64,000 bases of DNA from an uncultured Chloroflexia bacterium (GTDB lineage: Bacteria; Chloroflexota; Limnocylindria; Limnocylindrales; CSP1-4), in contig CAWHYC010000004.1 in the NCBI GenBank assembly GCA_963833535.1, positions 78,602-142,601 of the forward strand, given 5' to 3'. Positions 1 to 64,000 of the stretch are shown here, one piece after another. A model generated the notes under the pieces. That model worked only from the letters and a program-made list of their open reading frames with translations, searched no databases and was not told the origin of the DNA. The translations under genes and the position numbers were made by a program. Every line of letters begins with the position of its first letter. Position 1 is the first letter of the stretch.

Positions 1-5
1 TTCGG

Positions 6-887
6 TTGGGGCAGGAGTTCGCCGCCTATGCGCTGACCACGAAGCGCGCCACGCAACGGATCCTGGCCGCCGCCGAGAGCGTCGGTGAGCAGAACATCGG
101 CGCGACCGCGGTGGGCACCGGGCTGAACGCCGAGCCCGAGTACATCACAGCGGTCATCCGCTTGCTCTCGGAGCAGACGAAGCTGCAGCTCCGCACGGCC
201 GAGCACCTCGTCCACGCCACGCAGTCGATGGCGCCGATGCTCGAGGTCTCGGCCGCGCTCCGTGCGCTTGCCGTCGACCTGGCCAAGATCGCCGAGGACC
301 TGCTCCTGATGTCGTCAGGGCCGCGCACCGGCTTCGCCGAGATCCGCCTGCCCGCCAAGCAGCCAGGCTCCTCGATCATGCCCGGCAAGGTCAACCCGGT
401 GATGGTCGAGAACCTGTCGATGATCTGCTACCACGTCATCGGCAACGACACGGCCGTCGCCTGGGCGGCATCGCGTGGGCAGCTCGAGCTGAACGTGATG
501 ATGCCGCTCATGGCGCACGAGGTGCTCGAGGCGCTGGAGGTCCTGACCAACGGTATCGGTCAGTTCGCGCGCGAGTGCGTGGCCGGCATCGAGGCCGATG
601 TCGAGCGCAGCGCCTGGCTCCTGGAGCAGTCGAGCGCGATGGCCACCCCGCTGGCGCCCTACGTCGGCTACGCCCTGGCAGCCGCCATCGCCAAGGAGGC
701 TGTCGCCAGCGGCAAGACGATCCGCGAGCTGGTCCTCGAGCAGGGGATCTTCACCAAGGAGGAGCTCGACGTGATCCTCGATCCACACGAGCTCACCGAG
801 CCCGGTGTCGCCGGCAGCTTCCGCTTCGAGCCGCGCATGCCGGAAGGCTACGAGCGCCCGACCGGCCCGGTGGGCGGGGGCGGCTAA
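6..887 (+). CDS. aspA: Aspartate ammonia-lyase (fumarase/aspartase family), 5' part outside window
   Basis: GATAVGTGLN and signature GSSIMPGKVNP; GQLELNVM motif. Confidence 0.85.
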   Translation: MGQEFAAYALTTKRATQRILAAAESVGEQNIGATAVGTGLNAEPEYITAVIRLLSEQTKLQLRTAEHLVHATQSMAPMLEVSAALRALAVDLAKIAEDLLLMSSGPRTGFAEIRLPAKQPGSSIMPGKVNPVMVENLSMICYHVIGNDTAVAWAASRGQLELNVMMPLMAHEVLEALEVLTNGIGQFARECVAGIEADVERSAWLLEQSSAMATPLAPYVGYALAAAIAKEAVASGKTIRELVLEQGIFTKEELDVILDPHELTEPGVAGSFRFEPRMPEGYERPTGPVGGGG

Positions 888-890
888 GGG

Positions 891-1354
891 TCAGGGGATC
901 CAGGCCACCGGCGGGGAGTAGGGGTCCGTCCAAGCGGGCGTCCGACCCGTTCCGTCTGCGTTCATGACATCGGCGACAGTCGATGACGTGCGCGTCGGCC
1001 ACCGTCGCGCCGGACGGGTCCGCGGCGAGCGGCCGGACCTGCACCTCACGCAGGCGGATCCGGTGCCGGCGAGCCATCCTCGCCGCATTGGCGACGATCC
1101 GGTTCAACCACCCGTCGAAGGCCGAGACATCGCGCAGGCGCGGGAGTTGCCGCCATGCCGCCATGAACGCTTCCTGCGTGGCGTCGGCGGCATCAGCGTC
1201 GTTGAGGAGGATCGACCAGGCGAGGCGATAGCAGCGATCGACGCGACTCGCGACGAGCGCGTCGAAGGCGGTCGCGTCGCCCTGCCGGGCGCGCTCAACG
1301 AGCGCCGTCGTCGGCCGACGCCGCCTGTCCGTCCGCTGCCGCCGTGATCTCCAA
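891..1354 (-). pseudogene. Truncated ECF sigma-70 factor (region 2 only)
   Basis: Minus-strand translation ALVERARQGDATAFDALV...DAADATQEAFMAAWRQLPRLRDVSAFDGWLNRIVAN; frameshift near 1305; no region 4 follows. Confidence 0.7.
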
Positions 1355-1468
1355 CCCGTCGCCCTCTCGCGCCGCCACCAATGTGGCGTCCGCTGTCCAG
1401 ATGCCGGCCGGTCGTCGTCGGTTGGGTCTGCTACGGGAACCGGTGGGACATCCCGCTAGACTCCCGCC

Positions 1469-2056
1469 ATGCGCGACCCTGCTGCTGAGTCGGGGAACGA
1501 GGCGGCCATCGACTCGAACACCTACCGCGACGTCCTCGGTCGCTTCGTGACCGGCGTCACCGTGATCACCACCGCCTCGCCGACGCCCGAGGGCATCCAG
1601 CCGTGGGGCACGACGGTCAACGCCTTCACGTCAGTCAGCCTCGAACCGCCGCTGGTGCTCATCTGCGTCGGACGCGAGCGCAGCATCCATCCGATCATCG
1701 AGGCGGCCGGGCGATTTGCGGTCAACATCCTGGCAGAGGAGAGCCAGGGCCTGTCCGACTGTTTCGCGGGCGCACCGTCGCCGCTCCCGCGATCGGCGTT
1801 CTGCGGCGCGAGCTATGTGCTCAGCCCGACCGGCCTGCCGATCCTCGATGCCGGCGTCGCGCACCTCGAGTGCGACGTCGAGCGTACGCTCGACGGCGGT
1901 GACCACACGATCTACCTCGCGCATGTGACCGGGCTCGGCCTGAGCGAGGTCCATCCCTTGCCGCTGCTCTACTACCGCGGTCGGTACCTGCGCATCGAGC
2001 GCGCCGCCACGGCCGAGCTGCTGGGCAAGCCCGACAGCCGCTACCCCGACGGCTAA
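1469..2056 (+). CDS. Flavin reductase family protein
   Basis: FVTGVTVIT, TVNAFTSVSLEPPLVL, GGDHTI motifs; TAGACT -10 box 6 nt upstream of ATG. Confidence 0.9.
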   Translation: MRDPAAESGNEAAIDSNTYRDVLGRFVTGVTVITTASPTPEGIQPWGTTVNAFTSVSLEPPLVLICVGRERSIHPIIEAAGRFAVNILAEESQGLSDCFAGAPSPLPRSAFCGASYVLSPTGLPILDAGVAHLECDVERTLDGGDHTIYLAHVTGLGLSEVHPLPLLYYRGRYLRIERAATAELLGKPDSRYPDG

Positions 2057-2104
2057 TGGCTGCGCCGATGCCCACGCTGGCACCCTGATGCCGATGGCGC
2101 CCTG

Positions 2105-2965
2105 ATGCCGACTGTCCGGGCCAACGGGCTCGACATGGCCTACCTCGTCGAGGGTGCCGGGCCGCCGGTGGTCATGCTCCACGGCGCGACGTCGTCGGCG
2201 GCCGACGACTGGGGTGCGCAGCGTCCGGCCATGCGACGGGCCTTCCGTCTCTACCTGCCAGACGCGCGTGGCCATGCTGGGACGCGCTGGGACGCGGCCG
2301 ACGGCTGGACAGCCGAGATGCTGGTCGATGACCTGGCCGCGTTCGTCGATGCGCTCGAGCTCGAGACCTTTCACCTGCTCGGCTTCAGCATGGGCGGCCA
2401 CACCGCGCTGCGTTACGCCACGCGACACCCCGAGCGCCTGCGCACGCTGCTCGTGTCCGGCATCGACGTCCAGCGGCAGCCGCGCATGAACGTCGCCCGT
2501 CACCTCATGGATCCCGAGCGCATCGATACGAGGGACCCGGCTTGGGCGGCCGCCCTCGAGCGCCGCCATGGCCCGGTCCAGGGCGCCGGCGCCTGGCGTC
2601 GGCTCCTGCCCGCGATCGCCGCCGATGTCGCTACGCAGCCGCTGATCACGCCGGAGGACCTGCGCCGCGTGAACATGCCGGCACTGCTGGTCGTCGGCGA
2701 CCGCGACGTCTTCGTGCCCACCGATCACGCCGTGGCACTCCATCGCCAGCTGCCCGACGGACGGCTGTGTATCGTGCCCGACTGCGATCACCAGGTCATG
2801 GCCAGTCGGCCGGCCATCTTCAACCAGGTCGCCGAGACGTTCTACCGGACGACCGAGATGGAGGCCCGAGCCCGTGCCGATGGCGGCGCCGAGCCAAGCC
2901 GGCGCGGGCTGCCCGCCGGCAACCGGGCGCCGGTCCCGACCTCGATGGGCGACCATGGCATCTGA
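2105..2965 (+). CDS. Alpha/beta fold hydrolase
   Basis: LHG, DARGHAG, GFSMGG nucleophile elbow, GDRD and C-terminal His. Confidence 0.9.
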   Translation: MPTVRANGLDMAYLVEGAGPPVVMLHGATSSAADDWGAQRPAMRRAFRLYLPDARGHAGTRWDAADGWTAEMLVDDLAAFVDALELETFHLLGFSMGGHTALRYATRHPERLRTLLVSGIDVQRQPRMNVARHLMDPERIDTRDPAWAAALERRHGPVQGAGAWRRLLPAIAADVATQPLITPEDLRRVNMPALLVVGDRDVFVPTDHAVALHRQLPDGRLCIVPDCDHQVMASRPAIFNQVAETFYRTTEMEARARADGGAEPSRRGLPAGNRAPVPTSMGDHGI

Positions 2966-3025
2966 CTCGAACGACGGTCCGGACCCCCGGTACCGCTTCG
3001 CACCCGGCCACGCACGGAGGCATCC

Positions 3026-3361
3026 ATGACCGCGACCCTCATGGCGCTCTATCGCCGGCCCGACGGAGATGAGGCCCTGGCCACCTTCCGCCGTCGGTAT
3101 GCCGCCGAGCATCTGCCCCTCGTCCGTCAGACGCCTGGGCTGCGCTCGTTGCACGTGGCTCGCGTGACGGAGGCCTGGGGCCAGTCGGACCTGGAGATGG
3201 TCGCGCGCATGGTCTTCGACGATCGAGCCGCCCTCGACGCCGGCCTGGCCAGCGACGCCATGCGCGCCGCCGGCCGCAACCTGCGCGAGATCGCGCCCGG
3301 GCTGGCGACGACGGTCATCGTCGAGCCGGACGACGAGATGGAAGCGGACGGCCCGGGATGA
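3026..3361 (+). CDS. EthD family reductase
   Basis: ALYRRP...FRRRYAAEHLPLVRQTPGL pattern; 111 aa; GGAGG RBS. Confidence 0.8.
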   Translation: MTATLMALYRRPDGDEALATFRRRYAAEHLPLVRQTPGLRSLHVARVTEAWGQSDLEMVARMVFDDRAALDAGLASDAMRAAGRNLREIAPGLATTVIVEPDDEMEADGPG

Positions 3362-4293
3362 CCGTCCATTACGAGGTTCTCGGCCGCCGGGCGACGATCC
3401 GGCTCGATCGCCCGGACGTCCTGAACGCGCTCGACCGTCCGACCCTCGACGCGCTCGCACACCACATGCGCCAGGCTTCGACCGACGACCGGGTCGGCGT
3501 GGTCGTCCTGACCGGCACCGGCGACCGGGCCTTCTCGACCGGCGCCGACCTCGCCGAGCAGGCCGCGTTCCTCGACCGGCCCAACGATTACTGGGCCTGG
3601 ATGGGCCACTTCATCGCGGCCATCGACGCCATCAGGACCTGCCCCAAGCCGGTCGTGGCACGCCTCAACGGCATGACCGTCGGCGGCGGCAACGAGCTGA
3701 ACCTGGCCTGCGACCTGGCGGTCGCCGCGGACGATGTCGTCTTCCGCCACGTCGGCCCGTCGCGCGGCAGCGTGCCTGCGGGTGGCGCCACGCAGTGGCT
3801 GTCGTTGCTCATCGGCGATCGTCGAGCGCGGGAGGTGCTCCTCCTCAACCAGCCGATCGACGCTCGCCAAGCGCTCGAGTGGGGCTGGGTCAATCGCGCC
3901 GTGCCCCGCGCGGAGCTCGATGCCACGGTCGACGCACTGTGCGAGGAGCTGCTGGCCAAGCTGCCCGAGGTCGTGCGCGCGACCAAGACGCAGCTCGACT
4001 TCTGGCGCGACCTGTCCTGGAGCCTGACCATCCGCCATGCACGAGAGTGGCTGACGCTCCACGCCGCGTCCGACGAGGTGCGCGAAGGGCTCGACAGCTT
4101 CACCGAGAAACGGGCGCCCGACTACGAAGGCCTCCGCTCTCGCCTGGCACCACCGGCGAGCGGGCCCAGCGCGGGACCGGGCGCGCCGCACGCGGCCGTC
4201 GACGGGCTCCGCTGCCCCTTCTGCGGTCGCGGGCCGCTGGCGTCGGACGCCGTGTTCTGCGGATACTGTGGCAAGCCGTTATTGGGAGCCTGA
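3358..4293 (+). CDS. Crotonase (Oah/BadI/MenB-like ring-cleaving hydrolase) with C-terminal zinc ribbon
   Basis: AFSTGADL, GGGNELNLACD, GPSRGSVPAGGATQWL; terminal CPFC...FCGYCG. Confidence 0.8.
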   Translation: MTVHYEVLGRRATIRLDRPDVLNALDRPTLDALAHHMRQASTDDRVGVVVLTGTGDRAFSTGADLAEQAAFLDRPNDYWAWMGHFIAAIDAIRTCPKPVVARLNGMTVGGGNELNLACDLAVAADDVVFRHVGPSRGSVPAGGATQWLSLLIGDRRAREVLLLNQPIDARQALEWGWVNRAVPRAELDATVDALCEELLAKLPEVVRATKTQLDFWRDLSWSLTIRHAREWLTLHAASDEVREGLDSFTEKRAPDYEGLRSRLAPPASGPSAGPGAPHAAVDGLRCPFCGRGPLASDAVFCGYCGKPLLGA

Positions 4294-5105
4294 TGAGCGG
4301 ATCCGACAGCCTCCATCGCCTGCGCGTCGACCTGCCGGCCCTGGGCCCCGATGGCCCGGTGGCATCGGTCGCTCTGATCACGCTCGACCGACCAGAGGTC
4401 CTCAACGCGCTCGATGCGGAGACGATGCGCCAGCTTGCCGAGGCGCTCGAGGGGCTCGACGCCGACGATGGCTGCCGGGCGATCGTCATCACCGGTGCCG
4501 GTGATCGAGCCTTCGCGGCCGGCGCCGACATCCGCGAGATGGCTGAAGCGACGCCGACCAGCCTGGCGCGGGCGAACAGCTTCGCGCGCTGGGAGCGCAT
4601 CAGGCGCATCCGCAAGCCTGTCGTCGCCGCCGTGCGCGGATACGCGCTGGGTGGCGGCTGCGAGCTGGCCATGGCCTGCGATCTCCTGGTCGCCGCTGAC
4701 GACGCGATCTTCGGCCAGCCGGAGATCAAGCTCGGCGTCATGCCCGGCGCTGGCGGCACGCAACGGATGACGCGGGCGCTGGGCAAGGCCAGGGCCATGG
4801 ACGTCATCCTGACCGGCCGCAACGTCACAGCAGGTGAAGCCGAGGCGCATGGCCTCGTCACGCAGCTGGTGCCCCGTGAGGCGGTCGTCCCGACCGCCCT
4901 CGAGCTGGCGGCCCGGATCGCGGCCATGCCGCCGCTCGCGGTGATGGCCGCCAAGGAGGCCGTCAACCGTGCCTTCGAGCTGTCGCTGGAGGCAGGCCTC
5001 GAGTTCGAGCGGCGCAACTTCTTCCTGCTCTTCGGGAGCGAGGATCAGCGTGAGGGGATGGCTGCTTTCGTGGAGAAGCGCGAGCCCGAGTTCAAGGGCA
5101 GCTGA
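4293..5105 (+). CDS. paaF: Enoyl-CoA hydratase (PaaF-like)
   Basis: AFAAGADI, GGGCELAMACD, FGQPEIKLG; ATG overlaps upstream TGA. Confidence 0.8.
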   Translation: MSGSDSLHRLRVDLPALGPDGPVASVALITLDRPEVLNALDAETMRQLAEALEGLDADDGCRAIVITGAGDRAFAAGADIREMAEATPTSLARANSFARWERIRRIRKPVVAAVRGYALGGGCELAMACDLLVAADDAIFGQPEIKLGVMPGAGGTQRMTRALGKARAMDVILTGRNVTAGEAEAHGLVTQLVPREAVVPTALELAARIAAMPPLAVMAAKEAVNRAFELSLEAGLEFERRNFFLLFGSEDQREGMAAFVEKREPEFKGS

Positions 5106-5196
5106 CGCGCGGATCACCGTCGGCGGGTGGCTTCGTGGGAGTACCCTGAGCGCAGCTGACACGGCCGACGGTCGAGCGGGAGGCGGAGGAGCCGAC

Positions 5197-5967
5197 GTGG
5201 CGGACGAGTGGACCGGATTGGACATGGCGGACGACGCCACCGGCGCCCTGCGCGATCAAGCGCCAGATCCCCTTGGCGTACCCGATCCCGACGCCCCCGT
5301 GAGCGGCCATCACCCGGCGAAGGAGTCGATCGGCGTGGCCGCCAGCGACGCCCCCGAGCACGAGTGGTCGGCCGCCCGTTCGCTGGTCTTTCCCATCGTC
5401 CGCGCGGCTGGGACCATCGGTGCCGCAGCCGACACGCCGCTCGATGTGCTGCGCTCGAGCCCGGCCGCCCACACCACCCCGCTCGTCGCTGAGGGCCCGG
5501 CCGGTCTGGTCGTCTCGTTCACCCTCGCCGGTGGCGGCTTCGACGTCCTCGTCAACGGGGAGCACCTGCTCTCATGGGGCATCGATTCGGCCGAGCTGGC
5601 GGCCGCGGCAGGCGAGAACCTGGCGGCCTGGTCGGCCGACGCGCCGTGGACCCGAGAGGATGGTGACGGCCGCGTCCTGATCAGCTCCGACACCGGCAGT
5701 GGCCATGATGCCGCACGCATCCTGCTCGACACGGCCCGGGCCCACATCACGGCCCAGCTGATGCAAGGCGCCGCACCCGGTACCCGCCTGCTGGTGGGCA
5801 TCCCCGATCGCGACATGCTGGTGGTCGGCACGCTTGCCCCGAGCGACCTGGAGTTCGGGCCGATGTTCCAGCAGTTCGTCCTCGAGCACTCCGGTGAGGC
5901 CGACGAACCGATCGAGCGGCGTGTCTTCGAGCTGGTCGGCGGCGACCTCGTCGTCCTCGCCGACTGA
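5197..5967 (+). CDS. Hypothetical protein, DUF1444/YtpQ-like
   Basis: GGAGGA RBS before GTG; motifs DAARILL and LLVGIPDRDML resemble DUF1444. Confidence 0.55.
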   Translation: MADEWTGLDMADDATGALRDQAPDPLGVPDPDAPVSGHHPAKESIGVAASDAPEHEWSAARSLVFPIVRAAGTIGAAADTPLDVLRSSPAAHTTPLVAEGPAGLVVSFTLAGGGFDVLVNGEHLLSWGIDSAELAAAAGENLAAWSADAPWTREDGDGRVLISSDTGSGHDAARILLDTARAHITAQLMQGAAPGTRLLVGIPDRDMLVVGTLAPSDLEFGPMFQQFVLEHSGEADEPIERRVFELVGGDLVVLAD

Positions 5968-6008
5968 GCCGGTGCCGGATCGCATCGTCCGCCGCTGATC
6001 GCGCCGTC

Positions 6009-6785
6009 GTGTCCGTCCTGCGCGTCGAGGATGCCGAGCCGGGCGTCCGGACCCTGGTCCTGGACCGTCCCGACGCGCTCAACGCACTCGACCGCGAGCT
6101 CAAGGCGGTCCTGCTGGCCGCGCTCCGAGCGGCCGCCCGCGATCGTGCCGTGCGGGCCATCGTGCTGACCGGTGCCGGCCGTGCGTTCTGTGCGGGGCAG
6201 GACCTGCGCGAGCGCGGGGATGGTGCGCCCGGTCTGGCCGTCGAGCTGCGCGAGCGATACGTCCCGCTCATCGAGGCCCTCCAGCGGATCGAGAAGCCAG
6301 TCGTGGCGGCGGTCAACGGCGTGGCGGCCGGCGCCGGCTTCTCGCTGGCACTGGCGTGCGATCTGAGGGTGATGGCCGACACAGCGACGTTCATCTCCGC
6401 CTTCGGGCGCATCGGCCTGGTGCCGGACAGTGGCCTGTCGTGGTTCCTGCCGCGGCTCGTCGGGCCGGCGCGCGCGGCGGAGATCGTCATGACCACCGAT
6501 CCCGTCGATGCCGCCACCGCCGAGCGGATCGGCCTCGTCAATCGGGTCGTGGCTGCCGAGGCGTGCGTTGCCGAGGCACAGGGGCTGGCCGCACGCCTGG
6601 CCACCGGCGCACCCATCGCCCTGGGCCTCGCCAAGCGTTCGCTGGCCTACTCGCTGGAGCACGATCTCTCGTCGAGCCTGGCCTTCGAGGCCGAGCTCCA
6701 GGGCATCGCAGGTCGCTCGTCCGATCACGCCGAGGGCGTGGCCGCGTTCAGCGAGAAGCGGCCGGCGCGGTTCACCGGGGAGTGA
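6009..6785 (+). CDS. paaG: Enoyl-CoA hydratase/isomerase (PaaG-like)
   Basis: FCAGQDL, VNGVAAGAG, IGLVPDSG typical of PaaG. Confidence 0.8.
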   Translation: MSVLRVEDAEPGVRTLVLDRPDALNALDRELKAVLLAALRAAARDRAVRAIVLTGAGRAFCAGQDLRERGDGAPGLAVELRERYVPLIEALQRIEKPVVAAVNGVAAGAGFSLALACDLRVMADTATFISAFGRIGLVPDSGLSWFLPRLVGPARAAEIVMTTDPVDAATAERIGLVNRVVAAEACVAEAQGLAARLATGAPIALGLAKRSLAYSLEHDLSSSLAFEAELQGIAGRSSDHAEGVAAFSEKRPARFTGE

Positions 6786-7960
6786 AGGTCGGGGTCGTCG
6801 GCGCCGGCACGATGGGTGCCGGCATCGCGCAGGTCTGTCTCCTGGCCGGCCACGAGGTACGCCTCTACGACGTCTCACCGGAGGCCACCGATGCCGGGCG
6901 TGCGCGCCTCGAGGCCGGCATGGGTCGCATGGTGGCCAAGGGCAAGCTCGACCCCGCTCAGCATGTGGCTGCCAGCGCGCGGCTGACGACGGTCGTCGAT
7001 CTGGCCAGCGTCGCCGAGGGCGCCGACCTGGTCATCGAGGCGGCTACCGAAGACCTGGCCGCCAAGCAGGCCATCTTCGGCACGCTTGACCGTGCCGCGC
7101 CGCCGGAGGCGTTGCTGGCGACGAACACCTCGGCGCTCTCGGTGACGGCCATCGCCCAGGCGACGATGCGCCCGGGTCGCGTGATCGGCCTCCACTTCTT
7201 CAACCCGGCGCCGCTCATGCCCCTCGTCGAGGTCGTCGCGGGCGAACAGACCAGCGGGTCGACGGTAGACGCGGCGATGGCGTTCATCACTGCTCTCGGC
7301 AAGGACCCCATCGCGTGCCGCGATGCGCCGGGGTTCATCGTCAACCGCGTCAATCGGCCGTTCACGCTCGAGGCCCTGAGGATGCTCGAGACGTCCGAGG
7401 CGGACATCGTGGCCATCGACGCCGCGATAGTCGGCGGCGGCTATCCGATGGGGCCCTTCGCGCTCATCGACCTGGTCGGGGTCGACGTCAACCTGGCCGT
7501 CACCCGGACCCTGTATGAGGGCTTCGAGGAGGCAGAGCGCTTCCGCCCGTCGTCCATCCAGGAGCGCCTGGTCGCGGCCGGCGCGCTCGGTCGCAAGTCG
7601 GGCCGCGGCTTCTACCGATACGACGATGTCGGTGGGCTGATCGGGCCTGCGGAGGGTTTCGAGACTACCGATCCGACGACCGCCGACCCGGAGGCGCCGG
7701 CGCTCGTTGCCGACACGATCCGCGCTCGGATCGAGCTGTCGATCATCAACGAGGCCTATCGAGCCGCCGGCGACGACATCGCGTCGCCGCCCGACATCGA
7801 CCTCGCGCTGGTGCTCGGGGCCGGCCACCCCGTCGGGCCCTTCGCCCGCGCTCGCGCGCTCGGACTCGGACGGGTGGTCGCCAGCCTGCGAGACCTCGAG
7901 CGGCAACACGGTGAGCGCTTCCGCGTCGCACAGGCGTTATGGCAGGTGGCCTCGATCTGA
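6782..7960 (+). CDS. paaH: 3-hydroxyacyl-CoA dehydrogenase (PaaH-like)
   Basis: VGAGTMGAGIA Rossmann motif, TNTS, GLHFFNPAP, PGFIVNR; GTG overlaps upstream stop. Confidence 0.85.
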   Translation: MKVGVVGAGTMGAGIAQVCLLAGHEVRLYDVSPEATDAGRARLEAGMGRMVAKGKLDPAQHVAASARLTTVVDLASVAEGADLVIEAATEDLAAKQAIFGTLDRAAPPEALLATNTSALSVTAIAQATMRPGRVIGLHFFNPAPLMPLVEVVAGEQTSGSTVDAAMAFITALGKDPIACRDAPGFIVNRVNRPFTLEALRMLETSEADIVAIDAAIVGGGYPMGPFALIDLVGVDVNLAVTRTLYEGFEEAERFRPSSIQERLVAAGALGRKSGRGFYRYDDVGGLIGPAEGFETTDPTTADPEAPALVADTIRARIELSIINEAYRAAGDDIASPPDIDLALVLGAGHPVGPFARARALGLGRVVASLRDLERQHGERFRVAQALWQVASI

Positions 7961-8676
7961 GCTCGAGCGGCGGTGGCCATGCCGCGAGCCCCACTCGGCC
8001 GCCGCTCGTCTGGCTCGCCGCGGGCTTCGTGCCCGTCATGGCTCTCGTCGCCTGGCGGTTCCTGCTGCCGCCGCCATCGCCGACCGGCGGCGCCTGCGGC
8101 GAGCCGCTGGCCCCGACCGTGCTCTGGCGGCTCGGGCTCGGCCTGGTGGTGTTCGGCTCGATCGCGGCGATGGCCAGCTTATTGCCCGCTGATCGCGCCT
8201 CCCTCCTGCTGCGCTGGCCATCGCGATCGGTGGTCGCCCTCTCGGTCGTCCTGGTCGTCGTCGTCGGGCCGCTCGCCCTGTGGCTCGGCCCGACCCTCGC
8301 GGAGCCCTTCTTCGGTCCGGTCGGCTATGACGTTGCACCACAAGGCGTGACGCTGATCGCGTTCCTGGCCGCGCTGCTCATCGCCGTGGCCAACGGCACG
8401 CTCGAGGAGCTGACCTTTCGCGGGGCCCTCATGGGCTGGAGCAGCCGGGCGCTCGGGCCGCTCTGGGCGACCCTGCTGCAAGCCTGTGTCTTCGGGGTCG
8501 TGCATGTCGGCGGCGACTTCACGGGCAATCCGCTGCCAGTCATGCTGGCCGTCGGGGTGGGTGGCCTGATCGCCGGCGTCATCGCCCAGCGAACAAGGTC
8601 GCTCTTGCTGCCCATCGCCGTCCACGCCGCGTTCGACCTGCCGCTCTACTACGCGTTCGCTTGTCGGGTGGCCTGA
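7939..8676 (+). CDS. CPBP (CAAX/Abi) family intramembrane glutamic endopeptidase; start uncertain
   Basis: EELTFRG, FGVVH, HAAFD motifs; multiple TM segments. Confidence 0.8.
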   Translation: MAGGLDLSSSGGGHAASPTRPPLVWLAAGFVPVMALVAWRFLLPPPSPTGGACGEPLAPTVLWRLGLGLVVFGSIAAMASLLPADRASLLLRWPSRSVVALSVVLVVVVGPLALWLGPTLAEPFFGPVGYDVAPQGVTLIAFLAALLIAVANGTLEELTFRGALMGWSSRALGPLWATLLQACVFGVVHVGGDFTGNPLPVMLAVGVGGLIAGVIAQRTRSLLLPIAVHAAFDLPLYYAFACRVA

Positions 8677-8701
8677 GACGCCGACGCTTCAGACCCGACC
8701 G

Positions 8702-8950
8702 GGTCAATGAACGAGCATTCGCGTCCCCATGTACCCGCCGGGTGGGTCGTAGAAGCCCTGGTCCCGATCTGCGACCCCAGATACCCGCGACGTGGGTGAT
8801 AACAAGCCCGGCTCATTGACCGGCGTGTCGCGCGACTATCTGGTCGCCTCGTCCACGCTCGACGCGCCGTGGCATGCCCGCGATCGGCATCGATCGCAGG
8901 TTTCCATGAAGCGGCTTTACTGCGTTACTACCCACGTAGCGGGCATGTGG
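8702..8950. repeat. Intergenic repeat element with 9-bp inverted repeats and three copies of a ~22-bp motif
   Basis: GGTCAATGA (8702) / TCATTGACC (8813); direct copies near 8726 and 8776, inverted copy 8929-8950. Confidence 0.55.
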
Positions 8951-9047
8951 CGAGCACTTCTATAGCCGCACCCATTCGTTCCGCTCGGCTTCCGGGCTGG
9001 AGCGGCCGCTCGGCCTACAATCGGGGCATGACCCGGCCATTCATCCG

Positions 9048-10277
<1,230 letters not shown>

Positions 10278-10296
10278 GCAGATCGATCGACGTCGC

Positions 10297-11196
10297 GTGG
10301 CCGCGTTCGTCCTCTGCGCCGGTCTGGCGGTCGGATGCGGGTCCGCGCCCACCAGCCCGACGACGGCCATCGGCCCACCGCTCGCCCCTATCCCAAGCGT
10401 TGCGACGCAGGAGCCGCCTTCGTCGTCGGAGGGGCCGAACGCCGCGGCCTACGAGGCTGTCTTCCTGCGCCTGAAGGTGGTCGGCGGATCGCCCGAGGTC
10501 CTCGCCATCGGCGTCGACCCCGCGGGTCACGAGCGACAGATCACTCGGCTGAAGGACGCCTGGGTGGCCTACAAGCTCCAGTCCGGCGGCGGGTTCCTGG
10601 CGCCCATGGGCGCCGTCGCCCTGAGCGGGCTGCTGGCCATCCCCGTCGGCGACGATCTCAGGGCAGGACCCTTCCCGATGGTGCACTGGGAGATCTTCGA
10701 CCTGCTACACCCGGAGGCGGCCCCGATCGCCGTCCCCGGGATCGAGGAAGGCCTCGAGCAGCTGGGCATGGGGCCATATCTCACCGACGAGACGGAGGCG
10801 AGCGTCACTTGGGCTACTGGCGAGCGCCTGGGCATCCCGTGGCACAGCTGCGACGAGCTTTCCTGCGGCGTCTGGTCCTTCTTCGATGGGCGCACCGGGG
10901 CCGCGATCGCGGACAGACCTCACGCCGAACCGAACTGTCGCACGCGCGATCGATCCGGCAGCGAGGTCATGGTCTTCGACGGCGGTGTCATGCAGCGCGA
11001 TCGCGATGGCAGCCGCAAGGAGCTCGTGCCGCCTAGCGGGATCGCGTTCGCCTGCCTTGCACCTGACGACTCGATGATCGTGCACAGCAGTGGTCTGCCT
11101 CCGGCCGCTCCGGTCGCGGGGGTGATCGATCTCGTGAGCGGCACGAGGACCGCGATCGAAGGCAGCTTCGCCGGCTGGCTGGCGATCGACCCCTGA
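10297..11196 (+). CDS. Hypothetical lipoprotein; start approximate
   Basis: Hydrophobic N-terminus with LAVGC lipobox followed by Pro/Ser/Thr linker. Confidence 0.6.
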   Translation: MAAFVLCAGLAVGCGSAPTSPTTAIGPPLAPIPSVATQEPPSSSEGPNAAAYEAVFLRLKVVGGSPEVLAIGVDPAGHERQITRLKDAWVAYKLQSGGGFLAPMGAVALSGLLAIPVGDDLRAGPFPMVHWEIFDLLHPEAAPIAVPGIEEGLEQLGMGPYLTDETEASVTWATGERLGIPWHSCDELSCGVWSFFDGRTGAAIADRPHAEPNCRTRDRSGSEVMVFDGGVMQRDRDGSRKELVPPSGIAFACLAPDDSMIVHSSGLPPAAPVAGVIDLVSGTRTAIEGSFAGWLAIDP

Positions 11197-11226
11197 TCGA
11201 TCGGCGGCGCGGCGTCGCCGCTGGGT

Positions 11227-11493
11227 TCAGATCATCCCCACCACGAGCGCCATGAGCACGGCCATGAAGACGGCGATGCCGACGCCCAGGGCGGCGGCGC
11301 CCCAGAGCGGCCAATCGATGCGCCCCAGCGACGGGTCCACGTGGGCGTCGTGATGGTCGTCGCCGTGGCCGCCCTCGCCCGCCATACCGTGAACGTCGTG
11401 CACTTCTTCGTGCCCGGCGGCCGCTGGGTCACCAGCGTCGGCCGGCACCGGCCCCGTCGCCTCGTCGGCCTGATTGGCCTGCGCTTCGCTCAT
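11227..11493 (-). CDS. Small His-rich single-pass membrane protein
   Basis: HEEVHDVHGMAGEGGHGDDHHDAH then C-terminal TM; start overlaps stop of the substrate-binding protein gene. Confidence 0.65.
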   Translation of the reverse strand: MSEAQANQADEATGPVPADAGDPAAAGHEEVHDVHGMAGEGGHGDDHHDAHVDPSLGRIDWPLWGAAALGVGIAVFMAVLMALVVGMI

Positions 11494-12527
11494 GGCAGCA
11501 GCTCCTGGTCGATGATCTGGTCCGTCGTGACCGGCTTGGCCACCGGCGAGTCGGGCATCGTGCTCATGAACTCGATCGACTCCGCCCAGGCCGCCGGGTC
11601 GATGGCGCCCAGGCCGTTGGCGTCAGTGTAGGCACTCTGCCAGGCGTCGACCGTGGCCTCGAGCACGGCCAGCTGGCCATCGCGATCGCTGGCCAGCTCC
11701 GGCACCGCCTTGACGGCGGCGTCCACGCCCTTGAGCGGGTCGGTCGCGATCTCCTGCATCGCCCGCAGCGTGGCGGCCACGAACGACCGGACCGCCTCGC
11801 GCTTCGGTCCGTCGATGGTCGACTGGCCGGCGATCAGGCCGGGGCCCGGCAGCGGCACGACGTGGTCGACGGTCAGCACGACGGGTGTGGTGCCGTTGCG
11901 CTTCATCTGGATCGGTTCGTTGTTGACGAAGCCGGTCGCCGAGTCGACGACACCCTGCTCGACCGCGACTCGCTGACCGTAGTCGGGGAACTCGACGATC
12001 TGCAGGTCGGCGGGTGTCAGGCCGACCGACTCTAGGAGCGCCTGGAGCATGACCCAGCTGCTGCCGTACTTGCCGGGGATGCCGAGCTTGGTGCCTTTGA
12101 GGTCCGCCGGGCTCGTGATCCCGGAATCCGGCTTGGCGAAGACGACGCTCGGGAAGTCGGCATAGAGCGTCGCCAGGTAGCGGACGGGGATGTCCTGGCT
12201 GGCCGCCGGGATGACGCTCGTGCCATCGGCGATGCCGATGTCGTAGTCGCCCGATCCGGTCAGCCGGATGATGTCCGCGTCGTTGCCGTTCTCGAAGGTC
12301 ACCTCGAGCCCCGCGTCCTTGTAATAGCCCGCCTGGTCCGCCAGGTAGAACGGCGCGAACTGGACGCTCGGGATGTAGCCCAGGCCGACACGCAGGGGCG
12401 TCGTCGCCGCGCCGATGGTCTGCAGGATGGTCGACTGGCTGACGCCGGCGCACCCGGCGGCGAAGGCCGCAACGAGCAGACCGGCGGTCGCGAGCCGAGC
12501 GAGCGAGGCTGGACGGTGGGACGCCAT
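11490..12527 (-). CDS. ribY: ABC substrate-binding lipoprotein, NMT1/THI5 family (RibY-like, riboflavin)
   Basis: AAGC lipobox, GYIPSVQFAPFY motif, AAGGAGG RBS; lies under an FMN riboswitch. Confidence 0.8.
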   Translation of the reverse strand: MASHRPASLARLATAGLLVAAFAAGCAGVSQSTILQTIGAATTPLRVGLGYIPSVQFAPFYLADQAGYYKDAGLEVTFENGNDADIIRLTGSGDYDIGIADGTSVIPAASQDIPVRYLATLYADFPSVVFAKPDSGITSPADLKGTKLGIPGKYGSSWVMLQALLESVGLTPADLQIVEFPDYGQRVAVEQGVVDSATGFVNNEPIQMKRNGTTPVVLTVDHVVPLPGPGLIAGQSTIDGPKREAVRSFVAATLRAMQEIATDPLKGVDAAVKAVPELASDRDGQLAVLEATVDAWQSAYTDANGLGAIDPAAWAESIEFMSTMPDSPVAKPVTTDQIIDQELLP

Positions 12528-12553
12528 GGATGCGAGACCTCCTTGAGCAGGCT

Positions 12554-13393
12554 TCAACCGCGGGCGCCGACGACGCGGCGCTCGACGACGACGACGATGA
12601 GGTAGAGGACCACGCCCAGTAGGGCGATGGTCAGCAGGGTGGCGAACATGAGCGGCGTGTCGAAGAGGCTGCCGCGAGCGAGGTTGACGAGCACGCCCAG
12701 CCCCTGGTCGGCGCCGGCCCACTCGCCGACGATGGCACCCACGACCGCCAGTGTTGCGCCCACGCGCATGCCGCCCAGGATGGCGGGCAGCGCCGCCGGC
12801 AGCTCGACCTGGCGGATGAGCTGGTTGCGGCTGGCACGGAAGGCCCGGCCCATCTCGACCAGCCGTGGGTCGACCGAGCGGACACCGACCATCGTCGAGA
12901 CCGCGACTGGGAAGAAGACGATCAGCCCGCAGATGACGACCTTCGACAGCAGCCCGGTGCCGAACCAGAGGGCGATGAGCGGTGCCAGGGCCAAGATCGG
13001 CATCGCCTGTGCCGCCACGATGTACGGCGAGAGGAGCCTGGCGGCGAAGCGCGATCGGGCCAGCATGACGCCGATCGGCACCCCCAACCCGGCCCCGACC
13101 AGGAAGCCGAGGAGGACCTCCTGGAGCGTTGTCCAGGCGTGTGGGGTCATCGTCCCGTCGCCCCAGGCGCCGACGAACCGGAGACCGACATCCAGGGGCC
13201 CAGGCAGCAGGTAGGGCTCGTACCCGCCGAAGGCGATGATGAGCTGCCAGGCGCCGATGACCACGACGGCGCCGACCACTAACGCGAGCACGTCCGACCG
13301 CCGGCTCCGACCCGTCGACGGCTTCGCTGCGGGGACGCCCGGCGGGCTCACCACGGTCTCGCCGCCCGCATGGCCCGGACTCGCGGCGCTCAC
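12554..13393 (-). CDS. ribX: ABC transporter permease (SsuC/RibX-like)
   Basis: PILALAPLIALWFG, VELPAALP, AVVGAIVGEW. Confidence 0.8.
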   Translation of the reverse strand: MSAASPGHAGGETVVSPPGVPAAKPSTGRSRRSDVLALVVGAVVVIGAWQLIIAFGGYEPYLLPGPLDVGLRFVGAWGDGTMTPHAWTTLQEVLLGFLVGAGLGVPIGVMLARSRFAARLLSPYIVAAQAMPILALAPLIALWFGTGLLSKVVICGLIVFFPVAVSTMVGVRSVDPRLVEMGRAFRASRNQLIRQVELPAALPAILGGMRVGATLAVVGAIVGEWAGADQGLGVLVNLARGSLFDTPLMFATLLTIALLGVVLYLIVVVVERRVVGARG

Positions 13394-14298
13394 GCCGATC
13401 TCTCCCGTCCGAACGGGTCGAACCAGGCCGGCTGCCCGACGCCTTCGAGGGGGTCCATGGGCTGGCCCGGCGTCCGTACGCCCGAGGCGTCCCGCGCGTT
13501 CGGGCCATAGCCCCAGGCGGCCTCCGCCTCTGGGTCGTCGGAGGCACCGACGAGGACCGAGCGGATGGCCGCGGCCGTGCGCGACCCGGTCGCCGAGTCG
13601 AGCATCGCCAGGCGTCTTGGCCGTGGCAGATCGACGGGGATGTCCGCCACCACGTGACCCGGGCGTGGAGAGAGGACGACCACCCGGTCGGCCAGGAAGA
13701 TCGCCTCCGGCACCGAGTGCGTGACGAGCAAGATGGTGGTCGAGGTCTCGGCCCAGATACGGAGCAGCTCGAGGCCGAAGCGCTCCCGCGTCAGGGCGTC
13801 GAGGGCGCTGAATGGCTCGTCGAGCAGGAGGACGGAGGGCCCGAGTGCGAGGGCCCGCGCGATGGCCACCCGCTGGCGCATGCCACCGGACAGCTCGTGC
13901 GGACGTGAGCCGGCGAACTCGGCCATGCCGACGAGCTCCAGTAGTTCTCTCGTGCGCGCCTCGCGTGCTTGTCGTGGCGTGGCGGCGAGCTCGAGCGGAA
14001 AGGCGACATTGGCCGCGGCGTCGCGCCACGGGAGCAGGCGCGGTTCCTGGAAGACGAAGCCCACGCGTGCGTCCGGACCAGCGATGGTCGAGGCGTCGAT
14101 GGTGACAGTACCCGTGTCGCCGGGGAGCAGCCCGCCCACGCAGCGCAGCAAGGTGCTCTTGCCGCAGCCGTTCGGCCCCAGGATGGCGACGACCTGTCGA
14201 TCGGCGACCGAGAGGCGCACATCGTCAAGGGCGAGCAGCGGTGGACCGTCGCTCGACGAGAAGCTGCGCGAGAGGTCGGTGATCTCGATGCTGGCCAG
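13390..14298 (-). CDS. ABC transporter ATP-binding protein (SsuB/TauB-like); probable CTG start
   Basis: GPNGCGKST, LSGGMRQR, LLLDEPF; GGGAGT SD 6 nt before in-frame CTG. Confidence 0.85.
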   Translation of the reverse strand: MASIEITDLSRSFSSSDGPPLLALDDVRLSVADRQVVAILGPNGCGKSTLLRCVGGLLPGDTGTVTIDASTIAGPDARVGFVFQEPRLLPWRDAAANVAFPLELAATPRQAREARTRELLELVGMAEFAGSRPHELSGGMRQRVAIARALALGPSVLLLDEPFSALDALTRERFGLELLRIWAETSTTILLVTHSVPEAIFLADRVVVLSPRPGHVVADIPVDLPRPRRLAMLDSATGSRTAAAIRSVLVGASDDPEAEAAWGYGPNARDASGVRTPGQPMDPLEGVGQPAWFDPFGRERSA

Positions 14299-14451
14299 GG
14301 TCGGACTCCCGGATGGCCGCGCCACACGTGCACGAGGGCACGCGCCGGGGCGGAAGTCAGGAGTCGGCGTCAGCGGACGCGTCGCGGTCGCCGGGCGTCC
14401 CGACACCCTATGGAGCGTCGTTCGGCCCGCGCCCGACCGGGCGCGCAACCA

Positions 14452-14607
14452 GGCCTTCTCCCATCCGGACTGTGACCGTCGGCTCCCTGCCAGGGGATCC
14501 ACCGGCGCCGCGGATCGACGCGGACGTCGGGTCGTGGGCTGGCTTCGAACGGCTGGCGCCGCTCTCTGCCGACCACCGGTCGGGACTTCCACCCGACCCC
14601 GAAGGCG
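14452..14607 (-). promoter_or_regulatory. FMN riboswitch (RFN element), structural variant
   Basis: Minus strand CUUCGGGGUCGGGUGGAAGUCCCGACCGGUGG...AGCCCACGA...GCCGACGGUCACAGUCCGGAUGGGAGAAGG; upstream of flavin-type ABC genes. Confidence 0.93.
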
Positions 14608-14750
14608 AGGCGATATGTGTGATGTGCCCGCAGCATAGCGCACGTGCGGATCGAGTCGGTCCTGCCGGACGGCCCAGCGATGGGACGCAACTTTCGAGCT
14701 CTCGATGGCGTCGGGGCCGATCGACACCCCAGCACCCGAGGGACCTCACG

Positions 14751-15359
14751 ATGGAGACCGTTCGCCGCTTCCTGTTCGGCCTGACCGCGATGGTCGTCCT
14801 GACCTTCGGTTGGGTGACGCTCTTCCCGACCCCGGTCTTCGCATGTTCGTGCGCGCTGATCTCGATCGGCGACCTCGATCCGACCGAGAGCCAGGTCTAC
14901 GTGGGCACCGCCGGCCCGGCCACGAGGCAGGGAACGCCGATGGCCGTCGATCGTTGGTTCTCGGGGCCTGGGATGGCACCCGTGGTGACCCTGGCCGCGG
15001 CGTCTTTCGGCGATTCGGCCGGCTGCGGGACCGAGCCCTTCCCCCCGGGCTCGCGCTGGGTCGTCGCCGCCTGGGCCGGCGATCCGACCCAGCTGCCGAC
15101 GACCGGCCTTTGCCAACCGCACGCGCAGCTCGACTCGCCCGAAGGCCAGGCGATGCTCGCCGAGGCGGTGACCGCGTATGGAGACGGCTCCGCGCCGGGC
15201 GGCGGCGGGACCGGTCCGACTGCGACGCCGGCGCCCGAGGCGCCATCCGCCCCGACCGACCCGTCAGCGACGCTCATCATGGTCGGTGTCATCGGCCTCG
15301 GGGTCATCGGCCTCGGCCTCGTCTACCTTCTCGGCCGCAGGCGTCCCTCCGCGCCATGA
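14751..15359 (+). CDS. Secreted/membrane-anchored protein with N-terminal CSC motif (TIMP/NTR-like)
   Basis: Signal peptide ending VFA|CSC, further Cys pair, Pro-rich linker, C-terminal TM plus RRR. Confidence 0.65.
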   Translation: METVRRFLFGLTAMVVLTFGWVTLFPTPVFACSCALISIGDLDPTESQVYVGTAGPATRQGTPMAVDRWFSGPGMAPVVTLAAASFGDSAGCGTEPFPPGSRWVVAAWAGDPTQLPTTGLCQPHAQLDSPEGQAMLAEAVTAYGDGSAPGGGGTGPTATPAPEAPSAPTDPSATLIMVGVIGLGVIGLGLVYLLGRRRPSAP

Positions 15360-15541
15360 GGTCTCGGTCGACCGGTGCGGCGATGTCGCGTTCTCGAGCT
15401 GCGTCGTGGGTGACTTCGTCCTGGTCTGCACCGTGTCGTCTACGCTCCCCCGGCGCGCGCCGACTGCCGCTCCGGCCGAGGACCGACACAGTCACGTCGC
15501 CGCGGCCTCATCCCGCGGCGCCCGCCGCGTATCCTGCCGGT

Positions 15542-17106
15542 GTGCCTGACTCGATCGTCCTGACCGGCCACGACCTGACGCTCGAATCTGTCGATGCCGT
15601 CGCCCGTGGCGGTGCCCGAGTGGTCCTGGCGCCCGAGGCTCGGGCCGGGATGGCGCGCAGTCGGTCGGTCATCGAGGCCATCGTCGAGCGTGGCGAGGCC
15701 GTCTACGGCGTGACCACCGGCTTCGGCGACCTGGCCACGGTGCGCATCGCGCCGGCCGACGCGGCCCGCCTCCAGGAGAACTTGCTGGTCAGCCATGCCG
15801 TCGGGGTCGGCACAGCCTTCGATGTCGCGACCGTGCGGGCCATGCTCCTGCTCCGTGCGAACACCCTTGCTCGCGGCCAGAGCGGCTGCCGGCCGGAGTT
15901 GGTCGAGCGGCTGCTCGCCTTCCTGGCGCTCGGCATCCACCCGGCCGTGCCGGAACAGGGCAGCGTCGGAGCATCCGGCGACCTGGCGCCGCTCGCGCAC
16001 CTCGCGCTGCCGCTCATCGGGCGTGGGCGCGTCGTCGGCGATCACCGAGAGATGGCTGCTGTCGAGGCGCTGGCGGCGGCCGGCCTCGAGCCGCTGCGCC
16101 TCGAAGCCAAGGAAGGCCTCGCGCTGCTCAACGGGACGCAGATGATGAGCGCGGTCGGGGCGCTCGCCGTCCTCGATGCGGAGCGGCTGTGTGCCACCGC
16201 CTCCGTGGTCGCGGCGATGAGCACGGAGGCCCTATTGGGCACCGATGTGGCGTTCGCCGAGGCCTATCACGCCGCCCGCCCCCACCCAGGCCAGGCGCGA
16301 GTCGCCGCCGAGCTGCGCTACCTGTCTGCGCGGCTCGGAGCTGCAGCACTCGCACCATGGCCAGGCGCACAAGGTCCAGGATCCCTATTCCGTGCGCTGC
16401 GTGCCCCAGGTGCACGGCGCGACGCTCGACGCGCTGGCCTACGCCCGTCGCGTGCTCGAGATCGAGATCAACAGCGCAACCGACAACCCGCTCGTCTTTC
16501 CCGACGGCGCCGTCGCCGACCCCGACGCCATCGCCACCGCCGGCGGGCACGTCGTGTCGGGCGGCAACTTCCACGGCCAGCCGGTGGCCCTGGCCATGGA
16601 CTTCTGCAAGCTCGCCATCGCCGAGCTGGGCTCGATCAGCGAGCGTCGCACCGCGCTGCTTATCGACGGCCGGCTGTCGGGGTTGCCGCCGTTCCTCGTC
16701 GCGGACGCCGGCCTCAACAGCGGCATGATGCTGCTCCAGTACACGGCGGCAGCGCTCGTTTCCGAGGACAAGGTCCTCGTCCACCCGGCCTCGGCCGACT
16801 CTATCCCGACCAGCGCAAACCAGGAAGACCATGTCTCGATGGGCTCCATCGCGGCCCGCCAGGCGCGCCAGATCCTGACCAACGTCGAGGTCGTCCTGGC
16901 GCTCGAGCTCCTGTGTGCCGGTCAGGGCCTCGACTTCCGCCTGACCGACGGCCTGCAGGCTGGCGCCGGCGTGGCCGAGGCCCACGGCAGACTGCGGGTC
17001 GAGGTCGCCCATCTGGAGGGTGACCGTGACCCCGGCCCGGACATCGCCGCAGCCTACGGCGTTGGTGCGCGGCGGAGCGTTCGCCGACCTCACGGACGGC
17101 GCCTAG
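15542..17106 (+). CDS. hutH: Histidine ammonia-lyase, with two apparent frameshifts (~16325, ~17055)
   Basis: [18 protein letters not shown] (MIO), [26 protein letters not shown] split over frames. Confidence 0.9.
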
Positions 17107-17217
17107 GCGCGAACGGACGTTCCAACCCCTTGCAATGGTGGCGTAGACTGCGCTCGCATCCGGGCGTCCGCGTTCGTGGCACGCTCGATCGGGTGCGCAG
17201 GGAGGTAGAGAGGGCAC

Positions 17218-17643
17218 ATGACGACAGCGGCTCGCCCACAGGGCGTGACCATCATCGCGATCCTTGCCTTCATCGGCGGGATCTTCGCCATCGTGGCCGG
17301 TCTGGGCTTGACCGTCCTCGGCGGCATCCTCGGAGGGGCGCTCGCGGCGAGCGGCGAAGGGGCCGGCGGGCTGTTCGGCGGCTTGCTCGCCATCTTCGGT
17401 ATCGGCACGCTGGGCCTCGGTATCGCCGAGCTCGTGGTCGGCTGGGGCCTTTGGGGCCTGAGGCCGTGGGCGTGGGCGGTGTCGGTCATCGTCTTCATCG
17501 TCAACATCGTGCTGACGCTGCTGACGGCGCTCGGCGGCAATTCCCTGATCTCGATCAGCACCTTGATCGGCATCGCCATCCCGGCCATCATCTTGTACTA
17601 CCTGATGACCCCGCCGGTGAAGGCGGCCTTCGGGCGCGCTTGA
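17218..17643 (+). CDS. Membrane protein (DUF2127-like)
   Basis: [11 protein letters not shown] start, [10 protein letters not shown], four TM helices; RBS present. Confidence 0.7.
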
Positions 17644-17705
17644 TCGAAGCGTTCGTGGCAGGGGTCGCTGTGCCCTGACCGCTGCCACGTCGACGGAGAT
17701 CTCTT

Positions 17706-17734
17706 GAACGGCCCCCTGCCCAAGGGGGCCGTTC
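17706..17734. terminator. Perfect hairpin, possible terminator or REP-like element
   Basis: GAACGGCCCCCT-GCCCA-AGGGGGCCGTTC. Confidence 0.5.
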
Positions 17735-17781
17735 CGATTCCAGGCGCGTGCGGGGCCGACGCGAGGCGCTAGATTTCCCCG

Positions 17782-18519
17782 GTGACCACGCTGCGCATCG
17801 TCGATGTTGCCGACCTGGAGACATTCCGGGCGCTACCGCCCTGCGCCGACCCGGGCTTCGATCACCGGACCTGCGACTACTGGGAGAACGCCGACCGTGG
17901 GTCGCGAGCGGCCCGGCTGGCCTGGCTCGAAGCCCCAAGCGCGGCCCCGCTGGCGAAGCCGGCGCTGGCCGATAACCCCTTCGCACCACCGGCGCGCGGC
18001 CCGGCGTTCAACCCCTTCCTCGGCGCCGACGAGGAAGGGGCGGGCGAACCGGACAATCCCTTCGCGCCGCGCATCGTGCGCGAGCGGCCGGCGTCTGGCG
18101 GCGTGCCCCGCAAGTACGCGCTGCTGGATCGCGGGCGCGGGATCTTCGGGACGTACGCCAAGGTCGGCCTGCTCGACGGGACAGCGGTCGCCTACGCGCA
18201 GTTCGGGCCGCTGTCGGCCTACCCGAGGGCGCAGCGCGTGCGCGACCTCTACCCGCAGCTGCCGGCGTCGCCGCTGCCGGCCACCATCACCTGCATCGCG
18301 ACCACGGCAGCGGCCCGTGGGGCGGGCCACGCACGAGCGCTCGTGGCCGCCGTTTGCGAGGATCTCGCCGCACGCGGCTTCGCAGCCGTCGAGACGTATC
18401 CAGAGGCCGGCGTCCGACCAGATGCGACGAGCGCGGCCACCCCGGGCTTCTGGCTCGCATGCGGGTTCGCCGTCGCCATCGACGACGATCGTTTCCCGGT
18501 CATGCGACGCGAGCTGTGA
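17782..18519 (+). CDS. GNAT-fold protein with NPF-repeat insertion
   Basis: CDYWE, AYAQFGP, ITCI..ARGAGHA, VETYP, GF motifs. Confidence 0.7.
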
Positions 18520-18643
18520 GCACCTCGTCGGGCCCCACTGGCACTACGATCGTTGCGGTCATCATCACCGTGTCGGGGCTCATCGGCCTTGTCCATCCCT
18601 CGCCGGTCGAGGCGTAGACTCGCCGCCAGGAGGCACCGACCCG

Positions 18644-20374
18644 ATGACGACCGCCGACCCGCCAGTCCCCGGTGCCGGTATGCCCGGCGCGACTACGAGC
18701 GCCTCCGGTGGGCTGCCCGGGGCACGGCCGGTACGCGCGCCGCGCGGCACCGAGCTCTCCTGCCGCGGCTGGCAGCAGGAGGCGGCCCTGCGCATGCTCA
18801 TGAACAACCTCGACCCGGAGGTCGCCGAACGACCCGACGACCTGGTCGTCTACGGCGGGACGGGCCGGGCCGCACGTTCCTGGGTGGCCTTCGACGCCAT
18901 CGTGCGCGAGCTGCGGCGCCTCGCCGACGATGAGACGCTACTCGTCCAGTCAGGCAAGCCGGTCGGCGTCTTCCGCACCCATCCCTGGGCGCCGCGCGTG
19001 CTCATCGCCAACTCCAACCTGGTCGGCAAGTGGGCGAACTGGGACACCTTCCGCGAGCTCGAGCGAGCCGGCCTGACGATGTATGGCCAGATGACGGCCG
19101 GCTCCTGGATCTACATCGCGACCCAAGGCATCCTCCAGGGCACGTACGAGACGTTCGCCGAGCTCGGCCGCCAGCACTTCGGGGGCACGCTGCGCGGCCG
19201 GGTGGTGCTGACCGCCGGCCTGGGCGGCATGGGCGGCGCCCAGCCGCTGGCGGTGACGATGAACGAGGGCGTGGCCTTGTGCATCGAAGTCGATCCCGAG
19301 CGCGCCCGACGGCGGCAGGAGACCCGCTACGTCGATCGCCTGACCGACTCGCTCGACGAGGCACTGGCCTGGTCACGTGCGGCCGCCGCCGACGGCGAGG
19401 CGGCGTCGATCGCGCTGGTCGGCAATGCCGCGGTCCTGGAGCCCGAGTTGGTCCGTCGCGGCGAGCGATTCGATGTCGTCACCGACCAGACGAGCGCGCA
19501 CGACGCCCTGGCCGGCTACGTGCCCGCCGGACTCTCCCTGGCCCAGGCGGCCGAGCTTCGCGCCATCGACCCAGACGCCTACGTCCGACGCTCGATGGCT
19601 TCGATGGCCGACCACGTGCGGGCGATGCTCGCCTTCCAGGCGGCCGGCGCCGTGACCTTCGACTACGGCAACAACATCCGGGCCCAGGCCCAGGCGGCCG
19701 GTGTCGCCGATGCCTTCGCCTTTCCGGGCTTCGTGCCGGCCTTCATCCGACCGCTCTTCTGCGAGGGCAAGGGGCCATTCCGCTGGGCAGCCCTGTCCGG
19801 CGACCCGGAGGACATCCGGCGCACTGACCGGGCCATCCTGGAGCTCTTCCCTGAGGACGAGTCGCTGCGCCGCTGGATCACCATGGCTGAGGAGCGGGTC
19901 GCCTTCCAGGGTCTGCCGGCGCGTATCTGCTGGCTCGGCTACGGCGAACGAGCGCGAGCGGGGCTCGAGTTCAACCGCCTGGTCGCCAGCGGCGAGCTAC
20001 GTGCGCCGATCGTCATCGGGCGCGACCATCTCGACAGCGGCAGCGTGGCTTCACCGAATCGCGAGACGGAGGGGATGCGCGACGGCTCCGACGCGATCGC
20101 CGATTGGCCGCTCCTGAACGCGCTCGTCAACACTGCCGCCGGCGCGACCTGGGTGAGCATCCATCACGGTGGCGGGACCGGCATCGGCTACTCCCAGCAC
20201 GCCGGCATGGTCGTCGTCGCCGACGGCACCGAACTGGCGGCACAGAAGCTGGAGCGTGTGCTGACCACGGACCCGGGCATGGGCGTCATCCGTCATGCGG
20301 ACGCCGGCTACGAGCGTGCCATCGAGGTCGCGCGCGAGCGCGGTGTCCGGGTGCCGATGCTCGACGACACGTGA
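18644..20374 (+). CDS. hutU: Urocanate hydratase
   Basis: [34 protein letters not shown]; AGGAGG RBS. Confidence 0.97.
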
Positions 20375-20736
20375 GGCCACTGCCAGACAGCGGCCGACTG
20401 CCATACGCCTACTTGACGACCACTGGCCGCACGAGCGGCGAGCCGCGCCGGATCGAGCTCTGGTTCGCGCTGGACGACCGTGGTCGGGTCCTGTTCCTGG
20501 CCGGTGATGGCCGTGGGGCGCATTGGATCCGCAACCTCGAGGTCGAACCTTCCGTGCTGCTCGAGCTCGCGGGCGAGGCCTATACGGGTCGCGCCACCAT
20601 CCTGACCAAGGGACCAGACGATTCGCTCGCCCGACGGATGCTCGCCGCCAAGTACGAAGGCTGGCGCGACGGCGCCCCGATGAGCGACTGGGCGCTCGGC
20701 TCGCTCGCGGTGATGGTCGACTTCGAGCCCGGATGA
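20371..20736 (+). CDS. Deazaflavin (F420)-dependent nitroreductase family protein
   Basis: [13 protein letters not shown]...WIRNL signature; GTGA overlap with hutU. Confidence 0.75.
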
Positions 20737-20764
20737 GTGCGCCCGCCACGAGATGGGACCAGGC

Positions 20765-21028
20765 TGGCGTCGGCCGGGAACGGAAGTGGCAGCGCATCGG
20801 CGCGCGTGGTACGCGGGGCGTTCAAACGGACGCTCGGGACGCGGCCGAACGCGCGCCGAGGGGGTCGCAACTCGTCGGGTTAGCCGTCTACGGCTGATTC
20901 GGCGGTCGTCGGGTCTCGATCCCGCGCCCGCAAGCGACGCCATGCGCCCGATGAGGCCAGCTCGAGTGTCGTTTGCTCGCCGGGCGTACAGGCGAAGCTG
21001 GACACTCTGACAGGCCTCGTTGGGCGTA
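20765..21028 (+). ncRNA. Candidate structured RNA or palindromic repeat cluster
   Basis: Three long hairpins, two enclosed by an 8-bp helix; wobble pairs are G-U on the + strand. Confidence 0.4.
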
Positions 21029-21123
21029 AGGCTCGGGAGGCACGAACCGCGCCGGTCCGCTGGCGTGGCACCTGCCTCGACCGCCCACGACACGGCCCCT
21101 CGCCGCACGCGGCGATCCACGGC

Positions 21124-22704
21124 TCAAGCCGCGTCGGCGGCGTCGAGGATCGTCGTCGTCAGGAGGGGCAAGAGCATCGCGTGCAGGTCGGCCCCGATGG
21201 TCGATGTGCCCTGCGCAGGGCCTGCCAGGCAGGCCTGGTCGATGACCCGCATCGCGGCCGCCACGCCGGCACCGAGCGGTTCTTGCCGGCCGACGATGGC
21301 GAAGCCATCCCGCGCCGTGAGCAACTCGACCAGCAGGATCGTCTCGAGGGCGTCGAGCGCGTCCTCCGTGCGACGGACCGTGATCGGGGCCGCCGTGGAG
21401 TGATCCTCGACGCCCAGGTCGAGCGCGCCGATGTCGAGCGTCGCTGGCGCGGCCAGCTGGCGGAGGTCGGCCGCGCGCGAGGCGGCCGCGTAGCGCGACA
21501 GGAAGCCCGTCCCCGGCTGGACGGCGTACTCCAAGACCTGGGGCATGTCGACCTCCGACGTGAACAGGCGCTGCCAGACCTGGTTCATGCGGCGGTCGCT
21601 GAGCTGGCCGACATGGGCGAGCGCCGGCCGCAACGCATCGAAGGCGAGGGCCATGAGCATGGGATGGAAGTTGCCGTTGCTGATCATGCGACCGTCGTCG
21701 ACGACGACCAGCGGGTTGTCATCCATGGCCGCCAGCTCACCCTCGACCGCCTCGTGCGTGAAGCGGCCAAGCTCACGCAAGGCGCCATGGACCTGGGGTA
21801 CGACCCGGATCGAGAGCGGGTCCTGGACCGACTGCGCAGCTCCCGGCTCGAGGATGGCGCTGCCGCGCAGCAACCGCCGCAGGTGCGCCGCGGCATCGAC
21901 CTGCCCCGGGATCGGTTTTGCGGCCGCCACCGCCGGGTCGATGATCGACGGATTCGCTCGCAGCGTCTCCATCGTCGCCGCCACGACCAGGTCGGCCGCT
22001 GCCGCCACGCGCGCGGCGCGAGCGACCACGAGCGCCCCGTGGCCGATGCTCACGCCATTGGCGGAGATCGAGGCCAGGCCCTCCTTCGCCTCGAGGACGA
22101 CGACCGGGATACCCGCCCGACGCATGGCCTCGGAGCCCGACAGGCGATCGCCCTGGTATTCGGCCGCACCCTCGCCGATGAGCACGCGGGCGATGCAGGC
22201 CATCGACATCAGGTCGGACGCGCCCACCGACCCGTACTCGGGCACGATGGGATGCACGCCGGCGTCGAGCATCGCGGCTAGCGTCCGAGCCGCGATCAGC
22301 GTCATGCCACTGCCGCCCCGGGCGATGCCGGCCAGTCGAACGGCCATCGCTGCGCGGACCAGGCGCGTCGGGAGCGGCCGCCCGATGGCGCCTTCATGGA
22401 GGCGGACGATGGCGACCTGGTAGGCGGCCAGCGCTTCGGCGGGCATCCGCTCGTCGCGCATGTGCCCCAGGCCGGTGTTCAGGCCATAGACCGGCTCGGG
22501 CCGCGCGAGATGCTCCTCGACGACGTGGCGCGAGGCGAGGATCAGCGCCTCGGCGTCCGGCAACAACACGACCGGCGCCCCATCTGCGATGCGCACGATG
22601 TCGTCGACGCGCAGGGGATCGACCCCGATCCGGACGCTGTCGGGCGGCGCTGACGCAGCGGTCGTCACGAGGCGCTCACGTTCATCGTCGCGAGTCACTC
22701 CCAT
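21124..22704 (-). CDS. Aromatic amino acid lyase family protein lacking the MIO-forming ASG tripeptide
   Basis: VYGLNTGLG, GSVGASDL, QDPLSIR, NGNFHP, VEDH. Confidence 0.85.
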   Translation of the reverse strand: MGVTRDDERERLVTTAASAPPDSVRIGVDPLRVDDIVRIADGAPVVLLPDAEALILASRHVVEEHLARPEPVYGLNTGLGHMRDERMPAEALAAYQVAIVRLHEGAIGRPLPTRLVRAAMAVRLAGIARGGSGMTLIAARTLAAMLDAGVHPIVPEYGSVGASDLMSMACIARVLIGEGAAEYQGDRLSGSEAMRRAGIPVVVLEAKEGLASISANGVSIGHGALVVARAARVAAAADLVVAATMETLRANPSIIDPAVAAAKPIPGQVDAAAHLRRLLRGSAILEPGAAQSVQDPLSIRVVPQVHGALRELGRFTHEAVEGELAAMDDNPLVVVDDGRMISNGNFHPMLMALAFDALRPALAHVGQLSDRRMNQVWQRLFTSEVDMPQVLEYAVQPGTGFLSRYAAASRAADLRQLAAPATLDIGALDLGVEDHSTAAPITVRRTEDALDALETILLVELLTARDGFAIVGRQEPLGAGVAAAMRVIDQACLAGPAQGTSTIGADLHAMLLPLLTTTILDAADAA

Positions 22705-23451
22705 TCATGGAACGGCCGCCGGCGCTCGGGCGGGCACCTGGTGGAAGAGGCCGGCATCGGCGATGCCAGGCAGCACCCGGATGAGGCTGGCGGGCCGGAG
22801 TCCGAGCGAGCCGCGTCCGCGCGGCCCGTCGATGGTCAGCGAGTCACGGCCGGTCGAGACGTCGACGACCGTCGCATGCGCGCCTGGGACGAGATCCTGC
22901 GCCTCGAGATATTCGAGCAGCTCACGGTCTTCCTCGGCCATCTCGGTGATCCGGAAGATGGTCACCTCGGTGCCCGGCTCGACCTCGGACAGGCGGACGC
23001 CCTTCGGCCGGCTGCGCGCGGCCTCGGCATCGATGGGATTACCGTGCGGACACGTCGGCGGATTGCCGAGCAGGTCGGCGATGGCGGCCTCGACGCGTGG
23101 CGAGATGGAGCCCTGCAGCCGTCCCGCCTCCTCGTCGGACTCGGCCCACCCCAGCCCGATGACCTTGATGAGCAGCCACTCGAGCAGGGAATGCCGCCGG
23201 AAGATGGTTTCGGCTGCCGCTCTGCCGGAGGCAGTCAAGGTCAGGTCCCGCTCCGAGCCCATGGCCACCAGGCCATCGGCGGTCAGGCGGCCGATCATCT
23301 CCGATGCGGCCTGCGTCGACACGCCCATCTGTCGCGCGACCGCCGAGACCATCGTCGTGGTACCGCCTTCGGTCATCACCCGCAGTGCCAGGAGGTAGCC
23401 CTGAGCGGCCTCGGTCAGGGGATGCTGGTGCTCGGTGGCGTGCTGGGTCAT
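22705..23451 (-). CDS. DtxR/MntR-family metal-dependent regulator with FeoA domain
   Basis: YLLAL wHTH, RRHSLLEW, CPHGNPI, C-terminal FeoA/SH3-like domain. Confidence 0.9.
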   Translation of the reverse strand: MTQHATEHQHPLTEAAQGYLLALRVMTEGGTTTMVSAVARQMGVSTQAASEMIGRLTADGLVAMGSERDLTLTASGRAAAETIFRRHSLLEWLLIKVIGLGWAESDEEAGRLQGSISPRVEAAIADLLGNPPTCPHGNPIDAEAARSRPKGVRLSEVEPGTEVTIFRITEMAEEDRELLEYLEAQDLVPGAHATVVDVSTGRDSLTIDGPRGRGSLGLRPASLIRVLPGIADAGLFHQVPARAPAAVP

Positions 23452-23505
23452 CGGTCGGCCGATGGTACCCCGCCCATCCGCGGCCGATCACCTCATGACC
23501 GTCGC

Positions 23506-23568
23506 TCAAGTGCCCCTGACCTTGCTGGTCAGGTTCCCTTGACTCCATCCCGGGCGGTGGTCTACGAT
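23506..23568 (+). promoter_or_regulatory. Sigma-70 promoter for FTR1 gene overlapped by two TCARG-N4-CYTGA boxes
   Basis: Boxes 23506-23519 and 23529-23542; TTGACT 23539-23544, 18-nt spacer, TACGAT 23563-23568. Confidence 0.6.
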
Positions 23569-23619
23569 GGCCAAATCCCGACCCACTGGCTCGGGATTGC
23601 ATGGAGGCTGCACGCCAGG

Positions 23620-24480
23620 ATGTTCGAGCCCGGGTTCTTCGTCAGCGGCCTGTTGATCGGGCTGCGCGAGGGCGTCGAAGCGGCCCTCATCGTGGCCATC
23701 ATCCTGGCCTACCTGGCACGCACTGGCAACGCCCGCTACTTCGGCCGGATCTGGCTCGGGGTCGGTGCGGCGATCGTCCTCAGCGTCGGCATCGGAGTCG
23801 GGCTCTTCGCCACCATCGGCGGGCTCCAGGAACCGTACGAGCAGCTCTTCGAAGCGATGGCCCTGCTGGTCGCTACCGCGGTCGTCACCTGGATGCTCTT
23901 CTGGATGCGACGACAGGCAGCGTCGGTGCGCGGCGAGCTGCACGCCGCCGTGGATCGCGCCTTGACGTCGGGTGGTGCCTGGGCCCTGACGGCCCTGGCC
24001 TTCTCGGCGGTCATCCGCGAGGGCGTCGAGACGGCTCTCTTCCTGTCGGGGACGGCGACCTCGGCTGACGAGGGGGCGCTGTCGGTCGCGATCGGCGCCC
24101 TGGTCGGCCTGGCGCTGGCCGTGGTCATCGGCTTCGGCTTCTACCGCGGCGCGCGGATCATCGACCTGCGCATCTTCTTCAAGTGGACGGGCATCGCCCT
24201 CATCTTCATCGCCGGCGGGCTGCTCAGCCGCGCGGTCCATGAGCTGGTCGAGATCGGCGTCATCGGCGTCGGCTCGAGTGCGGCCTTCGATATCAGCGGC
24301 GTGCTGCCACACGAGGAAGGGATCGGCCAGTTCCTGCGTGCCATCTTCGGCTACTCCTCGCAGCCGGAATGGGCGACCTTCGTGACCTGGCTCGTCTACG
24401 TCGTCGTCGTGCTCGTGCTCTACCTGCGACCCGTCCGGCCGGCAGCGCCGACGCCGGTCGAGGTGCAGCCCGCGGCCTGA
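23620..24480 (+). CDS. efeU: FTR1-family iron permease (EfeU-like)
   Basis: Two REGVE motifs, WMLFWM, multiple TM. Confidence 0.88.
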   Translation: MFEPGFFVSGLLIGLREGVEAALIVAIILAYLARTGNARYFGRIWLGVGAAIVLSVGIGVGLFATIGGLQEPYEQLFEAMALLVATAVVTWMLFWMRRQAASVRGELHAAVDRALTSGGAWALTALAFSAVIREGVETALFLSGTATSADEGALSVAIGALVGLALAVVIGFGFYRGARIIDLRIFFKWTGIALIFIAGGLLSRAVHELVEIGVIGVGSSAAFDISGVLPHEEGIGQFLRAIFGYSSQPEWATFVTWLVYVVVVLVLYLRPVRPAAPTPVEVQPAA

Positions 24481-24549
24481 CCACGGCAGCCGCGGTCGAT
24501 CGGCCCGCGAGGCGTCGCCGGGGACCAGCCCGGCGCCTACACTGGCGCG

Positions 24550-25524
24550 ATGGCAAAGCTGGTCGAGTGCGTCCCCAACTTCAGCGAGGGCCGGCGCACC
24601 GAGGTCGTCGATGCCCTTGCCGCTGTCGTCGCCGCGACACCGGACGTGCACCTCCTCGATCGGACGTCGGACGTCGACCACAATCGCAGCGTGCTGACCT
24701 TCGCCGGCGAGGCCGAGGCGGTCGCCGTGGCCATGGAGGGCGCGGTCGAGGTCGCCATCGCGCAGATCGACATGGAACAGCACGAGGGCCAACATCCGCG
24801 CATCGGCGCCGTCGACGTCATCCCCTTCGTGCCGCTCGGCGAGACGACCATGGACGAGTGTGTCGAGCTTGCCCGTCGCTTCGGCGCCCACATCGCCGAG
24901 CGCTTCGAGTTGCCCGTCTACCTCTATGCCAAAGCCGCCACGCGCGCGGAGCGGATCATCCTGGCTGACATCCGCAAGCCCCAGTACGAAGGCCTCAAGA
25001 CCGACATCTCGCATCTCGGCCGTGAGCCCGACTTCGGCCCGACACGAATGCACCCCAGCGCCGGCGCCGTCGCCGTCGGCGCCCGACCCTTCCTCATCGC
25101 CTTCAACATCAATCTCGACTCGAGCGACGTCGACCTCGCCAAGCGGATCGCGCATCGGATCCGGGAGCGTTCGGGCGGCCTGCCCAGGGTCCAGGCGCTG
25201 GGCCTCTATCTCGAGGACCTGCAGCGCGCGCAGGTCTCGATGAACCTGCTCGATCACACGGTCACGCCGCTCTGGCTCGTCTGGGAGACGGTTCGTGGCC
25301 TGGCGTCCGACGAGGGCGTCGCCGTGCGCGAGTCGGAGCTTATCGGGCTGGCGCCGCTGGCGGCGCTGCTCGAGGTGGCCGATCACGTCGGTGTGGCGCC
25401 CAAGGGACCGGTCGAGAAGCGCCTGGTGGCCGCCGCCGAGTCGCTGGCCATCCGCGACTTCGAGCCGACCATGGCCCTCGAGCTGCGCCTGGCGGCGGCG
25501 ACCCGGGCGACGGCCGGCGCGTGA
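24550..25524 (+). CDS. ftcD: Glutamate formimidoyltransferase
   Basis: LVECVPNFSEGR, DHNRSV, HPRIGAVDVIPFVP. Confidence 0.95.
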   Translation: MAKLVECVPNFSEGRRTEVVDALAAVVAATPDVHLLDRTSDVDHNRSVLTFAGEAEAVAVAMEGAVEVAIAQIDMEQHEGQHPRIGAVDVIPFVPLGETTMDECVELARRFGAHIAERFELPVYLYAKAATRAERIILADIRKPQYEGLKTDISHLGREPDFGPTRMHPSAGAVAVGARPFLIAFNINLDSSDVDLAKRIAHRIRERSGGLPRVQALGLYLEDLQRAQVSMNLLDHTVTPLWLVWETVRGLASDEGVAVRESELIGLAPLAALLEVADHVGVAPKGPVEKRLVAAAESLAIRDFEPTMALELRLAAATRATAGA

Positions 25525-26882
25525 CCCTCCGGGTCCTGGCTGGTGGCGCCGAGCTGCCGGCGCCAGGACTGCTTGTCCGCGGCGCGTCGGAGGTCGTGAC
25601 GATGTCCGGCGGCCTGCGCTTGGGCAGCGCGCAGGATGACGTGGCGGCGCTCTATGGCGACGGTGCCGCTGATCCCAAGGGACGCCACGCGCCGGCGGTG
25701 GCGGCATGGGAGGGCCGCATCCTGGCGGTCGGGCCGCTGCCCGACGTCATGCAGCGCGTTCGTGGCCTAGGTCTCGACGAGAAGCGCTTCAGCATCGTCG
25801 ATGCGCGCGGCGGCACCGTCACTCCCGGGCTCATCGACCCCCATACCCATCTGCTCTTCGCCGGCACGCGCGAAGGCGAGATGCGCCTTCGCCAGCAGGG
25901 CGCCGGATACCTCGAGATCCTGGCCGCCGGCGGCGGCATCCTTTCGACCGTAGAGCACACCCGTGCCGCGTCCGCCGATGAGCTGCATGACCACGGCCGT
26001 CGCTGGCTCGACGAGATGCTCGGCCACGGCGTGACGACGATCGAGGCCAAGTCGGGCTATGGCCTCGACACGGCCACCGAGCTGCGGCTCCTCGATGTCA
26101 TGGCCCGCCTCGATCGCGAAGGACCGATCGGGATCGTGCCGACCTTCCTCGGCGCCCACGCAGTGCCGCCGGAGTACCGCGGCCGTCGAGCCGGGGCGGA
26201 GGCCTATGTCGCCGCCGTCGTCGGCGAGCAGCTACCGGCCGTCGAGGCCCAGGGCGTGGCCCGCTTCTGCGACGTGTTCTGCGAGCGAGGCGTGTTCAGC
26301 GTGGAGCAGTCGCGCCGCGTGCTCGAAGCCGGCCTCCGGCACGGGCTCGCCGCGCGGTTGCATGCCGATGAGCTGGTGCCTTCCGGCGGCGCGCAGCTGG
26401 CGGCCGAGCTGGGGGCCACCTCCGCCGACCACCTTGCCGCGCCGTCTCGCGAGGGCATCGCAGCGCTGGTCACGGCGGCCGAGACCGGTCGGCCGGTGGT
26501 CGCGACGCTGCTGCCGGCGACCAGCCTGGTGCTCATGAAGGAGCACGACGCGCCGGCCCGGGTGCTCGTCGATCGGGGCGTGCCGGTGGCGCTCGGGTCC
26601 GACTTCAACCCGGGCACCTCGCCGACGCCCAATCTCCAGCTCGTGCTCTCGCTGGCCGTGCTGCGGCTGAAGCTGACACCGTCCGAGGCACTTGCGGCGG
26701 TGACCATCAACGCCGCCCACGCGGTCGGTCTTGGTGAGACGCACGGCTCCCTCGAGGAGGGCCGCGTGGCCGACGTCGTGGTCTGGGATGCACCCTCCCA
26801 TGAGCTGCTGCCGTACTGGCTCGGCGCGGACCTGGCCCGCGTCGTGGTCAAGGGCGGCAACGTGGTGCTCGCGAGGGGCTGA
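25521..26882 (+). CDS. hutI: Imidazolonepropionase
   Basis: PGLIDPHTH, GGGILSTV, EAKSGYGL, HADE, DFNPG. Confidence 0.95.
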   Translation: MTLRVLAGGAELPAPGLLVRGASEVVTMSGGLRLGSAQDDVAALYGDGAADPKGRHAPAVAAWEGRILAVGPLPDVMQRVRGLGLDEKRFSIVDARGGTVTPGLIDPHTHLLFAGTREGEMRLRQQGAGYLEILAAGGGILSTVEHTRAASADELHDHGRRWLDEMLGHGVTTIEAKSGYGLDTATELRLLDVMARLDREGPIGIVPTFLGAHAVPPEYRGRRAGAEAYVAAVVGEQLPAVEAQGVARFCDVFCERGVFSVEQSRRVLEAGLRHGLAARLHADELVPSGGAQLAAELGATSADHLAAPSREGIAALVTAAETGRPVVATLLPATSLVLMKEHDAPARVLVDRGVPVALGSDFNPGTSPTPNLQLVLSLAVLRLKLTPSEALAAVTINAAHAVGLGETHGSLEEGRVADVVVWDAPSHELLPYWLGADLARVVVKGGNVVLARG

Positions 26883-26997
26883 GTCGGTCGACTCGCATCC
26901 ACTAGCGGATCCAGCAAGCTCGGCCGAAGGATTCGCCGCTCGCCGTCGTCATACTCGATAGCACGGCAGATCGCCGTGCTGACCGTGAGGCGAACGG

Positions 26998-27585
26998 GTG
27001 ACGAGCGAGCTCATCGGGCGGGCACAGCGAGGCGATCACGAGGCCTTCGAGGCCCTCGTGCGGCCGGCCTACGATCGCCTGTACGCCGTGGCCTGCCGGA
27101 TCGTGCGTCATCCGGATGCCGCCGAGGACGCCGTCCAGGACGCCCTCCTCCATGCCTGGCGCGAACTCCCTGGCCTGCGCGACGCAGATCGTTTCGACGC
27201 CTGGCTCGGGCGCCTGTTGGTGAACGCCTGCCGAGACCAGGGCCGACAGGCCCGGCGCCGTCCGATCGAGGTTCCCGTGCTTGAGATCGACCGACCGACC
27301 AACGAGGCTGAAGCCGCCTGGGCGGCCGCCAGCGAGCCCGACACGGCTGCACAGCTGGTCGAGCGCGACGCCCTCGAGCGAGCCTTCCTCCGACTCTCGG
27401 TCGAGCAGCGGGCGGCGCTCGTCCTGACCCACTATCTCGGCTATCCAGCGGCCGAGGTGGCGGCCATCTGCGGCGTGCCGACGGGCACGGTCTACTCTCG
27501 CCTCCACGCTGGCGCCGCGGCCATGCGCACAGCCCTCGCCGGCCCTTCCACCGCCACGTCACCCGCCGCGGAACAGGTGCGATGA
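26998..27585 (+). CDS. ECF RNA polymerase sigma factor
   Basis: AEDAVQDA region 2; L..EQRAALVL...EVA...GTVYSRL region 4. Confidence 0.92.
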   Translation: MTSELIGRAQRGDHEAFEALVRPAYDRLYAVACRIVRHPDAAEDAVQDALLHAWRELPGLRDADRFDAWLGRLLVNACRDQGRQARRRPIEVPVLEIDRPTNEAEAAWAAASEPDTAAQLVERDALERAFLRLSVEQRAALVLTHYLGYPAAEVAAICGVPTGTVYSRLHAGAAAMRTALAGPSTATSPAAEQVR

Positions 27586-29189
27586 GCGCGCAGCCCGACG
27601 CCGCCGACCGTCGCCTCCTCGCCTTCCTTGCCGACGGGCCCGACCATGGCCCCGAGGCCGGCTTCGTGCGCGCGATGACGCTGACCCGGGCAGCCCGCCA
27701 GCGCCCCGGCTGGTCCATCCCCGCCTGGTGGCTGCCCGACCCGATGCGCCCGCAGATGGTGGGCATCGCGGTGATGGTCTCGTTGGTGCTGCTGGCCGTG
27801 CTCGCCCTTGCCATCGGCTTGGTCGGCGGACAGCGCAAGGCGGTCGTCCCGCCCGCGCCGTCGCCGACCGCGGCCGCGGACGCATTGCCACCGGCCTCGA
27901 TCCACCTCGAAATGGTTCTTCGCAACGACCAGCTCGGTCGGGCCGACTACCTGGTCGTGGGCTCGCCCGACGGCTCCGGCGGGGACTTCGGGCCATGCAT
28001 CGTCGGGCGCTCCGACTTCGATCTGTCGGGGGGCTGGGTCGTCAGTGTGCACGGACAGCGCGTGCTCGGCTTCAGGCACCCGTCGCCCGCCTACGCCGAC
28101 CTGCCCGATGGAGGCACGGTCACGCTTGCCGTCAGGGTCACGCCGGATGGCGAGGTCGTGGTCGAGGACCTGGTCGCAGGGTCGATGGCGGACTCGATCG
28201 GCTTCGACGCCCCACGCCCCGAGACCTGTTCACAGATCGGCCCAGACCCGTCCACGCCCGAGGCGTTCCGCAATTATTGGGATGCGGCCGGCTACCGCAT
28301 CACGCTCCTCGGGGGCTGGGCCCTCCGGATGGGCGAGCCGCAGACGGGCCAAGAGGAACTCATCCAGGGGTGGATCGATGAGGTGGACGGGGATCGGGTC
28401 ACATTCCGAAGCAGCTTCGTCTGCCCTGACGGCGCGACCTACAGATGGACCATGAGCCCGGACAAGAGTTCGCTGACCCTGACGCCGGTAGATGACCCAT
28501 GCCAGGCCCGGCGTGAGCTGCTTGCCACGGAGCCGCTCGTCCGTTATCCGCATGACGACCTACTGCCGGGAGCGCGGTATGTCCTCGGCGACTTCGACCC
28601 TCCGATCGCCTTTACCCTCCCATCGATCCCAGGGGATCGGACATCGGCCGGAGAGGGCGGAGCGTCGTCCATGTACGTCGACGTCACCGGCCAGTCCGGA
28701 CCCGGGGGGTCGGCGCCCAGCCGGTTGGGCATCGAGGTGCTCACTGGCAGCAACGTCACGCCAGCCACCTGCAAGGGGCGGCAGAATAGCCGGGTGTCCG
28801 GTGAGCCCGACGGCAGCCGGCCGATCGACCCCGTCGAGATCCGCACGCTCGACGCCTTCCAGTCGGCGTTCACCGCCTGGGACCCACCCGGGGTCATCGT
28901 CAGCGAACCTCGCGAGCTCGTCATCAGCGGCCGGCCGGCCGTCGCCATCGATGTCGTCGTTGACCCGAACTGTACGTTCAGGGAACCGGTCTTCCGTGTG
29001 GGCGACGTGCTCGAGCGAGTCTTCGCGATCGACCTTGGTGACCGCCTGCTCTTCGTGTCGATCGGACCGCGCGTCTACAACCCCGACCTGTTCGTCGACC
29101 CGGACGCGTCCAGCCAGACGGATAACGCCGAGCTGCTCGAGTTCGGCGAGCAGTTGGTCCGGTCGATCGAGCTGCTCCCTGACTCGTAG
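27582..29189 (+). CDS. Putative membrane-spanning anti-sigma factor
   Basis: ATGA overlap with ECF gene; short cytoplasmic N-terminus (RQRP), one TM, large extracytoplasmic region. Confidence 0.6.
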   Translation: MSAQPDAADRRLLAFLADGPDHGPEAGFVRAMTLTRAARQRPGWSIPAWWLPDPMRPQMVGIAVMVSLVLLAVLALAIGLVGGQRKAVVPPAPSPTAAADALPPASIHLEMVLRNDQLGRADYLVVGSPDGSGGDFGPCIVGRSDFDLSGGWVVSVHGQRVLGFRHPSPAYADLPDGGTVTLAVRVTPDGEVVVEDLVAGSMADSIGFDAPRPETCSQIGPDPSTPEAFRNYWDAAGYRITLLGGWALRMGEPQTGQEELIQGWIDEVDGDRVTFRSSFVCPDGATYRWTMSPDKSSLTLTPVDDPCQARRELLATEPLVRYPHDDLLPGARYVLGDFDPPIAFTLPSIPGDRTSAGEGGASSMYVDVTGQSGPGGSAPSRLGIEVLTGSNVTPATCKGRQNSRVSGEPDGSRPIDPVEIRTLDAFQSAFTAWDPPGVIVSEPRELVISGRPAVAIDVVVDPNCTFREPVFRVGDVLERVFAIDLGDRLLFVSIGPRVYNPDLFVDPDASSQTDNAELLEFGEQLVRSIELLPDS

Positions 29190-29214
29190 GTGTGCCTGGT
29201 TCCGACGGACCGCG

Positions 29215-29895
29215 CTAGACCTTGCCCTTCGACTCGAGCAGCACGAGCGTCAGCTCCTGGGGCACGGACGAGATCGTCACCGTCAGCTTGGCCTGTGGCG
29301 CGGGCCGCTGTTGGACGCCCATCTCGTGCAGGAACTTGGCCAGCTCCTGTTCACAGGCGGCCTCATCTTCACAGACCGGGATGGCGACCACGAGGTTCGC
29401 GTCGAGCTGCGCGACGAGCGCAGCCGCGCGCGCCGGGGCCAGGTGACCGCCGATGGCCACGATGACGACCTCGACGCTGCCGATCTCGCCGATCATGGCC
29501 TCGGTGAGGGTGTGGCCGATGTCGCCCACGTGGACCGTGTGCAGGCCGTCGAGCTCGTAGACGAAGCTGACGTTGGCGCCGCGTTCGGCGCCCTTCTCAT
29601 CGTCCCGGTAGGTCCGGATGCCGTTGACCAGGACGTCGTGCACCTCGTACTCGCCGGGGCGATCCAGCTGGAAGGCTGGCTCGAGGCTGGTCGGGCGGAC
29701 GACGCCGTCGGTCGGGACCTTCTTGCCCTTGCCACGCACTGGCAGCGGGTTGGGATCCGGGTGGCTGTAGGTCACGATGTCGGCGGTCAGGCCGCGCCCG
29801 GTCGGACCGACGATCGAGGGGTAGGCGTCGGCGGCGATGACGCCCTCTTTGCCGCGCAGGCGGATACAGGTCCCGCCGTACCAGGTGATCTCCAC
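29215..29895 (-). CDS. MBL-fold protein with degenerate metal site
   Basis: EITWYG..C start, PGEYEV, HVGDIGH; HxHxDH not intact. Confidence 0.75.
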   Translation of the reverse strand: MEITWYGGTCIRLRGKEGVIAADAYPSIVGPTGRGLTADIVTYSHPDPNPLPVRGKGKKVPTDGVVRPTSLEPAFQLDRPGEYEVHDVLVNGIRTYRDDEKGAERGANVSFVYELDGLHTVHVGDIGHTLTEAMIGEIGSVEVVIVAIGGHLAPARAAALVAQLDANLVVAIPVCEDEAACEQELAKFLHEMGVQQRPAPQAKLTVTISSVPQELTLVLLESKGKV

Positions 29896-29913
29896 CGATG
29901 GATTCTGCCAGAC

Positions 29914-30008
29914 GCGAAAGAACGGGGGACGCCTGCCCAATTGGCGTCCCCCGTTCGGAGGGGAGGGAGAGGGAACTGAGAGTCATCTCGGTTCCAACGA
30001 AAGGAACG
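29914..30008 (-). ncRNA. Candidate small RNA with CU-rich anti-SD tract and terminator
   Basis: Hairpin, then CUCUCCCUCCCUCC, then 14-bp stem (29920-29956) followed by UUUC. Confidence 0.4.
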
Positions 30009-30104
30009 GTACGCGCGGACGATTCAGGTCAAAGCGCGGAGACGGTGAAGAAACCGACACCTTCGGGAGGCCGGAAACCCATCCTGGCCGCCTACGATTC
30101 GCCG

Positions 30105-31421
30105 ATGTCAGACCGACCTCATGCCGCAAGGCTCGCCGCTCGCATCCTCGTCCCGCTCGTGGCCGCGACCCTGGTCGCCGCCTGCGCCGTCTCCAGTCCC
30201 TCTCCCTCGCCCTTGCCGACGGCGTCGCCCGAACGGACTGGCGGCATCGTCAGTCCGAGCCCGATCCCGACCACCGGCCCCAGCCCCAGCCCGGCGCCAA
30301 GCCTCAGCCCGGCCGAGCTCGAGGCCCTCATCGCCGCGACCGAGGCGTCGGTGCCGCCCATCCGCCAACTCGAGCCTACGAGCAAGGTCCCCGACCGGAT
30401 CGTCGACGAGGCAGGCCTGAAAGCCGACCTCGAGCGCTTCATCGCCGAAGGGGCCACGCCCGAGGAGTACGCCGTGCAGGCGCGCCTCGGCGAGCGCCTG
30501 GGGTTCTTCCCTCTCGGCACCGACCTGGCCGCCACCCAGCTCGAGCTGCTGGGCGACCAGGTGCTCGGCTATTACGACGACAAGCGGAATGAGATGGCCG
30601 TCGTCCAGCGGGGCGGCGCCTTCGGACCGCTGGAGCGGGTGACGCTGGCACACGAGTACACGCACGCCCTCCAGGACCAGCACTTCGACCTCGGCAGCCT
30701 GGACCGCGAGGACCTCTCCAACGGCGACCGCTCGTTGGCGCGCACGGCGCTGGTCGAGGGCGACGCCTCACTGCTGACGCAGCAGTGGTCCCTCGCCAAC
30801 ATGACCTTCGCCGAGATCCTGGCCATCACCAAACAGGCGCTCGATCCCGCATCGATGGCGGTCCTCTCACATGTGCCACCGCTCATCGCCCGCCAGCTGA
30901 CGTTCCCGTACCAGGAAGGGCTCGACTTCGCCAACGGGCTGTTCGGCCGGGGCGGCTGGGCCGCGGTCGACGCCGCCTTCGCCACGCCGCCGGACTCGAC
31001 CGAGCAGATCCTCCATCCGGAGAAGTACTCGGCGCACGAGAAGCCGCTGAAGGTCGCCGCGCCGATCGCGGCCAAGGCCCTCGGCCGGGGCTGGTCCGAG
31101 GCCACCCAGGACACGATCGGCGAGCTCGGCACCGCCGTCTGGCTGGAGCCGACCGCCGGCACGCGCGCGGCTGGTGATGCGGCCAGCGGCTGGGGCGGGG
31201 ATCGCGTGGTGCTCTTCGAAGGCCCCGACGATGGCTGGCTGGTCGCCTGGCAGACGGCCTGGGACACGCCTGCCGATGCTGATGCGTTCGCGGTCGCCGC
31301 GCAGGCGCAGGTGGCCACGCTGGCGAACCCCGCGACCGTCGTCCACGTGCCCGGCTCCAGCGACGTCCAGGTCCGGATCGCCAGCGCTGCCGAGCTGCTT
31401 CGGGCACCGGCGGGATCCTGA
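30105..31421 (+). CDS. Lipoprotein, putative zinc metallopeptidase
   Basis: VAAC lipobox, LAHEYTHALQDQHF and ALVEGDA, FPY..G, STEQILHPEKY. Confidence 0.8.
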   Translation: MSDRPHAARLAARILVPLVAATLVAACAVSSPSPSPLPTASPERTGGIVSPSPIPTTGPSPSPAPSLSPAELEALIAATEASVPPIRQLEPTSKVPDRIVDEAGLKADLERFIAEGATPEEYAVQARLGERLGFFPLGTDLAATQLELLGDQVLGYYDDKRNEMAVVQRGGAFGPLERVTLAHEYTHALQDQHFDLGSLDREDLSNGDRSLARTALVEGDASLLTQQWSLANMTFAEILAITKQALDPASMAVLSHVPPLIARQLTFPYQEGLDFANGLFGRGGWAAVDAAFATPPDSTEQILHPEKYSAHEKPLKVAAPIAAKALGRGWSEATQDTIGELGTAVWLEPTAGTRAAGDAASGWGGDRVVLFEGPDDGWLVAWQTAWDTPADADAFAVAAQAQVATLANPATVVHVPGSSDVQVRIASAAELLRAPAGS

Positions 31422-31522
31422 GGGCCGCGCCCCGCAGATCTGCGCCCGTGGCCGCTGAGGCCGCCGATGCGGCTCGCGGCCTGTGGTGTGGCCGCTCGGG
31501 CCGCGTTGAAACGGCCGCGGCG

Positions 31523-33250
31523 CTACATCGACTCCGGCGCCGAGATGCCCATCAGTGACAGGGCATTGGCGAGCGCCAGGCGGGTCGCATCCACGAGCGC
31601 CAGGCGCGCCGACGAGGTCGTCGGATCCTCCGCGTCGACGACTCGCCGGTCGCGATAGTAGGCGTGGAACGTCGTGGCGAGCTCGGTGGCATAGGTCGTC
31701 AACCCCTGCGTCTCCTCGGCCGCCGCGCTGTCCTCGATGACCTCGGGCAGTCGGAGGACGCGGATGCCGAGGGCCACGGCCGCGGGGTCGTCGTCCAGCG
31801 CGCCGACCAGCGAGGCAGCCGGCATCAGGCCGGCGGCCGCTCCCTTGCGCAGGAGCGAGGCGATGCGAGCGTGCGCGTACTGCACGTAGTAGACCGGGTT
31901 CTCCGCCGACTGCGTCTTGGCCAGCTCGATGTCGAAGTCGATGCCGACGGTGTGGCCGCGCGCCGCGAAGAACCAGCGCGCGGCGTCGACGCCGATCTCG
32001 GCCAGCAGCTCGTCGAGCGTGATGAACTCGCCGGAGCGCTTGGACATCGAGATCTCCTGGCCGTCGCGCACGAAACGCACCCAGGCGATGAGCAGCATCT
32101 GGACCGCATCACGGTCGAAACCCATGGCTTCGGCGGCATTGCGGACACGGGCGACCGTGCCGTGGTGGTCGGCGCCCCAGATGTAGATGAGGTGGTCGAA
32201 GCCGCGGCTGAACTTCTCGACGACGTAGCCGATGTCGGCCGCGAAGTACGTTGTCGTGCCGTCCGACTTGCGGATCACGCGGTCCTTGTCGTCGCCGTAG
32301 GCGGTCGATCGGAACCACGTCGCCCCGTCCTGCTCGTAGACCAGGCCATGCTCACGCAGTCGCTCGACGGCGCGCTCGACCCAGCCGTGATCGTGCAGCG
32401 AGCTTTCAGTCTTCCAGACATCGAAGAGGACGCCGAGTTGCGCCAGCGAGGCCTCGATCCCGGCGCGCACCCGCTCCGATGCCCAGGCGCCGATGATCCC
32501 ATCGCCGCCCACGCCGATGCTCCCGTCAGAGTCGACCTCGGCGTCGGCCGCGGCGCTGGCTTCGACCGCTCGCGCCCAGACCTCATCCGGCAGCTCGGCC
32601 GCCAGCTCGGCCACGTAGGCTCCGCGATAGGCCTCCTGGGGCAGCGGCTGGCCGGCACGGAGTGCTCGCACCGACGCCCCGAGCACACGGACCTGGACAC
32701 CGAAGTCGTTGAAGTAGTACTCGCGCGTGACGCGATGCCCGGCGCCCTCGAGCACGCGACAGAGAAGGTCGCCGACGAAGGCGCCGCGCGCGTTGCCGAT
32801 GTGCAGCGGGCCGGTCGGGTTGGCGGATACGAACTCGACGTTGACGTGGCGCGGGTTGCCCGATGTCAGCTGCCCGAAGGTCGAGCCTGCCGAGCGGGCG
32901 CCGTCGAGACCGGCGGCCACGAACCCTGGCGCCAGGCGCAGGTTGATGAAGCCTGGTGCGGCGACGTCGACGGCGGACAGGACGGCGCCACCATCCGTGA
33001 CTCGGATCGCTTCGGCCAGCGCCTCGGCGATGGCTAGCGGCGGACGTCGCAGCGGTCGCGCAAGCTTCATGGCCAGGTTGAGCGCGACATCGCCGTGCTC
33101 TGGGTGGCTGGGGTGTTGGATCTCGACGGTCGGCGCCGCAGCATCCGCGGGCAGCGCAGGCAGCTCGCCTCGCTTGACGGCATCGGCCCAGGCATCGGTC
33201 GCCAGCACCCGGACGCGGCTGCGGATCGGCGTGTAGATCGTCGGGGTCAC
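31523..33250 (-). CDS. argS: Arginine--tRNA ligase
   Basis: VEFVSANPTGPLHIG, GADHHG, MSKRSG, YVQYAHAR. Confidence 0.97.
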   Translation of the reverse strand: MTPTIYTPIRSRVRVLATDAWADAVKRGELPALPADAAAPTVEIQHPSHPEHGDVALNLAMKLARPLRRPPLAIAEALAEAIRVTDGGAVLSAVDVAAPGFINLRLAPGFVAAGLDGARSAGSTFGQLTSGNPRHVNVEFVSANPTGPLHIGNARGAFVGDLLCRVLEGAGHRVTREYYFNDFGVQVRVLGASVRALRAGQPLPQEAYRGAYVAELAAELPDEVWARAVEASAAADAEVDSDGSIGVGGDGIIGAWASERVRAGIEASLAQLGVLFDVWKTESSLHDHGWVERAVERLREHGLVYEQDGATWFRSTAYGDDKDRVIRKSDGTTTYFAADIGYVVEKFSRGFDHLIYIWGADHHGTVARVRNAAEAMGFDRDAVQMLLIAWVRFVRDGQEISMSKRSGEFITLDELLAEIGVDAARWFFAARGHTVGIDFDIELAKTQSAENPVYYVQYAHARIASLLRKGAAAGLMPAASLVGALDDDPAAVALGIRVLRLPEVIEDSAAAEETQGLTTYATELATTFHAYYRDRRVVDAEDPTTSSARLALVDATRLALANALSLMGISAPESM

Positions 33251-33414
33251 AGGGGTCGCATGTCCTCCTCGGTGGCGTCCGAAGCGTAGCGGACCGGTGG
33301 CTCGGTCTGCGGGTCGCGCAGCGGCGGTCGAATATCGGTGCCGGCCGTCACCAGAAACGCTCGTCAGCCGTGGTCAGGCCTTGTTCGGTCCGGAGCGGAT
33401 GTGCATGCTGGCAT

Positions 33415-33640
33415 GTGGATAGGGGGGAGTTCCTTCGTCCGCGAGGCACGTACCGCGACTAGCAGTTCCGCAAGAAGCGTTGACCGGCGCCTCTAGCCAC
33501 CCCGCGAGGGCACCGACGGTCGGGTGCGCACCCAACCCAGGGGTTCCCGAGACCCGGGTGAAGGCGGGCTGCAAGGCTCGCCTTCGCCATGTCCGCGACC
33601 TATGGCTGATCCCCGAAGCTACGGGTCAGGTCAGGTTGCG
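33415..33640 (+). ncRNA. Candidate ~200-nt structured ncRNA (possibly 6S-like)
   Basis: TTGTTC-N17-CATGCT promoter; 5' GTGGATA pairs with TGTCCGC; several helices with + strand G-U pairs. Confidence 0.5.
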
Positions 33641-33829
33641 TGGTGCCAGCTGTCGACAGGACATGTGCACTCTTGTGCCGACCGTGCGGTCACGTTGACT
33701 ACGTATTTGTGATTACCCTCCAAAAGTACTAGACGAGTCCTGTGCGCTCGCGCACACTACGGCTCCGCCGCGGTATCGCGACGGCCGTGGACCTATCCCA
33801 CGGCACTCATCATCTCGGGAGTCGCATCG

Positions 33830-35041
33830 ATGATCTCGCGCAGCGTCTTGGGGCGGACTCGGGTGCCCCGTTCGCGATTCGGCCGGCGGATCGCGCTCGG
33901 CGCGATCGTTTCGCTGGCCCTCTACGCCATCCTTGGAGCGACAGCGGTCTCGTTTGCTGCGGCTCCGGAGAAGATCCAGATCTGCCACCGGACTGCTAGC
34001 GCGTCCAACCCTTACGTCGTCAACAATCCGGATGCGAGCGGCGACCTCAACGGTCATCTCGACCACACGGGGCCCATCTTCCCGGCCACGGGTCCGGACG
34101 GCAAGTGGGGCGACATCATCCCGCCGATCCCCGGCGTCATCGACAACGGTTACAACTGGACCACCGCCGGGCAGGCCATCTACAACAACGACTGCAACAT
34201 GCCCGAGCCGGCTGACCCGAGTATCCATGTCGACAAGTCAGCAGACCCGACCACCCTCGACTTTCCCGGCGGCTCCGTGACCTACACGTACGTCGTGACG
34301 AATACCGGCAATGTGCCCCTCTCCGACGTGACCATCGACGACGACACGTGCTCGCCGATCAGCGGCCCGAGCGGTGACGCGAACACGAACGACCTTCTCG
34401 ATCTCACGGAGACCTGGACCTACGAGTGCACCACGGACGTAGGCTCGACGACCAAGAACACCGTGGTCGTCGAGGCCACGTTCGGCGAAGACACGGTTGA
34501 CGACACGGACACGGAGACCGTCACGGTCGGTCCCGAACCTGACGTGCCTGGCATCAACGTCGAGAAGTCAGCCGATCCGACCACTCTTGGCTCCGGCGGC
34601 GGGTCCGTGACCTACACCTACGTCGTCACGAACACCGGCAACGTCGCCCTTTCGAACGTGACCATCGGGGACGACAAGTGCTCGACCATCACCGGTCCGA
34701 CCGGCGATGCCGACACGATCGGCTTGCTCGAGGTCGACGAGACGTGGACCTACACGTGCACCATGAACGTGACCGCGACGACCACGAACACCGTCGTCGT
34801 CGAGGGCACTGCCGGCGAGGACACCGTCAGCGACACCGACCAGGCCACCGTCACCGTGGGCTTGGAGCTGCCGGCCACGGGCACGCCGTCGCCGTCGCCG
34901 TCGTTGCCCAGCACGTCGACCGCCGACGGGCCCGGACAGGGTGGGAGCGGCACGCCGTTAGTTCTCGTGCTGATCCTTCTCGGCGCCGGCGCTGCGGGCC
35001 TCGTGGTCCTGAGCCCGAGCTCGATCCGCATCCGCAAGTAA
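33830..35041 (+). CDS. Cell-surface protein with two DUF11/DUF7507-like repeats and LPxT sorting signal
   Basis: Signal peptide; KSADP...VTYTYVVTNTGNV.LS.VTI.DD repeat x2; LPATG and LPSTST, TM, RIRK. Confidence 0.8.
   Translation: MISRSVLGRTRVPRSRFGRRIALGAIVSLALYAILGATAVSFAAAPEKIQICHRTASASNPYVVNNPDASGDLNGHLDHTGPIFPATGPDGKWGDIIPPIPGVIDNGYNWTTAGQAIYNNDCNMPEPADPSIHVDKSADPTTLDFPGGSVTYTYVVTNTGNVPLSDVTIDDDTCSPISGPSGDANTNDLLDLTETWTYECTTDVGSTTKNTVVVEATFGEDTVDDTDTETVTVGPEPDVPGINVEKSADPTTLGSGGGSVTYTYVVTNTGNVALSNVTIGDDKCSTITGPTGDADTIGLLEVDETWTYTCTMNVTATTTNTVVVEGTAGEDTVSDTDQATVTVGLELPATGTPSPSPSLPSTSTADGPGQGGSGTPLVLVLILLGAGAAGLVVLSPSSIRIRK
34220..34860 (+). repeat. Two intragenic ~330-bp domain repeats
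   Basis: Copies start near 34220 and 34550. Confidence 0.8.
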
Positions 35042-35107
35042 ACGCACCGATCGGCCTCACAGCCGATCGGTGGGCCCGCGACCGGGCCGTCGACCAGGAA
35101 AGACGAA

Positions 35108-35133
35108 GAGGACGCGGCGCAAGCCGCGTCCTC
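35108..35133. terminator. Hairpin terminator between convergent genes
   Basis: GAGGACGCGGC-GCAA-GCCGCGTCCTC. Confidence 0.7.
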
Positions 35134-35167
35134 GTGTCGTTCGACGGGTGTGCAGCGCGCGTTCGGC

Positions 35168-35926
35168 CTAGCTGTCGACCAGGACCTCCATGCCCGGTGC
35201 CGCCAGATCGGACGGGCCGTCGAACGCTCGCCGCGCGATCCTGAGCGACGCGGCGGGGCGTCCCTCGTCGAGGACGTGGGTCAGGATCAATCGCTTCGCT
35301 CGACCGTCGCGAGCGACGCCGGCAGCCTGCTCCGCGGTCATGTGCCAGGCTGCCTCGACGGACGCGATGGCGCCCCAGGCGGCCTCAGACAGCAGGGTAT
35401 CGCCTGGCTGGACGAGCTCCAGCAGGTCCTGGGGTCGGCCGCAATCGCCGGAGTACACGATGCCCGGGCGACCGTCGGCCATCGAGACCCGAAAGCCGTA
35501 CGAGTCGTCGGTGTGGGTCACGCGCCCTGCTTCGACCGTCAGCGCACCCACGCGGTAGGCACCCACCGAGAGGGTCGGCCCCGGCAACTCGTCGAGAAAG
35601 CCCTGGACCCCGTTGAGCACGTCGTAGCGCTCCCGGATGCCAGCGGGCGCCGTGAGTGGCACCGAGCCCTCGGTGCCGCCGCCGTACTTGAGGTAGTGGC
35701 GCATCGGCACCAGGTCGATGTGATGATCGGGATGCAGGTGGCTGACGAAGATGCCGTCGATCGAGCGCGGCTCCATGCGTGCACCGAGAGACGCGAACGA
35801 GCCATGCCCGATGTCGAGGACGATGCGCGTTCCGCCACCCTCGACGACGTAGCACGACGAGGTACGGCCGCGACGGCGCGTGTAGGCAGGCCCGGGACCG
35901 ACCACCGTCAGGCGCAACTCAGGCAT
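35168..35926 (-). CDS. MBL-fold metallo-hydrolase (RNase Z/YhfI-like)
   Basis: SHLHPDH, YSGD, EAA, H, LTH motifs. Confidence 0.88.
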   Translation of the reverse strand: MPELRLTVVGPGPAYTRRRGRTSSCYVVEGGGTRIVLDIGHGSFASLGARMEPRSIDGIFVSHLHPDHHIDLVPMRHYLKYGGGTEGSVPLTAPAGIRERYDVLNGVQGFLDELPGPTLSVGAYRVGALTVEAGRVTHTDDSYGFRVSMADGRPGIVYSGDCGRPQDLLELVQPGDTLLSEAAWGAIASVEAAWHMTAEQAAGVARDGRAKRLILTHVLDEGRPAASLRIARRAFDGPSDLAAPGMEVLVDS

Positions 35927-35956
35927 CGTGCGCGTCAGCGTACGACATGCCAGCTG

Positions 35957-36630
35957 TCAGCTTGGCGACAGTCCGTTGCCTGGCATGCTCGACGCCGCGG
36001 CCCAGCACTCGTCGATCCGATCGACAAGCTCGGTGAGCGAGTCGACGACCAGGACGGCCGCCGTCGGAGCTGCGCGGATGATCACGCCGAAGGGGCCGCG
36101 GCGAAGCCAGACCGGCCGCATGCCTGCGGCCGCTGAGGGCAGCACGTCGTTGTCCACCCGATCGCCGACGTACGCCACGTCGCCCGCCTCGGGTCCGCCC
36201 ATCAGCAGGAGCGCCCGGGCGAAGAAGGCGGGGTCGGGCTTGCGCACGCCCCACTCGTCGCTCATGGCCATCACGTCGGGCGCGAAGCCCAAGGCTCGCA
36301 GCTCGGCTGTGCGCGCTGCCGGCTGGTTGGCGATGATGGCCACGCGATAGCCGAGCGCGCGCAGCGCGTCGACCGCGGGCAGCGCGTCGGGGTAGAGGTC
36401 ATCGATGCGAAAGCCGCCATAGCGGGCCTCGACCGCCTCCATCATCGGCCGCCAGTCGGGCGTCCCGACCAGCTCGAAGACGTCGCGGAAGTCCTGGCCG
36501 CGATCGAGGACGGCGCCGAATGCGGCCATGAAGGTCAGCCGTGGGATGCCCAGCACGTCGGCCCACGTGGCCCAGACACGCGTCTCGTCGATGAGCGTCT
36601 CGCCGACGTCGAGACAGACCCAGCGGCCCA

Positions 36631-36631
<1 letters not shown>
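35957..36631 (-). CDS. HAD family hydrolase
   Basis: DVGETL, KPDP, VGDRVDNDV. Confidence 0.88.
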
Positions 36632-37845
<1,214 letters not shown>

Positions 37846-37849
37846 GCTG

Positions 37850-38939
37850 TCAGACTCCTCCTGCGGCAGCAGGACGACCTTGCCGGCGTGGCCCAGCGGC
37901 GACGAGGTCGAAGGCCTCGTCGATAGTCGGCCAGCGGCAGCCGATGGGTGATGATGGGTGTCAGGTCGAGGCCCTCTTCGAGCAGCGCCGTGGTCCGGTA
38001 CCAGGTCTCGAACATGCGTCGGCCAGTGATGCCGTAGACACGGATGCCCTTGAAGATCACCTCCTCGGAGAGGTCCATTGTCGCCGGCTGGGCGTGGGTG
38101 CCGAGGAGCGAGATGCGGCCGCCATTGGTCAGCGCTGCGAGGCCTTGGTGCAGCGCCGCCTCCGAACCGGACATCTCCAGCACGACGTCGACCCCGTCGC
38201 CGTCGGTCAGCGTCCTCAGTCGGGCGACCACGTCGTCGCGCGCGTCGATGACCTCGTCGCGCGCCCATCCGACGGGCGATCTCGAGGCGTTCCGGCGTTG
38301 AGGTCGGTGGCGAAGACATGACGGGCCCCGGCAAGACGGGCGATGGCGACCGCCATCAGGCCGATCGGCCCGCAGCCGAGTGACGACGACGCTCTGTCCG
38401 GCGATCTCTTCCACGAAGGCCGCGTGGACCGCGTTGCCCATCGGCTCCTGCAGCGCGGCCACTTCCGGGGTCAGCCCCTCGCTGACCCAGGCGTTGGTCT
38501 CCGGGATGACCGCATATTGTGCGAACGAGCCGGGCGCATGGACGCCGAGGATGCGCAGGTGCTGACAGACGTGGGCCCGCCCGGTCCGGCACTGGTAGCA
38601 GGTCCAGTCGACGAGGTGTGTCTCGGCCGCGACGAGCTCGCCGAGGCCGACGCGCCCGGTGCCTGGGCCGTGCGCGACCACGATGCCGGCCATCTCGTGC
38701 CCGAAGATCATCGGGGGCACGACGTGCTCCTGGGCCCACGCATCCCAGCGCTCGATGTGGACGTCGGTGCCACAGACGCTGGCGGCCAGGACCTTGACCA
38801 GCACCTCGCCCGGGCCGGGTTGGGGCAGCGGCACCTCGCGAAGCTCAGCGCCCGGAGCTGCCGTGGCCTTGACGAGGGCGCGCATCGTGCGCGGCAAGGC
38901 CACCGGCTCGACCGCCTCCAACGCCGCGCGCTGGGTCAT
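37850..38939 (-). CDS. tdh: L-threonine 3-dehydrogenase; several frameshifts
   Basis: VCGTDVHI, GHE, QEPMGNAVH, GCGPIG (shifted), LEMSG, GITGRRMFETW. Confidence 0.88.
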
Positions 38940-38979
38940 CGTCAGCCGCGCGGACCGGTCTGGGTCATGTGGCCGTCGC

Positions 38980-39867
38980 TCAGCGGAAGCACAGGCCGCG
39001 CTCTGGCGCGGCCGGCGGGTCGATCCATTGCTCGGCGAAGGCGATGCCCTGCGCGGCGACGGCCTCGTCGGCCAGCAGCTCGCGGTCCCACGACACGTAC
39101 GCGAACCGCGTCGCCATGTCGTCGAATTGCGCGACGAGGACCTTGTTGGGCACACCGCATGAGATCGCGCCGTCGGTCGTAGGGGTGTCGTCGAAGACCG
39201 TCTTGAGCTCGGCGAGCTCGGCCGCGGAGGGACAGCTCTTGCCGTCGGCGCCACAGCTGTAGAGCGCGAGCACGAAGCCGTGCTCGAGGTTGTGGACCCA
39301 CTGCTGTGGCTGGATCGGCTCCTCCGGTCCATAGAAGGCTCGCGGTGCGGGCGCTTCGCCGGCGATCGCCCAATGGTTGCCCGACGCCGGCGGACAGTAG
39401 GCGTAGTCGATGACCTGGTTCGTGTCCCGGACATGCGACCGGCCAAGGTCGTCGACGGGGAACCCGACGCGTTGGGTCGGGCCCGGCTCCGGCGTCGGTC
39501 GAGGCGTGGCGGTCGCGCCCGCCGCCAGGCTCGGCTGGGGGCTGTTCGGGTCAGGCGTCGCGGTCGACGTGGGGGACGCGGTGGCGGACGGAGCGGACTC
39601 GATCGGCCCTGGCGTCAGCATGCTGCCGCAGGCGTAGGTCTTCGAGGTCGACGACACGACGAAGACGGAGAGCAGGATGAGGACGCCCGCGACCGTGAAG
39701 GCCAACAGCAGGATGCCACCGAAGCGGTCCAGGAAGCCGCGCTGGGTCTGGGTCACCCGCCGGCTGCGACGCCCCGCCCGGGCCGTGCCCGACGGGCTCG
39801 TGGAGGTCGAGGACTGAGCGGCCTCGGTCGCGCGTCGATCGCGCTCGCGACGAGTCGGTTTTGCCAC
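38980..39867 (-). CDS. DUF3105 domain membrane protein
   Basis: PPASGNHW and VHNLEHG motifs after one TM. Confidence 0.8.
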   Translation of the reverse strand: MAKPTRRERDRRATEAAQSSTSTSPSGTARAGRRSRRVTQTQRGFLDRFGGILLLAFTVAGVLILLSVFVVSSTSKTYACGSMLTPGPIESAPSATASPTSTATPDPNSPQPSLAAGATATPRPTPEPGPTQRVGFPVDDLGRSHVRDTNQVIDYAYCPPASGNHWAIAGEAPAPRAFYGPEEPIQPQQWVHNLEHGFVLALYSCGADGKSCPSAAELAELKTVFDDTPTTDGAISCGVPNKVLVAQFDDMATRFAYVSWDRELLADEAVAAQGIAFAEQWIDPPAAPERGLCFR

Positions 39868-40040
39868 GGTGGTCGAGGGGCCCTCATGAAGCGGACCGGG
39901 CAGTCGCGGACCGCGGTGGTCTCGCGCGCCCGGATCGAGTGAGCTGGGACCCGCACAGGGTACCGCAGACGCCCGGCATGGCGCCCTGAGCAAGCCACCC
40001 GGGGCTCGCTGCGTCGGTCGCCTGCCGGAGCGACCAGGCC

Positions 40041-40412
40041 CTACGGCTCGGCGAACCAGCTCCGCGAGGCGGGCCTGCGCAACGCCCGGAAGAGGATCAC
40101 AGCAACGACCAGGGCGAACAGTGCGCCGGGCAGCCCGGCGTAGACACCGAGCACGGCGATGAGCGGGATGGTCAAGCTGGCCAGGCCGAGTGAGAGCATG
40201 TAGGCGGCCTGCTTGCGCTGGATGACCAGGGTCATGGTGAAGATGAGGTAGGCCAGCAGGAGCATCCAGAGGATGCCGATGCCCGAGACGGGTGCCTCGA
40301 CCGCCTGGTCGATGACCAGCGGCAGCGTGAGGCCGATGAAGGCCAGGACGATGAAGGCGTAGGCCATGAAGATGCGCACGCCGCCGGGCATGGCGCGAAA
40401 GGTCTGGAGCAT
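40041..40412 (-). CDS. Small four-TM hypothetical membrane protein
   Basis: Hydrophobic ORF; TACCAT -10 box 7 nt upstream of ATG. Confidence 0.7.
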   Translation of the reverse strand: MLQTFRAMPGGVRIFMAYAFIVLAFIGLTLPLVIDQAVEAPVSGIGILWMLLLAYLIFTMTLVIQRKQAAYMLSLGLASLTIPLIAVLGVYAGLPGALFALVVAVILFRALRRPASRSWFAEP

Positions 40413-40452
40413 CGTTCCGATGGTACCGCCGAGCCCGTCGGGCTCGCTCCGG

Positions 40453-43398
40453 TCAGGCCGCGGCCTCCTCCTGGATGGCCTGCGCGATGGCGGCCACGGC
40501 ATCGGGGGCCAGCGCGCCACCCGCCTCGCGGCGCAGCTGCGCCAGCGCGTCGGTCGATGACAGGCGTGCCGAGCGCGGCTCGCCGGCGATCAGCGAGTGA
40601 TACCGATCCACCGCGGCATACAGCCGAGCCCGCGGCGAGATCGACTCGCCCCGCAGCCCGTCGGGGTAGCCGCCGCCATCCCAGCGCTCGTGGTGATGAC
40701 GGACGATGTCGGTCACTGCGTCGAGCTCTCGGTAGGGCTCGAGCAGGCTGGCGCCGATGACCGGATGCGAGGCGGTCATCGCGCCGCCGGTGGCCTCTGC
40801 GCCCGAGACCGCCGCCAAGCGCCCGATGTCGATGATCAGGGCGGCCGCGACCACGGCCTCGGTCGTCTCCTGGTCGAGGCCATAGGCAGGCCCGAAACGG
40901 CCGCAGAGGTCGGCGACCTCGGCGTTCTGACGGGCCAGCGCGGGCGCCTGCGGTCGGAGGAGCTCGTGCAGCGGCCGGACGAGCGAGACGATGTCGAGGA
41001 CGACGTCGGGATCGCGCTCCCGGCGCTCGTGCGCCGCGCGTACGTCCTCCTCGAGGCGCGTGCGCATCTCCCTGACGTGGGTCGGCAGGTCGCCAGCCGC
41101 GACCGCCCGCCCCTTGCCGAAGTGCTTGGCCACGAAGAGCGCCGTGTCGGCGATCGAGACCAGGTCCCGGGCGTCCTTGGCGTCCTGCGGGAAGGCGGCC
41201 GTGCCGATGCTGGCGCCGACGCGCAGCTCGCTGTCGCCCGAGCGCGAGCGCAGCTCCGCGAAGCGACGCAGGACCTTGCGCGCCACCGCGCTGGCACCCG
41301 CCTCGTCGGTGCCGGGCAGGATGAGCGCGAATTCGTCGCCGCCGTAGCGGCAGACGAGGTCGCCCGTCCGCACGCTGCGCCGCAGGCCGTCGGCGATGCG
41401 GCGGAGCAGGCGATCGCCCGCCTGGTGGCCGAACTGGTTGTTATAGGAGCGGAAGTCGTCGAGATCGATCATCAGCACGGCCACCGGGCCGGCGTTGACG
41501 CGCTCGGTGAGCTCGTCCTGGAAGACGCCATGGTGGAGGAGGCCAGTCAACGGATCGTGCCGGGCGGCCTCACGCAGCTGGCCGTAGAGGATGGCGTTGT
41601 CGAGTGCGATGGCGGCATGGTTGGCATAGAGCTTGGCCAGGTCGAGCTCGCCTTGCTCGAAGTCCCGCCCGATGCGGTAGAGGTTGAGCGCGCCCATGAC
41701 GCCGTTCGGGCCATGGAGCGGGGCGACGATGATCGACTCGTAGTCGTCGTCTGGCGTGCCCGGCACGTTCACGACCCGGGGATCGCGACCGGCGTCGTTG
41801 ATGCACTCCGCTTCGCCGCGCTGGACGACCGAGCCGGTGATACCGGCTCCGAGCGGCAGCTTCGCCTTGAGGATCTCCTCGGCGAACTGGTCACGCGCCA
41901 GGACGGGCACCAGCAATCCCGCCGCCTGGTCCACCCGGTAGATCGTCAGCGTGTCGTAGGGCACGACCGTCTCGAGCGTCTCGGCGATGGCCTCGAAGGT
42001 GGCGTCGATCTCGCGCGTCTGGAGCAGGCGCTCGGTGACGCCCAGCAGGAGGCGCTCGCTCTCGAGCTGGTGCTCAAGTCGCAGGGATCGGCGCTCGAGC
42101 TCCTCGTGGCGGGCCGCGTTCTCGAGCGCGACCGCGGCCTGGGCGCCGAGGATCTGCATCAGCCGAAGGTCGTCCGGCTCGAAGGCGTCGCAGCCCAGAC
42201 GCGAGAGCTCGATGACGCCCAGGACGCGCTCCTCGAAGACGAGCGGGATGACGATCATCGACTCATCGATGTCGTCGCTGCCGGCGATGTCCTGCATGCG
42301 TGGGTCGGCCAGCACGTCGGGCACGATCTCCGCCTGGCGCCCGAGGGCGATGGTGCCGCCGAGCCCTTCGCCGAGTCGCAGGACGACGAGCTCCGGCGTC
42401 TCATTGGCGTAGTACTCGACCCGCGACCGGAGCGCGATCGCGTCGAGCGTCTCGCCATCCGGCTGGAGCACGTAGAAGCGCAACCCGTCGTAGTCGATGA
42501 CGTCGCCGATCTTCTCGGCCACGGTCTCGCCGACGCCGATGATGTCGCGCGAGTGGTTGAGCTGACGAGAGAGGGCCTCGATGCCCTCGAGGTGCTCACT
42601 CCAGCGGCGGCTGGTGGCCAGCAGGCGGGCATTCGTGAGCGCCGTCCCGGTCTGGCCCGCGATGGCCATCACGCGATCGACTTCGAGGCTCGAGAATCGG
42701 CGTGGGCGCAGGGACGCGACGACGAGCATGCCGGTCACGCCTTCCTCACCCGAGATGGGCACCAGGACGATCGAGCGAACGCCGAGCGTGGGCACGACCG
42801 CGGGGCCGACCTGGACCTCCGCGGGGAGGTCGTCGATGACCAGGGGCCGCCGCTCGACCAGGACCTGATCCAGTCGTCCGCCACCCTCGGCCGGCACAAC
42901 GAGGTCGGCCGGCAAGGTCATCTCGCCGGCCGATGCCGTCGGCGTCAGGACTCGCCCGCCGTCCTGGTCCTGAAGGATGAAGAGGCTCACCAGGTCGGCG
43001 TCCATGACCGTGCGTAGCCGTTGGGTGACGAGCCGCGTGATGGCGGTCGTGTCGAGCAGTCCAGCGAGCTCAGCCGAGAGGTCGGCCAGGTCGGTCAGCT
43101 CACCGACCAGGTGGGCCGTGGCCGCTCCGTCACCCCGGACGCCGCCAGCGGCCGGCCTGCCGGCAGGGACGGCTTGAGCATGTGCCGCAGCTTCACCGCC
43201 AGCCCGGTTGGTGGCCGTCGCGAGATGGTCGTCGAGGATGGTGCGCTTGAAGCGCCACGTCCGGCCGACCTTGGAGGCGGGTACCTGACCGCGCTGGGCA
43301 AGCCGATACAGGGTCCGAACCGGGACGGCCAGGTAGGCCGCGGCATCCTCGATGCCGATCCAGTCGTCATGCCCACCCCCCGTGGCGGTCCTCTTCAT
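40453..43398 (-). CDS. Excisionase-like HTH + 3 GAF + GGDEF + degenerate HD-GYP protein
   Basis: EDAAAYLAVPVRTLYRLAQRGQVPASKVGRTWRF; three GAF segments; DPLTGL, RTGD, RYGGDEF; HHERWDGGGYP but ID in place of HD. Confidence 0.9.
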   Translation of the reverse strand: MKRTATGGGHDDWIGIEDAAAYLAVPVRTLYRLAQRGQVPASKVGRTWRFKRTILDDHLATATNRAGGEAAAHAQAVPAGRPAAGGVRGDGAATAHLVGELTDLADLSAELAGLLDTTAITRLVTQRLRTVMDADLVSLFILQDQDGGRVLTPTASAGEMTLPADLVVPAEGGGRLDQVLVERRPLVIDDLPAEVQVGPAVVPTLGVRSIVLVPISGEEGVTGMLVVASLRPRRFSSLEVDRVMAIAGQTGTALTNARLLATSRRWSEHLEGIEALSRQLNHSRDIIGVGETVAEKIGDVIDYDGLRFYVLQPDGETLDAIALRSRVEYYANETPELVVLRLGEGLGGTIALGRQAEIVPDVLADPRMQDIAGSDDIDESMIVIPLVFEERVLGVIELSRLGCDAFEPDDLRLMQILGAQAAVALENAARHEELERRSLRLEHQLESERLLLGVTERLLQTREIDATFEAIAETLETVVPYDTLTIYRVDQAAGLLVPVLARDQFAEEILKAKLPLGAGITGSVVQRGEAECINDAGRDPRVVNVPGTPDDDYESIIVAPLHGPNGVMGALNLYRIGRDFEQGELDLAKLYANHAAIALDNAILYGQLREAARHDPLTGLLHHGVFQDELTERVNAGPVAVLMIDLDDFRSYNNQFGHQAGDRLLRRIADGLRRSVRTGDLVCRYGGDEFALILPGTDEAGASAVARKVLRRFAELRSRSGDSELRVGASIGTAAFPQDAKDARDLVSIADTALFVAKHFGKGRAVAAGDLPTHVREMRTRLEEDVRAAHERRERDPDVVLDIVSLVRPLHELLRPQAPALARQNAEVADLCGRFGPAYGLDQETTEAVVAAALIIDIGRLAAVSGAEATGGAMTASHPVIGASLLEPYRELDAVTDIVRHHHERWDGGGYPDGLRGESISPRARLYAAVDRYHSLIAGEPRSARLSSTDALAQLRREAGGALAPDAVAAIAQAIQEEAAA

Positions 43399-43400
43399 CC

Positions 43401-43440
43401 CTTGGTTTCCCCTGGATTGCGCGTTGTTACCACTTGTTGC
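43401..43440 (-). promoter_or_regulatory. Four 10-bp-phased GNAA direct repeats upstream of the HTH-GGDEF gene
   Basis: Minus strand GCAAcaagtg GTAAcaacgc GCAAtccagg GGAAaccaag. Confidence 0.5.
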
Positions 43441-43609
43441 GCAGTCTGCAGAGGGCGCTGTCGAGCGTCGATAGGACCATCGTCCCCGGTCTCGACACCG
43501 ATCGGCGAACGCTCCTCAGCAGCGATCGTCTCGTTGCCAGCGGCGACGGGCGCACAGCCTTCCGGGCGCCGGCGGGATGACGCCGATGCCTCGCTATACT
43601 CCGGCGGCC

Positions 43610-44227
43610 GTGGACCTCCCGCTCACTCCAGCCGAGCCTGCGCTGACCAGCGCCCTGGCCGCCGTGTTCGACATCGAGGGCAAGGTCGGGCGTGCCCTCG
43701 AGGCCCTGGGGCCGGTCGCCGACCGAGATGTCGTGCTCCTCGATGGCGACGGCGGACGCCGGCAGGCGGAGCTGGAGGCCATGGGCGCCAGCGTCCGGGC
43801 GCTCGATGACCTCGACCCCGGACAACTTGAGGGGGCGTCGGCCGACGTCGTCATCGGCTGCTGGACCGGCCTCGGACTGGGTCCGGCCGCAGAGGCCGGA
43901 ACGCTGGCCGGCCTGGAGCGTGTCCTGCGGCCGGACGGTCGGCTGCTGCTGGTCGAGGATTACGGCCGCGACGACATCCGGCCGCTGATCGCCGACCCTG
44001 ATCGCGACGCGCGGCTGACTGTCGCCTCCGATCGGCGAGGACCGATGCTGACCCACGGCTTCAGGACACGGACGCTCCATTGCTACTGGACCTTTCCCAG
44101 TCTCGACGCCGCGGGACCGCTCCTCGAGGCGCTCTTTCCCGACACCGGCCCGATGGTCGCCGCTGCGATGCGCCGACCGCGGCTCGAGCACAAGGTGGCC
44201 GTCTTCCAGCGAACGCGCAGCGCGTGA
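43610..44227 (+). CDS. Hypothetical protein, SAM-methyltransferase-like remnant fold
   Basis: SADVVI, RVLRPDGRLLLV; TATACT upstream of GTG. Confidence 0.6.
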   Translation: MDLPLTPAEPALTSALAAVFDIEGKVGRALEALGPVADRDVVLLDGDGGRRQAELEAMGASVRALDDLDPGQLEGASADVVIGCWTGLGLGPAAEAGTLAGLERVLRPDGRLLLVEDYGRDDIRPLIADPDRDARLTVASDRRGPMLTHGFRTRTLHCYWTFPSLDAAGPLLEALFPDTGPMVAAAMRRPRLEHKVAVFQRTRSA

Positions 44228-44625
44228 CACAGCCGCCGCCTCGCTCGGAGCCGCCTCGCTCAGAGCCGCCTCGCCCCGCACCGCCACTGCTGCGCCAAGC
44301 CCAGCGGCGCCGCCTGCTGACGCCCTTCCGAGCGGTCATGACCATCGCCCTGCTCGGCTCGACGATCCTGATCGTCGTCGGACTCGTCAATCGCACGGCC
44401 GGACAGATACCGATCCTGGCCGCGGGCCTGGCGGTCCTCGGCCTGACCTTCGGAGCTATCTCCATCGCGTGCGTGGCGAACATCGTGCGAGCCGGTCGAG
44501 ACGGCCGCGCAGCGCGAGCGTTCTGGGCCGCGATGGCGGGCGGTGTGGCGGTCGTCATCGCGGCCGGGTGCCTGGCCGCGGCCGTCGTGCTGGCGCTCGT
44601 CTGGGGCTCGGCCTCGGGCTCCTGA
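44224..44625 (+). CDS. Hypothetical membrane protein
   Basis: GTGA overlap; three TM segments. Confidence 0.65.
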   Translation: MTQPPPRSEPPRSEPPRPAPPLLRQAQRRRLLTPFRAVMTIALLGSTILIVVGLVNRTAGQIPILAAGLAVLGLTFGAISIACVANIVRAGRDGRAARAFWAAMAGGVAVVIAAGCLAAAVVLALVWGSASGS

Positions 44626-44748
44626 CGGGCGTATCCGATGCCACCCGAGCGTCGATCTCGGGCTCGTGAGGGCCGGACTGGCCGTCGCCCGAGCGACGGA
44701 CCTCGCCGGGCAGGCGGGGAGGCTTCGGTATACTCGGCCGGTCGTCGC

Positions 44749-44825
44749 GCCCCCATCGTCTAGAGGCCTAGGACGCCACCCTTTCAAGGTGGAGATCACC
44801 GGTTCGAATCCGGTTGGGGGTACCA
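44749..44825 (+). tRNA. tRNA-Glu (TTC)
   Basis: Cloverleaf GCCCCCA.../TGGGGGT, anticodon loop CTTTCAA, GGTTCGAATCC, encoded CCA; TATACT at 44729. Confidence 0.97.
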
Positions 44826-44929
44826 GGCTCACGACGGGCGCCGGCGCCGGCGATCGACCCTCGCGAGCCTCCGCGGGCGGGCAAGCCTGGGGCGCGCTGG
44901 CGCGACGCCTGGATGCTACGATCGGGCGG

Positions 44930-45304
44930 ATGGCGAAGACCTTCCGCGGCAACACGATCCTGGGCATCCGGATCCCGACCGTCTTCAGCGACACCGACGC
45001 CATCGCCTGCGCCGGCTGCGGCCGACCTATCGAGGTCACGCCCTTCCGCGTGTCGATCATGGACGCCATCGCGGGCGAGTCCCCGCCGAGCTGGGCGTCC
45101 ACCGTGACCCTCAATCCCGGCCCTCATCAGTTCCATGCCGATCCGTCGTGCTTCTGGGCCTGGGCCGCTGAGCGTGACTATCTCGCCTGCCGACTGGCAC
45201 GCGTGCGCGAGCTGATGCGGCCGGTCCCACTGCCCGGCGACACGATCCGCTGGGGCATCTGCGACGGCGAGCACCGCGAGGCGCACCAGTTCGTCCCGGC
45301 CTGA
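44930..45304 (+). CDS. Hypothetical Cys/His-rich protein
   Basis: CAGC plus further C/H; TGnTACGAT 7 nt upstream of ATG. Confidence 0.7.
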   Translation: MAKTFRGNTILGIRIPTVFSDTDAIACAGCGRPIEVTPFRVSIMDAIAGESPPSWASTVTLNPGPHQFHADPSCFWAWAAERDYLACRLARVRELMRPVPLPGDTIRWGICDGEHREAHQFVPA

Positions 45305-45317
45305 GGCGAGCGCGTCG

Positions 45318-46385
45318 ATGCAAGCAGAGGTCTTCCTGCCGGCCGCGACCGCCATCATGGCTCTCGTCTTCTCCGTCGCCCTGCTCGACCAATGGCGCGA
45401 GCGACGTCACCCGTTCCAACTCATCTGGGCCGCGGGCATGCTCTTCTACGGCATCGCGGCCGGTTGTGAGGCGCTCGGTGTGGCCAACGGCTGGGACGCG
45501 ACGCTCTATCGCACGTGGTACCTGACCGGCGCCGTCTGGACGGCGGGTTGGCTGGGCCTGGGGACCGCATTCCTGCTGGGACGCACCCGATTCGGGTACA
45601 GCTTCGCCTTCTCGCTCCTGTTGGCCGGCCTGTTCACCTTCCTCACCCAGCGTCGCTACGACTACCCGGGGGCGGGCGACTCGGCCATCGTCTACTTCAT
45701 CGCGGCCGGCATCCTGGCCCTGGCGGTCGGGGTCGAGACCTACTTCCAGAACGAGCGCTGGCCGCGCATCGCCGCGTTGGCCGTCATCGGCGCGACCGTC
45801 CTGAGCATCGTGCTCATGATCGGGTTGACGCTGCCGCCGCCGGGCTACGCGCTCGACCCGACCACTCAGATGCCAGTCGCCGTCCTCTTCCCGGGCAGCC
45901 TTCGCCTGCTGACGCCGTTCATGAACATCACGGGTGGGCTGGCGCTCATCCTCGGTGCCATCTTTTCGACCTACGTCTTCATGCCCAAACGACGGGTCCT
46001 GGCCTACTCGCTCGACCCGAACCAGAAGTTCGACGAGTTCCTCTTCAACATGGCCATCTCGGTGGTCGCCATCCCGGTCAACTTCGTGGCCTCGCTGCCC
46101 GGCACGTGGTGGGCCATCCGCACGCGCCACATCAACAGCCGCGTGCCGGCCACCATCCTGATCGCCATCGGCGCCTTCATCCCGACCATCACCGACAGCC
46201 TCAATCGCCTCGGTTCGACTGAGTTCTTCCAGCTCGGCAAGTTCCTGGGCTTGATCTTCCTGTTCGCCGGCTTCCTCGTTTCGGTCGAGGTCTTCCGCGA
46301 GATCCGCGTGCCGTTCACGCACATCATCCTGCGCCCGCGACGATCGGAGCCGATGCCGCTGGCCGACGGTGGCGATGGCCGATGA
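45318..46385 (+). CDS. Multi-TM hypothetical membrane protein
   Basis: About 10 TM helices, strong coding bias. Confidence 0.8.
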   Translation: MQAEVFLPAATAIMALVFSVALLDQWRERRHPFQLIWAAGMLFYGIAAGCEALGVANGWDATLYRTWYLTGAVWTAGWLGLGTAFLLGRTRFGYSFAFSLLLAGLFTFLTQRRYDYPGAGDSAIVYFIAAGILALAVGVETYFQNERWPRIAALAVIGATVLSIVLMIGLTLPPPGYALDPTTQMPVAVLFPGSLRLLTPFMNITGGLALILGAIFSTYVFMPKRRVLAYSLDPNQKFDEFLFNMAISVVAIPVNFVASLPGTWWAIRTRHINSRVPATILIAIGAFIPTITDSLNRLGSTEFFQLGKFLGLIFLFAGFLVSVEVFREIRVPFTHIILRPRRSEPMPLADGGDGR

Positions 46386-46392
46386 AGGTGCG

Positions 46393-47391
46393 GTGACCGC
46401 GCGGACATCGCCACGCGTGGGGACCGACACCGATCGGTCGGCCGTGCTGGGCTCGCTGCTGGTCGTCGGCGCGGCGCTCTGCTTCGCGACCCTCGGGCCG
46501 CTCTCCCGGCTGGCCTACGGGGAGGGCATGACGCCACTCACGTTCGTGGCCTGGCGCGCGGCGATCGGGGCCGTCGTGCTGGCGGCGTTCCTCCTGCTCA
46601 TGGCCCGCCGAGGACGTCCGATCGTGGCCTGGCGGAGCGTTCCGCGACGACAGTGGGTCGTGGTCGTCCTGGCCGGCAGCGCGAGCGCCTTCATGAACCT
46701 GGCCATCTTCGTGGCCTTCGAGCGCATCAGCATCGCGCTGGCCATGCTCGGGTTCTACACCTATCCCGCGATCGTGGCCGTCGTCGTCGTGGTGACCGGA
46801 CGCGAGCGCCTCGATGGTGGCCGGATCGCCGCCCTTCTCCTGGCGCTGGTCGGCATGGCGCTCGTCGTACTCGGCCAGGTGACGCCCGACGGCGCGCAGG
46901 GGGCCGACGTGCTGGGCGTCATCCTGGTGCTCGCGGCGGCCTGCCTCAACGTGGTCTACCTCTTCGCCGCACGCGACGGCTACCTTGCCTTGCCGGCGCG
47001 CGAGGCCGCGCTGGCCGTGCTGATCGTGGCAGAGGCCTGGTATCTCGCGTTGGCCCTCGTCGTCGGGCAGACGAGCGTCCTTGCCCAGCCCCTCGCCGAC
47101 CCCGCCTTGCTGCTCCTGCTGCTCGTGGCGGGCATCGTCGGCGCTGCCTTGGCCATCGTGCTGTTCACGGCCGGTCTGCGCCTGGTGGGCGGGGTAAGGA
47201 CCTCCATCCTGATGCTCCTGGAGCCGGTCGCGGCATCGGTGCTGGCGCTGTTCGTGCTCGGAGAGGCCCTGAGTTGGGTCCAGGTCATCGGCGGTGCCCT
47301 CGTCCTTGGCGGGGCCATCCTCGTCGAGCGCCGCCGGTCGGTCGGGTCGGGACAGGCACTCGGGCCGGTCGTGGCGCCGATGGGCGACTGA
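46393..47391 (+). CDS. DMT/EamA family transporter; start approximate
   Basis: Ten TM, FYTYP and LLEPV motifs. Confidence 0.85.
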   Translation: MTARTSPRVGTDTDRSAVLGSLLVVGAALCFATLGPLSRLAYGEGMTPLTFVAWRAAIGAVVLAAFLLLMARRGRPIVAWRSVPRRQWVVVVLAGSASAFMNLAIFVAFERISIALAMLGFYTYPAIVAVVVVVTGRERLDGGRIAALLLALVGMALVVLGQVTPDGAQGADVLGVILVLAAACLNVVYLFAARDGYLALPAREAALAVLIVAEAWYLALALVVGQTSVLAQPLADPALLLLLLVAGIVGAALAIVLFTAGLRLVGGVRTSILMLLEPVAASVLALFVLGEALSWVQVIGGALVLGGAILVERRRSVGSGQALGPVVAPMGD

Positions 47392-47535
47392 CCGGCCGCG
47401 ACCCCTGGCCGTCGCGACTGACCGCCGCCCCGTTCCTGGCAGCCCTTAGGGAGGCCGACGGTATACTGCGGCCGGCCGGGCCGCCCTCATGGGCACGCCG
47501 TCCCGACCCGATCAGCTCGCTCGACACGAGGTCCG

Positions 47536-48417
47536 ATGCGCGTCCGCAAAGCCGTCTTCCCGGCCGCCGGCTGGGGCACCCGCTTCCTACCGGCGACCAA
47601 GGCGCAGCCGAAGGAGATGCTGCCGCTCGTCGACAAGCCGGTCATCCAGTACGCGGTCGAGGAGGCCGTGGCCGCCGGCATCGAGCAGGTCATCATCGTG
47701 ACCAGCAGTCAGAAGCGGGCCATCGAGGATCACTTCGACACGTCCTACGAGCTCGAGCATCTGCTTGAGGCCCGCGGCGAGATCGAGATGCTCCGCCGCG
47801 TGCGCCACATCAGCGACCTGGCCCAGGTCAGCTACGTGCGCCAGAAGGAGCAGCTCGGCCTCGGACACGCGGTGCTCGTAGCCCGCGAGCTCGTCGGCCA
47901 CGAGCCCTTCGCGGTCATCCTCTCCGACGACGTCGTCGTTGCCGAGCGACCGGTCATCGGCCAGCTCATCCACGCCTACCTCGAGACCCACGCCTCGACG
48001 GTCGCCGTGATGCGCGTGCCCCATGAGGAGACCGGGCGGTATGGCGTCATCGATCCCGATCCGGACGGCGACAACCACGGCGACTCACACCTGCATCAGC
48101 TTCGCGGCCTGGTCGAGAAGCCGTCGCCCGACGTCGCACCAAGCGACCTCGCGGTCATCGGCCGCTACGTGCTGACGCCGAAGATCTTCGAGAAGCTCGA
48201 GCAGACGCCGCGCGGCGCCGGTGGCGAGATCCAGCTGACCGACGCGATCCAGGCGCTGATGCAGGAGCAGACGGTCTACGGCTATGCCTTCGAGGGCGTG
48301 CGCTACGATGCGGGCACGACGATGGGCTGGCTGCAGGCATCGGTCGAGCTCGCACTCGAGCGACCCGAGATCGGCCCCGAGTTCCGGCGCTACCTCGCCG
48401 GCCTCGACCTGCACTGA
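47536..48417 (+). CDS. galU: UTP--glucose-1-phosphate uridylyltransferase
   Basis: KAVFPAAGWGTRFLPATKAQPKEMLP, VEKP, GEIQLTDAI. Confidence 0.96.
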   Translation: MRVRKAVFPAAGWGTRFLPATKAQPKEMLPLVDKPVIQYAVEEAVAAGIEQVIIVTSSQKRAIEDHFDTSYELEHLLEARGEIEMLRRVRHISDLAQVSYVRQKEQLGLGHAVLVARELVGHEPFAVILSDDVVVAERPVIGQLIHAYLETHASTVAVMRVPHEETGRYGVIDPDPDGDNHGDSHLHQLRGLVEKPSPDVAPSDLAVIGRYVLTPKIFEKLEQTPRGAGGEIQLTDAIQALMQEQTVYGYAFEGVRYDAGTTMGWLQASVELALERPEIGPEFRRYLAGLDLH

Positions 48418-48433
48418 GCCACGAGGGGAACAC

Positions 48434-50272
48434 GTGCCGCAGATCGGACAGATGCTCGGGGACCGGTACCGGCTGACGGAGCTGCTGGGCGAGGGTGGCA
48501 TGGCCACCATCTACCTCGGCCGCGATCTCAAGCTCGATCGGGACGTGGCCGTCAAGCTCCTGCGCCCCGAGTACGGCCGTGACGAGGCGTTCGTGGCCCG
48601 CTTCCGACAGGAGGCGTACTCGGCGGCCTCGCTCTCCCATCCCAACGTCGTCCAGGTCTACGACTACGGCACGGACGACGCGGGCCCCTACATCATCATG
48701 GAGTACGTCGATGGCCAGGACCTCGGGGAGATCCTGCGCGATCGTGGTTTCGTGCCCTCGGCCGCCGCGGCACGCATCGCCATGCAGGTCGCCGATGGCC
48801 TGGCTGCGGCCCACGCCATGGGTATCGTCCACCGCGACGTCAAGCCATCGAACATCCTGGTCAGCGTCGCCGGTCAGGTCAAGGTCGCCGACTTCGGCAT
48901 CGCGCGGGCCCTTTCCGAGGCCCAGCTGACCCTGCCCGGCCAGACGCTCGGTAGCGTGCGATACCTGAGCCCAGAGCAGGCCCGTGGCGAGAACGTGACG
49001 CCGGCCACCGACATCTACGCGCTCGGCCTGGTCCTCTCGGAGATGCTCACCGGCCGACCGGTCTGGGGCGGTGACACGGCCGGTGCCGTGGCCATGGCCC
49101 GGCTGACCGAGGATCCGCCCGCGCCATCGTCCATCCGGCCCGATGTCAACCCCGCGCTCGATGGCATCGTCCGTCGCGCGCTGGCACGCGACCCTGGGCA
49201 GCGTTTCGGGTCCGCCGGGGCCTTCTCCGACGCCCTCGGCCGCTTCCTGTCGGGCCTCCATGCCGGCGTTACATCCCAGGCCGGTGTCGCCGGGGCGGCT
49301 GTGGTGGCCGGAGCCGCGATGGCTCGGCCGCCCGAGCCGACCGTCGTCAGCCCGCCGCCGCCGGCCGTCGGGGTCACCTCGGGCCCTCCCCCGGCTGGAC
49401 CCTACGACGACGACCTCGATGGCGACGACGATCAGAGCCGCTGGGCCTGGATCGCCGCCATCCTCGGCATCGGCGTCCTCATCGCCGCCGGCGTGCTGGT
49501 CTTCTTCCTGCTCGGCGGCCTCGGTGGTGGCAGAGGCGAGGAAAGCCCGTCGCCATCCGCCTCGGCCGACCTGGTCGTCGTGCCCAACGTCATCGACCTG
49601 CCCGTGACGGAGGCCAAGACGGCCATCGATGGCGTCGGGCTGGTGATGGTCATCTCGCCGGACGCCGTGACCGATGCCGAGAAGGCCCCCGGCACGGTCG
49701 TCGAGCAGGACCCGGCGGCCGACGCCGAGCTGCCCCCCGGCGGCCAGGTCACGGTCACCGTCGTGACCGGACCGGGCGACGTTCCCGTACCCGTCCTCGT
49801 CGGGCAGACGGAAGCCGCCGCCATCGCCCTCCTGGTCCAGGACGGCCTGACCCCGGGCGAGGTGACCGAGGCCTTCAGCGACAAGGTCCCCGATGGCCAG
49901 GTCATCTCGCAGTCGCCTCAGGCTGGCATCATCGTGGCCGCCGGCACGGCCGTCGACTTCGTCATCTCGACGGGCCCTGAACCGACCGCGGAGCCGACCG
50001 CTCCGCCGACGTCGACCCCAACGCCGCCGCCGACGTCGACGCCGGTCGCGGATCTGACCGTCGGCGACTATCGCTGCCTCGCCTACTCCGATGCGCAGAC
50101 GCAGATCGGTGCCGACGGCTTCACGGTCGGCGTCGTCACCGCGCCACCCGGCTTCGACACCAGCTGGCCGGTCGGCAGCCAGGACCCGGCTCCGGGCAGC
50201 AAGGAGAAGCCGGGCTCGCGGATCGACGTCGTCGTCTATGAACCGTCCAGCCTGCCGACCTGCCCGCCGTAG
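48434..50272 (+). CDS. pknB: PASTA-domain Ser/Thr protein kinase (PknB/Stk1-like)
   Basis: GEGGMA, VAVK, HRDVKPSN, DFG, TM, PASTA repeats. Confidence 0.9.
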   Translation: MPQIGQMLGDRYRLTELLGEGGMATIYLGRDLKLDRDVAVKLLRPEYGRDEAFVARFRQEAYSAASLSHPNVVQVYDYGTDDAGPYIIMEYVDGQDLGEILRDRGFVPSAAAARIAMQVADGLAAAHAMGIVHRDVKPSNILVSVAGQVKVADFGIARALSEAQLTLPGQTLGSVRYLSPEQARGENVTPATDIYALGLVLSEMLTGRPVWGGDTAGAVAMARLTEDPPAPSSIRPDVNPALDGIVRRALARDPGQRFGSAGAFSDALGRFLSGLHAGVTSQAGVAGAAVVAGAAMARPPEPTVVSPPPPAVGVTSGPPPAGPYDDDLDGDDDQSRWAWIAAILGIGVLIAAGVLVFFLLGGLGGGRGEESPSPSASADLVVVPNVIDLPVTEAKTAIDGVGLVMVISPDAVTDAEKAPGTVVEQDPAADAELPPGGQVTVTVVTGPGDVPVPVLVGQTEAAAIALLVQDGLTPGEVTEAFSDKVPDGQVISQSPQAGIIVAAGTAVDFVISTGPEPTAEPTAPPTSTPTPPPTSTPVADLTVGDYRCLAYSDAQTQIGADGFTVGVVTAPPGFDTSWPVGSQDPAPGSKEKPGSRIDVVVYEPSSLPTCPP

Positions 50273-50422
50273 GGATCGCTCGACCGGGTGGGTCTGCCTC
50301 TCGCCTTTCCGCGGTTGCCGACCGTTTGGAACGGGTGTGCGACCGACGGCGGTTGACGGCGCGCGCTGACAAACGTGCGATTCGTTGCGCACGCCGTGAG
50401 AACCGCAGCTACACTCCGCGCC

Positions 50423-50692
50423 ATGGCGAACTGGCGTTGTCCGCACTGCGGCACGCCCCAGCCGGAGGCATCCCGGTGCTGGGTCTGTTCGCGGTCCTCG
50501 ACGAGCTGCTCGACCTGCGCCCACTTCCGTCGCGGCGTGGCCGGTCCGCTGGGCATCTGCGGGGCGGACCCGCGCCTGGGGCCGATCCGCGCCGACGAGG
50601 TCCGGCCATGCTGGGAGGAACGGCGCCCGCTGGTGGCGGCCGGCGATGTCGATCGGTCGGGGCTCTTCGAGGTCGCGCCGCGCCGCGGCTAG
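50423..50692 (+). CDS. Small 8-Cys protein, putative double zinc-binding
   Basis: CPHC, CWVC, CSTC plus two more Cys; TACACT 7 nt upstream of ATG. Confidence 0.7.
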   Translation: MANWRCPHCGTPQPEASRCWVCSRSSTSCSTCAHFRRGVAGPLGICGADPRLGPIRADEVRPCWEERRPLVAAGDVDRSGLFEVAPRRG

Positions 50693-50726
50693 CGACGCCG
50701 GTGGCCGACCAGCCGAACCGTCGGCG

Positions 50727-51941
50727 CTAGTAGATCTCGAAGGCGCTCGAACCCGACACCGTGCGCCCGTCGACGAGCGTCACGGCGATGGTCGCCAGGC
50801 CGGCGCCCTTGACGGTCCCCGCCTTGGGCAACGTCACCCGCCAGGTCGCGATGCCGCTGGCGTTCGTCTCGGCGGTGTAGGTCGACGTCGGCTGCCCAGG
50901 CGGCGAGAAGCTGAAGATCACCGTGGCGCCCGGCACCCGCTTGCCGCCGACGTCAGCGACCGTCGCTCGCAAGACGAACGGCTCGGGCAGGCGCGACGCC
51001 TTCAGGCGACTCGGGCTGACGGCGACCCGGGCCGTCAGCTTGCCGCTGCCGCGCAGGACGGAGACCGACTTCGTGGTCTCGTTGCCGGCCTGGTCGGTCG
51101 CCGTCACGGTCAGCGTGTTGGTGCCGTCGGCGATGCCGATCTTGATCTTGAACGCGCCGCTGTCGCGGGCGTCTTCGCTGGCCGAGCCGCCCGTGTTGCC
51201 GTTGCGGATGGAGACGTTGGCGCCCGGTTGGGTGGTGCCCTCGACAGTCACGATCTGGACCGATGCCTTGACGCGGGACTTGTCGGCGGGAGCGCTGATG
51301 GCCAGGCCCGGATCCTCGGTGTCAAGAGTGATGACGATGGGCACGGAGCGGGGACCCTCGCCGTCCGGGCCGACGATGGCCGCGGTGATCTCGTTCTCCC
51401 CCTCCGCCAACGGGATGGCGGTGACCAGGAAGTCGGCGGTCGGCGGCACGGGGACCTCGTCGACCTCCTCGGCGCCGACGAAGACGCGCAGCGTCAGCTC
51501 CTCCGAACCCGCGACGCCGCTGGGCAGCAGCCCGCGCAGATCCCAGGCCTCGGTGCTCGTGAACGGGTTGTCGGGTGCCTCCAGCCGCGGAGCAGCGTCG
51601 GGTGCCACGGCCCCCGTCGACGCCCGTGGCGTCGGTGATCCGGTCAGCCCGCCCAGCAGCCCGCCGATCGAACCGCCGAGCCCGGCTACCGCGGCGCTGA
51701 TGGCGCCGGTCGCGACCAGCGCGAACGCGCCCGCCAGGGCGATGACGGCGACGAGCAGGATGGCTCGCGCGGCGCCAGGCAGTGCGCCGGCCGTCTCCAC
51801 CGACCGGTGGCGCGTCAACCGCTCGGCGCTCGGCGGCGCATAGCGTCCCTGGATCGGTGACCGTCGGGCGACCGGCGGTTGCGGACGGCGTGTCGAGGCG
51901 GCGCGTTGGTCCACGCGACGCGGACGCTTGCTGGCGGTCAT
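50727..51941 (-). CDS. Membrane-anchored Ig-like domain protein
   Basis: N-terminal TM; GENEITA, LDTEDP, GTNTLTVTATDQAGNET beta-sandwich motifs. Confidence 0.75.
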   Translation of the reverse strand: MTASKRPRRVDQRAASTRRPQPPVARRSPIQGRYAPPSAERLTRHRSVETAGALPGAARAILLVAVIALAGAFALVATGAISAAVAGLGGSIGGLLGGLTGSPTPRASTGAVAPDAAPRLEAPDNPFTSTEAWDLRGLLPSGVAGSEELTLRVFVGAEEVDEVPVPPTADFLVTAIPLAEGENEITAAIVGPDGEGPRSVPIVITLDTEDPGLAISAPADKSRVKASVQIVTVEGTTQPGANVSIRNGNTGGSASEDARDSGAFKIKIGIADGTNTLTVTATDQAGNETTKSVSVLRGSGKLTARVAVSPSRLKASRLPEPFVLRATVADVGGKRVPGATVIFSFSPPGQPTSTYTAETNASGIATWRVTLPKAGTVKGAGLATIAVTLVDGRTVSGSSAFEIY

Positions 51942-52033
51942 GCGCCGGTCATTCTCGCACGCCGGCTCCGTTACGACCCTCCGGTGTACCCTGTGGCCGT
52001 CCGGCCCTGTCCGGAGTCATCGAGGGAGGTTGG

Positions 52034-52438
52034 ATGGAGTCATCGGCCCGTCGGCCAGCATCGTCGGCCGGCGGTGAGATGGGTCGACGCCGCCCGCCGC
52101 CGCCGCCGCCCGGCCCGATCGCGCGAGCCACGCCGACGGCGCTCGGACTCCTCCCCACGCGGACCGTGGCCGGCCTGCCGACCGTCCAACGCAATGGCTT
52201 CGGCCTGCCGAACCTGCGGCGCAACGTCTGTCCGCATTTCTACATGTCGGGCCTGCGCGGGGCGATCCCCATCCAGGCTCCACATCTGCTCAAAGCGCTG
52301 ATGCGCCAGGACTCGACCGTCAGCCGCTGCCAGCTGCGCGGTGGCGTCCATCTCGAGCAGGGCTACGTGGCCGACATCTGTCTCTCGCCGCGATTCAACC
52401 AGTGCGTCTTCTATGAGGACGACCTGACGCGCCGCTGA
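52034..52438 (+). CDS. Hypothetical protein with four Cys
   Basis: GGAGG RBS; ends 4 nt before folC. Confidence 0.6.
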   Translation: MESSARRPASSAGGEMGRRRPPPPPPGPIARATPTALGLLPTRTVAGLPTVQRNGFGLPNLRRNVCPHFYMSGLRGAIPIQAPHLLKALMRQDSTVSRCQLRGGVHLEQGYVADICLSPRFNQCVFYEDDLTRR

Positions 52439-52442
52439 CGGC

Positions 52443-53837
52443 GTGACGACGGTCATGGCTGCCCGGGAGCTCGGCGTCACCGAGGTCGTGGCCGCGCTCC
52501 AGGATCGGGGCCGGTTCGGCGTCCGACTCGGTCTCGGTCGCACGCGATCCCTGCTCCGGGCGCTCGGATCGCCCGAGGCTGGCATCCGCGGCGTCCTCGT
52601 CGGTGGAACCAACGGCAAAGGCAGCGTCCAGGCCATGGTCGGCTCCGTGCTGACGGAGGGCGGCCTGCGGGTGGGACAGACGCCGAAGCCGCACCTGGTC
52701 GACTATCGCGAGCGGATCGTCATCGGTGGTCGCCCCTTGGCCACCGAGGACTTCGGCGGCGTGCTGCGCGCCGCCCTGTCGGCCAGCGATGAGGTGGCGC
52801 GCCGGCGGGGGCCGCCGACCGAGTTCGAGGTCCTCACCGCGGCCGCGTTCCTGGCCTTCGCCAGAGCGGCCGTCGACGTGGCTGTGGTCGAGGTCGGTCT
52901 CGGCGGCCGCCTCGATGCGACCAATGCCTGGGACGGCGGGGTAGCGGCGGTGACCAACGTGGCCTTCGACCACATGGAGCACCTCGGTACCAGCCTGGCG
53001 GCCATCGGCCGCGAGAAGGCGGCCATCATCAAGCGTGGCGACCTGGCGGTCACGGGCGCCAGCGGGGATGGGCTGGCGGCCATCCGGCGTCGGGCGGCAC
53101 GCGTCCACGCACCGCTCGCCGAGGTGACGCCGCCGACCGTCCTGGGCATGGACCGCCGAGGCTTGCAGCTCCGCTTCGACGGCCTGGGCGAGGTGCGACT
53201 GGGTCTGCTCGGCCGCCACCAGGCGAGCAACGCGGCGGTCGCGGTCGGCATCCTCGACGCCCTGCGCCAGGCGGGCATCGTCGATGTCTCGGCGGCGAAG
53301 ACGCTCGACGGCCTCGCCGCCGCGCGCTGGCCGGGGCGCCTCGAGCTCCTCAGCCTGGCAGCCGATGGGCGGGCGCGGCCTGCCCCGGCGGAGACGTTCG
53401 CGGTCGAGACCCCGGACGTGCTCCTGGATGGGGCCCACAACCCGGCCGGCGTGGCGGCCTTCCTCCAGGCGCTCGGCGAGCTTCGTCCCAGCCTGTCGCC
53501 GGGCCGGGCGACGCTCGTCCTGGGCCTGATGGCCGACAAGGACGTGGCCGGCATGGTCGGAGCACTCGCCTCGGCCGGCGCCCTGCGTGGCGCGCGTATC
53601 ATCACCACGCAGGTCGACGCTCCCCGCGCCTTGCCGGCCGCCGACCTGGCGGCTGCCTGGCGTTCGGCGCATGCAGGCGCAGATCAGGATGTCGTGGCCA
53701 GCGAGACAGTCGACGCGGCCCTCGAGATGGCCATCCACTCCGTGCGGTCGGATGGCGGCCCGCTCCTGGTACTGGGCTCGCTCTACCTCGTCGGAGCGAT
53801 CCGCGGCAGGCTGGTCGAGGCGGACGATGCGTCCTGA
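52443..53837 (+). CDS. folC: Folylpolyglutamate synthase/dihydrofolate synthase
   Basis: GTNGKGS, EVGLGGRLDATN, WPGRLE, DGAHN, GSLYL. Confidence 0.95.
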   Translation: MTTVMAARELGVTEVVAALQDRGRFGVRLGLGRTRSLLRALGSPEAGIRGVLVGGTNGKGSVQAMVGSVLTEGGLRVGQTPKPHLVDYRERIVIGGRPLATEDFGGVLRAALSASDEVARRRGPPTEFEVLTAAAFLAFARAAVDVAVVEVGLGGRLDATNAWDGGVAAVTNVAFDHMEHLGTSLAAIGREKAAIIKRGDLAVTGASGDGLAAIRRRAARVHAPLAEVTPPTVLGMDRRGLQLRFDGLGEVRLGLLGRHQASNAAVAVGILDALRQAGIVDVSAAKTLDGLAAARWPGRLELLSLAADGRARPAPAETFAVETPDVLLDGAHNPAGVAAFLQALGELRPSLSPGRATLVLGLMADKDVAGMVGALASAGALRGARIITTQVDAPRALPAADLAAAWRSAHAGADQDVVASETVDAALEMAIHSVRSDGGPLLVLGSLYLVGAIRGRLVEADDAS

Positions 53838-53906
53838 GCAGAGGTCGGTCATGCTGCACGGCTCGGGCGCTGAGAGATCAGGCTAGGAGGTACGACCAGC
53901 CCAACG

Positions 53907-54857
53907 ATGGCCGACACGACGCCGTTCGTGACGTTGCCCGACGCGGCGACGTCGGGACTTGCCCCGACCCCGCCGATGCCCGTCGTCATCGGCGGCACGA
54001 CCTTCGACTGGGGCGCGCGGACCTACCTGATGGGCATCGTCAACGCGACACCCGACTCGTTCAGTGGCGACGGCCTCGCGGTCGGCGGTGCGGATCGTGG
54101 CGGGTCCACGTCGTCGCTGGTCGCCGCCATCGTGCGCCAGGCGCTCGAGATGGCCGATCTGGGCGCCGACCTGATCGACATCGGTGGCGAATCGACGCGT
54201 CCCGGCCATCAGCCCGTCGATGAGGCTGAGGAACGACGTCGCGTGATCGATGGAGTGGCAGCCATCCACGCCGCCAGGCCGGACGTGCCCATCAGCGTGG
54301 ACACGCGTCGGGCGACGATCGCCGCCGCGGCCCTGGCTTCCGGCGCGGCGATGGTCAACGATGTCGCCGCCGTGACCGACTCGTCCGACGCCATCTTCCG
54401 CGTCGCCGCGGAGCACGCCGTGCCGGTCGTCCTGATGCACGACCGCGCCGATGCCCGCTACAGGAACGTGGTGGCCGAGGTCATCGCCGACCTGCAGCGG
54501 GCGCTCGAGCGGGCCGTGGCGGCCGGGGTCGCCTGGGAGCGGTGCCTGGTCGATCCGGGCATCGGCTTCGGCAAGACCGCTGACCAGAACCTCGCGCTCC
54601 TTCACGAGCTGGCGGCGCTGCGCGTCATCGGGCGACCGGTCATGCTTGGCACCAGCCGCAAATCGACCATCGGCCGCGTCCTCGACCTGCCCGCTGACGA
54701 GCGGCTGGAAGGGACGCTGGCCACGACCGCCCTTGGGGTCGCGGCGGGCGTCGACATCGTGCGCGTCCACGACATCCGCGCCAACCTGCGCGTGGCGCGG
54801 ATGGCCGACGCCATCGTCCGCAGGCCTGCCGCCGTCACGGAGACCAACCCGCGATGA
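53907..54857 (+). CDS. folP: Dihydropteroate synthase
   Basis: MGIVNATPDSFS, GGESTRPG, DPGIGFGK, SRKS, RVHD. Confidence 0.96.
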   Translation: MADTTPFVTLPDAATSGLAPTPPMPVVIGGTTFDWGARTYLMGIVNATPDSFSGDGLAVGGADRGGSTSSLVAAIVRQALEMADLGADLIDIGGESTRPGHQPVDEAEERRRVIDGVAAIHAARPDVPISVDTRRATIAAAALASGAAMVNDVAAVTDSSDAIFRVAAEHAVPVVLMHDRADARYRNVVAEVIADLQRALERAVAAGVAWERCLVDPGIGFGKTADQNLALLHELAALRVIGRPVMLGTSRKSTIGRVLDLPADERLEGTLATTALGVAAGVDIVRVHDIRANLRVARMADAIVRRPAAVTETNPR

Positions 54858-55255
54858 CCGACCGCATCGTGCTCAGCCGGATGCGCTTCGACGGGCGTCA
54901 CGGCGTCTCCGACGAGGAGCGGGCCGAGCCCCAGCCCTTCGAGGTCGACGTCGAGCTGTATCTCGACCTCCAGCCGGCCGGCATCGACGACGATCTCCAG
55001 AAGACCGTCGACTACAGCCAGGTCTTCGAGCTCTGCCGCGACCTGGTGGAAGCCACCAACTTCCGGCTGCTGGAAACGATCGCCGAGGGCATCGCCCACG
55101 AGATCCTCGTCGCGCATCCGGTGACCGAGGTCGTCGTCCGCGTCCGCAAGCTGCAGGTCCCGGTCAGCGGCGCCCTCGACCACGCCGAGGTCGAGATCCG
55201 CCGCACCCGATCGACGGCCCGCCGACGTCGGCGGCGCACGCCTCGTTCTGCCTGA
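54854..55255 (+). CDS. folB: Dihydroneopterin aldolase
   Basis: HGVSDEE, TVDYS, LLET, RVRK. Confidence 0.93.
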   Translation: MTDRIVLSRMRFDGRHGVSDEERAEPQPFEVDVELYLDLQPAGIDDDLQKTVDYSQVFELCRDLVEATNFRLLETIAEGIAHEILVAHPVTEVVVRVRKLQVPVSGALDHAEVEIRRTRSTARRRRRRTPRSA

Positions 55256-55290
55256 CCTCGAGGCGCCGTGTCGCGAACGGCGCCTCGAGG
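55256..55290. terminator. Hairpin terminator between folB and htrA
   Basis: 14-bp stem CCTCGAGGCGCCGT / ACGGCGCCTCGAGG. Confidence 0.65.
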
Positions 55291-55408
55291 ATCCCCAGTC
55301 GGGGAACGCGTCCCGGCGCCAGGGGAGGACACCGGGTCGCGTCGTGCCTCGGCGGATGGGAAGGCCCGCGTCGGCCCTTGATTCGGCCGGGGCGCTGCCC
55401 GGCGGCTG

Positions 55409-56779
55409 CTACTCGAGGTCGCCCGGTCGTGTCCCCAGCGTGACCTTCAGGTCGAGCGTGGCACCGTGACGCAGGACGGTCAGCGTGACCTGATCGCCCG
55501 GCCGATAGCGCACCAGGACGTCCTCGAGCGAGTGGCCGACGTCGATCCGCTGGCCATCGATGGCGGTGATGATGTCGTCGTCCTGCAGCCCTGCCGTGGC
55601 AGCGGGCCCGCCGGCGCGGACGCCGGGGCCGCCGCTGTCGCCGGCCACCCAGGCTCCGTAGTCGATGGGCAGGTTCGCCTGGCGCTTGAGCTGCGGGGTG
55701 ACGGCCTGATAGCTGATGCCGATGTAGGGGCGCGAGAGCGGCTCACCGGCGATCGCCTGCTTGAGGAGTGGCTTGGCGATCTCGATGGGGATGGCGAAGC
55801 CGATGCCCTGCGCACTGCCGGCGACGGCTGTGTTGACGCCGATGACCTGGCCCAGCGAGTCGACCAGCGCCCCACCGGAGTTGCCGGGGTTGATGGCGGC
55901 GTCGGTCTGGATGAGATTGCGGAGCCGCCGCGGCTGGCCGGTCGCCTCGTCGTTGACCGTGATCGATCGGCCGGTGGCGCTCACGACGCCTGTCGTGACG
56001 CTGTTCTCGAAGTCGCCCAAGGGGCTGCCGATGGCGATAGCCAGCTGGCCGATCTGCAGCGTGGTCGAGTCGCCGAGCGGCGCGACCGGCAGATCCGCAC
56101 CCTCGATCTTGACGATGGCCAGGTCGGTCAACGTGTCGATGCCGTAGGTGGTGCCCTGGAACTCGCGACCGTCCTTGAGCTTGACGGTCACGGTGTCCGA
56201 ACCCGCGATGACGTGGCGGTTGGTCAGGATCCAGCCCGCAGCGTCATAGATGATGCCCGACCCGATGCCGGTCGTCGGCAGCGAGAACGGGTCGCTGGTG
56301 CTGGGTGCCGTGCCGGAGTCGCTGGTCGCGGTGCTGTGGCTGGTGATGGTCACGACCGCGGGGCTGACCGCCGCCGCGGATCGGATGACGGCCGACTCCT
56401 CGTTCAGCTGAACGGTCGTCTGACCGACCGGTTGTCCGTTGACGATGGTCGGCGTCGAGGCTGGCGCGAAGATGCCGGCGGCCTGCAGCACGAGCAGCTG
56501 GCCGGCCGAGGTGATGACCGCCGCGATGAGCGCGACGGCCAGCAGGGGACCGACGGCCGGCCCGCGACGACCACGGTTGGTGGCTGACGAGGCATCGGCT
56601 GCGGGCGTCGCAACGGGCTCTATCCAGTGGCTTGGCGTGGAGGCTTCTGGCGGTGGCGCGGCCCACTGCGGGCGGCTCGGCTCGGCAGGCGGGCTGAAGG
56701 ACGGGGTGATGGTCTCGGGAGCGCCGGACGACGGCTTGTCGCCCGCGTCGTTGCTGGCGGGGTGCTGGGGTTCGGTCAT
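55409..56779 (-). CDS. htrA: HtrA/DegP-family serine protease with PDZ domain
   Basis: TNRHV, TDLAI, IQTDAAINPGNSGG, C-terminal PDZ. Confidence 0.93.
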   Translation of the reverse strand: MTEPQHPASNDAGDKPSSGAPETITPSFSPPAEPSRPQWAAPPPEASTPSHWIEPVATPAADASSATNRGRRGPAVGPLLAVALIAAVITSAGQLLVLQAAGIFAPASTPTIVNGQPVGQTTVQLNEESAVIRSAAAVSPAVVTITSHSTATSDSGTAPSTSDPFSLPTTGIGSGIIYDAAGWILTNRHVIAGSDTVTVKLKDGREFQGTTYGIDTLTDLAIVKIEGADLPVAPLGDSTTLQIGQLAIAIGSPLGDFENSVTTGVVSATGRSITVNDEATGQPRRLRNLIQTDAAINPGNSGGALVDSLGQVIGVNTAVAGSAQGIGFAIPIEIAKPLLKQAIAGEPLSRPYIGISYQAVTPQLKRQANLPIDYGAWVAGDSGGPGVRAGGPAATAGLQDDDIITAIDGQRIDVGHSLEDVLVRYRPGDQVTLTVLRHGATLDLKVTLGTRPGDLE

Positions 56780-56852
56780 GGGATCGGTGACTCCGTCGAT
56801 GGTGCGGGTCGTCCCACGACGGCCCGGGAGCCAGAGCATGCTCGCCCTCGGT

Positions 56853-58406
56853 TCAGGCCTGGCCTCCGGTCGGTGAAGATACCGTCACCTCGCGTGGCAG
56901 GTGGACGGAGACGCGGGTGCCCTGCCCCAGCGTCGACTCGATGGACACCGTGCCACCGTGCATCTCGACCACCGAGCGCACGATGGAGAGCCCCAGTCCC
57001 GAGCCGGTGCCGCGCTGCTCGTTGGCCAGTGTGCCCCGATAGAAGCGCTCGAAGATGTGCGGCAGCTCGGCGGCATCGATGCCCACGCCGGTGTCGGCGA
57101 CGACCAGCTCGGCCCCATCCGGGACCGATTGGAGGCCGACCGTCACCCGCCCGCCGGCGGGTGTGAACTTGAGGGCGTTGCCGATGAGGTTGGTGAGCAC
57201 TTGCCCGATGCGCTGCGGATCGTGTCGCTGGCGGACGGGTGCGGCGGGCAGGTCGGCGACCAGCTCGACCCCCTTGCGTCGAGCGGCGGGCTCCGCCTGG
57301 GCCAGCGAGCTCTCGATGACCGCCCGCAAGTCGTCCGGCCGGAGGTCGAGCGCCACGAGGCCCGAGTCGAGCTTGGACAGCTCGAGCAGGTTCGTCGCCA
57401 GCCAGTCGAGGCGCTCGATCTGCTGCCGGCTGGAACCCAGGAACTCGTCGCGGGTGCGGCGGTCCTCGGCGGCACCTTCCTGGAGCAGCTCGTTGAAGGT
57501 CAGCAGTGCGGCGATGGGCGTGCGCAGCTCGTGGCTCACGTCGGCCAGGAAGTCGCGGCTGCGGTCCCGGTCGCGCCGGATGAAGGAGACCGACTCCTCG
57601 AGTCGCTCAGCCATGAGGTTGAAAGCGTGGGCCAGCTCGGCGACCTCGGGCGCGCTGTCGTCGCGCTCCTCGACACGCGACGTGAAGTCGCCTTCCGCGA
57701 GCGAGCGCGATGCTCGGGTCAGACGCCGGATGGGCACCGTCAGACGGTCGGCGATGATCGCCGAGACGATGACCGCCACCAGCAGCGCGGCGCTGGCGGC
57801 GATGATCAGGACGCCGACCAGGTTGCCCAGCGTCTGTAGTCGATAGGTGTAGGGCTGCGACAGGCGCAGGGTGAACAGGCGCTGCGGAGCGGTGCCGTCG
57901 AATTGCGAGTACCAGGGGTCGCTGACGGGGAAGGTCGAGGTGCTGGCGATGATCGCGTCGCGAGCCTGACCGGGCTCTGGCTGGACGCCCGTGACCGGCA
58001 CGTCGAAGCTGCCCGCCGTCGGCAGGGGCTGAGCCGGCGATGGGGAGATCGTCAGCAGGACGTCAGCCTGGGCAACGAACTCGGTCAGCTGGTTGAGAAA
58101 GCCGTCCGGGTCATCAGGTGCGCCAAATGCCGCGATGGTCCAGGTCGAGACGGTCGCCGGATCGGTCGGCGCCAGGACCGGCCGCGGCTCCGCGCCGGCC
58201 AGGTCGAGCTGCTCGCGCAGCTGGATCTGGATGAGGACCCGCATCGTCTGCGCCCGCGAGGCCAGGCTCTTCTCCTCCTGCTGCACGAAGTAGTCGTCCA
58301 GCAGGCGGGGCAGGGAGATCAACACCAGGCTCAAGGCGATGGCTACCACGGCCGCGAAGGCGAGGGTCAGCCGCGCCCGAAGGCTACGGGGGAACAGGCG
58401 CCGCAC
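56853..58406 (-). CDS. HAMP-domain sensor histidine kinase
   Basis: SHELRTP, NLIGNALKF, DTGVG, GSGLGL. Confidence 0.95.
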   Translation of the reverse strand: MRRLFPRSLRARLTLAFAAVVAIALSLVLISLPRLLDDYFVQQEEKSLASRAQTMRVLIQIQLREQLDLAGAEPRPVLAPTDPATVSTWTIAAFGAPDDPDGFLNQLTEFVAQADVLLTISPSPAQPLPTAGSFDVPVTGVQPEPGQARDAIIASTSTFPVSDPWYSQFDGTAPQRLFTLRLSQPYTYRLQTLGNLVGVLIIAASAALLVAVIVSAIIADRLTVPIRRLTRASRSLAEGDFTSRVEERDDSAPEVAELAHAFNLMAERLEESVSFIRRDRDRSRDFLADVSHELRTPIAALLTFNELLQEGAAEDRRTRDEFLGSSRQQIERLDWLATNLLELSKLDSGLVALDLRPDDLRAVIESSLAQAEPAARRKGVELVADLPAAPVRQRHDPQRIGQVLTNLIGNALKFTPAGGRVTVGLQSVPDGAELVVADTGVGIDAAELPHIFERFYRGTLANEQRGTGSGLGLSIVRSVVEMHGGTVSIESTLGQGTRVSVHLPREVTVSSPTGGQA

Positions 58407-58420
58407 GCGACCCGGACGCC

Positions 58421-59119
58421 TCAGCGCTCGGCGAAGGCGTAGCCGACGCCGCGGACCGTCAGGATGAAGACCGGATCGCTCTGGTCGTCTTCAAGTTTTT
58501 CGCGCAGATGGCTGATGTGCACGTTGATGGTCTTCTCGTCCTGGTCGAGCGCGTCGTAGTCGCGGATGAGCTCGAGCAGCTCGCTGCGCGTGTAGACCCG
58601 CCCGGGCCGCGAGGCGAGGTGGCGGAGCAGGTCGAACTCGGTGGCCGTCAGCGCGATGCGTCGGTCACCGCGCTGGACGCGCCGGCGCTCGAGGTCGATG
58701 ACCAGGTCACGATGGCGGATCATCCGCCCGCCGCCGGCATCGGAGAGATCGCCATACGCCCGCCGCAGGAGGGCCTTGATGCGGCTCATCAGCTCACGCA
58801 GGGCGAACGGCTTGGTCAGGTAATCGTCGGCGCCGAGCTCCAGGCCGATGACTTTGTCGACCTCGTCGTCGCGAGCGGTCAGGAAGAGGACCGGCGCCTT
58901 GGAGCCGGCCGCACGCATCCGCCGCAGGACCTCGAAGCCGTCCATGCCCGGCAGCCGGACGTCGAGGATGACGAGGTCCGGCGCCTTCTGCGTGGCGAAC
59001 TCGAGGCCCTCCTCGCCGCTCCGGGCGAGAGTCACGTCGTAGCCCTCCTGCTGGAGGGCGTACTGGACGCCACGGGCGACCGCGTGCTCGTCTTCGACGA
59101 TCAGGATGGTGGCAGTCAT
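58421..59119 (-). CDS. OmpR-family response regulator
   Basis: VEDE, LDVRLPGMDG, GADDYLTKPF, TVRGVGY. Confidence 0.95.
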   Translation of the reverse strand: MTATILIVEDEHAVARGVQYALQQEGYDVTLARSGEEGLEFATQKAPDLVILDVRLPGMDGFEVLRRMRAAGSKAPVLFLTARDDEVDKVIGLELGADDYLTKPFALRELMSRIKALLRRAYGDLSDAGGGRMIRHRDLVIDLERRRVQRGDRRIALTATEFDLLRHLASRPGRVYTRSELLELIRDYDALDQDEKTINVHISHLREKLEDDQSDPVFILTVRGVGYAFAER

Positions 59120-59233
59120 GGTCGCGGCGCATGGTACATCGGGGGCCATCTGCTACCATTCCGCCCCCATCCATCACCGACCCGCCGCGCGTCAGACGTC
59201 CGCGCCGCGCCCGCCCGTGAGGTCTCGATCACC

Positions 59234-59887
59234 GTGAGCACCCGACCCGAACTCGTCGCGCAGCGTCGCGTCATCCTCGGCAAGAAGGTCGCCGATCTGC
59301 GTCGCGACGGCATCCTGCCGGCCGTCGTGTACGGTCGTGGCGGCGATTCCGAGTCGATCCAGGTCGATGCTCGCGCATTCGACGATCTGCGCCGGCATCA
59401 TGGTCGGAACACCCTGCTCGACCTCAAGATCGAGGGCGGCAAGGCACGCCCGGTGCTCGTCCACCAGATCGCCGAGCACCCCGTCAAGCGCAAGGCCGTG
59501 CACATCGACTTCTACCTCGTGACGATGACCGAGGAGATGACCGTCGACGTGCGCGTCGTTGCCATCGGCGAGTCGTTCGCGGTCGAGAAGCTCGGCGCCA
59601 CGCTGCTGCATCAGCTCGATAGCATCAAGGTCCGTGCCCTGCCGGCCGACCTACCGCAGACCCTCGAGGCCGACATCTCGCCGCTCGCGACGTTCGACGA
59701 CGTCATCCATGCCGGCGACGTTCCCCTGCCGGCGACGGTCACGTTGGTGACCGATCCGCACGAGACGGTCATCCGGCTCCAGGCGCCGCGCGTCGAGGAG
59801 GTCGTCGTCGCTGCCGAGGTCCCGGCCGAGGAGGGTGGCGAGGTCATCGCGGACGAGGCCGAAGAGTCCGAGGACACAGAGTCCTAG
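59234..59887 (+). CDS. rplY: 50S ribosomal protein L25/Ctc
   Basis: LRRDGILPAVVYG, HIDFY, acidic tail. Confidence 0.93.
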   Translation: MSTRPELVAQRRVILGKKVADLRRDGILPAVVYGRGGDSESIQVDARAFDDLRRHHGRNTLLDLKIEGGKARPVLVHQIAEHPVKRKAVHIDFYLVTMTEEMTVDVRVVAIGESFAVEKLGATLLHQLDSIKVRALPADLPQTLEADISPLATFDDVIHAGDVPLPATVTLVTDPHETVIRLQAPRVEEVVVAAEVPAEEGGEVIADEAEESEDTES

Positions 59888-59921
59888 CCCAAGTCGGCCC
59901 GCCCGACGAGGTCGCCACGTC

Positions 59922-60899
59922 GTGACGACGCCGATCGCCAAGACTGCCATCGAGACGGACGCTCTCGTCAAGCGCTACGGGCGCACGGTCGCGCTCGACG
60001 GCCTGACGATGCGCGTCCCGGCGGGCGAGGTCTTCGGCTTCCTCGGTCCCAATGGCGCGGGCAAGACGACGGCTATCAAGCTGCTGCTTGGCCTCGCCCG
60101 CCCGACCTCCGGTCAGGCCCGGCTGCTCGGCCGCCCGGCCGGCGATCGCGAAGCGCGGCGACACGTGGGCTACCTGCCCGAGCTGTTCCGCTATCAGGCC
60201 TGGTTGAGCGGTCGCGAGGTGCTCGCTGCCCACTGCCGGTTGGCCGGCCTGCCGCGTGCCACGTGGGCACCTCAGATCGACACCGCCCTGCACGCGGCCG
60301 GCATCAGCGAGCGTGGCGGCGATCGTGTCGGCGGCTACTCCAAGGGCATGCAACAGCGGCTCGGTCTGGCCGTCGCCTTGCTCGGCGACCCGGCCGTCGT
60401 CTTCCTGGACGAGCCGACGTCGGCGCTCGACCCCGTCGGCAGGCTGGAGATGCGCGGTATCGTCCACGGCCTTCGCGAGCGCGGCACGACCATCTTCCTC
60501 AACTCCCACCTGCTGACCGAGGTCGAGCGGGTCTGTGACCGGGTGGTCATCCTCGATCACGGTCTGGTGGTCGCCGAGGGTCCGTTGGCGGACCTCCTCT
60601 CGGAGCACCACCTGCGCATCCGTGTCACTGGGCTCGACCGCCCGCCGGCTGAGCTGCTGGCGGCCTTCGGAGCGCTGACCGAGGTCGACGGCTACCTCGA
60701 GATCTCCGGCCTCGATCCGGCGCGGGTGCCGGATCTGGTGGCGACCCTCGTGGCGGCCGGCGGGCGCGTGTACGCCGTCGAGCCTCGCCAGGCGACGCTC
60801 GAAGAGCGCTTCGCGGAGGCGGTCGGGGCGCCGCCGCTCGCACCCGAGCCCCATACGTGGGGCGGCAGCGGCAGTGCGGACGGGCGAACGGCCGGCTGA
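59922..60899 (+). CDS. ABC-2 type transporter ATP-binding protein
   Basis: GPNGAGKTT, YSKGMQQR, LDEPT. Confidence 0.92.
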   Translation: MTTPIAKTAIETDALVKRYGRTVALDGLTMRVPAGEVFGFLGPNGAGKTTAIKLLLGLARPTSGQARLLGRPAGDREARRHVGYLPELFRYQAWLSGREVLAAHCRLAGLPRATWAPQIDTALHAAGISERGGDRVGGYSKGMQQRLGLAVALLGDPAVVFLDEPTSALDPVGRLEMRGIVHGLRERGTTIFLNSHLLTEVERVCDRVVILDHGLVVAEGPLADLLSEHHLRIRVTGLDRPPAELLAAFGALTEVDGYLEISGLDPARVPDLVATLVAAGGRVYAVEPRQATLEERFAEAVGAPPLAPEPHTWGGSGSADGRTAG

Positions 60900-61783
60900 T
60901 GCCGCTCCTGGACCTTGCCTGGCTGACCGTCCGCGAGGTCGCGCGACGACGCCTGTTCCTCATCCTGGTGCTTATCACGGTCGCCTCCGTGGCCCTCTCG
61001 GCCTGGGGCTTCAGCCAGGTCAAGGACGCCCTCTCCAGCCAGGATGTCGGCGACGGCCTCGAGGCAGGTGGATTGACCGGCGAGCTGGCCCTGCAGTTCA
61101 TCTACGCGCAGCTGCTCATCCTCGTGACCTTCATGTTCAGCTTCATCCTGGCGCTCAGCGCGGTCTTCATCGCGGCACCCGTCATCGCCGGTGAGCTCGA
61201 ATCCGGGATCGCCCTGACCATCCTGGCCCGTCCGGTCGGTCGCTCGGCGTACCTGCTCGGGAAGTGGCTCGGGGTCGCCGCCATCATCTGCGTCTACGCG
61301 GTCGCCTCTGGCCTGGTCGAGCTGGTCGTGGTCGACCTCATCACCGGATACCTGCCGCCTGACCCACTGGTGGCCGTGGCCTATCTCTCGGCCCAGGCGC
61401 TCGTGCTGCTATCGCTGACCATCCTGCTGAGCACTCGTCTGTCGGCCATCACCGCCGGCGTCGCTTGCGTGGCCATCTATGGCCTGGCCTGGATCGGCGG
61501 CATCATCGGTGGCATCGGGGTGGCCATGGGCGAGGCCTCCATCGGGCGAATCGGCGACCTCAGCCGCCTGCTGTTGCCAACCGACGGCCTGTGGCGCGGG
61601 GTCGTCTACCACCTCGAGCCGCGCGAGCTGCTGCTGCTGGTCGATCAGGCCGGGCCGCTGACGGCCGCCTTCCCGTTCCTCGTCGAGACCCCGCCGACGC
61701 CCGGCTTCCTGGCCTGGTGCCTGCTTTGGTTCACGGTCGTTCTCGGGCTGGCCGTGTTCAGCTTCCGCCGCCGCGAGATCTGA
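60899..61783 (+). CDS. ABC-2 type transporter permease
   Basis: GELESG..L.RPV.R..YLLGK motif, six TM, FRRREI end. Confidence 0.88.
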   Translation: MPLLDLAWLTVREVARRRLFLILVLITVASVALSAWGFSQVKDALSSQDVGDGLEAGGLTGELALQFIYAQLLILVTFMFSFILALSAVFIAAPVIAGELESGIALTILARPVGRSAYLLGKWLGVAAIICVYAVASGLVELVVVDLITGYLPPDPLVAVAYLSAQALVLLSLTILLSTRLSAITAGVACVAIYGLAWIGGIIGGIGVAMGEASIGRIGDLSRLLLPTDGLWRGVVYHLEPRELLLLVDQAGPLTAAFPFLVETPPTPGFLAWCLLWFTVVLGLAVFSFRRREI

Positions 61784-61804
61784 CCCGGCACGACCTTCGG
61801 GAGC

Positions 61805-62182
61805 TCAGCCCTCGATGATCGAGAGGATGTTGCCGGCCGGGTCCTTGAACCAGGCCTGCTTGGGACCGGGGCTGGCGATGCCCTTCTCGTTGGTCTTCAT
61901 CGGTCCCGCGTCGTACTGCTCGAACACCACGCCCGCAGCCCGCAGCGCATCCACGGTGGCCTCGATGTCGTCGACCGGGAAGTTGAGGACGGTATGGGTC
62001 GCTGGCATGTGGCCGGGCTTCGGGTAGACGAGGACGCGATAGCCGTTGACGGCGCGCAGCGAGAGGAGACCACTGCCGGGATCGGTGACTTCGAAGAGTC
62101 CGAGTGTCTGGCCATAGAAGACCTTCGCGGCGGCGATGTCATCGACCGCGAAGCCAGCGTAGAAGGGCGCGTTCTTGAGCAT
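61805..62182 (-). CDS. VOC (glyoxalase) family protein
   Basis: FYGQTLGL, LNFPVDDI, AWFKDPAGNIL. Confidence 0.9.
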   Translation of the reverse strand: MLKNAPFYAGFAVDDIAAAKVFYGQTLGLFEVTDPGSGLLSLRAVNGYRVLVYPKPGHMPATHTVLNFPVDDIEATVDALRAAGVVFEQYDAGPMKTNEKGIASPGPKQAWFKDPAGNILSIIEG

Positions 62183-62343
62183 CCGATCATCCCAGCCTTG
62201 TGCTGCTGCCCGGACGGGACCTCCCGCGACCGCGGGGGGAACCATGCTACGCTCGCCGCCGTCTGGCAGCGGGCGCGTCCCTCAGACCACGCTCGATCAA
62301 CTTCGGCCGGGCAGCCACGTCTCGTACCACGGAGCATCGATCC

Positions 62344-63141
62344 ATGCGACTCAGGTTCCTCGCCCTGTCGGCCGTCGGCGCCCTTGCCGTCGTCGGTTGC
62401 AGTGCCATCGGGGCCGCGCAGGGCGGCCAGCTCGAGGGCGTCACCTGGCGGCTCTCGACGTACGTCGCGGACGGCAAGCCCGTTGAGGTGCCGGCCGCCA
62501 TCGGAGCGACTGCCACCTTTGCCGGTGACCAGGTCTCCGGATCGAACGGCTGCAACAGCTACGGCGGCCCTTACGTGGTTTCAGGCAGCAGCCTGACCGT
62601 CGGACCCCTGCGCTCGACGATGATGGCCTGCGGCCCGGTCCAGAGCGCGATCGAAACGGCGTTCATGACGGCCTTCCAGGCGGCTGGCAGCTACACCGCG
62701 ACCGATGCGCAGCTGACGATCTACGACGCGACCGGCGCCCAGACGCTGGTCTTCGAGCCGCAGGCGGCGATCACGCTCGTGGGCACGCCCTGGAACGTGA
62801 CCCAGTACAACAACGGCAAGCAGGCCACCGTCAGTCCGGTGCTCGACTCGACCATCACGCTCGAGTTCGGCGCCGACGGCACGGTCTCGGGCAACGCCAC
62901 GTGCAACAGCTACAACGGCAGCTTCACGACCGACGGCGACTCGCTGAGCATCGGGCAGCTGGCGACGACGCGGATGGCCTGCGCCTCGGACGAGCTCAAC
63001 ACCCAGGAGGCGCAGTACCTGACCGCGCTCCAGAACGCCGCTACCTTCGAGATCCAGGATGGCACCCTGGTCATCCGGGACGCCGCCGATCCGCCGGCGA
63101 ACCAGGTCTTCGCGACGCCACTTGCGGTGCAGGCCCCCTAG
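62344..63141 (+). CDS. Lipoprotein with two META domains
   Basis: VVGC lipobox; GCNSY/TMMAC and TCNSY/TRMAC repeats. Confidence 0.88.
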   Translation: MRLRFLALSAVGALAVVGCSAIGAAQGGQLEGVTWRLSTYVADGKPVEVPAAIGATATFAGDQVSGSNGCNSYGGPYVVSGSSLTVGPLRSTMMACGPVQSAIETAFMTAFQAAGSYTATDAQLTIYDATGAQTLVFEPQAAITLVGTPWNVTQYNNGKQATVSPVLDSTITLEFGADGTVSGNATCNSYNGSFTTDGDSLSIGQLATTRMACASDELNTQEAQYLTALQNAATFEIQDGTLVIRDAADPPANQVFATPLAVQAP

Positions 63142-63185
63142 CCATTCGAGCCCGTGGCCGACGCGCGTCTCGCGTGCGTCTGGTC

Positions 63186-64000
63186 CTAGCTCCGGCGCAT
63201 CTCGGCGGCGATAGCGGCGCAGACGGGCTCGAGGTTGTCGTTCGTGAGGCCGGCCACGTTCACCCGGCCGGCCCCGACGAGGTAGATGGCACGTTCCTCG
63301 CGGAGCCGGCCGACCTGGTCGGCGGTCATGTCGAGCAACGAGAACATGCCACGCTGACGGAGGAGAGGCTCGGGGTCGAACGGCGCGCCGGCCGCTCGCA
63401 GTCCCTCCACGAAGCGGCGCCGATTGCCGTTGATGCGGTCACGCATGTCGGCGACTTCACCTTCCCACCGTGCCCGCAGGTCGGCATCGAGGAGGACGGT
63501 GGCCACGACCTCGCCGCCATGCGCTGGCGGGTTGGAATAGAGCGCTCGGACGACGGCCTTGGCATGGCTCATCAGCACCTCCGACTCGTGCGCGTCGGCG
63601 CCGACGATCGAGAGTGCCCCGACGCGCTCAGCGTAGAGGGCGAAGTTCTTGGAGAAGCTCGAGGCAACCAGGAACTCCGGAGACGCGGCCGCGATGGTCA
63701 GCATGCCTGCCGCGTCCTCGCGTAGGCCGTCACCGAAGCCCTGATAGGCGAAGTCGACCAACGGCAGCAAGCGACGCTCGGCGATGACCGCGGCCAGCTG
63801 CGCCCATTGCTCCGCCGTCGGGTCCACGCCCGAGGGGTTGTGGCAGCAGCCGTGGAGGACGACCACGTCACCGGGCGAGGCGTCCACCAACGCGCCGAGC
63901 AGCGCGGCCAGGTCCAGGCTGCCGGTCGCAGGGTGGAGGTAGGAGTAGGCGCGCGTCTGCAGCCCGGCCGCCGCGAAGACCTGGGGGTGGTTTGGCCAGG
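63186..64000 (-). CDS. aspC: Aspartate/aromatic amino acid aminotransferase (AspC/TyrB family), 5' part outside window
   Basis: LHGCCHNPSG, DFAYQGFG, SFSKNF, YSNPPAHG, QRGMFS. Confidence 0.88.
   Translation of the reverse strand, partial: WPNHPQVFAAAGLQTRAYSYLHPATGSLDLAALLGALVDASPGDVVVLHGCCHNPSGVDPTAEQWAQLAAVIAERRLLPLVDFAYQGFGDGLREDAAGMLTIAAASPEFLVASSFSKNFALYAERVGALSIVGADAHESEVLMSHAKAVVRALYSNPPAHGGEVVATVLLDADLRARWEGEVADMRDRINGNRRRFVEGLRAAGAPFDPEPLLRQRGMFSLLDMTADQVGRLREERAIYLVGAGRVNVAGLTNDNLEPVCAAIAAEMRRS

What the first reader, a model, noticed from the sequence alone, without database searches (positions are those of the whole stretch)
40453..43440. Putative DNA-binding diguanylate cyclase with phased operator repeats at its own start
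Seen: an N-terminal excisionase/BldC-like HTH joined to three GAF domains, an intact GGDEF with an RxxD I-site and a degenerate HD-GYP (HD changed to ID). Immediately upstream of the ATG are four GNAA units at exact 10-bp spacing (GCAA, GTAA, GCAA, GGAA; 43440-43401). Known: Xis/BldC-type domains oligomerise head-to-tail on direct repeats about one helical turn apart, and GGDEF enzymes need dimerisation for activity. Inference: an autoregulatory one-component system where assembly on DNA could switch c-di-GMP synthesis, with the dead HD-GYP as a nucleotide sensor. I do not know a characterised example.
Basis: partly seen in the sequence, partly recalled or inferred. Interest (0 to 1): 0.75.

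Follow-up and report, generated by a model that had tools for sequence, protein, structure and literature searches.

The report
DNA-binding c-di-GMP enzyme with own operator
A soil-type Chloroflexota bacterium encodes a c-di-GMP-making enzyme fused to a DNA-binding domain, and its promoter carries a conserved phased repeat found nowhere else in the assembled genome, so the enzyme probably controls its own gene.

Summary
Window 40453-43398 (-) encodes a 981-aa protein. Its order is HTH_17 (excisionase/BldC-type winged helix), a variable linker, three GAF domains, an intact GGDEF with an RxxD I-site, and an HD-GYP whose HD is ID.

The fusion is not an assembly artefact. It is intact in 8 other complete orthologues. 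A sister group in the same lineage (MAGs labelled Limnocylindria/Limnocylindrales) ends in EAL instead.

The repeats are real but need redefining. The conserved element is GCARCAA-NN-G-GYARCAA-NNN-GCAR (window 43440-43417), about 2.5 units at 10-bp phase. The fourth unit (GGAA) is not conserved and overlaps the Shine-Dalgarno-like AGGGGA.

The element lies upstream of all 35 family loci examined, whatever the output domain or neighbouring gene, while its flanks have diverged to background. It occurs once in the 2.9-Mb assembly (38.6 bits; next best 12.0). It sits between a -10-like hexamer and the ribosome-binding site.

Best reading (about 0.6): a self-operator bound head-to-tail by the protein's own HTH, probably repressing. 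It is the cyclase counterpart of the HTH-EAL trigger enzyme PdeL.

DNA binding, the sign of regulation and any coupling to catalysis are untested.

The parts
40453..43398 (-). Gene for the 981-aa HTH_17 / 3xGAF / GGDEF / degenerate HD-GYP protein (P0001), stop codon included
   Evidence: It is the only in-frame start after the upstream stop.
43219..43362 (-). HTH_17 (excisionase/MerR-like winged helix), residues 13-60
   Evidence: Pfam E 2.1e-11; TIGR01764 at 44 bits against a cut-off of 28.8. The AF2 model has mean pLDDT 79.6 with the order strand, helix, helix, strand, strand, helix. Best Foldseek matches are RdfS excisionase 8dgl, BldC 6ama/6amk, RacA and Xis proteins. 22 columns are invariant across 23 family members.
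43084..43218 (-). Variable-length, Ala/Gly/Pro-rich linker between the HTH and the first GAF (about residues 61-105)
   Evidence: This stretch is gap-rich and unconserved in alignment A1. Model pLDDT falls to 64 in residues 61-70.
41599..43047 (-). Three GAF domains (residues 118-254, about 269-443, 462-600)
   Evidence: GAF, GAF_2 and GAF_3 each in three stretches.
41110..41565 (-). GGDEF domain, residues 612-763. DLDDF is at 41452-41466, the RTGD I-site at 41359-41370 and GGDEF at 41329-41343.
   Evidence: Pfam 3.5e-38 and TIGR00254 3.8e-39. The motifs are kept in 9 of 9 orthologues.
40519..40965 (-). Degenerate HD-GYP (HD_5), residues 812-960. The first His is replaced by Asn (ARQNAEV, 40915-40935). 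HD is replaced by ID (IIDIGR, 40819-40836). HHERWDGGGYP is intact (40663-40695).
   Evidence: Pfam 1.5e-23. Alignments to solved HD-GYPs 4mcw, 4r8z, 5z7c and 9rbz. Both histidines are missing in 9 of 9 orthologues, while HHExxDGxGYP is kept.
43417..43440 (-). Conserved phased direct repeat, the putative operator: GCAACAA gtg GTAACAA cgc GCAA. Units start at 43440, 43430 and 43420.
   Evidence: Present in 35 of 35 family loci and in the window. Information content is high at columns 0-6, 9-16 and 20-23 and near zero in the flanks. It scores 38.6 bits on a PWM built from other loci; the next best site in the 2.9-Mb assembly scores 12.0.
43408..43413 (-). Shine-Dalgarno-like AGGGGA, 9 nt before the ATG.
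   Evidence: An SD-like word followed by an in-frame start 9-19 nt after the repeat recurs in most loci. The GGAA unit itself is not conserved outside close relatives.
43443..43448 (-). -10-like hexamer CAGACT, 2 nt upstream of the repeat (inferred)
   Evidence: In 28 of 35 sequences (34 loci plus the window) a TANNNT hexamer ends 0-11 nt upstream of the repeat, against 1.3% at random anchors. The window and its closest relatives have CAGACT at that place. The simple sigma-70 scan found no promoter here.
43467..43478 (-). Second conserved block, GGTCCTATCGAC. It contains a -35-like TCGACG (43466-43471) 17 bp upstream of the -10-like hexamer (inferred).
   Evidence: The block is 12 nt long, more than a -35 hexamer needs, and that excess is unexplained.
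43577..44227 (+). Divergently transcribed 216-aa ORF (P0121) with only a distant class I methyltransferase likeness. It shares the 178-bp intergenic region.
   Evidence: No Pfam family at E <= 0.001. Its nearest Atlas clusters are Chloroflexota hypotheticals, of which 10-17% of members carry Methyltransf_11. It is syntenic in only 12 of 35 loci, all with an HD-GYP-type or truncated HTH gene.

Best explanation
The gene encodes a cytoplasmic one-component c-di-GMP signalling protein. Three GAF sensor domains control an apparently active diguanylate cyclase that carries a product-inhibition I-site. Behind it is a conserved, catalytically crippled HD-GYP domain. An N-terminal excisionase/BldC-type winged-helix domain is tethered to the rest by a flexible linker.

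The gene's own promoter carries one conserved operator, GCARCAA-NN-G-GYARCAA-NNN-GCAR, with units exactly one helical turn apart. It lies between the -10-like hexamer and the ribosome-binding site.

Proposed mechanism: the HTH domains of a GAF/GGDEF-mediated dimer (or higher oligomer) bind adjacent units head-to-tail on one face of the DNA, over the transcription start. This represses the protein's own transcription and sets the level of the enzyme. Sensor or c-di-GMP state may modulate DNA binding, as in the trigger phosphodiesterase PdeL.

Shown here: the domain architecture, the conservation of the fusion, and the conservation, uniqueness and placement of the repeat. Inferred: that the protein's own HTH is the binder, that the effect is repression, and that signal state alters binding.
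For: 1. Architecture and motifs.

2. The fusion is conserved. Of the 120 clusters listed, 21 carry HTH_17+GAF+GGDEF+HD_5 (down to 53% identity) and 45 carry HTH_17+GAF+GGDEF+EAL. One search gives 8 complete HD_5-type and 15 complete EAL-type ORFs among 35 loci; the other 12 are cut by a contig end or a frame break.

3. The repeat is upstream, on the gene's strand, in 35 of 35 family loci. It hits only 3 times elsewhere in 446,732 scanned bases of those loci. No match within the 6-mismatch limit appeared at the 13 loci with unrelated small HTH_17 genes (L055, L056, L058-L068).

4. Conservation is confined to the repeat cores. The spacers and flanks are at background although N-terminal identity falls to about 50%. 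The 10-nt period rules out codon-based conservation.

5. The element follows the HTH gene and not its neighbour. The divergent ORF is syntenic in only 12 of 35 loci. Output domains (HD-GYP or EAL) and GAF number (2 or 3) vary.

6. It is single-copy. The strict and loose patterns occur once in the 2.9-Mb assembly. On the PWM the site scores 38.6 bits against 12.0 for the next best, and the weakest training site scores 26.1. In 41 related genomes the strict pattern occurs 12 times and never twice in one genome. Ten of the 12 lie directly upstream of a family gene. None occurs in the 16 genomes of the sister family, where P0001 found no relative. The reversed control pattern hits once.

7. The HTH is the most conserved part of the protein, with 22 invariant columns in 23 members. 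That matches the invariant repeat cores.

8. The fold class is RdfS, BldC and Xis. BldC binds direct repeats as head-to-tail multimers (PMC5859096, passages read).

9. Placement. A TANNNT hexamer ends 0-11 nt upstream of the repeat in 28 of 35 sequences, against 1.3% at random anchors, with distance classes of 0-4 and 10-11 nt. The CAGACT loci sit at 2 nt and, in L040, 13 nt by my reading of the sequences. An SD-like word and a start codon follow 9-19 nt after the repeat in most loci.

10. Precedent: PdeL (HTH plus EAL) binds its own promoter and autoregulates in a c-di-GMP-dependent way (PMC5052742, passages read).
Against: - No binding data exist. The link between the HTH and the repeat rests on co-occurrence, and any cis-element of this gene's promoter would co-occur with the gene.
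- The genome encodes six further HTH_17 matches and many other regulators that were not excluded as binders.
- The element lies in or at the edge of the transcribed leader, so an RNA-level role is positionally possible.
- The -10 and -35 assignments are pattern-based. The simple sigma-70 scan found 0 promoter-like sites in 43200-43800, and the window's hexamer CAGACT is a poor -10.
- In some EAL-type loci (L033, L034, L038, L042, L043) in-frame start codons lie before or inside the repeat, so its place relative to translation is not uniform.
- The assembly is only 74.67% complete, so 'single copy' holds for what is assembled.
- Foldseek E-values for the 70-residue model are weak (0.036 at best). 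The sequence search of solved structures gave only Pukovnik Xis at E 0.33.
Confidence: 0.6

Rival explanations
1. The repeat acts in the mRNA leader rather than in DNA. It would be an A/C-rich, unstructured 5' UTR element just upstream of the ribosome-binding site that tunes translation or stability, or that is bound by an RNA-binding factor.
For: The repeat lies between the -10-like hexamer and the SD/start codon, so it is probably transcribed. It is always on the coding strand. Its A/C-rich sequence is largely unpaired in the centroid fold.
Against: There is no Rfam match at E <= 1. The leader fold is no better than shuffles (z -0.42). A general translation enhancer should recur in the genome, yet the next best site scores 12.0 bits against 38.6. 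An exact 10-nt phase, and offsets from the -10 that fall into classes about one helical turn apart, suit a DNA helix. The co-inherited domain is a double-stranded-DNA-binding winged helix.
Confidence: 0.15
2. The repeat is the binding site of another, dedicated regulator or part of a specialised promoter. The fused HTH would act elsewhere, for example binding DNA non-specifically or tethering the enzyme to the nucleoid.
For: Co-occurrence cannot tell the binder apart. The own genome holds six other HTH_17 matches. A second conserved block, GGTCCTATCGAC, sits upstream and shows that other conserved promoter features exist.
Against: A separate regulator would need to be co-inherited across clades whose neighbouring genes differ; the divergent ORF is syntenic in only 12 of 35 loci. 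The repeat geometry does not fit a promoter: the two cores are 10 bp apart, not about 23, and GG-N9-GC misses the sigma-54 spacing by one. No Sigma54_DBD was found in the 74.67%-complete assembly. The invariant HTH recognition surface implies a conserved specific target, and the only conserved specific DNA element found with the gene, apart from promoter-like blocks, is this repeat.
Confidence: 0.15
3. One reading: the main purpose of DNA binding is allosteric. Head-to-tail assembly on the phased repeats brings GGDEF domains together and switches on c-di-GMP synthesis, and the dead HD-GYP senses a nucleotide.
For: GGDEF enzymes act as dimers (established knowledge). The repeat would place two or three protomers side by side. 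The HD-GYP degeneracy is conserved in 9 of 9 orthologues while the GYP part is kept, which suggests a retained binding role.
Against: There is one operator in the assembled genome, so at most a few molecules per chromosome could be activated this way. Three GAF domains already offer dimerisation and allosteric control. EAL-type relatives carry the same HTH and repeat, so the DNA link is not specific to cyclase output. Nothing here tests catalysis.
Confidence: 0.08
4. The repeat is chance or mere shared ancestry with no function.
For: The four-unit GNAA pattern was chosen after looking, and related sequences share ancestry.
Against: It is found in 35 of 35 loci, against 3 hits in 446,732 other bases. 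Flanks are at background information content. The pattern is absent from 100 shuffles of the window. A PWM built without the window still scores the window's site at 38.6 bits.
Confidence: 0.02

Closest known systems
PdeL (YahA) of Escherichia coli, a 'trigger' c-di-GMP phosphodiesterase (PMC5052742, passages read)
   Same: It is a c-di-GMP-metabolising enzyme with an N-terminal HTH in the same polypeptide. It binds its own promoter and autoregulates, with c-di-GMP state modulating its activity as a transcription factor.
   Different: PdeL has a LuxR-type HTH and an EAL domain. It binds an imperfect palindrome far upstream and activates. Here the HTH is HTH_17 (Xis/BldC type) and the enzyme part is GAFx3-GGDEF with a dead HD-GYP. 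The site is a 10-bp direct repeat over the start region, which suggests repression. None of the functional features has been tested here.
BldC of Streptomyces and the excisionases RdfS, lambda Xis and Pukovnik Xis (PMC5859096, passages read; PMC11963761, search listing only)
   Same: The winged-helix fold is the same; these are the top Foldseek matches. BldC multimerises head-to-tail on direct repeats about one helical turn apart. RdfS is described as oligomeric in its paper's title. That lambda Xis binds this way is recalled, not taken from a call.
   Different: Those are small stand-alone proteins of about 55-70 aa. BldC's unit is AATTNNNN(C), with four repeats in a 36-mer. Identity to BldC in the structural alignment is 18-19%, and 28-30% to RdfS. 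Here the domain is the N-terminus of a 981-aa enzyme and the unit is GCARCAA at 10 bp.
DgcM-MlrA-PdeR module of E. coli (PMC5052742 passages; PMC3715855, search listing and start of abstract only)
   Same: A diguanylate cyclase works together with a MerR-like transcription factor to control transcription.
   Different: There the cyclase and the DNA-binding protein are separate polypeptides and the target is csgD. Here a MerR/Xis-like domain is fused to the enzyme and the only site found is its own promoter.
GAF-GGDEF-HD-GYP proteins without an HTH (clusters P0089-P0107, about 900-1070 aa; one is labelled Actinomycetota)
   Same: They share the GAF, GGDEF and HD_5 core, at 39-43% identity over about a third of the query.
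   Different: They lack the HTH_17 domain. Their upstream DNA was not examined.
PucR-family regulators such as MabR (PMC11617747, search listing and start of abstract only)
   Same: They combine a GGDEF-fold domain with an HTH in one regulator.
   Different: According to the start of that abstract, the GGDEF domain lies in the C-terminal part together with an all-alpha effector domain. I recall, without having read it, that this GGDEF-like domain is non-catalytic and that the HTH is C-terminal and of another type. Here the GGDEF motif looks catalytic and the HTH is N-terminal HTH_17.

Membership tests
Diguanylate cyclase (GGDEF domain, PF00990 / TIGR00254) | Profile match above the curated cut-off | tested here: met
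   PF00990 at 131.4 bits against 23.8; TIGR00254 at 134.1 bits against 37.4.
Diguanylate cyclase (GGDEF domain, PF00990 / TIGR00254) | Intact GG[D/E]EF active-site motif and the upstream acidic metal-binding motif | tested here: met
   RYGGDEF at 684-690 and DLDDF at 645-649, kept in 9 of 9 orthologues. That DLDDF is the metal-binding motif rests on recalled knowledge.
Diguanylate cyclase (GGDEF domain, PF00990 / TIGR00254) | RxxD allosteric I-site five residues before GGDEF (optional feature) | tested here: met
   RTGD at 677-680. RxxD is kept in 9 of 9 orthologues.
Diguanylate cyclase (GGDEF domain, PF00990 / TIGR00254) | Synthesis of c-di-GMP from GTP | not testable with these tools
   This needs an enzyme assay.
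HD-GYP c-di-GMP phosphodiesterase (HD_5, PF13487) | Profile match above the cut-off | tested here: met
   83.8 bits against 27.2. Solved HD-GYPs 5z7c, 4r8z and 4mcw match at E 2e-11 to 1.6e-9.
HD-GYP c-di-GMP phosphodiesterase (HD_5, PF13487) | HD metal-ligand dyad and the preceding His ligand | tested here: not met
   ID aligns to the HD of 4mcw 'HDIGK', and Asn aligns to the His of 9rbz 'gHs'. The His of the dyad is I, V, T, S or A in 9 of 9 orthologues. The protein should not be filed as an active HD-GYP.
HD-GYP c-di-GMP phosphodiesterase (HD_5, PF13487) | HHExxDGxGYP motif | tested here: met
   HHERWDGGGYP at 902-912; HHE followed by DG.GYP is kept in 9 of 9 orthologues.
HTH_17 / excisionase-family DNA-binding domain (PF12728, TIGR01764) | Profile match above the cut-off | tested here: met
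   44.4 bits against 27; 44 bits against 28.8.
HTH_17 / excisionase-family DNA-binding domain (PF12728, TIGR01764) | Winged-helix fold of the Xis/MerR type | tested here: met
   AF2 model with E13-15, H16-23, H27-36, E42-44, E47-51 and H52-67, pLDDT 79.6. Top matches are RdfS, BldC, RacA and Xis proteins with probabilities 0.89-1.00 but E-values of only 0.036-0.7.
HTH_17 / excisionase-family DNA-binding domain (PF12728, TIGR01764) | Sequence-specific DNA binding | not testable with these tools
   This needs EMSA or footprinting.
BldC family | Small stand-alone protein (about 68 aa) made only of the wHTH | tested here: not met
   The domain is the N-terminus of a 981-aa protein. The short HTH-only hits I looked at (P0122, P0127, P0128) end inside the linker. 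P0122 and P0127 end in sequence unlike the orthologues' linker, and the companion P0008 has an out-of-frame C-terminus. This protein may work like BldC but is not a member.
BldC family | Binds AATTNNNN(C) direct repeats head-to-tail | tested here: not met
   The conserved repeat here is GCARCAA at 10-bp phase. The binding mode itself could not be tested.
Trigger enzymes of c-di-GMP signalling (PdeL type) | Catalytic c-di-GMP domain and a DNA-binding domain in one protein | tested here: met
Trigger enzymes of c-di-GMP signalling (PdeL type) | Direct binding to a target promoter, modulated by c-di-GMP turnover | not testable with these tools
   Only the conserved single-copy repeat at the gene's own promoter is shown.

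The most novel reading that the evidence does not exclude
This would be the first diguanylate cyclase that is itself a sequence-specific transcription factor, a 'trigger cyclase' with its own DNA-binding domain. Occupancy of a single chromosomal operator would be coupled to sensor and c-di-GMP state through the GAF domains, the I-site and the conserved dead HD-GYP. The enzyme would then set its own level by product-sensitive autorepression. In the boldest version, catalysis would be switched on when the protein assembles head-to-tail on the repeat.
Probability: 0.25. Interest if true: 0.8.

Novelty: new variant of a known kind. Interest (0 to 1): 0.6.

Why it matters
Enzymes of c-di-GMP turnover that also act as transcription factors are known from very few cases: PdeL directly, and PdeR/DgcM through MlrA. 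Four keyword searches of the paper library found no described cyclase with its own DNA-binding domain; subscription-only papers are outside that library.

Here a whole family in an uncultured Chloroflexota lineage shows that design, with 21 HD-GYP-type and 45 EAL-type clusters among the 120 listed. It comes with an unusually clean, single-copy, 24-bp candidate operator.

That gives a sharply testable system. A 70-residue domain and a 24-bp site would suffice to ask three questions:
- How do Xis/BldC-type domains read direct repeats when tethered to a dimeric enzyme?
- Does second-messenger state feed back on the enzyme's own transcription?
- What does a conserved degenerate HD-GYP do?

Tried and rejected
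- Sigma-54 promoter reading of the repeat: rejected. The spacing is GG-N9-GC and not N10 (read from the sequences), and no Sigma54_DBD was found in the 74.67%-complete assembly.
- Known RNA family: no Rfam match at E <= 1 in 43250-43700. The leader fold is not better than shuffles (z -0.42).
- Regulon search: strict, loose and PWM scans of the assembly found no second site. The three extra fuzzy hits in related loci are single GCAGCAA words or unrelated sequence.
- RNA-seq support for a transcription start: no RNA holder was listed.
- Self-association of three copies of the HTH (residues 8-70): complex prediction gave no verdict (score 0.11 against a mark of 0.42). This is not evidence either way.
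- HTH as a separate gene: the short HTH-only proteins found include some from long contigs. P0122 and P0127 end in sequence unlike the orthologues' linker. P0008, the 97%-identical long partner, also has a scrambled C-terminus. I read these as frame errors or pseudogenes and not as a split architecture. The other short hits were not inspected.
- Sequence-only search of solved structures with the HTH profile gave one weak hit, 4j2n Xis at E 0.33.
- Simple sigma-70 and terminator scan of 43200-43800: 0 sites.
- Earlier findings of this scan: nothing on record near this place.
- My first impression that the divergent ORF is a methyltransferase is not supported by Pfam. Only a distant likeness appears in the Atlas.
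- Covariation between HTH residues and repeat variants (GTA or GCA in unit 2) was looked at by eye only. It showed no clean pattern and was dropped.

Full report
OBSERVATION. The minus-strand ORF 40453..43398 encodes 981 residues. ATG 43398 is the only in-frame start after the upstream stop. Pfam finds HTH_17 (residues 13-60, E 2.1e-11), three GAF stretches (118-254, about 269-443, 462-600), GGDEF (612-763, 3.5e-38) and HD_5 (812-960, 1.5e-23). NCBIfam agrees, with TIGR00254 and the excisionase-family domain TIGR01764.

The cyclase motifs are intact: DLDDF at 645-649, RTGD at 677-680 five residues before GGDEF, and GGDEF at 686-690. In alignments to solved HD-GYP enzymes the HD of 'HDIGK' (4mcw) is ID here, and the earlier His ligand is Asn. 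HHERWDGGGYP is intact.

Upstream, GCAA, GTAA, GCAA and GGAA start at 43440, 43430, 43420 and 43410. The four-unit pattern occurs once in the window and in none of 100 shuffles.

THE FUSION IS REAL AND DEFINES A FAMILY. A search of the 5.8-billion-protein collection listed 120 clusters. Of these, 21 carry HTH_17+GAF+GGDEF+HD_5, at 100% down to 53% identity. A further 45 carry HTH_17+GAF+GGDEF+EAL. Where the sources give names, they are mostly 'Candidatus Limnocylindrales' or Chloroflexota.

Among 35 family loci fetched from species-representative genomes, Pfam on the ORFs gave three groups:
- 8 complete HD_5-type proteins.
- 15 complete EAL-type proteins.
- 12 ORFs cut by a contig end or a frame break.

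Short HTH-only proteins exist. Those I inspected end inside the linker. P0122 and P0127 end in sequence unlike the orthologues' linker. P0008, the 97%-identical partner, also has a scrambled C-terminus. I read these as frame errors, not as a split gene.

Across 9 HD-GYP-type orthologues the GGDEF and RxxD motifs are kept. The two HD-GYP histidines are missing in all 9, while HHExxDGxGYP is kept. The HD-GYP is thus anciently and stably degenerate.

THE HTH. It is the best-conserved part of the protein, with 22 invariant columns in 23 members, including PxRTxY..Q and KVGRTWRF. A variable-length, low-complexity linker follows it. An AlphaFold2 model (pLDDT 79.6) has the order strand, helix, helix, strand, strand, helix. 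The best Foldseek matches are the RdfS excisionase (8dgl, 28-30% identity, rmsd 1.5-1.6 Å), BldC (6ama, 6amk), RacA, and the GIsul2, Pukovnik and lambda excisionases. Probabilities are 0.89-1.00 but E-values only 0.036-0.7, as expected for so small a domain. By sequence alone only Pukovnik Xis appears, at E 0.33. BldC binds direct repeats as head-to-tail multimers (PMC5859096, passages read).

WHAT THE REPEAT REALLY IS. Upstream regions of orthologues at 54-86% protein identity share a sharply bounded block. Anchored on it, 35 sequences give the consensus GCARCAA-NN-G-GYARCAA-NNN-GCAR. Information content is high at columns 0-6, 9-16 and 20-23 and near zero in spacers and flanks.

The element therefore has two full 7-nt units and a partial third, exactly 10 bp apart (window 43440-43417). 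It overlaps the Shine-Dalgarno-like AGGGGA at 43413-43408, 9 nt before the ATG.

Detection figures:
- The first 23-mer screen missed three family loci (L029, L038, L052). They carry slightly degenerate copies or a copy with a 1-nt insertion.
- With a core pattern allowing two substitutions, 35 of 35 loci have the element in the 340-nt upstream window on the gene's strand. Only 3 hits occur in the remaining part of 446,732 scanned bases, and those three are not real copies.
- The 13 loci with unrelated small HTH_17 genes (L055, L056, L058-L068) gave no match within the 6-mismatch limit.

THE ELEMENT BELONGS TO THE HTH GENE AND TO NOTHING ELSE.
- It is present whether the output is HD-GYP or EAL and whether there are two or three GAF domains.
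- The divergent upstream ORF (43577-44227, a Chloroflexota hypothetical with only a distant methyltransferase likeness) is syntenic in only 12 of 35 loci.
- In the window's own 2.9-Mb assembly (74.67% complete) the strict and loose patterns occur once.
- A PWM built from 29 other sites, leaving out the window and its near-identical relative, scores the window's site at 38.6 bits. The next best site in the assembly scores 12.0. The weakest training site scores 26.1.
- In 41 related genomes the strict 17-mer pattern occurs 12 times and never twice in one genome. Ten of the 12 lie directly upstream of a family gene. The other two lack the third unit and any nearby family gene. The reversed control pattern hits once.
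- None of the 16 genomes of the sister family has the pattern, and P0001 found no relative in them.

PLACEMENT.
- A TANNNT hexamer ends 0-11 nt upstream of the repeat in 28 of 35 sequences, against 1.3% at random anchors.
- The window and its close relatives have CAGACT (43448-43443) 2 nt upstream. L040 has CAGACT 13 nt upstream (my reading of the sequences).
- A TCGAC(G/C) word lies 16-18 bp further upstream in many loci, within the conserved block GGTCCTATCGAC (43478-43467).
- The offsets fall into two classes about one helical turn apart: 0-4 and 10-13 nt.
- Downstream, an SD-like word and an in-frame start follow 9-19 nt after the repeat in most loci.
- In a few EAL-type loci a start codon lies before or inside the repeat.

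So the element fills the space between the -10 and the ribosome-binding site, around the expected transcription start.

Caveats. These promoter assignments are inferences. The simple sigma-70 scan found no promoter here. No RNA run was listed from which to map the start.

MECHANISM. The most economical reading has three steps:
- The HTH domains of a dimeric or oligomeric enzyme bind adjacent units head-to-tail on one face of the helix.
- Because the site covers the start region, binding probably represses the gene, giving negative autoregulation.
- GAF ligand or c-di-GMP state may alter binding, through the I-site or the dead HD-GYP.

This parallels PdeL, an HTH-EAL enzyme that binds its own promoter and autoregulates in a c-di-GMP-sensitive way (PMC5052742, passages read). 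The architecture, the fusion and the cis-element are shown. The binder, the sign of regulation and the coupling to signal state are inferred. I put about 0.6 on own-HTH autoregulation.

RIVALS.
- RNA-level leader element (0.15). The position allows it. Against it: no Rfam hit, no special fold, uniqueness in the genome, the exact 10-nt phase and the helical-turn offset classes.
- Another factor's site or a special promoter (0.15). Co-occurrence cannot exclude it, and six other HTH_17 matches exist in the genome. But the geometry does not fit sigma-70 or sigma-54, no sigma-54 was found, and the neighbouring genes are not conserved.
It is untested. One operator per assembled genome and the same element in EAL-type relatives make it unlikely as the main purpose.
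- Chance (0.02). Contradicted.

COMPARISON AND NOVELTY. The system works like a trigger enzyme of the PdeL type and like BldC or Xis on DNA. It is a member of neither family:
- It is not a stand-alone BldC.
- Its repeat differs from BldC's AATTNNNN(C).
- Its HTH is not LuxR-type.
- Its HD-GYP fails the HD test.

Four keyword searches and passages of a 2023 review (PMC10333796) turned up no described cyclase with its own DNA-binding domain. The phrase 'trigger diguanylate cyclase' occurs in three listed papers that I did not open. From recall it refers to DgcM, which acts through MlrA. Subscription-only literature is not covered.

I rate this a new variant of a known kind, with interest 0.6. 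It is a clean, conserved and readily testable case in an uncultured lineage, resting so far on comparative evidence only.

Noticed in passing
own genome G000, contig C6, about 73170-76142 (+); outside the window: A second, different HTH_17-GAF-GGDEF paralogue (RxxD and GGDEF present) with an unrelated HTH sequence. It has no GCARCAA repeat. Just upstream of its HTH lies an inverted repeat, TTGGTAGGT-N24-ACCTACCAA. HTH_17-cyclase fusions may therefore have arisen or diversified more than once in this lineage, each with its own site.
   Followed up: partly
window 43467-43478 (-): A 12-nt block, GGTCCTATCGAC, is conserved upstream of many family members. That is longer than a -35 hexamer needs, so it may be a second protein-binding site. 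The 11-mer GGTCCYATCGA occurs 5 times in the assembly.
   Followed up: partly
window 43577-44227 (+): Divergent 216-aa ORF without a Pfam family. Its Atlas neighbours are Chloroflexota hypotheticals, of which 10-17% of members carry Methyltransf_11. It is syntenic only with the HD-GYP-type members. It shares the 178-bp control region and so may be co-regulated.
   Followed up: partly
L007 / L021 (same-genus genome G001, contig C2 about 384189-387129): The 93-97%-identical orthologue matches in two pieces (query residues 1-518 and 516-981) and its frame closes after 651 aa. This is either a frame error in the assembly or a pseudogene.
   Followed up: no
L036:4241 and L039:6446, and the same place in L044 and L037: About 60 nt after the stop of the HD-GYP-type gene in one clade, the next gene is preceded by a TTGACG word and a single GCAGCAA unit directly before GGAG and ATG. 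One unit only, so possibly chance.
   Followed up: partly
window 38980-39993 (-), 37788-39446 (-), 37327-38334 (-): Pfam hits fall on ORFs downstream of the gene on the same strand: DUF3105, zinc-type alcohol dehydrogenase domains and an aminotransferase class I/II fragment. Several of these ORFs overlap one another, so the true gene boundaries there remain unresolved.
   Followed up: no
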